From assembly GCA_965649765.1 (NCBI GenBank), contig OZ287750.1, positions 62,496,001 through 62,560,000 of the forward strand: a stretch of 64,000 bases of DNA, read 5' to 3'. The stretch comes from Bispira polyomma. Lineage: Eukaryota. Of the stretch, positions 1 through 64,000 are shown piece by piece. Both the position numbers and the translations under genes were made by a program. The stretch's first letter is position 1; each line of letters begins with the position of its first letter. Below the pieces are notes generated by a model. That model was not told the origin of the DNA and did not search any database. It saw only the letters and a program-made list of their open reading frames with translations.

Positions 1-1204
1 TTGTAGACAGCCCAGCTTTGGGGAGGACTAATCTTAAAATATGCCTTTGTCTTGAGTTTCTGTTCAAAATATTGCATTCAGGGCTGGGACAGTACCACTG
101 GGTATCCTAGGATGGCTATTATTTAGTAAGCAGAGGATTTAATGAACATATAAGCATCCATTGAAGTCAGCTGCCAAAATTTTTGATTCATTAGCATATT
201 ATATTAGTAATGAAAATGATTACGTTACCATAATTAATCAATTAGCAGGAAACATCACCTTAAAAGAAGAATTTTCTACTTCTTTTTAAAAGCCATTGAT
301 ATTTCAGGAAATCCAATGCAGTATTTAATGTGACTTGCAGAGTTTATATTTTACTTTCATCATATTTGGTGATAGCCACAAAAGCCACTGATTTGGGAAC
401 TGTTTCTGTTAAACTTGAGCTTTTGCAAAATTATGACAATTCAACATATTTCTCACTCTAGGTGTGTGTGTTGGGGGGGGGGGGAGGGGCATTCAAACAT
501 TAACATCTGTACCTTTTTTACGATAACTATGTCTCGTTTCTAACAACTTGCATAGAAGTATGCCCGGTTTTCAGTTGCATTTGTTTAATTACTGCTAAAA
601 CAGAAACGCCATTATGTTAGTTATTATTTATATTCATGAACAAGAAATGATAAAATAATTTTGCAAGGCCTTAAAGATAGCATCTAACCCCTGTTTTTTT
701 TTAATTTCAATCTATGTATTTGTCTATATATAGATTTCTATTACCCATCGATAAAAATAAAAAAATGTGAATAAACCGTGTACCCACTAGAAGCCAATAT
801 TGATCATATGTATGGTCGTGTTGTGCTTTACATATTAAGAATTAAAATTCTGAACCTCTATTATAACATTGTCAATTCTTAATTCCAGTAGGATGGAGAC
901 TTCACTGCTTTACTTTAAAAATCTGACTGTAGTTAAAGTAGAAAACATGTAGGCAGAAACAACGCGTGAGGGTAAAAAACAGACTCAAAGAGAAGATTAA
1001 TTTTAAGGTGTCCGATATCACTCGTTGACGAGGTGATCTTTTTCACACAGTAATTGGGATATAGAGCTTATTTAACCCTGTTTTTAGTTGTATTGTGGGA
1101 GACAATATTTTTTGATTAAAGAGAGCACTTTAATGCCAAAATTTTAAACTAAAAGGGAACCTTATAGAGCCTAAAAACAACACCACCATCAAAGCACCAC
1201 AGGG

Positions 1205-1376
1205 GTAAAAAATGAAAAAGTTTCTGAATCTGACCAATTTAATGGATTCTTCCTTGGTCTATTATCTCATCCCTACACCAAATTTCATTTAAATGTATTA
1301 GTTTTTGTGGTAACCTTGCTAGCAAACAAACCAACTAACAGACCAAAACATAAACTCCTTGGCCTAGGAGTAAGTT
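1205..1376 (-). mobile_element. Old Helentron-associated (HINE/DINE-like) element, 5' remnant
   Basis: The minus strand begins ttactcctaggccaaggagtttatgtttt followed by gttt/ggtt microsatellite-like repeats. Homologous ends occur at ~25250-25398 and ~37375-37520. Confidence 0.5.
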
Positions 1377-4300
1377 AAGTAATGATAGGTAAATGCTGTA
1401 TGCTGCATCAATCTACTATTCTAGTTTGGAGTTAAGAAATCATTATGTCCACCTTTTGATCCGCTTGGTCACCACAGTATGCCAGACTATTGCTGCCATA
1501 GTATTTTAGTGACCCAAAAATAGGATAGCCCCTTTTCTCCATTTTTAAGTGCAAAAACTACCAAGACAAAGGCTCATCTGTTTGAGGTTTGGGAAATTTG
1601 ACTAAAATTGTACAGAATGTTGTTAGTTGGATGTTGATCATCATTTATTGTTTGCTTCATTTATTGTTTTTCTACATTCGACTTACATTTTATACTTTAT
1701 TCAAATAGGTACATATAGGCCTATGTTTTGTGGCCGTGGCTATGTTTTTTGACTTCTCTATTGGTTACCTGATTTGGCTGTTGAACTTTAGAAGATGCCT
1801 CGCATTAAGAAGGTGAATACAATACATGTACAATAATTTTTAAGCAATTAGAGTATTCACAGAACATTTACCCATACATTGTTTTATAAGTATCTAATAT
1901 AGGTCAAAATATTGCCAACAGTGATTAAAGGTAGAATTTACTGATTTTCCATGATAATTTAGTCTGGAGTAGCTACTGAAATGTGTGCATTTAGCAATCT
2001 AAAAATCACATATAAAGGGCGGTTGGGGTGCACTATATATAATAATCAGAGGGGGGCCCTTATTACAGACAACACTGCATATATAGTGGATGTGTGTGGT
2101 TTCTTATGGTGAGGGATTGTTTTACAATTGTAGAATAAAAGATAATCAATCCGGTGCAATATGAAAGTAAATTAACTACATGTGGTAATCAATTGTTATA
2201 TATTCTATTGAATGTAATATAAGCACATATATACATGTATATATATAAGTCTGATTTGACTGGTAACTTGCAATGCATGTAACTTTTGTTAGTGACCTGT
2301 ATAATGATATTAGGTGTATTTTTGTCTATTGATACATGGAGCAGCTTGTTGGAGCTATTGGTTTAAAGTTTTAAGTCTGTTTGACTTGTGGACAGTGATA
2401 ATTCTGCTTGGTCTTTCATATCTCTGTGTGTGTATATAGATGTATGTATAGTGGTTTACGTGGGGAGTTGGGTGTTACCTTTGTTCAGTTAGTCTACGTT
2501 TCCATGTCAGGAATAGGCGACGACAATTAACAATTCTTTTGTCTTTGCTCACATGGAAACAGATACTTCTAAATCAATGAAACTAATAAGATTGCCTGAT
2601 CACCTCAGAAAATAGCCTGCATAGAAACGTAGAATTAATATCACCATTTCACTGACAATTTTGTTTGGTCATGCTACATTCCTGTGTGAAGAAGTGTATT
2701 TGTTTCCATAAACATGCAGTATTTATCTGAATAAACACCCCAGAGGTGATGCATTTTTTTCCTTAAAGGGAGGGGAGGTACTATTTAGGACCAAATATTG
2801 GAGGTGGGCGAGCCTGACGGGCGATAAGTAAAGGTAATTTGTATTTCAGAACAAATAGTCTTGTTCAATGGTGGGTGTAATCATTTATTTACTTTCATTT
2901 AGTGATATAACAATTGGGGGGTTTTGAATACACATCATTTCAGTGGAGGTTGGCAATGTGTCAAGCTCAAAATGCAAAGCAATAGATGTTTCTCTTCAGC
3001 CAAATATGATATTTGTAAAAAAACAATAACAAGAAGTATGGTGGGGGAAAGGTTATTAAGAAGAGGGCATTTATTTGTATGGATACTGTATTAGTGTTTC
3101 TGGGTCGTCTCTGTGGCGTAGAATGTCACACGCAGAATGTCACACAATTGCCTCCAAATGTCGTCTTCATGGAAACATATTCTATATGTCATTAAATGCT
3201 GAACATGTGGACATTTACATCAGAAATACACGCATTAAAGTTGTTTTAATTAATCTTTCACACATAAAAGTTCAGCAGTGAAAATAAAATGCCAGTGAAT
3301 CCTTTTGAATTGTTAAAAATAGTAATATTTTATTCGAACTAAAATTTGCACGTATGTAGTATTTCTATTTTACCATACGGTCAAACATAGTTAACTGCGA
3401 GCTATTTGACTGTCACTGAGGTCTTACATGTCAGATACTCCATCCAGAGTATTGTTAAATATATGATCATTATTATTATATATAAAATGCAGAGTGTGTA
3501 GTCTATATAAAAATTGTGGCAGTACTATAGTTTTACACACTTATCCTGCATTCTCATGGACACAATTTGCGACAACCAACAGCTGATATGCATCAGTGAA
3601 TGTCTATGTCTCGATAAATTATCGTTACTTTACAATGTCCAAGTTCATATGTTTAGCTCTAGGAGTGGAACAAAAAATTGCATTCGAACGGAAAAAATCG
3701 CATGTGTTCAGTGTTTGGAAATATTTATTTTTTAAATATAGCATCCTTGCATCATTTGTATGAGAACAACAATACCTGATTTTGTGATCTCAAATCACTG
3801 TCTGTTGTTGCAAATTATGAGAATGCAGGCTTATCCCATCTGCAGATTGTTTAAGGTTGCATATAAATATATAACTGAAAAGGGATTTTGGATTTTGGTG
3901 TAATATGTATTATATCCACATGCTCTTTTGCTATGTAACAATACTTTGATAATATGGATTTGAGCATTGTTTAGCTTTTGTAGATATCAATATGCTGATT
4001 ATGATTGTATACACAATAGACTTACTCTGTTTTGTGTTTGAGTTATATGTTTCAACTTTTCCAACATTGCCTTCACTGTATAACTTGTAATGTAACTTTA
4101 ACAATTGAAAAAAATCTGTATATTTTAGTTGTGGCAAAATTGTCAAAATTCGCATAATCATATAAAATATTCCAGATAAGCGACAAATTTAAATTGGTTA
4201 CTATTTGAATATTTTATGGCTTATCAAGTGAATGAAGACTGATAACGATGTCCATCAAACTAACGATTTACCCACTATAAAATAGCGGATTTAAGAGGAT

Positions 4301-6085
4301 GCTTCTAATTGTAACCACCTGCTAGTGGTGGGAAAAAATAATAGGCCAGTGTTGGCAGTCAACCGCTTCTGCTGTATAGGAAACACATGATGATAAATTA
4401 TAAGAAGTAATAACATTCATGTCGCCCTCTGGTAGTCGGCTACATGGAAATGAGGGCTAAACAAAAAGCCAGAAGATTCCTCTTATAACATCTCCACCAG
4501 CCTGCACCAGGGCATATTCAGATTCCTGTAAGTTTGACTTTCTTTTACACAGATACCACCCAGCCATATTAGAAGTGTGCAGTGAAATTAACCAAATACC
4601 CCAGTATTCAAAATATTTAACTTGTTTGCCATGTATCAATCAACATCAATTTAATTGATAATCCGCGTGTTTTACTTTATTATTACTTTTAACATGTGTG
4701 TGTTTTTTGACAATCTTTAGGAGGCGATAGGATTATTTTTGATGTATATTTGAAGTGTACTGAGTACACGACCACACCTTAAGATTCTGTATTTGTGAGC
4801 TTTCAAATGTTAGTGGTAATAAGTATTACTGTATATACAACATACATGTATATATATATATGTTTAAACCAGTAGTACACTGCCCAGGAAATCTTTGCCA
4901 TAATTTTAATGTACTTTTTCATTGTTAATGAAGAAATAAGTACAAGTGATAGTCTCAGAATCGTAATCACAAAGTGATGAATAGTTCAGACAGTAACAGT
5001 ATTGTAAGCCTATTTTTTATCTGAAAGTTATTGATGATTATATCTAAATTAAATTTTATCAATGATGAAAAATGATATTACACCCCCTCATCCTTCCTTG
5101 TGGCTGTAGCTATGTTGTTGTTTTTACTTCTCTATTGGTTAATCAATAAGGCGTGTTAAAAATATATATTACAAAGGTGTGATTTGGGAAAAATGGTTTA
5201 AAACTTTTGTTTGTGGTCTAAACGTTTTTTGGGTGGTGTATTACGTACTTGTAGTTGTTTTAAGCAACTTTAACTGTGTTCATTGTGTTAGCAGCACATT
5301 AAAATGTGGCTCTTTACCCCATCTTTTGGCTTTTTTTATGTTGTCAAAGATGTTTAAACCAAGTAAGTATAGTCTATATACAAACATATAGAAGTTGTTT
5401 TGTAGCATTTTCTTGTTCAACATGTGAAACACGCTAATTATCTCCTTATGGTATTGTATTTGTGGCTTAGCCAAATAAAAGCTATCAAAAAAGGTGCTTT
5501 CTTTTACTTGTTTTGGTTTGGGGGGTTTTTGCTGTGCATTTCTTTGGGGAAAAAAGGATGAAAACTATCAGAGTTCAGTCACCTGATAAGAATTTCCTAT
5601 ACTTTATAGAAACCTATAAGAAATACAGATTGATTTTATAAAATCTCAGATTGCTGGGTTTTATATCATCCATTCGGAGGTTCTTATGACTAGTGGTCCT
5701 TTTTCTAGCTTGTACTTAGTGGTCGTCACACTAAAAAGTGATGTCCTCCTCGGGCGTCAGCTTGGTGCTTTGCCAGGTGGAGTGAGGTTTATATAGAGTA
5801 CAGTGTTAAACCAGTCAAACTCATGGTATGTAATGTCAAATCTCAAGCAAACTAGACACAATATCTCTACTTAAGTGGAACAACTTCCAGGTAACAGAGA
5901 TATTAAAGGAGGAATTCTTCTGTGGCTCTTCAACTTCAGGTCAACTAAAAACGAGAAATGAAGAAAAGAGTGTGTCAGTTAAAACTGGATATAACTGGAT
6001 TTCATACAGCTCAGGTTCACCTTCCATCACTCTGGGTTGGATATAGTGTTTGACCATGATGGCGTAGGTAGGTGGTGCTTTGCAA

Positions 6086-6437
6086 CATGTGAGCAACGCC
6101 GATAGGCGACAGGCAATGCCAGGCGATTTTTTCGCTACTAGGAGCGAAAAAAATCGCCTGGCATTGCCGTCGCCTTGTAAACATTGCCGATTTTTTTGTA
6201 ATAACTCAAAAATTACTGAAGGTATAAATTTCATGAAAATATGGCGAGGAAGCTTATTTTATCGGGTATATTGTGCTTTTTGTTGCATCAAAATCGGTTT
6301 AGAAATGGCTAAGATATTCAGGTTTAAATACAGGTATCTATTTTTTTCAAATAATTGTATAGAAACATAAAATTTGAAAATTGCCTGTTAAACGTCGGCT
6401 GGTCGCCTCAGAAAGTTGCCTGCATGGAAACGCTCAC
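6086..6437. mobile_element. Truncated copy of the Harbinger-like MITE family (cf. 26538, 53206)
   Basis: Right TIR gtcgcctcagaaagttgcctgcatggaaacgctcac ends at 6437. Internal hairpin ggcaatgccaggcgattttttcgct...agcgaaaaaaatcgcctggcattgcc. About 100 bp of the left end are missing. Confidence 0.85.
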
Positions 6438-6699
6438 TATCTAGTGAGGGTGATTTTTCCCATAATTCATCAAATTTAACATTGGAATCTTCAGAAATGT
6501 AAGAATGTTGAGAAAAAAAAATTAGTATTGAGTGAAGCTGCGATTTCCTGGAATTAATAGCAGACATACGCAGTGCTGTCATAAATTAAAATATCTAAGT
6601 TAGCCAGTATTTTATCTAATATTGATCTCTGTTGGAGATGATGTAAGCACCTTTGAGAGTTTGAGAATGTCTGACTTTGTGTTTGAGTTCACAATTTCC

Positions 6700-6917
6700 T
6701 TTCTAGATATAAGGACTTCCATGTATTCCTCTTTGAAGTCAACTAGAAAGTTTAAGCTTGAGTTTAGCATGCAGGGCCCGCAAGCTGTAAAGAGGTAGAT
6801 TCATACTGTTTCTGGATATAAGGACTTTCATGTAACCCTCTTTGAAGTCTACTAGAAAGTTTAAGCTTGAGTTTAGCATGCGGGATTCACAAGCCTTAAA
6901 AGGGTAGATTCATACTA
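6700..6917. repeat. Tandem duplication, ~109 bp x2
   Basis: ttctagatataaggacttccatgt...ctagaaagtttaagcttgagtttagcatgc...gtagattcatact occurs at 6701 and 6810. Confidence 0.8.
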
Positions 6918-7427
6918 AAGCTCATAGGGATCTGTAATAAAGATCCAAAAAGCAGATATTTTGCTTGAATTCATACTGGACCCAAAATCTGGCCTGATGA
7001 TGTGCATCAACTTATGCATAATGATATGCATTAAATTTCTCATTCAAAATTGATTCTCATTTTTTAGTTCAACTGGGTTAAATTCGGAGAAAAATTTGAA
7101 AGAAAAAAAATCTGTTTAATTGTTTTCTAGACAGGATAAGCCCCTCAGGATCTGTTGTGACTGCGGACACTATTTTCTTTGTTTCAAGTATTTCCCTATT
7201 CTGAGGTCCGTATTCAAATCCGGTCTGTGTGAATCTAGCTTGAATCATGCCATGTATTAAGTTTAAAGCACAGCAAACCACACACATTGTCTGTTTTGTT
7301 TCTGCCGTCGTTGTCAGTACACTTTTCAAACCACTAACTAGCCACTAGTAATACAACAGATGGAACTCTAATTTGGCAGGACACTCTATTATTCAAACAT
7401 GTTGAAAGATCACAAGATTTTGCTAAC

Positions 7428-7760
7428 GGCCGACTCCCACTTATGCGAGTTAGAAAAACGATGCCCATGTGTTTTTGGCGATTAGCCGGTCACATAGGGA
7501 TCTCCCAAAGTAACCACCTTAATATTTGAAACCACAGGGATTTCCTTCTGAAACCCTGGGAAACATAGATCTCCATGGGCATTGTAGAAATTTAGGAATT
7601 TCCGCAATGAACGTGGCACAGCAGGGGTGGTCATCGCTATACTTTCCTCCATATGTGATCTGGCCAATACTGACCACGACTAAATACAAGAATTACTTGC
7701 CAGATACGGGCTGGGTAAGCAGAGAAAATCACAATGCTAACGCAAAAGTGAGAGCCGGCC
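7428..7760. mobile_element. MITE with ~20-bp imperfect TIRs (GGCC termini)
   Basis: Left ggccgactcccacttatgcg, right cgcaaaagtgagagccggcc. No clean TSD. Confidence 0.6.
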
Positions 7761-8179
7761 ATTGAATAATATAAACTGTGATAAAGTAGTTTAGTGTAAA
7801 ACTACATGTATACCATATACTGTAATGGAAATTTAGAAGGGTGAAAGCATGTTCATCATATTCAGATAATAGGGGTTCTACTGTATTAGGAATGCTAACA
7901 TTATATAATACAGCTAAACTAAAACCTCTATTATCTGAACACCTTGGGAAAGTAAGATCTTCTTTGAATAATACAAAAATTAGTTCACAAATTGAAATAT
8001 TCGAACGATTATAGTTTGGATAATCGAGGTTCTACTATAGATTTGTTGGTGTGTTGACTAATTTTTTTTGATACCATATTGTATTAGGACCACAACGTAG
8101 TGTACATATCCCCTAGAGTTTGCTAGAGTAAGAATGACTTTGTGAAGTAGTGAAGATATGAGACCGTAAAACCCAACAT

Positions 8180-8306
8180 TAAAGGGCTTTACAAACCACC
8201 AACTAAACCACACTACAGGGGGAAGACACGGCACATCACGACAGTAGTGTTCACATCAAACGACACAAGACAACACAGCACCACATATGTATGTGAATGT
8301 TCTCTC

Positions 8307-8337
<31 letters not shown>

Positions 8338-8487
8338 ACTCCTCTAATATGTTTGCTACATATTATAGATACATGTATTGGGCTACCTAACGACACAACA
8401 ATTTATTTAGAGATTTCTCCAAGGTCAATTGCCGTGTTGTGGGGTGTAGTATAGTGTCGTGTAGGGAGCAGTCTAAATAACCTCTAT
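8180..8487. mobile_element. Interspersed repeat, probable MITE (second copy 59191-59436)
   Basis: Both copies share taaagg.ctttacaaacc.ccaacta...cctaa.gacacaac...tttagagatttctccaag...gtgtagtatagtgt.gtgtagg.agcagtctaaataacctct. Confidence 0.75.
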
Positions 8488-9204
8488 ATATGATTTTATA
8501 GTATAGTGTCATGTTGTGCAGTTAAGGGCGCTCTCTTTATGAGTTTGCTAAAAGTTGTAGGAGATGTCATTATTCCAGAGTACATCTAGGGTAGGACTAT
8601 TATGTAAGCCTGTCTAGTGGGTACAGTTACTCTAATTTTACAACCCGTGAGTATCACTTGATATCAGGCAAAGGTAGATATAACAAAGCCTGAAAGCCAT
8701 AAACAAGTTTGAAATGGATACAAAAAGGAACGGAACACAAGCTGAATCCTGACTTCCTTAATTGCGTTGCCCTGGCGATGCATCTCCCCATAAAACATGA
8801 GCTTCTATTATCAGCATTGAGCCTGATGCCTGCATTCATGAAAAGACGTTCATTTAATACCTATTTAGAGATAATAGTGTGAAATACGATTTCATTTTCA
8901 GGATATTATAGCTTTAATTAGACACTAAGTAGAAGGCAAGATTGCAGAAACAATCGTGAGAAATTGGCATCATATTTTCTAAAGCTGGGACTAATCTCCT
9001 GTATCATATTTTGTTTTTCTGTAAGGATGTCTTATTTTTATCGGGCACTTTGCAGAGAGTGACTGTAGTAGAAGTCCTATTTCCTTTAATTAGTTCCAAG
9101 AAGACAGTGTCAACTCTATGTAGACTTGCATTCAAGTTTGGATTTCTATTTTTAGTTTTTATGCATCTGTTTGGTATCTTCAGTTCTAAATATGGAATGA
9201 TATA

Positions 9205-9404
9205 CAGTATGACCTCTATTAACCAAACTTCTGTTTTGTTCAAATGGTGAATATTTAATTTTATGAACACACTTTCACTCTCCCAAATCAGCATTTTCCC
9301 AATTGTTAATGCTAAAATACTTCTTCTATTTGCTAAGCCTAACTGATCTGTTGTCTAATAAAATCTTGCTCTCCCAGTATGTTCAGATAATGGAGGTTCT
9401 GCTG
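9205..9404. mobile_element. pogo/Tigger-like (Tc1/mariner) MITE with TA TSD; abundant family
   Basis: TA-cagtatgacctctattaacc...gataatggaggttctgctg-TA. Related ends (cagtagaacctctattatc / gataatagaggttctactg) occur near 7870, 7920-8040, 20750, 26510, 30058, 38500, 40846-40989, 45130, 45390, 46750 and 58200. Confidence 0.75.
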
Positions 9405-9777
9405 TATTTATGACTATTACATTCTGTTAGTACTGATCATATCAGGCCTTCAGGGTGGAGGGGGAAAAAGACAGGTTTCTCAGGTATGCCACTGTGTTCT
9501 GTCCATTCACAGCTTTGTCAACAGATAGAGAGAAATACCTGTGTGTTTGGGACAGATCAGGTGTACAATGCTATTTGCCCTATGTCCCGACAGACCAGAA
9601 AAATGTAAATACTTATAGAAATGTCTGTCCCTGTGTGTTTTGTGCAAGAGCTCAGGCCACATTTGTTTTGTCTGCCTTCAAGTCTATATAATCCTTAAGG
9701 CTGAGGGTATATTCTATGTATTATATAATAATATACATCTTTGTGTAGAGTATGGGAGAGCTACATACACCAATGTC

Positions 9778-10025
9778 CTGGGCCCGTATTCTCGAACGTA
9801 TACTCAGCTTAAACTCATACTCAACTCAAATATAGACTCTGTGGAAATCAATGTACATGGAAATAACCTATACTTGTGACCATTCATTTTAATAGAGCTT
9901 TCAACACTGAATTCAAATATGAAGTCAGATTTTAGATAGGTTTACTGTATGCAGAGTTATAGAGAATCCAGATTTGAGTTGAGTATGAGTTTAAGCAGAG
10001 TATACGTTGGAGAATACCAGCCCTG
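9778..10025. mobile_element. MITE with ~50-bp TIRs (CTGGGCCC-type ends)
   Basis: Left ctgggcccgtattctcgaacgtatactcagcttaaactcatactcaactcaaat; right atttgagttgagtatgagtttaagcagagtatacgttggagaataccagccctg. Decayed relatives at ~43690-43934 and ~47063-47170. Confidence 0.85.
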
Positions 10026-10663
10026 ACACATATATAGGAGAACATGTTTACCTAGCCACTCAAAAACATCCACCCACCACCCCCCAAACTTCTCTCAACA
10101 CAGGAGGTGCTGTGTACAATAAAAAACAGTGCTGTCAGTTTTTCAGACAGTGTATACACAGGGTCTGTGTTGTTATAGGTGTGTATATAAGAAATAACTC
10201 CATGATTTTCCCGCCTTTTTGTTCCTGATTTTTTATGGGAGATGGAACCGTTTTATTTGGTGTTTACGTGTGTTTTTACCTAATGGCTGTATAAACTATA
10301 AGCCTTCCAGGTACCAATATATGTATTATACCGCACCTCCGATATCTGCTGGTTAAAGTGCGCCACAATCTAGACATACATCAAGAAAGCATGGGTTTGG
10401 TTTGATTTTCAGAAATGGTCTTCATAATTAGAAGAGTTACTTTTTTGTTTCGTAAAAAAAATATGTCATAGTATATATCCTATAGTATATATAAGTTTTG
10501 ATAGAATATAACATAATTGATTATAAATACGGATGTAGATTAATTAAGAAAATTGAGGTTTTAGATAATGCATAGGTCTCACTTTGGCAATTTTGAAATG
10601 AGATCTTGGTACGACATCAAAGCGTGATTCAGTTTAGAAAGAGTTGAAAAGGTTGAGTTTACG

Positions 10664-11070
10664 GTTGAGTTGACCAAGCATTGCCAGGTTGAGTTGACCA
10701 CGCATTGCCAAGTTGAGTTGACCATGCATTGCCAGGTTAAGGTGACCACGCATTGCCAGATTAAGTTGATCATGCATTGCCAGGTTGATTTGATCATGCA
10801 TTGCCAGGTTGAGTTGACCACACATTGCCAGGTTGAGTTGACCACACATTTCCAGGTTGAGTTGATCATGCATTGTCAGGTTGAGTTGACCACACATTGC
10901 CAGGTTGAGTTGACCAAGTATTGCCAGGTTGAGTTGATCATGCATTGTCAGGTTGAGTTGATCATGCATTGTCAGGTTAAGTTGATCATGCATTGTCAAG
11001 TTGAGTTGACCACACATTGTCAGGTTGAGTTGACCACGCATTGCCAGGTTGAGATGACCATACATTGCCA
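10664..11070. repeat. Minisatellite, 24-bp unit, ~17 copies
   Basis: Unit gttgagttgaccacgcattgccag, with a variant gttgagttgatcatgcattgtcag. Confidence 0.95.
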
Positions 11071-12578
11071 TCGCAGCGATTGCAAAGCAGTTTAGCAAAG
11101 ATTGCTCTGTTTGTGTCAAGCTTATGTATCGTTCACCTAATCGCCTATAAAGACGTCCCATTTTTTTCTATGGAGAATGTAATGCCTTCTTAACTTGACA
11201 CACAAGCGACTATACCATCCTTTGCATATTTACAGATTGTAAAAAACCATGCAGTAGTTGCACAAAAAAAGAATTCTAGTCAAGTCAGCGGTGAGTTCAA
11301 AGCGGACGCTGCACTCGGGCGATCACAACAAAAGTCACTCTTTACAGAATTCAGACGAGTGTATATCCAGTGCAAATTGTAGGTCGCGTAGATTGTTTGG
11401 CAGGTGGTGGTGACACAGTGAGACTAAGCCTTAATAGAGGAATCTATCACTTTGAAATCTTCTACACATAGTAGCATGTGTTGTTCCTTGCAATGTTCCA
11501 TTCAGTCAGTGTAAGCTGATGGATTGGGTCTAGATGAGTGTCATAAAGAAAAAAAGACAGGAAAACAAAACTCTGAAGAACTCTGGGTGTCATGTTTACA
11601 TGGTAAGAGCAGACTGTCCTCAAAACCACTTATTCGATTGACTGCTGCCGTCAGAGTTTTGGTAAACCAGATAAGTTGCACACTTTGGCCTAATGGTTTG
11701 TAAGCCTCGGCATTTCAAGTAGGACAAACAAAAAGCCCAGACAGAGCCTCTCCAGTCTTCTAACCGACCTAGTTTTGAGATATCTCCTCCCCCTACCCCC
11801 ACTCTCTACCTTTAAAGATTGCATTGCTTCCGCTTGTGTCTTGCCTGGTCTGAGATATGTGTATATTTATGTCGGTTTCCCCTCATCCCACCCCCCTCCC
11901 AGACAAAACAGGTAACATGTGTATAAAGTGATCAATATGAGACCTAACTTGAATGCCAGTGTGTGTGTTGTCATGTTTGAAGAGAGTAAAAGGCCAGCTA
12001 AATAGGCCTTCAGTTTGACTAATAGATATGAAAAATTCCCAGACTGATATATTGACCTGTAGAAAAATCAGACACATGTACAACAGTAACAATAGTTCAA
12101 ATTACTGTAAACCATTTATAATTAGTCCGTCCCTACTTTTTATGGTTACAAGATATTATATTTATCAGCAAAGTTGAGAGACCATCAGGCCAGTAGAAAT
12201 CTACCTTTAAAAGAGACACATGGAAAAGACTTTTTTAAATGTTTGTTTGGCATCTATTACACAATCAATTGATTGGTGCATGGCTAGATGGAGAAGGTAA
12301 ATATAGCAAAAAAATATAGCAAAAACTCAAGCTTTTTGAGTTATAAGACTTGCTATACTGCACCGGAACGTTTGTAGCAGTGGACAGGGGGGGGGGGGGG
12401 TACTGCAGAAAAATGTACATGTGACTGTTTTAACTCTAGAAAAAGAGTTTCTTTGAAAATTTTATGTTCATATATTCGACAAATCAAAATAAGAGGACAA
12501 GAATCATTTGCAGCAGAACTTAAAACAAAAAAAGAAAATCCAAAAAAAGAACAGATTCACCAGTAGATGGTCTTATTA

Positions 12579-13267
12579 GCCTACGCTTCCTTTCAGCACA
12601 CTCCGACGTCGGCCGATTTGAAGGTGTCCGATCTAATCGGACGTCGGCCGACGTTGTGCTTTCTTTCATCCGATGTACACTCAAAACTGTCGGATCATAA
12701 CTTTAAAAATGGCAGGAGAAAGCTTATTTTATTGTGATTACTGTGCTTTTTTTCCACAAAAATTCGTTGACAAACGGCTAAGATATATACAGTTAAGTAA
12801 GGGTACCCATTTTTACTTACTCATTCGTAAGCTGTGACGTAGCTACAAAACTGACGTCATTATGACCTTATGTGACGTATTTCTCACTAGAATGGGGAAG
12901 TTAGGTAAAGTAGGATACCCATCTATAAACTTAAATATCTGAGCCGTTTCTGAACGGATTTTGGTGAGGAAAAAAGCACAGTAATCACAATGAAATAAGC
13001 TTTCTCATGCAATTTTCAACTTCAACATCTGATGAATATTGAATAAGTATTGAATGAGTATTAGTCCAGTTTTGCTTCAAAATCGGACAGTCCTTCCGAT
13101 TTTTTCGCTCCCTGACATAAAAAAATTGTTGGCCAAACAGACGTCGGCCGACGTTAGATCGGATCTGATGCAAATCTCCTAAAAGGAAGCACTTGGTAGT
13201 ATTGTATAATGAGGGAAAAAATCGGCCGACATCGGCCGAGAAAAACATGCTGAAAGAAAGCGTAGGC
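12579..13267. mobile_element. Foldback MITE, Harbinger-like
   Basis: TIRs gcctacgcttcctttcagca / tgctgaaagaaagcgtaggc, flanks TTA/TGA. Subterminal gtcggccgac palindromes and internal ~90-bp inverted arms (12718-12810 vs 12913-13005). Confidence 0.85.
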
Positions 13268-13599
13268 TGACAAAAAAAAACCCTGGACAAACGGCTTCAG
13301 TAAACAATCCTTTTTGTCCCACGGGTGTGTAGAAGTAACACATTGAACTGTTTCCAGTGTAGTATATAGTATTCTTACTGGTTGTACCTTTCATGTAATG
13401 TCTTTTTTAATATTCTGAGGGGCATTTATCACACAATTCAATTGCTTGATACATAGCTGAAAGAAGAAGGTAAACATAGCAAAAAAAAATGAGCAAAAAC
13501 CTGTAAAAAACTGAAGTACACATGTAAATATGTGCAAGAAGTAAAGTTAAGTTTTTTGTAATTTTTTCTCTGGAGAAAAATTACCAAACTTAAATCTAG

Positions 13600-14760
13600 C
13601 TTGTCATCATCTTCCGAGACCTCGCCACACCCACCCGCTGTAAGCAATACTTTTTTCTCCTTCCGGATGGTGTCCGAGGAAGAAGTCCTCAAAATGATTC
13701 AATCCTCCCCAAATAAATACTGTGATCGGGATCCAATTTCAACATCTTTGGGAATGTATTGATATCCTTATTACACCCATTACCAGTATTGTCCATTTCT
13801 CTCTCCAGGGTGGCATTTTTTTATTGTTTTAAAACTGGGTATGTTTCTCCATTTGTAAAAAAACCCAGCCTGGACAGAAATACCGCTCTGTTGAAGATTC
13901 AAAATGATATTTCTGCTTCTGTTGCCAGTAGCAGGCAGTAGCACTCACACTGTTGGACTTGTCTGCTCCCTTTGATACCATCGACCATGCTATCCTCTTT
14001 ATCCGTGGGACTGATTGGTTTTACATTGTTGAAAGCAAAAAATCAAAATCAAACAATTCTCTGTATTAGTAAGGTTGTGTATCAGGCCCTCTCCTCTTCA
14101 CCATGTACACCACTCCACTCAGTAATATAATCTCTCAGTTTAACTTCACTCATCACCTATATGCTGACGACATATAAATATACTTAACACTAGATGCAAC
14201 AAACTTTGACTCAAGCAAAATGACTTAGGGCTGTGCAAAAATGGATGGAAAGTGTCAAGCTTATACTCAACCTAGGCAGAACTGAATTGATTACTATAGG
14301 TGACAATGCCACTCATAAAGTTTGAAACCATTTTTCCCTATCAGTCTCGTTGACAACAACAAGTAAAGAAACTTGGCATTATCTTTGAGCAAGACAACTC
14401 GTACAGTAACATGTAGCCAGTGTCTACCGGGCCTGCTATTACCACCTACGCGATCTGCGCAGAATATGCAGGTATCTCAGAATGCAAATGTCATGGTGAA
14501 TAGTCAGCTAGACTATTCCAATTCCTTGCTGTAGGGTATTAGCAAGATGAATATAACGATGCTCCAAAGAGTCCAAAACGCTCTGCCGTATTGTATACAA
14601 GCTTGACAAATTCAGCGATGTCTTACCATACCTTTACATGCTGCTTTGCTGTTGTGGCTCCTGTTAAATGGAACAAGGTCCCACGGACAGTCAGATCACA
14701 AGATAAAATCACTGGTTTCAGACAAAGATGTTTAAAATATCCCCACATGTCAAAGATTAT
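13600..14760 (+). mobile_element. Decayed L2/CR1-clade LINE, reverse transcriptase ORF2 remnant
   Basis: Ordered motifs across frameshifts and deletions: VSEEEVLKMIQSSPNKYCDRDPI, VSPFVKKPSLD, TALLKIQNDI, LDLSAPFDTIDH (13953-13988), [18 protein letters not shown] (YADD at 14160-14171), WMESVKLILN, ACYYHLRDLRRI, SQLDYSNSLL, LQRVQNAL. Confidence 0.9.
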
Positions 14761-15115
14761 TAACAAAAACCTCATTTTCATTGTATATTGTGAAAATTGT
14801 TATTTAGGACAATTGTTTTGACAATTTAACCTTTCTTGGTGATGTTAGAGTATCTCTGTTCTGAAATGCATCCACCTCCGATTATGTTCACCCTTGGCAA
14901 AAAAAGCATAGCCCGGGTCATTTAGTTGGGTAAATATGGTATATTATTTTTTGAAGTTTCTTTACTGAGAAGTACAATGTCAACTTGTCAGAAATATATT
15001 TATGGGATACATTTTATGAAAAGCTTGACATGATAATTCCATGTCAAGCTGCCATGGTGTGTAGTGTTGAACCATATTAGCCAACTTTTTACTCTTTTTT
15101 TTTTGTCAGTAGTTT

Positions 15116-16187
15116 ATTATGTCCACCCCAGTGGGGGGTGGACATATTATTTTTGCTTTTTCCGGCGTCCGCCGTCCGTCACGTTTGGTTTCCGGTCATT
15201 TCAAGAAAAAGTATTTATCCTATGTCTATCAAATTTGGTGTGGGTGTTTATTGGGTTAATAGCTTGCATGGGATTGCTCCATAGCTAACTGAGTAATAGC
15301 TACTTATTTACTTTTATGTACTTCTTTTGTTTTCGGGCATTTTAAGGAAAAATATTTGACATATCTTTACCAAATTTAGCATGACCAATAGTTAGGTCAA
15401 TAGCTTGCGTGGGATTGCTTTTAATGATAATAGCTATATAACTGACTCAGCAATAGCTACTTAGCTACTTTTAGTAGTAATAGCTACATAGCAAAAAACA
15501 TAAATATGTCTATCTCCTAAACCATGCGAGATAGAGCGATTTCGTCGAAATTTTCGACCCTCAGGGTATCTGAGCAATGTAATCTTGGCAATTTTGAAAA
15601 AAAATTTACTCTCCCCAATAATGGCGGCCATTTTGAATTTTCGAATTTTTCCCAAAACTGGAAAAACACAAATTTGCTTATATCTCCTTAACCGTGCGAA
15701 ATAGAGCAATTTTGTTTAAATTTTCAACCCACAGGGTATCTAATCAATGTACTCTTGGCAATTTTGAAAAAAATTTCCTCTCCCCAAAAATGGCGGCCAT
15801 TTTAAATTTTCGCATTTCTGCCAAAAATGGAAAAACACCAATTTGAGTCTATCTCCTTAACCGTGCGAGATAGAGCGGTTTCGGCAAAATTTTTGACCCA
15901 CAGGGTATCTAAATAATGTAGTTTTGGCAATTTGCAAAAAATTTCCCTCCTTTCAAAAGTGGCGGCCATTTTGAATTTTCGAATTTTTGCCAAAAATGGA
16001 AAAACACAAATTTGCTTCTATCTCCTTAACCGTGCAAGATAGAGCGATTTCGTCGAAATTTTCGACCCACAGAGTATATAAAAAATGTACTTTTGGCAAT
16101 TTTTAAAAAAATTTCCTCTTCCCAAAAATGGCGGCCATTTCGAATTTTCAAATTTCTGCCAAAAATGGAAAAACACAAATTTGCCCT
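15116..16187 (+). mobile_element. Helentron-associated non-autonomous element (HINE-like), copy 1, ~4 units of the ~169-bp internal satellite; 3' end not found
   Basis: 5' palindrome tatgtccacccc-agtgg-ggggtggacata, then cgtccgccgtccgtc microsatellite. The ~390-bp head is nearly identical to the copy at 32688. Tandem units start at 15509. Confidence 0.85.
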
Positions 16188-17992
16188 GTAGGAATTTTAG
16201 AATCTTTCGTAAAAAAAACTATTAATAGCTAGCACCTATTATACATTATTATACACCTATTGTACAGTCAGCATATAATCAACAAATATTGTTACCATAG
16301 TAATTGATCAGAACTATAAATATTAATAAAAATAATTACCTAACCTAATTATGGAACAACTATGGAACACGTATTCTAGTCAAATAATTTAGCAAATTTT
16401 GTCAAAGTATTTTTAAAAGTTTTTTTTTGTTATTTCCTTTTGTAAATAAAATCTTCATACTCGTACACCGATTTAAGCTTTATCTTTAGGTGTACAAAGT
16501 TTACTTTTTCAGGGTCACACAAGAAAATATATATGATTTTGTAATCAGCATAATAACATTGTTTGGAAGGGATAAATCTGTTTTCCATAAATATCAAAGA
16601 ATTTTATCCCTTTCTGTGAAGTAAAAGTTAATACTGCAGTAACATCTTTTAACCATTGTTTTAAATTATTCCATAATTATTGGTCAATTTGGGATGTTGT
16701 CAGAATACACAAAAGTACACCAGGCGTTTTAGTGCCAACAGGCAATATCTCAGCCAAACAGTATAAAGCTACCATAGGACACACCCACAGCCAAACTGGG
16801 CTACACAAGCATGGCTTTTCTTAGAAGAGATTTCCAAAAGCAATCTTGGAATGGTGTTTGTTCAACATTGGTTGAATGAAGTACGTTTAGTGGATTTTTT
16901 TTTCAGTAAGGCTCAATGATCAAAGTTTCTAAAAAAAATATACAAATCTAGATAAAAAAATCTTAACGCTTTTAATTCCATGAAATGAAACAGGACATGT
17001 AATGCAAAGAAAAAATATGCTTCATAAATTGGCAGTGTTATTTACTTGTTAGGTCATTCTATTTTGTTTGGTGACAAATTATTATCTGTTCTAGTAGGCA
17101 TTATAGACTCATTTTTTTTATTGTTTTTAATAATGGGAATACTATATATGGTAGTGGTACTAGCAGACGAGTAAATGCCGGTGTACCAATCGACACCTGT
17201 CTTGTAAATTTTTGCAAATATTGTTTTAACAATGAAGAAAAACACAAGCAGTTATCATTTTAAATCTATTATTAAATCAGTAAAAGTTTGTATAACCCAA
17301 AAGCCTGTTTAAAATGTATGTACCTCCAAAGGGATATGCATCGTATCAATCTGGGTGGCGTCGATCGGTACAAGGGCATGCATTCACTGGTCTGCCCCAT
17401 AATGAGCCGGTAGACTGTATTCAGTGTGTAGTATTATTTTACTGTATGGTAAAGCCCATTACTACCAACACACAGGTAAAAATACAACAGTACAAAAGCT
17501 TAGTAGTCCAATAACTACAAGTGCCTCAATCCCCTGGGTCATGCTAACCTTGTTTTGAATCTGTTCAAGCGTGAGTACTGGGTACAGCTTATTGCTTTCT
17601 CTAAATACTGGAAGAAGGCTTTTTTTACAGTTCACAGAACATCTGTTTGCAAGCAATAAAAAAATGTTCCCCATATGTGGGATTATTTTTTTAATAGTTT
17701 TTTTATTTATTTCCACTGTTTGGTTCTCTTTGATAACATTAAAGAGTTGTGTATTTGTGTTAGATATATATGTTGATCAGTTACTATAGTTTCTGTGAGC
17801 AACACATTGTTTATAACTTAATTCTAAAAGGTTATGTCAGGATGAAGCTCCCTGATAATAGGTGTGTTAGCCTTTCCTGGGCGCCCCTTTAAACTGGAGT
17901 ACAGTCTCAGACAATGTACAGACTACGACCTGGTGTGAATACTACCCTTGTCCTCAGCAGCTGTGAGAGTTTTCAGGAGCGATGAAAATTTT

Positions 17993-18176
17993 AGGCTGTA
18001 TTCACAAAAATGTCTTAAGTCTCAGACAAAAAAAAATAGGCTGAAGGTTGTGACTTGTCTCACCTGAGCCGTATTGTCAATAAATTTTTAAATTGAGACA
18101 ATTTTTGTCTGAGACATGAGACAAAAGTCACAGATTCGAGACAAGATTAGGACAGAAGACCTTTTGTGAATAAACG
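17993..18176. mobile_element. Short degenerate MITE
   Basis: Inverted ends tattcacaaaa / ttttgtgaata and internal gtctca/tgagac subrepeats. Confidence 0.45.
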
Positions 18177-18452
18177 AAAGTTTTACATATTTTAAATTGG
18201 TTTCAGCATAGAAAGAGACTTGTTTACAACTTTGGGCCTTGAAGCGAGGTTGGATACTAAGCTCTAGGTACAAGTGTCAATGTTAACTGGTTGACCTTTC
18301 ATAAGCCAAGTGTCACTCTGACCCCCTTTACAGGTATAATAGATTGTGGGCAGAAAGAGATTATATAAGTGCTGATCTGCACTAAATGCAAAGTCTAACT
18401 CTGATAATTGGTTAGTATATTAACCTTGTTGTATTTTTTATAAAAACAATAT

Positions 18453-18632
18453 ACATTTGAACCCCTTTAAGTCGAACCTAAAGGGACCAGTAATAATACC
18501 CTTTACTTAAGCAGGATTTCAACTTACCAGGGTAGATTTGAAATAAAAAGGCTTTCATATGGCTAAATATTTGTCTCTCCACATAACAGGGAAAATGACT
18601 TAACAGAGTTCTACTAATAGAGGTTTCACTGT
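18453..18632. mobile_element. Second Tigger-like MITE family (inverted partial copy at ~47885-47977)
   Basis: tacatttgaacc...taccctttacttaagcaggatttca is matched in reverse by tgaaatcctgcttaagtaaaggta...ggttcaaatgta. Right end gaggtttcactgta. Confidence 0.6.
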
Positions 18633-21600
18633 ACATTTATAGTGACTTTGCAAACTGTAAAAAGACCCTGTTAAATATATTTTAGTGCAGTGATATCGTC
18701 ATAACAAGTCAGAAAACTGTTTTAAGAATGGGTATTATCCGGCACAAACCAAACAGTGTAGTACACACATATATGAGGCAAATCGTAGGCTGATGAACCG
18801 CCCTGTATATCAGGTTCTTTTTTGTGTCACCTTTGATATCTCTTTAATTTCTGCATCTCTTTCATGCCCTGTGGTAAACAATATAGCCTTGGTTCTGAGT
18901 TTTTTTGTGCAACTTGGTTTGACTAATTATTTTAATGGGCTGTTTCAATTTACACAGCATACCCTAAATAGCTACATATATATCTTTACTAGAAATATAT
19001 AAGAATGGTTTTGTTTTGTATGCATGGTAAATATTTACTTTTCCTCAACTCTGATGACTTTGTGCAACTGAATACTGCATACATCTGCCACTGTGTCCTT
19101 GTACATAGAGGACCTAGGTTTGATCCCGGCTTAGGGTGACCAGGTACAGGCAGATACATGATGGCTCGGATGAGCATTTAAAATGGTGACACTCTATCTT
19201 TAGGTTCTATCACCAGTGGAAGGCTAAAGATATCCTTGTAGAAGTTGCTAAATTGTCATCTCCTCAAGCCTCTCTCTTCACTCAGGCTAATGACCATTAC
19301 CATGGTCCTGATTAGCTGTACTCATTACGTGAAGTAAAGGTTTAATAAAGTTTTTAAGTACCAGTTACAGGTAGGTAAATGTGCCGAGTATACATTTGAA
19401 ATATAATACAATACATCTGAATGCTGCATACGAAACTACCCGTTACATACAAATACACAAATAATGTATAGTAAGTATTAGAATGGAAAGACAGGCATGA
19501 GAGAGTAAAGGAATGAAACCCTTCAGTAACTATTGGAATTGGCTCTTATCAACGGACTCTGTATAGTTATTTTTTAAATATTTTACTTCATTGCATTGTG
19601 TACATAACCTAACCATGTTTTTTACTAAACATTAACAAATGATGGTTCAACCAGACATGGGTTAAAAATGCAAATTGAAAGTAAATCAGCCACAAATGAA
19701 ATGTCTTTCCCGTGATACGCGGGTTAACGGAATGAAAATCTTTAGTCATGTACTATCATGTCTTGAAAGTTCTGCTTGTCATTTTCTCGTACGGAGACGT
19801 TCTGTCTTTTACCCTCCCAAGGGGGGAGTCTGTAAGAATTCTGATTAAGGTTGCATCACCCATTTTCAAGGGCTTTAACTGAAACACCTCTTCAGCTTTT
19901 CAACTAAAGTGTATTAGGCTTATGTTTGCCCCCCCCCCCCCCCGCCCCATCCCCCTACCAATAAAATGTTGTAATTTAAGTTTATTACAACAGATTTCCC
20001 ATGGGGGTATGTGTTTGCAGCATGCTTTTAGCAGATTCATCATAAGTGACTTTGAGCTCCTCTTGTTAAACTAACTAAAAGCCATTTGCTTGTGTCCCAT
20101 GCTAACTCCCTGTGTCGTAAGCGTGCATTTTTTCCACCCCATAAGAACTTTCGGTCTACCCACAACCACATTTGTAGTAATGAAGCCTGGCACATTTTTT
20201 TGTTTAGGGGAGAGGGGAAGAGCATATGGGGGGGGGGGGGGGCGGGCTGAAGTATGCATTATGTAAATCTGGAATCCTCTAGAGGAGGGTTTGTGGGTTT
20301 AGGAAGACGGTTGGCACATAAGTTACAAGTTAAATTTTAATGTTCGAAAACCTTTTGTTCTTTTGTTATGAGATAGATTTCAGGGAAAATAGCATACCTT
20401 AAATAATTAGACTGTCAAATGTAAACTTTAGGGCCAACACAAATTATACAGGTGAATTCTCCATGATGTTATTTTGTGATAATCATACCGTGTAAGTTTA
20501 ATGTAATGTTTTTGCTTCTGTTGTTTGGTTGGTTTGTTCTCATCAAGGTTACGTACTAAATTAATTTACATCAAACTTGGTGGCGGAATTCGGGATAAGG
20601 TGGCATAACATATTGAGAAAGCGAAATTCTGTTGGGATAATGGAAGGTTAATTAATAGAACCGGTATGCTGTTTGAAATAACAACAGAAAAACTTAAATT
20701 TGATGGGGTGGAAATGTGCTCATAAAATTGAATATTCAGATGATAGAAGTTTGGATAATCAAGGTTCTACTTAATAATAAAATACTATCAAAAACTATGA
20801 CACTGTGTGTTCTAAGACGGAGAAGTACATAAACTTCAGTTATACCCCAAATAAAAGTCTTTAAACTTTTACGAACTGGATTATATAAATATAAAAGTAC
20901 ATCACCTTTAAAACATTAGATCTCTAGAGAGCATGGATTCCTTTTGAAGTTTATGTCTTTTTAAAATTTTGGAGTTATTATTTTTTGGCGTTTAAAAGAA
21001 ATGGTTTGTTATAAAACACCTTGTGCAAATAATTATTAGCCACAAAAAAGAATGAGCAAGTGTGCCTCTCTATGTGTGTCTGTGCATGTGGTTTGTCAAT
21101 GCTCCGTGATATTTGATGCTCGGGACTACTTTTTTCTTGTTGCCCTGGGAGAGAGGATGCTGTTTTCCGCTGATTGCTACTGTGTGGAGTGTTGGTAGCG
21201 AGTGGGAGTAGTTTCTAGGAGGTTGTGTGTGTGGGTGACAGACTATTATTCCCATGATGACGCTAATGCATACTCAAAATACACACTCTCCATTATAAGG
21301 CAGCACGCTGTTTTAGCTCATTTCAAGTGGGCTTTTTATGAAAGCAACTTTGAGCCAGATGCCCATATTGGCTTTAAATGAGACATGACAGAACTCATTG
21401 ACTGTGAGTGGCTCATTACTTGCTTTTGCTTCCCCCTCTTTTTTTTGTAGTATCAGATCTACCTCTTAAGGTTGTTTCAAACATAAAGCTGTTACGCCAA
21501 GTAGGCCCAAGTTCTAACTCCTTGTGAACACTATTTTTACTGAACGAGTCATGCATGAGCCAACCAAGGCACCTTACTCTGAACAGCTCTTGATAAACTC

Positions 21601-24499
21601 TGCGTAGGTTGTGCTTTTAGCTCAGACAAACAGCAGGCAGCCCGGCAGAACTCCTGTCAAACTCTTATCATCTCTGCATAGCTCTCTGGTTTGACTCTGT
21701 GTAACACCTAAATTAAATGTGCTCCTGTTAAACTCTGCTGGGCTCGACTCAACTCTTGGCCTAAAATATGTGCAAGTTCCCCCAAATTAATTTTTTTTAA
21801 ATTTTTACCCTTTTATAAGCCAAAACAATTTAAGCCGAGTTATCTCGAGTTAGCTAAAATTCAACAAAAGATATATCATGAGCTTTGCCAAATTAACTTA
21901 AATTTGGCTTCTAACTTTGGAAGGCGCGAGTCTTATTTTATTACATAAAGGGAGTTTTGACATATTCTTGTATGCCGATGATCATACATTTTTCTACTAG
22001 CAAAAACAGGAGAGAGATTATGTATAAAAACAATAGACACAAAACTTTTATGTTAATCATCCTTGCGTAAACAACAAAGTTTTGTACTGAAAATATGAAC
22101 AGTGACAAATCTGATGGATCCAGGGAGCCATAGATCTCTCTGATTTTGGAAGGCAACCCTCTGTCAGTTTAAGCCTAATAATTTTAGAAGTTGACAAAGT
22201 GTCCGGGCAGGACTTTGCATTGGTATGAGGGGACCCACTATCTCCCACATAAATTACCCATTTTCTTCATGTCAGGGTTTATCATGTCCCTTGTTTTTAT
22301 CTAACGGCTGCTCAGTGAACCTTTTTTTCGGTTTCTTTTTCTTGGACCTGTTTTATGTGGCAGTAATCTGAGATTGATGGGTCCTATTCAAATCAGTGCC
22401 TTGAATCTTCCCCCACAATGAGATTATGTGTGAGTTTGCATTCCCATTGTGGGCTCAGGGATTATTTCACATTTTGCAAGGGCCACACTTAATCCTTGCT
22501 TATGGTAAGGATTCTGGTTCTTTGCATATATGCCAACTAAACTATCTTTAAATGTGGTTGAGGGGAGGGGGTCGATCATGTGTACACTTTTGCTATAGAA
22601 ACATATCCTGTTTCTTAAAGTCTACATTGAAGTATGACTTAGCTGTATTGATAAACATGCTAGGCCAAATTTGATCTAGGTCAAGTCTGCAGGAGAGAAA
22701 GTATAGAAATTGACTCGAATTTCATGCAGTTGCCACTTATAGAAGATAATGTGGGTTTAAGAATTAATTTCGGTTATAAATTCAATTTGCGTTTAAGAAT
22801 TTATTTGGGTTACAAGTTCAATCTGAGGAATTTCAAAATTTAAGCTAGTGTCAAGAATAGGTCTTTCACATATATATAGTGTTCATATAAGTTTATTAGG
22901 AGTTCATATTGAGAATAAGGCTGTTGTAATGTTTTGGTTGTTTTGCTTAGCTTAAGGAAAATCTTCACAAAGAGAGAATTGCACTAAATCATGCTTCAGA
23001 ACGTAAAATACAAGTTTCTGTCTCTTGACTTTGGTCCTGAGTAAGTGGTGTTCTGTCATACCTGTAACCTTTATTTAGAACATCCTGAACGATAGCAGTT
23101 TGGTGGATGAAGGGCCACATAATCTAAGAGAAGTCAATTCTGTTACCAGAGATGATATTGTTTTACAAAGGCTAAAAATGTGTCTCTTTGGAGCATCTAA
23201 GCCTGCCTCGTTCAAATTGTTGAAGTCAGTTTCAATGAATTGGAAGGAGCTTGAAAGTTCTTTGTCCAAATACTCCTTGCTTAAGAAACCGGGCAAAATG
23301 TTAGAAATTTAAAATTAAAGATTTCTTAGTTAAGGATTTTGAGAATTGAGATTTTATTAGCTCTAAATATCGCTGTCTCTGCATGGTATGAAGCCATTAG
23401 GAGGTGGCACTTTAAGGGACATTATGGTAACTGTGTGTTCAGTAAGCTCCTGCCTTATTGCCGTGATGGATGTTGTAGGGAGCAACACAAAGATACATCA
23501 CATCCCTCAGAACCGTAGTCTTAAACTGTAAATGCAAGCCCCCCAAACTGCAAGCAAAACTTTGGTCTCCATTTGTCATTGTAGATAAAAGATATATAAT
23601 GTCTTAAAGTTATGACTCCATACTAAAACTCAGATATGGAAGGCTCATCGAAATGCAATTAGTGATATAAAATTTTTTTTTTGACATACGTTGGTACTTA
23701 AGCATGACTTAAAGCTTGAGTTTATTTCCATAATACGAGACCTTTTGAGGTCTTGTGTGTAAATATTTAATGCTACAAACCATGCCCTGGATGGGTCATG
23801 TGTATATATGTGTAAGTTGTTACCAATCACCAACAGCATCACCATAGCTGACCCCCTGTGGCCAATGTAAGTTTTTTGTTCCACCTACCCAAATTTACCA
23901 GCCAATTCGACAGGTTTTTTTTCTTGTTACACAACAAGGATAGTAACTTCTTTATTACCGCCTGGATTTAAGAAATTGTTTCGTCATTCACTTTTATGTA
24001 ATATTAGAGCTTTGCACAAGTTTGGAAACAGCAGACCGTACATTATGTACACACCATGACCTCTTTTGGCCAGAGTAAATTGGCTTGCATTGACTGACTG
24101 CTGTGGAGAATTGTTTCTTTGAAACACACAAGTACTGGCAACAGCTAGTATTACAATGACATCAGAATTTATGGCAACATTTTAGGGCACCCGTGGATGG
24201 ATAATATATGCACTAAAGCAAAATGCCAATCGGAAGGCATCAGTCATAAACCAGTGCTAGAAAAAGATCAATGTTAGAAAGACAACCAAAGTGAAACATA
24301 AAAACTATAGTGTGAAAGTATCATCAAAAAGTCACATCATAATTGACGCATCATGCAAAACGACAGAAACCTGGTCTATGTCACAGTGAACCTTGCAGCG
24401 ATGCTTTATCTTTTAGTTTTACTAACATGTCTTGGCATAGTTTTTATCTAAGCTAGATTGGCAGATTATTAAATATTTTATACAATTGGTTTGTGTTCT

Positions 24500-24612
24500 T
24501 CCATGGTAAGGGAGTGGGACTGGTGATTAGAAAGTCCTCAGTTCAACCATTATTGCATTACTGGGGATAACATCCTTGGGCATGATGTGAACACGCCATT
24601 GTCTACTGATAA
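24500..24612 (+). mobile_element. tRNA-derived SINE remnant
   Basis: Shares ggggataacatccttgggca.gatg.tgaac with the copies at 27705, 43020 and 44600. Confidence 0.55.
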
Positions 24613-26537
24613 CGAAAAAAGCTCTGTTTTAGGACTACACATAGACTGATCCATAAGTTTGTAAAGAGGGAGTCCATTTCCAGAATATATTGTAAATATA
24701 AATGTTAACATTTTATAGTTAGACCTGTGTTTGTCTCGATCCGCATATGTCTATCCGACTATCTGTTCTTGGAAAACAAGCACCTTAGAAGGTGTATTCA
24801 TCAATTCAGCACTATATAAATGCTTCAAATAATTATATTATTAACTGTACATCTATTTTGTAACTTTACAACTGTGTAATCAATCTTTTTGTCTGTTTTG
24901 GACTATTTTTGGTAAAATATGTGTCGTCACTGAAGGATTATGAAAATCTGGCTGTACCGGTAAATCTTATTGTGTGAAATGTAAGTTTGAGTACTTTAAC
25001 TGTCATTACAATGACCTCACTAGATGAACACCTGAAATAACGCAAAATTAAGGTTCCCAGGTTCTTATATGTTTCTCATTTCTAAGTTAACTGTCTAAAA
25101 ACAACAGGCAGCGTCTGGTTTGAAACCAAAAGAGCACAAAGTATCTATTGATTTTGGTAGTACCTAGCAAGGCACTCAGCCAAGGCACCAGTGCCAAAAA
25201 GTAAAGAAGAAATATGTTTGGTTTGCTCTTCTACTTGTATCTGCTCAAAAATAGTTGTGGATTCTACCACATCCCTGTGTTAAAGTTCATGTAAATCAGT
25301 TGTGTAGTTTTTGTATAAATCTTCACAACAAACAAAAAAAAATACCATCCAGCCAGTGGAAACAGAGGAAATAAACAACGCTTCCTTGGCAGAGGTACTG
25401 AGTATGAAACCCGTTAGATCCCCATGTCAGATCAAGGCATTTGACGAAGGTCATAAATTGAGTCATTGTGTTCATGGATTGGCTCTCTATTTCTAGGTTA
25501 TTTGCAATAAATACCCTCAAAAAAGATGCACAAAATGCAGTGTTTTTTTTCAAATTAAAAGAAGTCATGTTACCAGATCACATGATATTACTACGCACCC
25601 CACTAATAGTTGGAAATCTGACACTAATTTCATTAGTTCCGGGGAGTGCCAATCTCAGATGCAACTTTTAATCATAGGTACATGCAATGATGATGTATGT
25701 AGTTTTTTCCCATAAAATTTTTTATTCTGTGGGCTCCCTTTAGTTTTGGAAAATTATGCAGTATATTCCAAATTTTAGAGGAAGAATTTACTTTGTAGAG
25801 TTTTATACCAAATCATATTTCACATTTATAAGAGTATGAGAGGTATTAAAAATTTAATGAATTCATACTAAACACTGTTTTCTGTGCAAATATCGATATT
25901 CCACAAAAATTGGGAACAGTGTTAAAACCTTGTCAATTTATTTTTTGGGGGGAGTACATTAACTGTGAAACATAACAGAGCAGTTGTAAATGTATTTCTT
26001 CTCTAAATATACTGTCAAGAAATAACAGTTGACAAGCAGTTATTTCTCACTGGGACTCTCTGTTCCCTATAATTGTCAAATATTTCGCCCAGATAGAATA
26101 AAAAACAATGCCTGCTGATTTGAAGACCGTAAAAAGATGAATTTATTAAAAAAATAAAATGCTTTTTAAAATATCAGTAAATCAAATTTTTATGCCAACA
26201 ATTAAAAAAAAAATATCAGAAAAGTTGTAATAATCGTGTTTAGAGATAACCTAACACAAAGTCTTTGATATTTTTTTTTAGATAATAAACAAAATGAAGA
26301 CCTGTTTAATTATTGAAGATTTATGATTTTACCAGTGATGAAATTATAGATATCTGACACGTTTCAGATTCAATAATTTATAGCTTTTTTATTTTATTTT
26401 TAAAGATTGGAATCAGCCTCTTAAAGTGTTTAAGGTCCACCCAAAAAGTTTGGGAAAGTTAAAGTATTTTAATAAAAATAGAATATTTGGATCCATGTGG
26501 ATAATAGAAGTTTGGATAACAGGTTCTGCTGTATTAA

Positions 26538-26933
26538 GTGAGTGTATCCATGCAGGCAACTTTCTTAGGCGATCAGGCGACGGCCAACAGCGATTCTATC
26601 AGTTTCATTGATTTATAACCCAGTGTTTCCATGTGAGCAATGCCGATAGGCAACAGGCAATTTTTTTCAGTACCAGGAGCGAAAAAATCGCCTGGAATTG
26701 CCTGTCGTCTTGTGAACATTGCCGATTTTTAAAAGGTAAAAATTTGGTGAAAATATGATGAGAACACTTATTTCATTAGGTTGATGCTACTTTTTGTTGC
26801 ATCAAAATTGGTTAAGAAATGATTAAAATATTTAAATTTAAATATGTGTATCCAGTTTTCTTAAATATTGCATAAAAACATAAAAAATTGCTGATTGCTG
26901 TTGGCCGTTGCCTGATTGCCTTGAAACATACAC
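26538..26933. mobile_element. Harbinger-like MITE with TAA TSD (inverted relative to the 53206 copy)
   Basis: TAA-gtgagtgtatccatgcaggcaactttct...gaaacatacac-TAA. The body is homologous to the 6086 and 53206 copies. Confidence 0.8.
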
Positions 26934-27704
26934 TAACACAGTCTCTGACTCTAAAGAAGTTGGATTTAACTCCCAAAACATGAAGTCACAATCCTTTGAT
27001 ACATCAATCTGTTACAGTTTGATTCCAAGCAAAACAAAGACTACTATTTTTCCCAGAAGTAATTGTCACTTTCTTTACTGGAAATATCTGTGGCGTAGTT
27101 CTCTGAATGAGTTTCTGGAAAAATACTCTGCAGCAGTGAGGGTTGTTTAATCTTTTTTTTTTGTAGAGGGGATGGGGTGGGGGTTGGGAATGTGCGGTGG
27201 CGAATTTGTGGCAGGAATAGCAAAAAAAAAAAAAAGACAATCATGTCATTCATTCCCTCAGAAAATGACAATAAACAAGCATAGAATGTCTTCTTTCTGT
27301 AAATTCTGCTGGACTAGAAAGTTAACGAGATTGCTTGATCACTAACAGTAACAAATGTTACACGGGCAAGAAACGAAGCAAAAGAAACGGAAGGAGAGGA
27401 GGGAGAGGGGGTCATTGGGGGGGGGAGGGGTGAATCTAAAAAAAGCCTCTCTCTCTCTGTGAAGGCTTGATTTTCTGGGAAATGTTGGCATTCGTCCAAA
27501 GAACAGGCCAATAAATGGAGTAAAAAAGAGAGTTTAGTGTAAAGATGTGATAGAGGGAAAGCTGTAATGGTACTGACAGCAGCCTGGGTAGCTATAATAC
27601 AGGCCACTGTGTGGAGTTAGGATTATATATTTGTAACACACCTGATTGAAAGGGTCAACATTAGATTAGATAAACTATTAGTCATAATACGTAGTCAATT
27701 GGAT

Positions 27705-27872
27705 GTCATCATTAGGCAATAGCGTGTTTTCACATCTTTTCCAAAGGATGTTATCCCCATAAGACCACAGGACCTTTTTAAGTTCTATTCACCAGACCAA
27801 CTCCCCCAGCCAGGATTCAAACTGGGGGTTCTTCTCATCACCAGACCACCTCCCTCACCACTAGGCTACAGT
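27705..27872 (-). mobile_element. tRNA-derived SINE remnant
   Basis: Minus-strand head tgtagcctagtggtgag...gtttgaatcctgg and core ggggataacatcctttggaaaagatgtgaa. Confidence 0.6.
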
Positions 27873-30080
27873 AGACCATGAATAATGTAAAGTCATGTCA
27901 ATTCATTCATTATATAAGAAGCATTTCAACTGTTTTTGGTGTTACAATTTGCTTGAAGCACTGACAAGTACTCCATGGTCAATGACGGTATGGACAAGAT
28001 CCCTCCCTCACACACTCACACAGTCCCTACCCTTTCAAACACAAGCACCCTTCGATATAACCTTTTGGCCAGTGCTACTACATTTAACTCATTAGCTAGG
28101 TGGTATTTAAGGCGATTTTTTACAAAGTGACTTAAGTCTTTGGTAACCTGAGTATAGGTTGAGGTACTACTAGTTAGTGATTCCTCCTTGGCTACAATGA
28201 TGAAGTACCATATTGATGAATTTTACGTTACTTACTTAAGCTACTTTAACAGTTGTTTGAAATTTTATATGTGAAATTTGCCTAAATTAAGTCAAGTGTG
28301 GACACTTAAAGAACTAAATAGTATCCACTTGGAACAAAGCCAATGTACCACAAGTGTATTTGTCAACTTGATAATAAATATAATGTCTCACACTTGCCTA
28401 TAGTTTATGTGAGATTCATTTCCAGCAGATCCAGCAGATCTATTGCTTACAATTTCGTCAGGGGATATCATCTCCTAATCAATTCACACTGCGCCTTAAC
28501 TCCCATCTGTAAAAGGCTAGTATGTTTGTCTTTACATTATAAAATTTGGCTAGGATCCTGGAATTGCATCCAGAACCTAGATAAAAGATCTGTGCATAGT
28601 TTTGCCTGTATATTTGGATGCCAGTTTTCAGATTCCTATTAGTCTGAATGCTTACTATGATGCATCTTCTTGTACTCACTCATAAGCTAAAGTGATGTGG
28701 AAATTCGAATTTAGCTGAATGTGAATAGGTCATAATACAAACAATGGTTGGTTATAACTTCTGGTTTGCCGAACTCGTTAGTTGTCCAATGGGATCCTCC
28801 CCGTTAAATGTAATGCTGTATTGCTTGCAATTTTTGGCAATGTACAAGCAACGGTAAAAAGCAGTCCAAACGACCATTAGTGATAATACGATGGCAATTC
28901 TATCACATGTTATGCTGAACCCTTAAAGGCCCCCCACTAGAGGTTGTAAATGACAATTTGATAAAATAATTGCTGTCTTCCTTTTTAGGGTGACATTCGT
29001 AGTGGAAATAAAATTGCTCAGGAAGAAATTCCATTCTTATGTTTTGGACCAGTTAAAAAAAACACCTTGTGTTGGACATGTCTTTAGTGGTGGCATTGTT
29101 TGCTAAAAAAAACCTTTCACTTGTCTCTTAAAGAGAAAGAAACAAGATGGACCAGTTGTTTGTGGTAAAATTATGTGACTAAATCCAGACATAACTCTCG
29201 ATTTAAATGTTACATATATTACAGCATGTGTCAAATTTTGCAGATTTGGACCAATGTTTCATTTATCATTTTAGATATTTGAATATTTTAGTAGAAACCT
29301 GTTCTTAGTTTTAGTTTTTTTTTTAGGGGAGGCTGATTTGTAAAAAAAAACACCAGTATTGATAAAACAGTTGTTAGGATTACATGACAGAAGTCAAATA
29401 CAGTTGTTTAAGTCTCAGCCTGTCAATTGTGAAGTCATTGAGACTGTACACGCATACAGAGTCAGACTTAAGGTCTGTTTTCATACATGCGTATCAGTCA
29501 TCCGTTATTGCCAGTGAGGCATGATCACTTATCTGATGACCTATAGTATTTTAATAGCTGCCTCTAACCAGAACTGTCATTAGAACATGGAGTAATCCCA
29601 GGACACGTACTATATAAGTATGTAGTCAATTTTTTTTGTAAAATCCAAGAGGTGGATAGTTCTTAAAGAAACTGACATTAGCTATAAAATGTGGTTATTC
29701 TTTTCAATAACCAATTGACTTTTAGAACAGAAACTGCCATCTTCAAAATAACTTACATGCATTAATCCTAATAAATTTGAAAAAAAAAGTGATGGTCTTT
29801 GTATACAGAAACAACCTATACTTAAGTTGTGAACCTCATATTAAGTTTTTTTTTTATCCTATTCATCATAAGTTTGCAAATATTCTGTACTTTCAACCCT
29901 GTCCTTTTCAACATATGTTCAGAGTTGATGGTTAAATGTATAGGTGTGTACAGTAAAACATATAATTAATCTATAGACTCATTGAGTACGAAGTCAACCT
30001 TCACGGCTGAATGTGAGTTTTAATTTTTAGGTAGAATTATATTTAGCTACTAATAAAGTAGAACCTCTATTATCTGTACA

Positions 30081-31041
30081 CTTCCATGTGTCATATATAT
30101 AACACATTGTGAGAGGTGAGCCTGCACTTCGATGTGTCATATATATAACAAATTGTGAGAGGTGAGCCTATGCTTCCATGTGTCAGATATATAACACATT
30201 GTGAGAGGTGAACCTATGCTTCTATGTGTCAGATATATAACACATTGTGAGAGGTGAGCCTACGCTTCCATGTGTCAGATATATAACACATTGTGAGAGG
30301 TGAGCCTATGCTTCCATGTGTCAGATATGTAACACATTGTGAGAGGTGAACCTACGCTTCCATGTGTCAGATATACCGGTTCCGCTTTCGGAAGTGCCCA
30401 GGGGCGTAAACGACGAAAATTCAAAGAAGTTGGGGGTGGGCGTTTGCGAGAAGGGGCGTTACGCGAACTCATTTTTCGTTTTAATCTGTACAAACACTTT
30501 AAAATGACATAAAATACACAAAAATCACCTATTTTATCTGTGATATAAAATAATCAAACAAATCCATACAATTTCTTGCGAAAAACAGCCCCATTTTGTT
30601 GTTTTTATCTTCAACTGTGTACTGGAAATTACAGGTGCTTCCAGGTGAGAAAACGTCACCATTGTTAGTGTACACAGGAAGCGCAAATGATGGCCAATTA
30701 TATGACCAAGTTACCTTAAACTATTATGTTTTACAAAGTTTTGCATATAAAAACATCGATTTTTGATAGTTTCTTTATGGTACTTTTTGTTATATGATTC
30801 GTTTTTTGCAAAATTAATTATCCGTTTTCCGTAATATTTGAAAAGTTGGGGATGGGCGTTTACGTGAACATGGGCGAGATGGAGAGCGGAACCGGTATAA
30901 CACATTGTGAGAGGTGAGCCTACACTTCCATGTGTCAGATATATAACACATTGTGAGAGGTGAACCTATGCTTCCCTGTGTCAGATATATAACACATTGT
31001 GAGAGGTGAGCCTACGCTTCCATGTGTCATATATAACACAT
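30081..31041. repeat. Minisatellite, 46-bp unit, ~9-10 copies, interrupted by a MITE
   Basis: Unit cttccatgtgtcagatatataacacattgtgagaggtgagcctacg, starting at 30081, 30127, 30173 and onward; the array resumes at 30896. Confidence 0.95.
30376..30895. mobile_element. Tc1/mariner-type MITE (520 bp) with TA TSD
   Basis: TIRs ccggttccgct / agcggaaccgg. Uninterrupted units read tcaga(ta)3acac, while the interrupted unit has (ta)2+element+(ta)2, i.e. a TA duplication. Confidence 0.9.
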
Positions 31042-31309
31042 TTTATTTTCTAATCATTTTTTCTAGTCCAAGGACTACAATTCTAAATATGGCAAAGGAT
31101 CAATAGCGTTTTGAGGTGCACATTGTGAGGGGCAAAATATTAACATAGTATAGCATTTATCAAAGTAAAATTAAAGTTTGGATAATGGAACATCTACTTT
31201 ATAAATACTAATTGTACAGCCCTATCCCAGTCAGTTGTGTAAACCATAGGCTTTCATTCACGCACCCTTTTAGCAGTGACAAAACGTGAGTCAGGTGACA
31301 CATGTGACA

Positions 31310-32213
31310 TTTTCTGTGTTTTTTCAGGTATACTAGTCAGTACACTTTATAACACGATGGTTTTAGTTACACCTGTCAGTTAGTAAACATTATAAGATTG
31401 TGTGTTTACGGTTACCCTTATCAGCTGGTAACCGTTATAACATTGCATTTTTGTTTGGTTACACTTGCCATTACACTTTATAACACATGTCAGTTAGTAA
31501 ATGTTATCACATTCTGTGTTTACAGTTACACTCATCGGCCAGTAAACATTATAACATTCTGTGTTTACAGATTCACTCATTAGCTGGTAAAAGTTATAAC
31601 ATTGTGTTCCACAGTTATATTTGTCAACCAGTAAACATTATAACATTGTGTTTTTTACAGTTACTCATCAGTTAGTAAACGTTATAACATTGTGTGTTTA
31701 TAGTTACACTCTTTAGTACACGTTATAACGTTATGTGTTTACAGGTACACTCATCAGTAAACGTTATATCATTGTATGTTTACAGTTATACTCGTCAGTA
31801 AATGTTATAATGTTGTGTGTTTACAGTTACACTCGTCAGTAAACATTATAACATTGTGTTTTTTACAGTTACTCGTCAGTTAGTAAACGTTATAATGTTG
31901 TGTGCTTACAGTTACTCTCATCAGCTAGTAAACGTTATAACGTTGTGTGTTTACAGTTACACTCTTTAGTACACGTTGTAACGGTATGTGTTTACAGGTA
32001 CACTCATCAGTAAACGTTATAACATTGTGTTTACAGTTACACTCGTCAGTAAACATTATAACATTGTGTGTTTACAGTTACACTCGTCAGTAAATGTTAT
32101 AACGTTGTGTGTTTACAGTTACACTCGTCAGTACATGTTATAACATTGTGTATTTACAGTTACACTCGTCAGTACACGTTATAATATTGTTTGTTTGCAG
32201 TTACATTCGTCAG
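31310..32213 (+). repeat. Minisatellite, 41-45-bp unit, ~21 copies, running into the splice acceptor and exon start
   Basis: Unit acagttacactcgtcagtaaacattataacattgtgtgttt. The last unit is the real junction ttgtttgcag|ttacattcgtcag. Confidence 0.92.
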
Positions 32214-32327
32214 TTGCCCAGCCACACGACCTCACCTGTCAAGTGTGTGAGAAGCAATGTTACAGTACAGACAGGTTCTACAAACACATGCACAAGTATC
32301 ACCCGGACTACTGGAGAGTGTTTGCAG
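32201..32327 (+). CDS. C2H2 zinc-finger protein, internal coding exon (finger 1); gene 5'-incomplete in this window
   Basis: Acceptor ttgtttgtttgcag|32201 (an alternative AG is at 32212-32213) and donor G|gtcagt at 32328 (phase 1). Encodes LHSSVAQPHDLTCQVCEKQCYSTDRFYKHMHKYHPDYWRVFA, a C-x2-C-x12-H-x4-H finger. Phase matches the next exon. Confidence 0.85.
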
Positions 32328-32687
32328 GTCAGTGGCACGGTCAATGGGTGGTCACTGTTACAGGTGACACACGTCCAGCATTTAGACATACTGGTGGTCC
32401 TATTGTAAACTTGGTGGCCCGCAATGGTTATTTGTTGAATTCTTCTTGTAAAACACTGCTTACAGTGTCATTCATAATGTGAATTAAATACTTATTCCAA
32501 AAGAACATGGTGTGTGACAATGCACAGCCTTGGCCACAGAACTTGAACATGGCCACTTCACAAAATCAATAGAAAATCAATATAAGTTTAAAGCCGCGTC
32601 AAAGTTAGGTCCAAGTCATGACCACCCTGCTTCAAATTAGCAAATTGTTCCAAAATTGTAATCACCTTGTACAATCCTTTAAGTATA

Positions 32688-35222
32688 ATTATGTCCACCC
32701 CAGTGGGGGGTGGACATATTACTTTTGCTTTTTCCGGCGTCCGCCGTCCGTCACGTTTGGTTTCCGGTCATTTCAAGAAAAAGTATTTATCCTATGTCTA
32801 CCAAATTTGGTGTGGGTGTTTATTGGGTTAATAGCTTGCATGGGATTGCTCCATAGCTAACTGAGTAATAGCTACTTATTTACTTTTATGTACTTCTTTT
32901 GTTTTCGGGCATTTTAAGGAAAAATATTTGACATATCTTTACCAAATTTAGCATGACCAATAGTTAGGTCAATAGCTTGCTTGGGATTGCTTTTAATGAT
33001 AATAGCTATATAACTGACTCAGCAATAGCTACTTAGCTACTTTTAGTAGTAATAGCTACATAGCAAAAAACATAAATATGTCTATCTCCTAAACCATGCG
33101 AGATAGAGCGATTTCGTCGAAATTTTCGACCCTCAGGGTATCTGAGCAATGTACTCTTGGCAATTTTGAAAAAAAATTTACTCTCCCCAATAATGGCGGC
33201 CATTTTGAATTTTCGAATTTTTACCAAAAATGGAAAAACGTAAATTTGCTTCTATCTCCTTAACCGTGCGAGATAGAGTGATTTCGTCGAAATTTTCGAC
33301 CCATAGGGTATCTAAAAAATGTACTATAAGCAATTATCAAAACATTTTTCTCTCCCCAAAAATGGCGGCCATTTTGAATTTTCGAATTTTTCCCAAAACT
33401 GGAAAAACACAAATTTGCTTCTCTCTCCTTAACCGTGCGAGATAGAGTGATTTCGTCAAAATTTTCGACCCACAGGGTATCTAAAAAATGTACTATAGGC
33501 AATTTTCAAAAAATTTTCCTCTCCCCAAAAATGGCGGCCATTTTGAATTTTCGAATTTTTGCCAAAATGGGAAAAACACAAATTTGCTTCTATCTCCTTA
33601 ACCGTGCCAGATAGAGTGATTTCGTCAAAATTTTCGACCCACAGGGTATCTAAGAAATGTACTATTGGCAATTTTCAAAAAATTTTCCTCTCCCCCAAAA
33701 GTGGCGGCCATTTTGAATTTTTGCCAAAACGGGAAAAACACAAATTTGCTTCTATCTCCTTAACCGTGCGAGATAGAGCGATTTCGTTGAAATTTTAGAC
33801 CCACAGGGTACCTAATCAATGTACTATTGGCAATTTTCAAAAAATTTCCTCTCCCCAAAAATGGCGGCCATTTTGAATTTTCGAATTTTTGCCAAAAAAG
33901 GAAAAACACAAATTTGCTTCTATCTCCTTAACCGTGCGAGATAGAGCGATTTCGTCCAAATTTTCGACCCACAGGGTATCTAAAAAATGTACTATTGGAA
34001 ATTTTCAAAAAAATTTTCCTCTCCCCAAAAATGGCGGGCATTTTGAATTTTCGAATTTTTGCCAAAATGGGAAAAACACAAATTTGCTTCTATCTCCTTA
34101 ACCGTGCGAGATAGAGCGATTTTGTTGAAATTTTAGACCCACAGGGTACCTAATCAATGTACTATTTGGCAATTTTCAAAAAATTTCCTCTCCCCAAAAA
34201 TGGCGGTCATTTTGAATTTTCGAATTTTTGCCAAAAATGGAAAAACACAAATTTGTTTCGATCTCCTTAACCGTGCGAGATAGAGCGATTTTGTTGAAAT
34301 TTTCGACCCACAAGGTATCTAAAAAATGTACTATAGGCAATTTTCAAAAAATTTTCCTCTCCCAAAAATGGCGGCCATTTTGAATTTTCGAATTTTTGCC
34401 AAAACTGGAAAAACCCAAATTTGCTTCTATCTCCTTAACCGTGCGAGATAGAGCAATTTGTTATTACTCTCACACACTGCCCATCAATTGATTTCTTCTG
34501 AGCTTTCAAAGAATTTACGCACAGATTATACAACGAACAATAGCTTTTTCTTGATCTCGCCTGAGTAGACACACCACATACACCCTTCCTTTGGTGTAAA
34601 TAAAAAATTAGGAAACTTGTGCACCCTTTTTTTGATACAAATAAAATAACATGAAATTTATGCACTAAAGCTTTGATTTAAATAAATAAACTTATGAAAC
34701 TTATACATAAACCTGAAAAAAATGGACCTTAATCGATTGTAAATGTAGTTTATCATTACCTTACATCAGATTTTTATAAATAATAGTTAAATTGTCTGTT
34801 GCAAAGAAATTTTACAAAATTGATGCCCAATTTTCCCACCCATCACTTTAGCTGATGGCCAATTTTCCTGATGGGATTTTTTGCTGATGGGATTCACTTG
34901 ATGGACATTTTTCCTGATGGGCTTTTTTCAGGAATCTGTTACATGGTGCACACTACTAGGCAGTGCTTGTGTAAATGTGTTATGTACCATTTAGTTAGAC
35001 AGCATTTTGTCCCCCTTGCAATTTTGACTGCCGTTTTGTCCTATCGGTATTTTGTCCGACGACATTTTGTCCGTGCAGTTGAAATAATTTACATGTATAC
35101 TAATAAATTTTGGAGCATCGTTGATATATTTTACAAACAAAACATTCCTGTAAGACTACTGTGCAATTGTTTCAAAAGGTTCATGGGGTGGACATTACAC
35201 ATGCTAATGTGTGTTCTTCTAT
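32688..35222 (+). mobile_element. Apparently complete Helentron-associated element (HINE-like), copy 2, with ~8 units of the ~169-bp satellite
   Basis: 5' subTIR plus inverted repeat tatgtccacccc...ggggtggacata, then microsatellite. Units start at 33081, 33251, 33420, 33589, 33751, 33919, 34089, ~34258 and 34426 (partial). 3' subTIR ggggtggacat at 35185-35195, then hairpin acacat-gcta-atgtgt at 35197-35212. Confidence 0.85.
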
Positions 35223-36124
35223 GCTATCCTGTTTCTTTTCATATGTTGCAGCTACTCTTAACAGGGCGTCCTATTTCTAGTTAATTCTAGTATTTCAGGC
35301 CTGTCGCATAATTTTATGGAAGATCAGTACTTGGTCAAGTAGAGTTTAGTCAGGCATGGTAATCTGTAGTATAGCTGCAACTGTCTTATATTTTTAAAAT
35401 CCTGCTAAATAACTTAGACCCCAGTTGCTCCCAGTCTTAGTAATCTAAGCAAACTATTAAATTGTGTCTCCACACTTTTACGAAAAAACCCTAGCATGTT
35501 CTATATCATTTAAAGTCACAGCAATTTGTGAATTGGGTAGTTTCTCTGCCAGTATCTATACTGAACAATAGATTACAGGCTTTTGCCAAAAATCTAAAAA
35601 AATCTCTAGCAACTGGCTTTTCTGCCATAACCACATCTGCCTGTTATGCCTGGATTCTGATAATCAACCTTTACTTCCATCAGACTATCATTTGTTGGAT
35701 CTCGATCATAACTCATTCATATATGTGCCGACTTGGATTTCTATTACTTATTATTGCCTCTATGACATTATTTATTTTTCTGTTACATTGAAAAATCTCT
35801 TTGTGCTGTGTGTTTTTTGGCAGCATGCAGTATTATCTCTGGGATCAGTTTAAAGTACTTGTTTATCTTTGTCATGGCTAATAATAGATCTAATTATTGT
35901 GCTTGATCAAATGTTTTGTCCAAGATTTTATGTGCACTGTCAACTTAGTTCTTTTGACTTGGTCTTATAAGTACACCACCTCAAAGTATCTGTATATACT
36001 TGTATTCAAATTTATTGTCACCACATTTATCCACCTTAATCTGGTATTAAAAGTGGGAAGTAATTTTTTCATGACTGCCCAAGTACAGTCAAACAACATC
36101 AGTAACTGTCATTCCCCTAGAAAA

Positions 36125-36655
36125 AGTACTCTTTAAGTACTTTCTGGGTTATGAAACTCTTTGAAGTATTTTCTTGCTTATGAAACTCTTTAAAGTACTT
36201 TCTGGGTTATGATACTCTTTGAAATACTTTCTGGGTTGTGATACTCTTTGAAGTACCTTCTGGATTATGAAACTCTTAAAAGTATTTACCGGGTTATGTA
36301 GGTAACTCTTTAAACCCAAACTCTTTGCAGTACTTACCGGATTATGTAACTCTTTAAAATACTTGACTGGTTTGTGAAACTCCTTGAAGTATTCACTGTG
36401 TTATAAAACTCCTTGAATTACTTGCTGGGTAATTCTGAGGTACTTTGGGGCTTGAGAAACTCTTTGAAGTATTTACAAAGTTGTGAAACTCTCACTGGGT
36501 TATAAAACTCCTTGAATTACTTGCTGGGTAATTCTTAAGTACTTGTTGGGTTGTGTACATTTTTGAAGTACTTTCTGGGTTGTGAAATCATTTGTAGTTA
36601 CTGGGTTATAAATGTGTTTCCAAGTATGTACTGGTACAACTCTTTAAGTACTCGC
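36125..36655. repeat. Degenerate minisatellite, ~29-bp unit
   Basis: Consensus aaactctttgaagtactttctgggttatg; ends about 35 nt before the acceptor at 36689. Confidence 0.8.
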
Positions 36656-36689
36656 TTTGTTTTAATATGTGTATTATTTGCTGTATCAG

Positions 36690-36788
36690 GTGACCGCCCA
36701 CTGTCAGACTTCATCAATCCAGAAATCAGACACCGAGAGAAACCCTTTATGTGCCAAATCTGCAATAAGAAGTATAGTCATGAAACAG
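36690..36788 (+). CDS. C2H2 zinc-finger protein, internal coding exon (linker plus N-half of finger 2)
   Basis: Acceptor atttgctgtatcag|36690 and donor cag|gtatgt at 36789; 99 nt, phase 1/1. Encodes (G)DRPLSDFINPEIRHREKPFMCQICNKKYSHET(G), with an EKPF-type linker and CxxC. Confidence 0.9.
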
Positions 36789-37331
36789 GTATGTGTGTAC
36801 AAATGTTACCTAGGTGGACAAACAGTTATGTGTGTACAAATGTCACCTCGGTGGACAAACAGGTATGTGTGTGCAAATGTCACCTAGGTGGACAAACAGG
36901 TATGTGTGTACAAATGTCACCTAGGTGGACAAACAGGTATGTGTGTACAAATGTCACCTAGGTGGACAACCAGGTATGTGTGTGCAAATGTCACCTAGGT
37001 GGACAACCAGGTATGTGTGCACAAGTGTTACCTAGGTGGACAAACAGGTATGTGTGTACAAATGTCACCTAGGTTGACAACCAGGTATGTGTGTACAAGT
37101 GTCACCTAGGTGGACAAACAGGTATGTATGTACAAATGTCACCTAGGTGGACAACCAGGTATGTGTGTACAAGTGTCACCTAGGTGGACAACCAGGTATG
37201 TGTACAAATGTCACCTAGGTGGACAAACAGGTATGTGTGTACAAGTGTCACCTTGGTGGACAACCAGGTATGTGTGTACAAATGTTACCTAGGTGGACAA
37301 ACAGGTATGTGTGTACAAATGTTACCTAGGT
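36783..37331 (+). repeat. Minisatellite, 37-bp unit, ~15 copies, starting inside the exon and reiterating the splice donor
   Basis: Unit aaacag|gtatgtgtgtacaaatgtcacctaggtggac. Confidence 0.95.
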
Positions 37332-37679
37332 AATAAGTGAGTGTTATACCCACTAGGCCACAAAAGTAAAAAAGATTCAACCTTGGTCCATGCGACATCC
37401 CTCCACAAAAATTTATGGAAATGGGTTCTGTGATTTCTTGCGTAGACTTGGGGACAAAAAAATACAAAAATTAAACCAATGGAAGATGGCAATTATTTTG
37501 CCTCCTTGCTAGAGGTAATAAATAAAAGTTTGATAAAATGCAAGCCTGTAAAAAGTAGGTTCCTTGTACTCAAACATGTACAATTTGTTCAGCCAAATGT
37601 CAACTGTTTCTTAGAATTACTGAAGGTTTCTATATTGTGGCAAGTGTTTAAGTTGAGGTTTTTGCTGCTTTAGTGTTAG

Positions 37680-38360
37680 TGGTAAGAGGAGTTAATCTAT
37701 CTTATACTACCTGAACATGCTGGGTCTTTATGTGCTAAGAGGAGTTAATCTATCTCATACTACCTGAACATGCTGGGTCTTTGTGTGCTAAGAGGATTTA
37801 ATCTATCTTATACTACCTGAACATACTGGGTCTTTGTGTGGTAAGAGGAGTTAAACTCTCTCATACTACCTGAACACATTGGGTCTTTGTGTGCTAAGAG
37901 GAGTTAATCTATCTCATACTACCTGAACATACTGGGTCTTTATGTGGTAAGAGGAGTTAAACTCTCTCATACTACCTGAACACATTGGGTCTTTGTGTGC
38001 TAAGAGGAGTTAATCTATCTCATACTACCTGAACATGCTGGGTCTTTGTGTGGTAAGAGGAGTTAATCTATCTCATAGTACCTGAACATGCTGGGTCTTT
38101 GTGTGCTAAGAGGAGTTAATCTATCTTATACTACCTGGACATGCTGGGTCTTTGTGTAGTAAGAGGAGTTAATCTATCTTATACTACCTGGACATGCTGG
38201 GTCTTTGTGTAGTAAGAGGAGTTAATCTATCTCATACTACCTGAACATGCTGGGTCTTTGTGTAGTAAGAGGAGGTAATCTATCTTATACTACCTGGACA
38301 TGCTGGGTCTTTGTGTGGTAAGAGGAGTTAATCTATCTCATACTACCTGAACATGCTGGG
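37680..38360. repeat. Minisatellite, 53-bp unit, ~13 copies, abutting a Tigger-like MITE body (38361-38508)
   Basis: Unit taagaggagttaatctatctcatactacctgaacatgctgggtctttgtgtgc. Confidence 0.95.
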
Positions 38361-40845
38361 AGAGTTAGAGGTTGTTCAGATAGTAGAAGGCTAAACAAAT
38401 CGAATTGTGGCATGAAAAAATAGGAAAATGTAAATGTGGGAGATTTAAAATGAGTTCATAAAATCAAATATTTGGATAACAGAGGATTGGATATTAGAGG
38501 TTCTACTGAATGTGTTACCAGGGAAATATATTCAAATAGATTAGCATATGTGTTGTACAAGATATCAGCAAGTTATATATACTGTTTATGTACGTGGGTA
38601 AGCACAAAGTGGGTCGGTAGTCCTAATGTGGGTCCATTTTTCTCAACTCCCACTTGATGGGGGCAGCCTGTGTACACCATGTTAAATGCTGAATATCCAC
38701 AAGATTTCATTCTAATTCTGGTTAATTACCACTTGTACACCTAAAAACTTTGAATTTTTTAATATTTAAACGATCATTTTGGGTTCAGGTTACAGAGACA
38801 TTGGACGTTTACTGGTTCTAGTTAAAGACATTATATTTATTAATCCTCCCACCTGTTATATATCGATGATGCATACTGGGTACAATAGATATAATTGCTA
38901 TAGTATACAGTTCATTTGTTAACTAGGCTCTTCATGTTTGTTACAACTTCGATCGCCCTTACCCAAAAAAAAAATAAAAATCATTGTTTTGAACTGTCAA
39001 GTTGTATGGTATTTAGTTCAATTGGAACATTAATTTGATCAAGTGACTGCATGGACCCACACACAGACACACACACAGCCACACACCTAACATATAACGG
39101 TACAGACATACAGAAAATATGCTATGTTGTTTTTACACTCTCAAATCGTAGGGTAAATATGTATATCAGTACACTGTCTTTTTACGTAGTACCGGACGCT
39201 ACCGTTGGGGGCAGCACCTCCCCTCCATACGAGCCATGTAATCGTGCAGAATGAAATGTTTACTGGTGTAAAAAATCTAGACGCCTATCTGTTTATCAGC
39301 CTCTTCAGGATATATATATTTTCTTTTTTTTTTTTGTGCATATTTTTATGCCAGTTCAGTAGTTGTGTGTGCTTTGGTTTTTGGGGGTGTTTTTTTGGTG
39401 TTTTTTTGGTATAAGGTACACGCTCTCTTATAAACTGTCCAATAATAGGTTTAATTCTTTTCTATATATAAATACATAATTTTGTTATGTGGCTCTTACT
39501 TAGTAGGCCCAATAGTTCCTTAGTTCCTAAACCCCCCCCCCCCCCCGACTCCCCCCCCCCTCTCTACATCCATTTCATGATCAAACACCTGACAAAGGTT
39601 AGACCATGTTGTCCTGTCAAAATATTTATAACCCCCTTCCCCTCCCCCCAAAAAAAAAATTAGTAAAAAAAGTAATTTTTTGTCCTACTGTTTAAACAAG
39701 AAAAATGTGGTTTATTACCAGAGTGCAAGTCTTCCAGAGGTGAATAGAAAAAAACTGTATTTAGACAGTTGTAAATTGGGCCAGTGTCTTTCCAAGTGGA
39801 CATTTGTTCCTGCATGGCCTGTTAGCTTTTAAAATAAAGCCTGTTTTAGGTGTAAACAGCATAAATATGCATAAAAGAAATGCAAGAAAAAATCAAGGAG
39901 CCCAAACGATAAATGCAGTAGTCTCTATTTTTAACTGGAATATGTATGGAAAAAACTCTAGGAATTGAGTTAGAATATTGTATATATATAGATAATGAAA
40001 AAAAATTATTTGTCATATTTAAGTACAACGCCTTGTATTGTTTTCACCACAGCATAAGCTTCTTCTTGTCACTGAAAGCTAGCAAATAGAACAAAAAAAA
40101 AACAACTGATTTATAACCACAAAAATGACAAAAACAAAACAAAAACACAGTGTAAAACCACATGGTAAGAACTTTTCTGGTAAAAAAAATTGGCTAAAAA
40201 AGTCCATCTGATACAAACACTAGAGTAATTTTTTTGTAATCTATTTTTGTGTGTATTTTTCAACCAGTTTTTAACCAGTTTGACACCATTTTGAGAGATA
40301 CAACATAGTCTGTATTCTTCAAAGTTCTTCAGCTAAACCTCAGACTCAGGCTCACATCTTAGAGCTCAATATCTCTGACTAAGAGTGAAGTTTAGTCAAA
40401 TGTGACTGTATATTTGAATTCAGCACAAAAATCTCTATTAAAATAATTGGTCACAGGTTATTTCCACATTACATAAGTTATTACACATAACTCTCATTCG
40501 AGGTGAAAGTCAAACTTTGAGCTTGAGTTTCCCTGGGGAAGACGAGGGCCCTGGTCTTATTAGTACATACATTAAATATACCACTGACCCTGTTATTTGC
40601 TTCTTCAAAAAAATGATATCAATGTCAGTTTAGCCGGAAGGGTAAAAAGTACACAGCTATGAGCAATGATGAGGAAACTTTGTATTCAAAATTGAGTTTA
40701 CAAATTTTATAAACATTATCACAACAAGGTAATCATTTAAGTAACATTGTTTCATGTTTATCCAATTACGAATCATTGAGAGCAATATGTATTGTTGGCT
40801 TATCTATAGAGTCACACGGGTACACTGGCGAATTATCTTTAAAAA

Positions 40846-40989
40846 CAGTAGAACCTCTATTATCTGAACTTCTGTTATCCGAATATGTCATTTTATGAAC
40901 TCATTTGAACTCTCCCAATTTGATGGTTCTTCTGTTGTTCTGTACAGAAATGCCTCTCCCAAGGTGGCCGGATAAGAGAGGTTCTAATG
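40846..40989. mobile_element. pogo/Tigger-like MITE, both ends present
   Basis: cagtagaacctctattatctg...ccggataagagaggttctaatg-TA. Confidence 0.75.
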
Positions 40990-42544
40990 TATATAAATGA
41001 TTTTTACACATTTAAGATGTACTAGAATATTTTGTGCAAGTGGTTGGTGTTTGGCTCAGTTGGCTGCCATGTTATTGCACATGGTTGAACCAGGAAATTC
41101 AATAAGCACTCTGTAGTTCTGAACTTGCACTGAGGTTTAAAGTGCTCTGTACACTAAGTACACTATGTACAGACATTTGTAAGAAAATTAAGACAAAAAG
41201 CTTTCAGATTCAATGGGGACTGAAGTTTGTTGTTGATTTGTTTTTATAGTTTAAAACATTCAGTAGATAGTACCAAGTCAATGACAGTGCATCCTTAAGG
41301 TTCTTCAAAAAGGGACATACAGTGCATTTAGTATAACTAGAACTGCCACAAGTTGTATATTGCCATAACAAGAAGTAATTTTCCAAGTCCCAACAATTTA
41401 CAATGTAAAAATATAAAGATCACATGGAGTTTGACTTGTACAAAGCGAAATCTATTTTGATGTATCATAGGTTTCTAATTTTAACTTACGTCACTTTTTT
41501 TCTAACATAATATATCCGTCATTCTATTTACAGTTTGCCTTTACTTATATTCTGCATCATCACATGTTAACCCCTCATTTCACAGTCATAGACACAATGC
41601 TATGCTGTCATTGTCCTTATATACCTCCCTATCCAATGACACTATAATGACACAATACGGCTCTATGTCCATTTTACAATGTCGTGAAACAGAATTTCTT
41701 CTTACAACAAAGTAAAGATGACCGCAGTCACTTTTCAATAGAAAAAAACAAGGTGTAAGTAAAACACTCACTTTCTTTTGAGCTTCTGGTCAATGTTTGG
41801 GCCCAAAACAGGCCTATTAAAAATGGCACTCTCTGAGTTGGTCTTTTCAAAGGAGCTTTTAAAGGCATCTTCATTGTCTTCATTTATTTTCATGCTATCA
41901 AGCAATGGTAGTCTTGTAACATTATTTTGGTCATCAGATAAAGGTAGTTGTGCATTCACATCTTGTTCAATGATATTAGCCCAGAATAACAACTTTAGCT
42001 TTTCTGGGAATTGAACCAGGGACTCTATGACACCCAGATGAATTCTCTCACCACCAGACCATAATGTACACCACATTTATAGCCTTTATTTCCAGAGAGG
42101 CTTGTATGGGTCTCAGTGGTGTAGGGGTAACACTCCCACCTCTGCAACCGTATGTTCTAATCTCGGCCCTGGCATACATGTGGGAACATGGACAGTAGAC
42201 TTACTGAAGGCCTTATACTTGCAGAATTCCAGTTCAGAAATCTTGACTCACTGCCCTGTAGTGGCTTTCTTCACCAGTAAACTCCCCATTGTAATATAAT
42301 ATGCAAATGTTGAAAACAATGTCAAACTCAAAATAAACTAAAATCAAACTGGCTTGTAACAATAGTACACAGTAAGATCAAATCTGTTAGACCACTCAGT
42401 TAGGTCCAACTCTTTAGAATCTGTTACCGGTATAACTAGCGGTATAACTACCATGTAAATGCAGCTTAAATCATAAATGTACAAAATAGATTTAGATTTA
42501 TGTAGTCTTATATCACCCCTAATGAAGTATTGTCTGACTTTTTA

Positions 42545-42800
42545 CACTCCCAGCCTGGGATCTTCCACATTGTCAAACCAAGTGTTCACTCTCAGTTCCC
42601 TGAGGGAGCATACCAGCCATTATATGCTTATACATAGCACAACAACTACAACTGCCATTAGCGGCTCTGGTACCCATTTTATACACCGGGGTGAAGAGGG
42701 ACAACTTTGTGTGTGAAGTACATTGTCCAATGCTACAATCTGCAATAAGAAGTGATCCTTGCACCCTCTGAAGTGTACTGCTCTAACCACTAGACCACAG
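42545..42800 (-). mobile_element. tRNA-derived SINE with conserved central domain
   Basis: Minus strand: A-box tggtctagtggttag, central cctcttcaccccggtgtataaatgggtaccag and 3' atgctccctcagggaactgag, all typical of invertebrate SINEs. Confidence 0.65.
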
Positions 42801-44599
42801 TGACCACATTAGGTCCTCAGTAGCAGGGCTTTAGAAGGTCCATCTAGGACATTTATAAATGTGTCTTAACCTTAAGCCCCTGTCTTCAGTCAGGACAATA
42901 ATACTTACTGCAATCCTTTTTACTGTACCTGTAAATGTAAATTTTGAAGCCTTTACGTGGTGCCTAATTAATATTCCCTCCTAAGGTGCCTCTGAGAAGG
43001 GACTGTCCTACTGTACTGATTAGTCATCCTCAGTAGGCAATGATGTGTTCACATCTTTCCAAAGGATGTTATACCCCAGTAACTGTCACTCTCTAACAAC
43101 TAGGGCACCAGACACCAAAAAAAAAGATGATAGTAGTTTAAGTCGTATAAGCCAGAGATAACGGGTATAACAAATGAATTACAACACTGTTGCAATTAAA
43201 GACTTTCAGACAGAATCCTAACATCTATTACAGCTGCAGATTACAATTATTGTTTCTCTTTTTTTCACCTGTACAAAAAACAATAAATGTATCACATAAA
43301 GCTAGAAATTTATAATGAATTTTTATTACATAAAATTTTTATGTGCATGTAGTTCCATACACCCAGATGTTCCTAGGCAGACACAGGCCCATTTGTTTGT
43401 TTATTGGAGCAAAAAAATATCAGTTGGCATCAGTGGTTGGCTTGTAAAAACTGTTTATTTTAATACAAATTTAATGAGTTTTCAAATACTAAAGTTCCAT
43501 ATCTCATAAATTGGCCAGTAAGCTCTGGCTGTATGGAAATTACTGAAGTTAAAGTCAGACACCTGGTATTTAGTCTTCCAACCATTGGCGATCTGCTACT
43601 TGGAAACATAGGCTAACTCTGAGAACTGGGCCAAAACCATTACCTGGTATGAGATAAGAGATAGCAGTGGATCTGTACTTCACGACTTCCTGGGCGTAAA
43701 AATAAATTCTTGCTTAAACTCAAACACCATACAGATAGATTTCCTTATTCATAAGAATATAACATAGCATATGTTACCATTCATTTTATAAGAGCTTTCA
43801 GCATGGGACTCAAATATCTAGTCAGATTTTAGATATTTTTCTAGTATCGAAAGATATAAATCACAGGATTTTTTGAATGGTCATTGTGAGGATGAGTTTA
43901 ATTTTAAAAGAGAGTTTTGATATATACAGGGCCCTTCAGTGTGAATCAGTGCATTACTGTGTTTGACAGGGATACACCTAGAGACAAAAGTTCGGGATTG
44001 TCTCATTTTGTTGTAGTTCTGGTACTTGGACAAACATGTACAGAGGTGATATACTGTATAAAAACTAAAAATAGCTAGTAATTGATGGGGGTTTTTTTTT
44101 TAACTCAGGAAGATAGAAAAATCAATCTGAAAAAGAATGTGTTTCTATTGGTCTGTGATAGAGAACAATGTGAGGCTGTAGGTCTTTTAACCCAGCAAGT
44201 ATGATTGTAAACTGTGTGTACTTTCTTAAGAGGAAAGCAAATTAATCATGAGCCGGACTTAGTACATCTGCAAAATATCACGAGGTGTCCTAGATCTTTA
44301 TCACAGTCCTGGTATTTAGACAACTGAGGTGAATGTGTAGTAAAGGGTTGAAAATGTGCCCAATGTAAATACATAAGATAACAAGTCAGTCCCATTCTCA
44401 CACAGCGATTCTTTTCCAAAGTACAAAACAAATAAGTATCCATTGTATTAAAGAATTTGTTTTTGAAAGAGCAATTTAGCTAATTTTCAAACATTTTAAA
44501 CGTTTAAACTTGTAGAAATAAGTGGACAAGGTGCCGCCATGTTGAATTTGCTGCAGAAATGCATAAAACATAACATTTCAAATGTGCTTCCTCATACGC

Positions 44600-44855
44600 A
44601 GTCACTATGGGTGCCGAGGCTTGAGGATGACCATTTATCAACGTCCTCAAGGATCTTTAACCTGCCACTGGAGATAAAACTCAGTGAAAGAGGAACACCA
44701 TTTTAAGTGGTTATCCGAGCCACTGGGCAAATGCGGGTTCACCATCTTGCCCAAGGATGTTATCCCACCAAAAAAAAACTAACGGTCGGTATCGGCAGTC
44801 GAACCCCAGACTTTCTGATCACCACACCAACACCCTAACCACTAGACCATGGGGA
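44600..44855 (-). mobile_element. tRNA-derived SINE (best-preserved copy)
   Basis: Minus strand: A-box tggtctagtggtta (44836-44849), B-box ggttcgactgcc (44794-44805), then CORE-like tccttgggcaag. Confidence 0.75.
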
Positions 44856-44883
44856 TCACTACATAACACCCAACCTTAAGGAT

Positions 44884-45048
44884 AACCCTAGATCCTAATG
44901 CTGTACTCCTATGAGAGTGGTCCACTCAAAGCAGTTCAACCCTAGATCCTAATGCTGTACTCCTATGAGAGTGGTCCACTCAAAGCAATTCAACCCTAGA
45001 TCCTAATGCTGTACTCCTATGAGAGTGGTCCACTCAAAGCAGTTCAAC
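44884..45048. repeat. Tandem repeat, 54 bp x3
   Basis: aaccctagatcctaatgctgtactcctatgagagtggtccactcaaagcagttc at 44884, 44938 and 44992. Confidence 0.95.
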
Positions 45049-45952
45049 TGTACCAAATATAGAAGGGCTTTATGAAAATGGGGCCTGGAAATGAGTTCAT
45101 AAAATTGAATGTTCAAGTCGTAGAAGTTTGGTTAATAGAGGTTATCCTGTACATGTTGGGAGTTTTCAGCAAGGCATATGAAAAAACAGGTCTGAATCAA
45201 TGTTTTGAAAGTCTTTTTAGCCCAAAAGATCTATTTTATGGTTGTACAGCAAAACTTTTATGTATGAATATTCCATTTTATGAACACATTTACACTTCAC
45301 CAAATTGATCTTTTCGATTATTTATACTCGTCTATTTCCACCTTTTATTGTCCCCCCAAAATCTTCCGCTGTCCCAACATGTTTGGTTATTAGAGGTTCT
45401 ACCACCTTCACATTCCCCTGCAATTTGAAATATCTAATTTCTTCTGTTTTTCAGTAATCTGAGCCCTGCCTTGAAAATTCCTGCTAGTATCTCGCTTTGT
45501 CTAAATGCTGATAGTCACATGTCTTGTGTCATAGTGTGTAGCTGTTACTTGCCAGGTCACTTTGACGTACTACCAGTGTTTTAGAGAAGTCCAATGAATA
45601 GAGAGCTGAATTTTAAGGTGTTAAGCTGATATTTTAGATACTCTTACATAAACAGTGCAGCTGTAAATATGCATTTCACCAAACAAAGCTGCATATCCAA
45701 GATATATATAACATCTGTACAACGCATTCCATTATACAGTCATAATGTCCCAAACTGTGCCAAACATGTTTCATTGCGGTGACAATATTCAAACGTGTTT
45801 CATTACAGTCATAATATCTAATTTTCTTTTCTTATCACTGCCATCAGACTATTTGGGAGCTCAAAGATGTTTTAAAAGTGGGCTTTTCTTTTCTTAAGTT
45901 TTTACTTTTTTCCTTCTCTGAACCATATACATGTACATTAAGCTCTCTGTAT

Positions 45953-46569
45953 CTAGAACCAGTGTAAGTCGACCTACTCTACAACTAGAACCAGGGTAAG
46001 TCGACTTGCTCTACAACTAGAACCAGTGTAAGTCGACCTACTCTACAACTAGAATCAGTGTAAGTTGACTTACTCTAGAACTAGAACCAGTGTAAGTCGA
46101 CTTACTCTAGAACTAGGACCAGTGTAAGTCAAATTACTCTAGAACTAGAACCAGTGTAAGTCGACTTACTCTAGAACTAGAACCAGTGTAAGTCGACTTA
46201 CTCTACAACTAGGACCAGTGTAAGTCAAATTACTCTAGAACTAGAACCAGTGTAAGTCGACTTACTCTAGAACTAGAACCAGTGTAAGGCGACTTACTCT
46301 AGAACTAGGACCAGTGAAAGTCAAATTACTCTAGAACTAGAACCAGTGTAAGTCAAATTACTCTAGAACTAGGACCAGTGTACGTCGACCTACTCTAGAA
46401 CTAGAACCAGTGTAAGTCGACTTACTCTACAACTAGAACCAGTGTAAGTCGACTTACTCTACAACTAGAACCAGTGTAAGTCGACTTACTCTAGAACTAG
46501 AACCAGTGTAAGTCGACTTACTCTACAACTAGAACCAGTGTAAGTCGACTTACTCTAGAACTAGAACCA
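45953..46569. repeat. Minisatellite, 32-bp unit, ~19 copies, palindromic core
   Basis: Unit ctagaaccagtgtaagtcgacttactctagaa, containing the perfect 14-bp palindrome gtaagtcgacttac. Confidence 0.95.
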
Positions 46570-47534
46570 ACTTTCTGGTCCCAGCAGTCAAAAATAACCA
46601 TATGTAGAGGTATATCATGTTTGGTTTTGGATATTAGGCATTGAATTTGTGTCCAGTCTATTATTCTACCTATCTGTCGTAACTGAAGACCATGTCAAAC
46701 TTCTTTCCACCCCTACTTGAAGCCACTTTTCTGTAAAATCACTACAACGTAACCTCTATTATTAACCAAAGTTCTATTTTCCAAATATTTGATTTTATGA
46801 ACTCATTTTTACTTCTCCAAATCGTTTTATACAGAAATTTCTCTTCTATTTCATAAACGTTCTGTTGTCCAAATAAAATCTTAGCGGGGAACAAGATTTT
46901 GTTTATGTTATCAAATATTTATTATAAAGAACATGAATTGGGAATAAAGTTCTTGCAAAAATGTATATGTGAGAGAGTGCAAATTTCCATTCAACATATT
47001 TTTTTACAATTCAAAAACTTGACAGTTAAAATGATAGATATTCTAGAGGATCCATAGGACTGCACAGGCCGTATTTATCAAAGGTTTTAAACTTGTACTT
47101 GAATTCAAGTACCATTCGTTTTCACTGAGCTTTCAGTGAACAACTAAAATATGTGCTTGGGTTTTAGATATCTTTATTGCCTATACAGCCTTTATTGCCT
47201 ATACAGCAGGCTGAACAACAAGATGGCTGCCATGGTGACTATTAAAAAATCCATTGTTTGTTATAGCCAAAATGCTAGAGGTAGAGTCACGAAATTTGCT
47301 TGGAGCTTCCTTTAAAAAAATAAGGAAATCTTTTATCAGTTTGAGGTGAAACAACTGATTTTTTTACGTCACACATGACCCAATATTCATAAAATGGCAA
47401 ATTTTTCAGGAAACAGGAATTGATAAAAGTGATTTTTGATCCTGTGGGGTAGAAAGGATGTGTTACAGGACAATGTTGAAATGTCCAAATTTATACAATT
47501 TTTCTTCTTTCCCACATAAACTACTACATCACAA

Positions 47535-47643
47535 ACTTTTACACAAATCCTTCAACATACTACCGGTAAGACTTTTACACAAATCCTTCAACATACTACT
47601 GGTAAGACTTTTACACTAATCCTTTAACATACTACTGGTAAGA
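47535..47643. repeat. Tandem repeat, 36 bp x3
   Basis: Unit acttttacacaaatccttcaacatactac(c/t)ggtaag. Confidence 0.85.
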
Positions 47644-49006
47644 TGTTTAAAGACATTTGCACAGTAGAGGATCATTACAGTCTTTGTCTTGTTGTGACTA
47701 AAGTATAAAGTTCTGTGGTAAAGAAAAAGGGCCCAAGACAATGTATATGCTCTAACCAAAGTGGGTAGTTTGAGTCTATCACCATAAGGTCCAGGACTTA
47801 AAAGGAGGTTGATCCCAGATATACAATCAAATCCCTTAAAGTAGAACTCAGTTGATATCATCTGGAGAGAAGCTTTTAAGTCTCACACAAACCTTCCATC
47901 CTGTTAAGATGAAATCCTGCTTAAGTAAAGGTATTTCTCCAGGTTCCTTGAGACCTGCCTAAATAGGTTCAAATGTATTATTATCTGTTTGATAAAAAAA
48001 GAAAAGAAATAGCACTAATTCTTTAATAATCTCAGATAAAAGAGGAATTACAATACTATCATACAGCATTTTTAATGGACCAAAGAGTTCATTGGCTTCA
48101 TCATTGATTTGAATTACATCATACAAGTTTTTTTATAGTGGCCATTAAGATTTCATCTGAAGTACGGTACTCCTATTAATTGCTACAAAGAGAATAACTA
48201 TCAATGGTATCTTATGTTGTCCTTAAAAGTATGTGCAAGAAAAAACGTAAGCTATTTCAGTGCATTTAATACTGTATTGTCTGACAGTAAACTATCTCTC
48301 CAAGCGGAAGTTGTGATGTGCCACAACTGATGGCAAATTTGTCACCTCTTTATAAATGATACTCTTGCTTATGCTCATGTGCAAGGTATTTAGCAATATT
48401 GCTTTTCTAAATCTGGTATCCTGCCACCAACATTTTATTTGATTATCGCAAATCTGTCATTGGCTGTCACATAAAACGTCCACTAAGAGTCCTATATAAC
48501 ATAAATCTATACATATATTGCTTGGGTGGGACATATATAAATCAGTCTCAAGTCATCCTCCTAGATGTCTTAAACTTAGGACAAAACTTTGGTCCAAATT
48601 TTGTAAATCCCGACCTAGGTAAATTAAATTTTCACAGGATAGTAACCTACCATGGAAATCTATTGCAATCTGTAGTGTATTACATGGAATATTTTTAAAT
48701 ATAATATATTCATTTGAAAACTAAGTCTGTCTTTTGATGCCTGCCAACAGAATGTTCATTTTTTTGTGTTATTGCTTGGAACTGTTTTGTGGCATAATAC
48801 AACATCTGGTATTATATGATAATCTGCGTTGAATAATTATTGTCTTTTTTTTTTACAAAGTTTTTTTTTTTCCCCCTTCTCCCCAATAAATTGTTGTCTT
48901 TTTGAGAAGTAAATCGTAGTTGTCTTTATGCAATTTCTATATAAAGTTTATTTTTTATTTTTTTTCTTCTTGATATTACACAGTAAAAATCAATACTTAG
49001 CCGATA

Positions 49007-49011
<5 letters not shown>

Positions 49012-49051
<40 letters not shown>
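49012..49051. repeat. (TA)n microsatellite
   Basis: About 20 uninterrupted TA dinucleotides. Confidence 0.9.
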
Positions 49052-49053
<2 letters not shown>

Positions 49054-49332
49054 TATAGATTATACAAGTCCATTTATATGTTGTGACAAAGTTCACAGTC
49101 TTTAAATACAGCTGATTACTCATGATAAATGAAAAGGATAATTGCATTTTTGCTTTAAAGACTGAAAAAAATATATTAAAGGTCCAATATTCATGCAGGG
49201 CGCCGATGGTACCTATTCACCCTGTTCAGCCAGGTGGATAAGCCACATTTTCCACATGGTCCATTAAAGTAGATCAATGGTTTGTCTGTGTACACACCTA
49301 TTGACAGAAGTCTCTGTCTGCTGTATTTGTAG

Positions 49333-50924
49333 GTCTCTCCAAGCACTTAGTGACCCACCCAGAGTACCGTAACGATCCAAACTTCAAGGGGGCAGAGTTG
49401 TTCACCTGTCCCGTCTGCGAGAAGCTCTTCACCAGGGAGAACTACTTGGAAAGGCACATGGAGATGAAACACGATGAAGAGCATGCTAGGGCCTATGAGA
49501 TCTACAAGCAGAAGTACATCCGCAAGCCGCCACCAGTTGAGAACAGCGACCAGGCTGTACCAGTGTTAGATGGCCCGCACCCTCCTCCTCCTTCTCTCCC
49601 TCCTCCCCCTCCTCAACCAGCTATACGGGAAGCTAGGGAAAACCACATGTCTCCGCCTTTTCCTATGGACAACGGTAACCAAGGTAACATTGCAGTGAGG
49701 CCTGCCACCATCTCTCGGCCCCCTCCAGAATCTCCAAGCGATTCGGAAATCGAGGATTCTAGCCGGAGGAAGGAGAATCTACACGAGTCTCGAGGACTGC
49801 TTCCCTCCCATTCGGAGTCCTTTCACAGTGACACCTCCTTTGAGAGATCTAGTCCTAGTCGCCAGCCACATGCCTCCATGCCTCAGAGGGAGGCTGGCAC
49901 TCACTGGAACGAGACGAACAGCGCAAGAACAAGCCCCCGCGTCCCATCTGACACGCAGCACCAGCCCTACGACATGTCCCAACGGCCCGACATGATCTCC
50001 AAAACGCATCCGCCGGGCCCAGTACGGAGTGCCTCTGTCAGCCTGCCTGTATTCCCGGACTCGTTTGAGCGCCATATGAAGGACAAGGACTCCCCAGACG
50101 ACCCTAACATGCCTCGCCAGGGGCAAAAGTCTTACCTGTACCGACATATGGCCTCCCTAGACGAGGAACAGCTGCGCTCGGCCTCCAGCAACTTTGGGGA
50201 GCGGCAGATAACACACGACGCACACCAGGTGTCTTACGATCAGTTTGTGCGTGATCACATGATGGACGAACACAGAACCTCAGAGAAGGCTGACTTTAGT
50301 CAACGCAATGGTAACAAACAGGGTGTATCTCGCAGTGAACATTACCTCTCCTCTGATCCAGATGACAGGAGGGTGGCGGACAACTTCTTTGGCCAGCAGC
50401 ACCAACAGCAGCAGCAGCAGCAACATCCGCCACAGGCACGGCTGCCACCTTCCTCAGTAGGGACAGAGGTAGCCAATCACAGGCCACAAGAGAACTACAT
50501 GGACAGGAATCGGGGGCTGTCCAAGACGGCCTCCCCTGACAGTAATACTCACCTGAGCAGCCACGAGGACCCTATTTCCCACATAGACAGGCACTTCCCT
50601 TACGCTCGGTCACCAAGCCACGATCCAGTGAGATCCTTACCCAATCAGGAACACGCCCGACTTCTGGCGGGCAATGAGGATATGCGCTACGACTACCCAC
50701 ACTATAACACTCACGGCTTGCTGCCTCCCGGGCACGGTTTGGTACGCGAGCGATTCCCGTTCAACCTGCCCCCCTCCTCGCTGCCTGCGCCCAGTTTCCC
50801 TCATCCAATGAGTCCCAGGCCATCACTGGGTGGCCAGTACCCGACTCTGGGCCACCGCAGTGACGAGGAAGTGGCACAAGCCCTTGAGAGCCTGGCCAGG
50901 GCTATGAGGCCCGCTTATAGATAA
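49333..50924 (+). CDS. C2H2 zinc-finger protein, terminal coding exon (C-half of finger 2, finger 3, long low-complexity tail)
   Basis: Acceptor ctgtatttgtag|49333 (phase 1) completes CQICNKKYSHETG|LSKHLVTH (C-x2-C-x12-H-x3-H). Finger 3 is CPVCEKLFTRENYLERHMEMKH. The 524-aa ORF runs to TAA at 50922-50924, is clearly GC-richer than the flanks, and contains poly-Pro and poly-Gln tracts. Confidence 0.93.
50394..50423 (+). repeat. Coding CAG/CAA microsatellite (poly-Gln, QQHQQQQQQQ)
   Basis: cagcagcaccaacagcagcagcagcagcaa, in frame with the terminal exon. Confidence 0.85.
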
Positions 50925-51182
50925 CAGAGAGAGACTTGCAGTGAATAACATAGACAATGGCTATGGCTAGCAATGATTATCCATGTATCACATAGATTTG
51001 AGAAGGCTAGCAATGGAGTAACCATGTGTAACACAGACAATGGTTAATAGTGGATGATCAATGTACAACATAGAGAGATTTGACAAGGCTAGCAGTGGAT
51101 TATCAATGTACAACATAAGAGACTTGACAAAGGCTAGATCATCCACATATAGCATTGACAAGGCTAGCATGTAGATGTACAA
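50922..51182 (+). repeat. Degenerate ~35-45-bp tandem repeat at the start of the 3' UTR
   Basis: Recurring aacatagagagatttgacaaggctagcagtggattatcaatgtac-like units. Confidence 0.7.
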
Positions 51183-51310
51183 AACTCCCACTGTTAAATA
51201 CATGGTGTTAAAACTCCTATAGAATGCATATTATATATGTTGCTCTTTTATTGTATGTTTGTTTGTTAAGGAATTTACCAGGTCAAATTCCACATCACAC
51301 AGTGATAGGA

Positions 51311-51374
51311 ATTAAAATAATAAAAAAATAATCGTTAGTTATTTTTGTAAATATTTTTTTTTTTCTAAAATAAA
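51311..51374 (+). promoter_or_regulatory. Candidate proximal polyadenylation signals
   Basis: ATTAAA at 51311, AATAAA at 51319 and 51369, about 400 nt after the stop. The AT-rich background makes chance hits likely. Confidence 0.3.
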
Positions 51375-52501
51375 TTTGTTTCTCTCAGAAAGTAAAACGA
51401 TAGAGTTGTACAGAAAACTTGAGAAAGAAAAAACCCAGATTCATTAAGTAACAGATCAAGTTCCCGTTTAGTCCGTGTCCATATATGGGAGGCTGTTGTA
51501 AAAAGAACAAAATATACTGGTCATTTGTTTGTACAGGTATTAAAAAACAAAAAAACAATTCAACATGCAACTTGCATTTCTTTCAAAAAGGCTGTAAGTT
51601 TTAAAACTTCTATTAGAGCAATATTTGATGTGTGGTGTGTGTTTTAGTGACATGTGGTTTACTCAGGGGAAGCAGCCCCTCTAAAACCAGCTTCCTATGG
51701 TTAAGGAAAACTTCTGCATCGCTCCTCTCCAATTAATGGAAAACAAATCCCAAACCATTTATTTGTAATACAGTAGACTGTGTTTACTTGTGGAATGTCC
51801 GATATCCACAGGATGTGATTCTAGTTACAACTAGTAATATTGAATATTGGGATCCCTAAAAAATAGGGTTGACGTTGTAGTATTGAGAAATGCAACCTTA
51901 TACTGGTTCTAGTGTCCACTCCACATGAAATTATAAATTTTACAGAGAGAACTGTTTTGTAAAACTCTAATCCTGCTATCATATATGTGTTTTAATTCTG
52001 TGGCTTATCAGATTTATATGTATATATAAATACAGTCAAACAGAAAGGCAGAACAAATTCGATGGTACTTTGAAACAAAATAATCTGTCAGATTTCAGTG
52101 CATAATCGGCCTACATCTGTATGAAAACTGTGTTTGTTGAGTTATTGTTATCTAGTGTTTTGGGATGTATACAGAAAATTGTTTATTTGTACTATCATAC
52201 TTTTCTGAAGTTATCGGGGTAAAGGTGCCAGTCATTGGGTATGTGCAGATATCTGCATTTATCACCGTTGACAACCATTAAGCATGGTTATATAAAGCAC
52301 CCAATTCCGAAAGAAAATTCTAGGCCATTTTCAGTACCTAGGAATCCATTTTAGCTAACGAGTTGGTAAGTAAAAATTGAATCCAGTGAACTTGTACAAT
52401 GTTCACAGTAACACAATATTGTTGTTAAAGTTTATATTGGAAAGTTGTAGAAAAATTGTTTCAGTATAAATTAAGGCGGTATGGCAGACCCCTAAAAGGG
52501 G

Positions 52502-52668
52502 GGGGCCTAGTTGGTGGCCTAGTGGTAAGAAGCACCTGCCTCATATAATCACTGGCCTCTCACCAATGTGGGCTTAAAATCCTGTGGTACTTACCATATA
52601 GTCAGTGGTTTACCGTGGCTTCAGCACTGCGTTGCTTCTACCATTGAATCTGATCATGGTGATAATTC
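52502..52668 (+). mobile_element. Decayed tRNA-derived SINE (V-domain-like)
   Basis: A-box ggtggcctagtggtaag, then a cagtggtttaccgtggcttcagcactgcgttgcttctaccattgaatctga segment resembling V-SINE bodies. Confidence 0.5.
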
Positions 52669-53205
52669 CAATTCAGACTCCCTAAGATCTTGGCCATCAA
52701 GCGATTTGCTGCAGTACATTTGTATTTTTTATGTGTTTTACAAAACCTTCAGGGTCAGTCAACTAACTCAGTCTATGTGTCATATATATATATAAAATAT
52801 ATATATATATGTGCGTGTGTGTAAAATATGGCCTTGAATTATAATTCATATATCAGTGACCAGAATGTCTAAAGTTCTAAACTAACTTCAAAAGAAATCT
52901 ATATATTCCTTCTTTCTTTTTTTTTTAGTTACCTACTTTGATATTGTTATGTGTCGTGATGGTCTCTATATATATAAAAAAGTGATCTGAAAAGATTTAT
53001 ATATATCTATTTATCTAAAATACAGTATTTGGATGTTTTGATTTAAATTAAAGCATCTGAAATTTGTCGTGTACAACTGACTTTTTGCTGCCAGGTGACA
53101 TATTATATCAGTTGGGTGCCAACCACCGAAAAGTAGGGTTACTGTAAGTTCCAAACGCCTGTAAGGTACAAAAGCAAATTGTACTAGTGGTTTTTTTTAC
53201 TGTTA

Positions 53206-53619
53206 GTGAGCGTTTCCATGCAGGCAACTTTCTGAGGCGATCAGCTGACGTCCAACAGGCAATATGCACTTTTTATGTTTTTATACAATCATTTAAGAAA
53301 AATTGATACCTGTATTTAAGCTTAAATATTTTAGCCATTTCTCATCCGATTTTGATGCAACAAAAAGCACAATAAATCCAATAAAATAAGCTTCAGCATA
53401 TTTTTATGAAATTTTTACTTTTGGTAATTTCTGAGTTATTAATATAGAATCGGCAATGTTTACACAGCGACATGCGATGCCAGACGATTTTTTTGCTCTT
53501 GGTACCGAAAAAATCGCCTGGCATTGCTCACATGGAAACACTTGGTTATAAATCACTGAAACTGATAGAATTGCCGTCGGCTGGTCGCCTCAGAAAGTTG
53601 CCTGCATAGAAACGCTCAC
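53206..53619. mobile_element. Complete PIF/Harbinger-like MITE (414 bp) with TTA TSD
   Basis: TTA-gtgagcgtttccatgcaggcaactttctgaggcgatcagctgacg ... cgtcggctggtcgcctcagaaagttgcctgcatagaaacgctcac-TTA; ~45-bp TIRs. Confidence 0.92.
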
Positions 53620-56142
53620 TTAGGCTATTTTACTTAGGCAAATTTTTGTATTCCTTATGCTGTAAGCATGCACCAGACAAACTTAGAAAAGTCTTAGTAC
53701 CAATGATATTACTCTTTGTAATACAAATATATTGTTTGGAATGTTATTTTAATGATACGTTCTATTCCTAATTTAATAGCAGTGTCATCTTTCTAGCATA
53801 AACAAAAGTACACAGGCATTCACAATACTGATGTCATCAGAATAGTCCTTGACCCAGATTTTTGTACACAAAACAGCATCATCTTCAAAATAAACTATTT
53901 TTTTTTCTCTCTATATTTTAAGCAACAGATTATACCTCAACTGGCATCTCTTTAAGACAATAAATTGACATAAATAATAACCTGACAGGTATTGTAAAAG
54001 CTTGTGCAATGATAGTTTTACATGTTTGAATATGCAGTGGCACAATGTTATAGTGTGGTTCACTACTAAAGTGTGGTCTTTAAAAGCCTTTCGGTATCAT
54101 TTTTTTCATATTGCATGTAAAATATCACTTCTGGTTGTACATTACTACAAGGAAGTCACATCAAAAGTAGCTTGGCTTCAGTTATATGAACATGTGCTCT
54201 CCATGAAATCAAAGAGCATTTTATTGTTACCATTGGTTACCAGTGTCTTTTGAATGCATTGAGCTAATTAGAATGTCTCAAACTTACGGTAATCTAAAGC
54301 TGTATAAATGTGTAATACAGATGAAATTGAAACACAAATTATAAGCTCAGGTCAAATCAGAATAACTACAAAGTATCCTTCATTTTGTGTCTCCTGTGTA
54401 TAACATGGATCTGCAGCACCCCATATTCTAATGTTTTAGATTGTAAAGTTTTGTCAGCTATTGAATGTAACAGCTTTTAATTGTATTTATAGACTGATAG
54501 GAAAACAGGGTTAGGAAATCTAAGGGAAATGGTTGACCTCTGAATTTGCATTTAAGGTCGAAACTCAGTGAAACAGATAACTTTTTGAAGACTTAAATCT
54601 TTTTTTCTTGTGGCCACAATTTAAAGTTGCTTTATGAGGTAGTAGCACCTCCAGTGTAATTTAGGATGGAAAAACAATGGGATTACCAGGAGAATGCTAA
54701 AACCTTAAAACCGGGAGAATACTAAAATGCCAAAGGTTTATTTCATTTTGTCCATTTTGCTATATTTTGAACTTGCAGGCTTGTAAAGCTTATAAAGGGT
54801 TGGCACTCAGTTTTTACTGGCTTTGCCTCTGGTGGCCAGAGAAATAGTCTCAGATGGGAATGTAACATATGCCATATATAACTGTAATTCTCAAGCAGAA
54901 TATGGAACTAGCACAAAAACATACCTCTTCATGACAATTTAAGGTAGTCTAACCCTGGTAAGCTATACAAGATGACCCCATTACTTACTTAATATTACTT
55001 CCAAGTAGGACTCTAGAGGTGGCAAATCTCAGATATATTGCGATTTTTACATTCTTTCCTATTCATTCACAAAAGGTCTGTGTATTTTGTGCCGGAGTGG
55101 AGGTGTATATAGAAGCTGCCATGTTTGGCGACACTCTATATTATTGGGGGTGGGGGTCCTTCCACACAAATACAAGAGTGCGTTTTGTAAAGGTTCCTGC
55201 AAACCAGCTTTGGTGACATACGATCCGAGTAAAAACAAATCACCAGATCGGGTGTAGCTTTTACACTGCATACAAGTTAAATATTGGGTTATATGATCAG
55301 GAAACTCCCACGTTTTTTGCATTATACACGTGCAAATACAAAATGCAATTTAGATCCACCCACCCCCTCCTCATACAATAAGAAAAAAAAGTTAGAGAAA
55401 TTTCTATCTTAAAGATGTGTCTGGGAATGTAATTTGCTCAAATGCAATGGGGGTATGTATAGATGATATGTTTTTCATAGTTTGTTAAATTTTCATCGAT
55501 TCAACTAACATTTGAATCGCACCACACTAAACTGGTTTGCAAGGCCTCTTTACATTACACATTTTTTGTCAACAGTCTATGGGTTTTTGGAAAAGTTTAC
55601 TGATCTTAGAAACTCGCATGGACTTTCCACGTTTGTGACATTTTAGTGACAAAGCCATTTTGATGGTGTTGATAACCCCAAAAATGTGGGGTGTTGCACA
55701 GACACGTCTAACCTCCGTTTCTTTGTAGCCGACGGATGGCGACCAACACTGATTCTATCACTTCTTCTGTATTATGTTCATGTATTTCCATATCACAGAT
55801 GCTGATGGCTGACATTGGCTTGTAAACACTGTATCAAATCGAATTCACGTGGAGTTTTCAAATTTCTGATAACCCAGGAGTCACTACCTCATAAAATATG
55901 CCTGTAAAATTGGTGATATATGGAAACAATCAGAATCAGCGGCTGGGAATTGACCACCATCGTCTGTTACGTGGAAATGTAGGCTTATGTGAAGCGATTA
56001 TACCCAAAAAAACCTTAAAGGATACAGGGGACAGTCACCATACAATATACTTCCCAGTAGAAGTGGTGTGAAATATCCTTATGATGGCACATATAAAAAA
56101 CCCACACTAAAACTGCTAACTGGACAACTATCACATACATTC

Positions 56143-56145
<3 letters not shown>

Positions 56146-56178
<33 letters not shown>

Positions 56179-56194
56179 TATATATATATATATA
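56146..56194. repeat. (TA)n microsatellite, one interruption
   Basis: Direct inspection of the sequence. Confidence 0.9.
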
Positions 56195-57274
56195 TCCTGG
56201 TGGGAATTAATAGCCATATTATTATAGTGTATACGTTTCTTTGTTGTTGGGTTGTTGTTATTTTTTTGTATTTTCTAACTAGGTAATGTATATTTTCCCC
56301 CCCTTTTCATGCAACTAAATGTTGAAAAAAACCCAAAACGAACCCCGATATTTATAAATAAATACATGTATCAATTGATATATAATACCAGTCAAAGTCT
56401 ATTGTATTTTGCTCTAAGAGTTTGCAGCTTGTAGCCGTGTGGTATAGGAGTTTCCAAGAGGTTATGTCGTCTATTACAAACTACTTTGAGTATTTCCTGC
56501 ATTGTTTGTCCACGCGTCTGGTGTTAATGTGAGTTTTTTACCTCGTTAATGGTTAGGCATGTTAATACATGCATGGGTTTTACCCTCTTCTCCGTCTTCA
56601 AAGATGATGATCGTCAATTACTCTCCTCCCCCCTCTGATGGTCATGTGATCATCTAAAGGACAATACGTAGGTAGTACGTCCCTTCTGTAAGTGGACTTT
56701 AAGCAGGAGACGTTTTGTATTGTGTACAGGCCTAGAAAGTGTTTACAGAAAAAATGAAAAAAAAAACAGGAAAAAAAAAATGATGCCAGTTACAAAATAA
56801 AAACAAAACACGCACATAATTTGTATTATATGTTACTGACTTTTTGTTGTTGTTTTTGTTTGTTTACAAGTGTACAAAGTGTGCATACCGGTGTTCTCTG
56901 TACCAGCTTAATATATATACATATGTATCTACCTAGTTTTAGACTGTAATACAGTAGAAATGTTGATGTATTGAGTGTACATGTATATATATCAATATAT
57001 ATGCTGAAATTAATCTATTAATCTAGGTACATTATAAAAAGTGGTTTGTTTACATCAAATGTTTTGGGGTATGTTTTTTGTGTTTACATCAAATGTTAAG
57101 GGTACGTTTTCTGTGTTTACATCCAATGTTTGCTGTGTTTTTGTCCATGTTTATTACATCTAATGTGTACAGTGTTTTTGTGTGTGTTTCCATCAAGTTT
57201 CTGGTTGATGTTTCAGTGTGGTGGCAACACCTGTCTTAATTGTTGTCTCAATGTACTGTATCTTTGTGGTACAA

Positions 57275-57620
57275 CCTGGGGGCAAATGTATTGGTAAGCA
57301 GCTGTCTGGATTACTGCGATTCTCTGTTACATGGAGCTACTACTGGTTATTTATTTAGAAAAGTGCAAAATGTTCTCTGTGGTATTTTCAATCCGTTGGG
57401 ACGACTTAGCAGTGTATCATAGGTTGTCAATGGAGCACATTTTACTTGTTAAGTCAAACCTGTTGGTTTTTAAATCCATCAATCTAAATTAACTCCTCTT
57501 TTTTGTCTCTATTTAACAGCACTAGTAGCCGTAACAGGTGGCAATAGGTTCTCAGTATCCATTTAACATCTAACTAATCGGAGTGGTAGATGTTGCTTTG
57601 TAATCGCTGCTCCAGTTAAT
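57275..57620 (+). mobile_element. Decayed 3' fragment of an L2/CR1 LINE
   Basis: ANVLVSSCLDYCDSLLHG...RKVQN matches the LV.SRLDYCNSLL.G...LQ.VQN motif; GRCCFVIAAP later resembles G.R.F..AAP. Confidence 0.7.
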
Positions 57621-59190
57621 GGTTGGGTAGAATATACTGTCACAAGATGTTGCCATTATAAAGTACCCAAACTAGACACTTTCCTTGGTTAAGCCCTTCT
57701 TTCTTTCAATGGACCATCCCTTTTTTTTTTGGAGAATGAGCCTTTTAGAGGAGGTTTTGTCAGTTTGGTGCCTTACAAACCCTTTAAATGATTTATTTAA
57801 TTATCTTACTGTTAGGACATTAAATATAGATGTTGTACTTATTACATAGGAACCTTGAATATGGAACATTCTCTTATCCAGACCTCAGACATTCTCAGAT
57901 TTATTTTTTTAGATGATTTTTTACTAAGTTACCCAGGAATTGCAATTAAGGCTTCAGAGTATATTACAGTTATATACTCTGTGTTGTTAAATTTCAAGCA
58001 AAGTATTTTTACTGATGAAAGCAGAATATATACCCACATAATTAAATCTCAAGATTTTGGACATAGAACTTTCCAAAGAGTTTTGTTAGCAATGTTTTAG
58101 CATTGTTCGAGTCCTGGGGACTCCCGTATGTTGGGATCCAATAGCCATCGCTATTTCCTCTTTTATGCATGAAACTTCTGTTATCCTACAAGTGTTCAGA
58201 TAATTGAGGCATTCTACTGTATAGAACTTCTCGATACAGTAGAATTTGAGGAGATCGTTATATATATCATCATGGATTAGCTCAGCTTTCTGTTTACACC
58301 GCTAAAATTTGGATAATAAAATTGATTAGGCTACTTTAACAAACTGCCATTTCAAAGCCCATGCTGCAGCCGGTGTATATTTTGTTCAGTGTTTTATTTC
58401 AAAGTTCAGATGTCAGTGTCTTTTTTCTGCTTTCATTAGAAATATTTTAGATGGAAATGAGGTTTTAGAGTAAAAAAAAAACCAGTATAGAGGACTGTGT
58501 TTGTACTTGTACATTGAAATCCCTGTGGACATTAGAATAAGTTTTATTATAAATTGGTGACTGAGCTCTGGAAGAAGCAGATCCATGTCCCTTTCTATTA
58601 GTGTGTGAAGTTTCTTCTTTTAAAAGAGGTGAATTTGCATCTACTGAAAGTTTCTTTTGCTTTTGTGCAAAAAATAGCCGCAAAGTTTTTGGGTCAAATG
58701 ACACTTTAGCAAGCATGTAGCTCTTCAAATGTTTCATTCATCAATCATACTTCACACCTACCCAATTATTTTTTTTTGTGCATTTGAACTGGCAAATGTC
58801 GAGGCACGACATCCTGAATAAAGTCACAAAGTTCAAATAGTTAATGTTTTTGTTACCACGTTATAATCAGAAACATTCTTGCATTACTTTTAGGACATAA
58901 GATTTAAATAGTGCACTCCCTCTGACAAATAACTATCATGAGATGAAGAGAATATTCTATATTTAAGGATATCAGATTTCTGTCAGTAGATTATCATCAT
59001 GTGCAAAACAAGATCAAGGTGGTCTTGCAATGTCTAAACTGGAAATTGGAATGGACTAGACTTCAAAACATGGAGTGTAAATTACATACAAATATCAAAG
59101 CGGTTATATGCCTTGAACTATTGTTTGACTAAAACTATACGGTACTAATTTTGTTTATTTGTAAATGAAAGAAATATTAAATTGAGGGAC

Positions 59191-59436
59191 TAAAGGACTT
59201 TACAAACCGCCAACTACACAAAACTATTCTACACCGCATGACAATGCTATGAACACCAAACGCGACCTCACACTACATAATGAATATAGTCTTGTGTGAA
59301 TGCCCCCTGCCCCAATAATTTTGGTACATATTACATATAAAGCCACCTAATGACACAACGTTTTAGAGATTTCTCCAAGTTAAATTACAGTATGGTGTAG
59401 TATAGTGTTGTGTAGGAAGCAGTCTAAATAACCTCT
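59191..59436. mobile_element. Second copy of the 8180-8487 interspersed repeat
   Basis: Colinear similarity to 8180-8487. Confidence 0.75.
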
Positions 59437-62400
59437 GTATATTGTCTTATTTCTAATTTTCTGTAGTGTTTTAATCTCAATATTATCCTTCAAAATAAGC
59501 TATAAGGTAATTTCTATTTCTGTCAAGCTTCTAAATATAATGTTATCATTGTCAAACATTCTTAATAGTACTGAAGTTGTAAATAGAAAAACTTGCTTTA
59601 CTAGTTGTTTGGTGGCTTATCTTGATAAAAAACTAAAATCAGGTAAAAAATATTTAAAACCAATTGTCCGTTTCAGATGAAATTAGAAAATTTAGCATCA
59701 ATATACACAACTCTTTGAACAATTAAATTAAGTTTTATACTTTGGTTAAGCACAGTTTGTTTTATACCTCATTGTAGCAATAGTTGTTGTCTAATATATC
59801 AAATGATCTATATAATTTTTGAAATACGATTTTACACATGCATAGTGAATTTTTCCAAGAGGACTTAAAATGGCTTTTAATTTGTCCATTGTGCCCAGTG
59901 ATCAACAATTAAGCAAACTAGTATCGTATAGTTTTGGCATCCAAGTTATGGCCAAAAAGACTAACTGCAAAAAGATGATGTATTAAATGCAAAAGATGAT
60001 GTATTAAAAGTAAACATATAAACTACTCCCTGACTGTTTGACCATAGGTATGACCATAGTTATTAATACAGGAAACGTGCCCTGTTAGATTATTTTATTG
60101 GAAACTTTATAAAGTGCAAAAGTAGTGTATCCTTTGAGCCATTTGTTCTCCAATTAAGGGATAGTGGTAGGCATATCATTGGTTGTCGTAGTATGCAACT
60201 ATATGGGTGCCACATGGGTTTGTGTCCCAGGGTTTTTATCCCCTGATAATCATTGGTAGCTTTACCAAGATTGGAACCAGTTTACGGCAACCAACTCTCC
60301 AAAACCACAAGGCCACTAGTTTATGAATCAGGACATACACATCTCTCACAGACTCTACAAATCTCTCTCAAGTCTGTTAACCTTTCATTTGCTGGAAATT
60401 GAATCCGTGGGATTTGTGTTGTTATTTTTCTTCAAAAGCTAATTCTGAACTAAAGGGGTATTTATTTTGAAATCTATTCCAAAGGGACCAGTGGTATCGG
60501 GTAAAAAAAGCAGAAAAGTATGGCCATGTTGTCTTGTTATGCCGCTTATAGGGAGATCTGTTTGGTCCTTTTTGTCTTATAGCAGTCCTGACATTAGAGC
60601 CCTTGTAACTCTCTTCTAGTAATAAACATTTTTTATACATCCTCTGAAAATGAATTTTGATTTGCGTCAAACTTCTTCACATCAAGAGATTTTCCAACAG
60701 ATCATTTGATAATTGTAGTTTTAAGTATATTAGAGTTATGAAACATAAAATAGAAACGGTAATATTTGGATACTTAGCAGTCTTTGTTTTATTTATAAAA
60801 ACGTAAAATAGAAAACGGTAATATTTGGATACTTAGTAGTCTTTGTTTTATTTTTTGTCTTTAAAATATAATGTAGCATTTTGTCGCATTTTAATGATCC
60901 TTAGCTACAAGATACAGTTGTTTTGTGTTATTTGTCCTGGTTTGTGTTGCCATAGCAACAGTTGCATTTCTTTAATAAAATTATGTTTGTTTTTTTAATT
61001 TTTTTTGTGGTGAAGTTTAATACTTGGGGTGAATATTGTGTTATACATCTAAAAATTATACAAAGTAGATACATTTATGGTTCGATTATCTATAACTATA
61101 AGAAATCACGTGGGTCATTCAATCCTGAACTGCTATTTTGGCAACAGTTCAAGTTTTTTTAAAACTTTTTACATTGTCTCCACAAATTTAGCAGTTTAGA
61201 TAATCGAGTCCATTATTCTCACTGTATGTATGGGTATGTATGTGTGTGAGCGTGGGCCAGGGCTTGTTTAACGCTTTGCTTTATTTAACGGTCAAGTTGG
61301 TGTATTTTTTGTCGTCTTACAAACTTGAATAGTCTACCTGTTCTGCACTTGGTACCTCAAGCAACAAACCTCTAGCGTCAACAGCTTTTTTAGTTTTTAT
61401 TTTTTTTTTAGAGGAAATGTTTTATTTTAATTTCATTTTTTTTTTCTTTGTTGTTAATTAATACACGTGTCTGTTTTTCCTTGTATGTCTTCTCTGGTAC
61501 CCAGTTGGCCACGGTTCTCTTGAGGCTTTAGCGTTAACTTGGAGATCAAGAGATCCATAGAAGAGGACGGACATGCAACCGTTAAAATATTCTCTATTAT
61601 AGTTACCTCAGATATTTAGTTTTAATAGATATACATACATATATATTTATATATATTATGATTCTATATATACAATTAGTTTACTATGTTTCCCCGTAAT
61701 TGTGTTTTTTTGATATTTAATAAGTTAATATCTTTGTGGTGTTATATTTCCCGGTGTGTTACTTACTATGAGCGATATATATATATAATATGTATAAAAA
61801 AATGTAGATTTACCGGTGAATATCTTCTGTAGTCATCTTTGACTGTATCATTGATGGCCCAATAACAACTACCTTTAGGTAGTGTGTGTAATGTTATAAC
61901 CAAGTTTACTGTCAATGTTTTAATTATATCAGTAACTTCCTGTTCAAACAGTGTCACATTGGCATAGCCAATGAGATTTTGTCAAACAATGCATATGATG
62001 TCTTGTTGCATCTCATTGGTGAAGAGGTTTTTTGTTGTCGTTTTTAAAAAAAATATACACTATGAAAGGTGTAAAGAAGAAACAAAGATTTATTTTACTG
62101 GTAATATCTAAAGTGTCCAATGTAAATGCAGAAATTTATATATATATATATTTAATGCGCACAACTGAACAGTTATACGCTTGTCAACATTGAAATCTCG
62201 CAGACAAAGAAAGCAACAACTTTAAAAATGGCCAGTTATAAGAATTGTCCAGTCCTTCACTTGGCATTGTCCGAACAAATGATGTGTTTAGGGGCTTCTG
62301 TTGAAACCATGTTTTAACTGTTCAATCTTAAAACACATTTCCTTGGTAATGTCACTTTGACATCAATTTACATTAAAATGCCCTCTGTCACCACACTATT

Positions 62401-63337
62401 TGTCTGGTTACCTTATGAACAACACCTACTTTTTGAGTACAATCTTCTTCTATTTAAAGCACTTAACAACCAACCAACCTCTGGTTATTTTTACCAATTC
62501 AAGTTGTGGTAACAGACTTTTGACTCTTCCTTTCACCCGGAGGCTTCAAACTTACCTGTTTCATGGTTAGCTTTCCCTTCCTGGGTGATTTCATGACCCA
62601 GTGATCATTATATATGAACTGCCAAGTGTGTTGGACTATTCTTTACGGCTATAGCTGTGGATGTGCGCCTTTAGGGAGACTGTTGTCAGTGTATTTGGCC
62701 CATTAGAACATAGAAGCCGTTAGACAGGCCACTTGTCAGCCTTTCTTTATAAATGGTAGTTTCACAAGCCTTTAATGTTGGCTGTTTGTTGAAAGCTTTC
62801 ATCTGAGTTATTGATGTATTACGTTTACAACTGGTTCAGGCACAAAGTTGTATGTATATAATATATATGTTGATATACGTTCTATATCCCAATGGCACTA
62901 CAGTGGTACCGCCGATCTGTATCTATACTGTATGTACTAGAAACTTTGTTTTTTTCTTTCCCTCTGTTTTACTCTGTGCATAACCTGTTTTTCATGAAGT
63001 ATATATATTACAAATATCTGCTCTGTTATATTTTCTGCTCCTCTAATGGCATCTGTTTTTGTTTGGTAATGCTTAATATGCCAGGTATGTTATTATCGTC
63101 ATGTGCAATATATGTTAATTTAATACAATTTTGTTCGGACTTCAGGTTTTTAAAAGATATCTCTGGGAATTAATTTATTTTACAAAGACATATGTTTTCC
63201 TTCTATTTCTCTCTACCACAAAAACCATAGTTTTCATATTGCTTTCATCAGGTTTTATATATAATGTTTAATAACTCTAAAGGGCCAAGGTACAACCAAC
63301 ATGAAAGGATTGAGAATTTCTCACTAGGAGGCGACTT

Positions 63338-63830
63338 TAATATTCCCCACCGGCTAAATGGCTGTGACGGGGAATGTGTCCGGGGAACTTGTCCGTTCAT
63401 CAGTTCATGATATTTTTCATATTTTATAGCCTAACTATTTTGTTATATGATAATCGTATTTTGTATTTGGCATTATTGTGTTGATACAAATACATAATAC
63501 AAGTTTCCTACCAAAGCTATGGAAACAAGATGGCTGCCATGGCGACTTTAAAACATTAGTCTGTAGTCATTTACAGCCAAAATACTTGAGCCAGAATCCC
63601 ACAATTTGATATGGAGGGTTGCTGTAGCAAAGAGGGGCACTTTTTATTGCAACGATTAAATGATGAGTTCACATGAATCAATTTTCAGGACTTTCATAAA
63701 ATGGCTAATATCTCGTAAATGGTGGCAACCATCTTGAATTATCAAATTTTTTATGAAATTGTGAATATCTCGGAAATGGTTAGAGATAGAGTGATTTTGA
63801 TTCAATATTTTGACTAGATAGGAAAGAAAG
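63338..63830 (+). mobile_element. Old HINE-like remnant
   Basis: 5' attcccc...ggggaat inverted pair. The aacaagatggctgccatgg block is shared with ~47215-47310. The atctcggaaatggttagagatagagtgatttt block resembles the 169-bp satellite unit. Confidence 0.55.
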
Positions 63831-64000
63831 GGTATAAAACACTTTCCCACAAACCCTTTAAACTGCCTCAATATGCAATAAACGCCTATCTACAGCATGG
63901 AATCATTACAATCTTCGATTTTTCTTGAGGTATGATGTACTAAGACTAAGGAAACATCAGAGCTATCATATACAGTTTTGTCTTAGAACAAAAAGAACTC

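Follow-up and report, generated by a model that had tools for sequence, protein, structure and literature searches.

A 37-bp minisatellite on the 5' splice site of a zinc-finger gene in Bispira polyomma, and the frequency of such arrays at sampled splice junctions

INTRODUCTION

Within the 64,000-nucleotide stretch of Bispira polyomma DNA analysed here (the window; contig OZ287750.1, positions 62,496,001 to 62,560,000), a 37-bp minisatellite begins on the last nucleotides of a coding exon and runs into the following intron, repeating the 5' splice site. Two questions arise from this arrangement, namely which of the donors is used and whether the array serves the gene that carries it. The initial annotation had offered either a copy-number-dependent splicing dial or strict selection of the first donor among decoys, and had suggested asking genome-wide whether tandem arrays overlap splice sites more often than expected. 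Here, we describe the array and its host gene, the predicted product of each donor, and a count of such arrays at splice sites of six gene families.

RESULTS

Anatomy of the 37-bp array

According to TRF, the array has a period of 37, 14.9 copies, 92% matches and a score of 930. It consists of 15 units, 14 of which, the one with the true donor among them, carry the motif CAG/GTATGT (the slash marks the exon-intron junction); unit 12 measures 35 nt instead of 37. The initial annotation had about 14 such donors following the exon. The repetition of the donor was borne out, with the number corrected to 13 intact decoys after the true donor at 36788 and one broken copy, unit 2, which had rightly been singled out as the copy without the motif. 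The unit had also been divided into 6 exon and 31 intron nucleotides. The six exon nucleotides stand, while of the 31 'intron' nucleotides only 27 recur in the flank; the final 4 nt match neither the exon ahead of unit 1 nor the intron past the array. When scored with a splice-site matrix trained on the own exons of the same genome, the true site and the 13 intact copies all scored 10.8 bits, close to the 75th percentile of the donors picked, compared to 0.8 bits for unit 2; GT was kept in 13 of the 14 copies.

When the first 218 nt of the array were searched against the genome, with very common words skipped, the search returned self matches only and no other locus with this array. The unit is locus-specific, neither a dispersed satellite nor a mobile element. 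Exon B together with array units was present in the short-read contigs of three DNA runs, and the far flank in X1/X2. Intron and exon are contiguous in these runs, which behave as DNA; the runs represent no more than two samples from a single study and may have supplied the assembled DNA itself. Their contigs give no size for the array, and summed depths over it were left out as copy numbers. The T of unit 2 at 36826 was found in a contig of sample S1 (X1/X2) and in none of the nine S2 contigs there, a weak hint of polymorphism, considering that contigs prove presence and not absence. Tandem arrays are error-prone in assemblies, and the copy number given here is that of the assembly, which would fit an assembly artefact. 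However, the units differ from each other at many positions, and the short-read contigs contain units, the unit-2 variant and both flanks, leaving an artefact highly improbable.

The host gene and its split finger

The array belongs to a C2H2 zinc-finger gene on the + strand (Table 1). Two exons ahead of the window, joined with exons A, B and C, give a 746-codon frame with seven full fingers of the form C-x2-4-C-x12-H-x3-4-H, and the finger split by the intron is the sixth complete one; its earlier description as finger 2 holds for the window and not for the gene model. The model, which starts 28 kb before the window, is a prediction based on frame, splice motifs and similarity to the protein P0017, and its 5' end was looked for and not found. 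In exon C, zf-C2H2 scored above its cut-off. Relatives such as P0007, P0008, P0011 and P0027 continue through the A/B and B/C junctions with intact finger spacing and no insert, and no insert was seen in the split finger of any read-through relative among the 15 of 23 matches inspected. Because of these relatives and the finger spacing, the exon B donor at 36788 was taken as genuine. Searches of the PDB, the protein atlas and a representative set returned generic C2H2 matches and no named ortholog. A neighbouring C2H2 gene (L223, about 4700-7900) lies on the same strand and has a multi-finger open frame like the upstream exons of the host gene. It is possibly a tandem paralog of the host gene and presumably resembles the lin-29/rotund/ZNF384 type.

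Table 1. Positions of exons, arrays and array units (window coordinates unless a locus is given)
Feature	Position	Strand	Remarks
Upstream exon	L226:1696-1918	+	about 28 kb ahead of the window
Upstream exon	L227:1014-1210	+	about 19 kb ahead of the window
Mirror-image array, 41 bp x 17	31496..32214	+	multiplies the exon A acceptor; unit of 27 intron nt + 14 exon nt
Exon A, 127 nt	32201..32327	+	one whole finger; first residues also complete a finger from the preceding exon, ahead of the window
Exon B, 99 nt	36690..36788	+	ends past the Cys pair of a C2H2 finger; true donor 36788/36789
37-bp minisatellite, 15 units	36783..37331	+	unit 1 straddles the exon B/intron junction, with 6 exon nt
Unit 2	36820..36856	+	T for G at the first intron position (36826); reads CAG/TTATGT
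Unit 4	36894..36930	+	donor 36899/36900; sole decoy in frame without stop, +37 residues, finger broken
TAG in unit 5	36959..36961	+	first in-frame stop on read-through; inside every donor product from 36973 on
Exon C	49333..50924	+	last coding exon found; completes the split finger, with one further finger and a long low-complexity tail

Predicted product of each donor

When the donors were joined to the acceptor at 49333, 36788 was the only one to give a canonical C-x2-C-x12-H-x3-H finger in an open frame. Apart from it, the frame stayed open without a stop only with the donor at 36899/36900 (+111), which places 37 extra residues between the two Cys and the two His of the finger, just as the initial annotation had read it. 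That most other donors shift the frame or include a stop also proved correct. Donors 36862 (+74) and 36936 (+148) cause a frameshift with a stop in exon C, and the TAG of unit 5 lies within the product of every donor from +185 (36973) onward. The rule for NMD sets a distance of 50-55 nt. Were no exon to follow exon C, the stops reached from +74, +148, +185 and, as a borderline case, +222 would miss this distance, and only the eight donors from 37047 onward would fall under the rule.

These products bear on the proposal that a longer or shorter array shifts the proportions in which the transcripts of a transcription factor are intact, carry a broken finger or decay. It would be favoured by the equal scores of the 13 decoys and the true donor, and by the one decoy that gives an in-frame broken finger. 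Against it, a single stop is common to all donors from +185, and further copies would bring no new protein; moreover, the finger was without insert in the read-through relatives inspected.

Further arrays in the gene and the window

Two more arrays multiply splice sites of the same gene. In the mirror-image 41-bp array, AG is retained in 16 of 16 upstream copies; the exon A acceptor, like the exon B donor, sits within a zinc finger, and among the candidate AGs tested the frame is open only from 32200. The third array, 28 kb ahead of the window (L226, about 1900-3290; G000:C3), comprises 18 copies of a 69-bp unit that repeats the L226 exon donor. The first of them have decayed, which places the TRF start of the array about 125 nt into the intron, and a strict TRF criterion would miss it. 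Three junctions of the host gene carry three unrelated units, of 69, 41 and 37 bp.

Two further repeats were observed in the window. At 30077-31042, a 46-bp array is split by an insertion of about 520 nt, the ends of which are inverted-repeat-like (a small transposon-like element); the 46-bp unit holds an acceptor-like AG and a donor-like GAG/GTGAG 21 nt apart, and a matching exon was not found. At 15494-16184 and 33066-34459, one 169-bp unit occurs in 4 and 8 copies, respectively, and these arrays are probably the cores of a dispersed element.

Splice sites that head arrays in six gene families

The survey sample consisted of exon-wise Pfam matches to conserved multi-exon families (myosin head, aldehyde dehydrogenase, kinesin, two dynein domains and SNF transporters). 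From the 520 matches listed, 430 entered, namely those with DNA retrieved after seven SNF rows that were intronless or broken had been taken out; 427 of the 430 could be used, amounting to 1.05 Mb. Splice sites were those predicted with the matrix, blind to repeats; sites below 5 bits were dropped and near-identical paralogs were collapsed. Kinase matches (30 loci), being long open frames, were left out of the count. In the TRF test, a site was counted when it lay within the exon-proximal terminal unit of an array, and in the TRF-free test when the junction 20-mer was copied within 600 nt on the intron side, with no copy on the other side.

By the TRF test, arrays were headed by 22/265 donors and 28/261 acceptors in the first set, compared to 2.7% and 3.0% of intron bases, corresponding to 3.1- and 3.6-fold enrichment, respectively. 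The 20-mer test gave 29/262 donors and 36/259 acceptors in the first set, with a background of about 3%, and 10/117 donors (2.9-fold) and 14/110 acceptors (4.5-fold) in the second. In the pooled 20-mer test, 89 of 749 sites (11.9%) headed an array into the intron, 4.1-fold over a background that includes unannotated exons, which lowers the ratio (95% CI 3.1-5.2, bootstrap over 117 gene clusters). The enrichment on splice sites that the initial annotation had suggested looking for is therefore present in this sample. Only three arrays ran the wrong way, as against 89 into the intron, and at least one array-headed site was found in 56 of the 117 gene clusters and in all six families, ranging from 14/173 to 6/24. 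With copies of at most one mismatch, the enrichment was 2.4- to 3.7-fold.

The array rate was highest at the junction and near background by about 100-130 nt. Array edges lying 6-100 nt inside the intron were also about 1.5-3 times as frequent as background, indicating that part of the junction excess is nearness to exons. Compared to intronic decoy GT sites (63 of 1296), a set that includes unannotated true donors, the donor enrichment was weak, with an odds ratio of 1.8 (P 0.036; P 0.06 for arrays of at least three copies); for acceptors the odds ratio was 4.2.

Three near-identical myosin genes on three contigs (L039, L040 and L041) have a 53-bp donor array in common, of 12, 24 and 17 units, respectively, which is direct evidence of fast length change in junction arrays. 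In an SNF transporter gene (G000:C14:11520098-11520400, L222), a 159-bp tandem duplication contains a whole small exon and a short intron with splice sites intact twice. Among the kinase matches, many near-equal single-exon frames of about 411-418 codons were seen (L010-L030 and others, on at least 10 contigs), and on C4, around 97.6-99.1 Mb, some 15 copies follow one another; the scattered frames are possibly mobile-element cargo.

Unit-level statistics

Unit statistics were obtained from 66 of 71 TRF arrays, the five others being left out for a broken-frame match, an exon-plus-intron duplication (counted twice), failure to align, or a repeat within a repeat. Overall, GT or AG was retained in 445 of 483 copies. 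The copy adjacent to the true site had lost it in 10 of 66 arrays, with 14.8 expected from its other changes. The idea that the adjacent copy is preferentially inactivated, as unit 2 might suggest, was rejected in both sets (8/46 with 10.4 expected, then 2/20 with 4.3 expected). In the 37-bp array itself, there was one derived GT change, compared to 0.58 expected, and the broken unit 2 looks like chance and no general rule. In 35 of the 66 arrays the adjacent copy was within 1 bit of the true site, indicating that equal decoys are tolerated. Periods were multiples of three in 5 of 31 donor arrays and 11 of 35 acceptor arrays, which gives no sign of a preference for in-frame products.

Among copies, derived GT/AG alleles numbered 20, compared to 37.4 expected, in 34 arrays (P 0.0014, which is optimistic, as copies are related). 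By set, there were 11 (24.1 expected) and 9 (13.1 expected), the latter not significant alone. This is a hint that copies keep GT/AG above expectation. It comes from a comparison among copies only, which replaced an initial comparison to unit 1 that was inflated, unit 1 being under selection.

In 13 of 31 arrays (9/21 and 4/10 by set), compared to 4.1 expected, the intron part of the donor unit was 5-10 nt long, with its end just past the donor motif. None of the 31 had fewer than 5 intron nucleotides (2.1 expected), indicating that the first donor is always whole. The 37-bp unit, with 31 intron nt, falls outside the 5-10 nt class. Two further candidates did not replicate: units ending exactly at +5 (5/21 in the first set, 0/10 in the second), and a need of acceptor units for more than 20 intron nt (short units 4/25 with 8.8 expected, then 6/10 with 3.8 expected).

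DISCUSSION

We consider it probable that the array is a tandem amplification of the exon end and donor of its host gene, in which the first donor is likely used and the 13 copies are likely near-neutral decoys. This reading is favoured because only 36788 yields the canonical finger and the relatives are free of an insert, and because junction arrays are common, occur in all six families and nearly always point into the intron. Judging by the relatives, and by the cases described in mammals and amphioxus, the exon-proximal donor is likely the one that the spliceosome uses. A short duplication across the junction would leave the exon and the first donor intact and could be tolerated by selection, and slippage or unequal crossing-over, the ordinary turnover of minisatellites, might then expand the duplicated unit. 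Such expansion would persist on the intron side only, considering that growth on the exon side would damage the protein. The exon-proximal site would win, as tested in human F7, although some splicing from downstream copies may occur at a low level, as it does in human CBS and 6-16. Two observations count against copies that are purely decoys, namely the under-mutation of GT/AG and the +111 donor, which, if used, is in frame and would escape decay.

According to PMC1557585, CBS and 6-16 use two proximal pseudo-sites, which, together with the retention of GT/AG somewhat above expectation, lends something to a copy-number dial. The same source describes first-site scanning, under which extra distal copies change nothing. 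Furthermore, arrays are present at 12% of the sites sampled, which belong to unrelated genes for motors (myosin, dynein and kinesin exons among them), enzymes and transporters; the donor-side periods are multiples of three in only 5/31, and the loss in unit 2 is no general trait. Considering the array rate and the two additional arrays in the host gene, the gene-specific dial put forward in the initial annotation is unsupported, and we regard it as very unlikely.

The amplification that we prefer does not by itself account for everything. The 4.1-fold enrichment is unpredicted by plain neutrality, and a further bias, in how arrays arise or in how long they persist, has to be assumed. Either duplications are more frequent near exon edges or they survive longer there, and both would fit the present data. 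One possibility is that a process tied to splicing or transcription makes or homogenises arrays preferentially at junctions, the 37-bp array being one product; example routes would be breaks or R-loops at sites of spliceosome binding, or gene conversion with the first unit as donor sequence. The enrichment, its persistence with near-identical copies, the peak of the rate at the junction, the excess of donor units ending just past the motif and the under-mutation of GT/AG would agree with such a process, and PMC3087553 calls the origin mechanism unclear. However, the excess of edges 6-100 nt inside introns could come, for example, from shelter against deletion or from arrays halted by exons; a conserved first unit prolongs detectability, and homogenisation makes old arrays look young. 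The +5 peak and the shortage of short acceptor units were unreplicated, and the focal unit itself lies outside the 5-10 nt class. We therefore rate directed origin as unlikely. Its explicit form, in which splicing-linked mutation aims duplications at junctions, with about one in eight seeded, breakpoints past the donor motif and GT/AG kept, appears doubtful to us. If directed mutation were true, mirages would make introns grow and create new splice sites throughout the genome under the guidance of the spliceosome, and would be more than isolated accidents.

In this genome the single 37-bp array is nothing unusual, and closely similar cases are on record; the useful part is the genome-level count. 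If the 12% rate extends past the six families, there are likely thousands of natural cases in which a splice site is chosen from among identical decoys, on donors and acceptors alike, and junction arrays offer natural material for first-site selection outside mammals. The four-fold excess bears on intron gain by tandem duplication and on the origin of mirages, which PMC3087553 calls unclear. At exon ends, junction arrays can also lead gene prediction and the mapping of short reads astray.

Comparison with known systems

By the features tested, the 37-bp array belongs with the junction-spanning ('mirage') minisatellites, and the arrangement has already been described. The closest likeness is the VNTR of human F7 intron 7, which, according to PMC1557585, also has a 37-bp unit, with the first unit over the exon 7 donor and identical pseudo-donors downstream. 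In 50 constructs, only the most upstream donor was used, and the next one was taken when the first was destroyed (PMC1557585). The F7 unit contains 4 exon nucleotides, compared to 6 here, and occurs in 5-9 copies, compared to 15; the donor motifs differ, and first-donor use is established there by constructs and deduced here. The likeness described here is one of period. The same source describes junction minisatellites in human CBS (intron 13), IFI6 (6-16), LMNB2 and PDGF, which resemble the present array as long arrays (10-25 units) reiterating the donor. The two pseudo-sites also used in CBS and 6-16 are proximal ones, whereas LMNB2 and PDGF use the true site only (PMC1557585).

Amphioxus mirages cover both boundary types and leave splicing undisturbed, with examples in Adh3, the globins BflGb6 and BflGb9, troponin C and PGBD5, according to PMC3087553 and PMC3902484. 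They share with the arrays described here the own exon-intron boundary in tandem, at donor or acceptor, GT/AG in most copies, the occurrence of several arrays per gene and unit sizes in the same range. The amphioxus cases were described gene by gene, with RT-PCR and length variation, whereas the present data are DNA only and provide a counted rate (89/749), a background and a replication set. A literature search by strict all-term matching, which covered few subscription papers and is weak evidence of absence, found no genome-wide count of junction-spanning arrays. What the present analysis adds to the known arrays is the rate, the enrichment and the hint of GT/AG retention.
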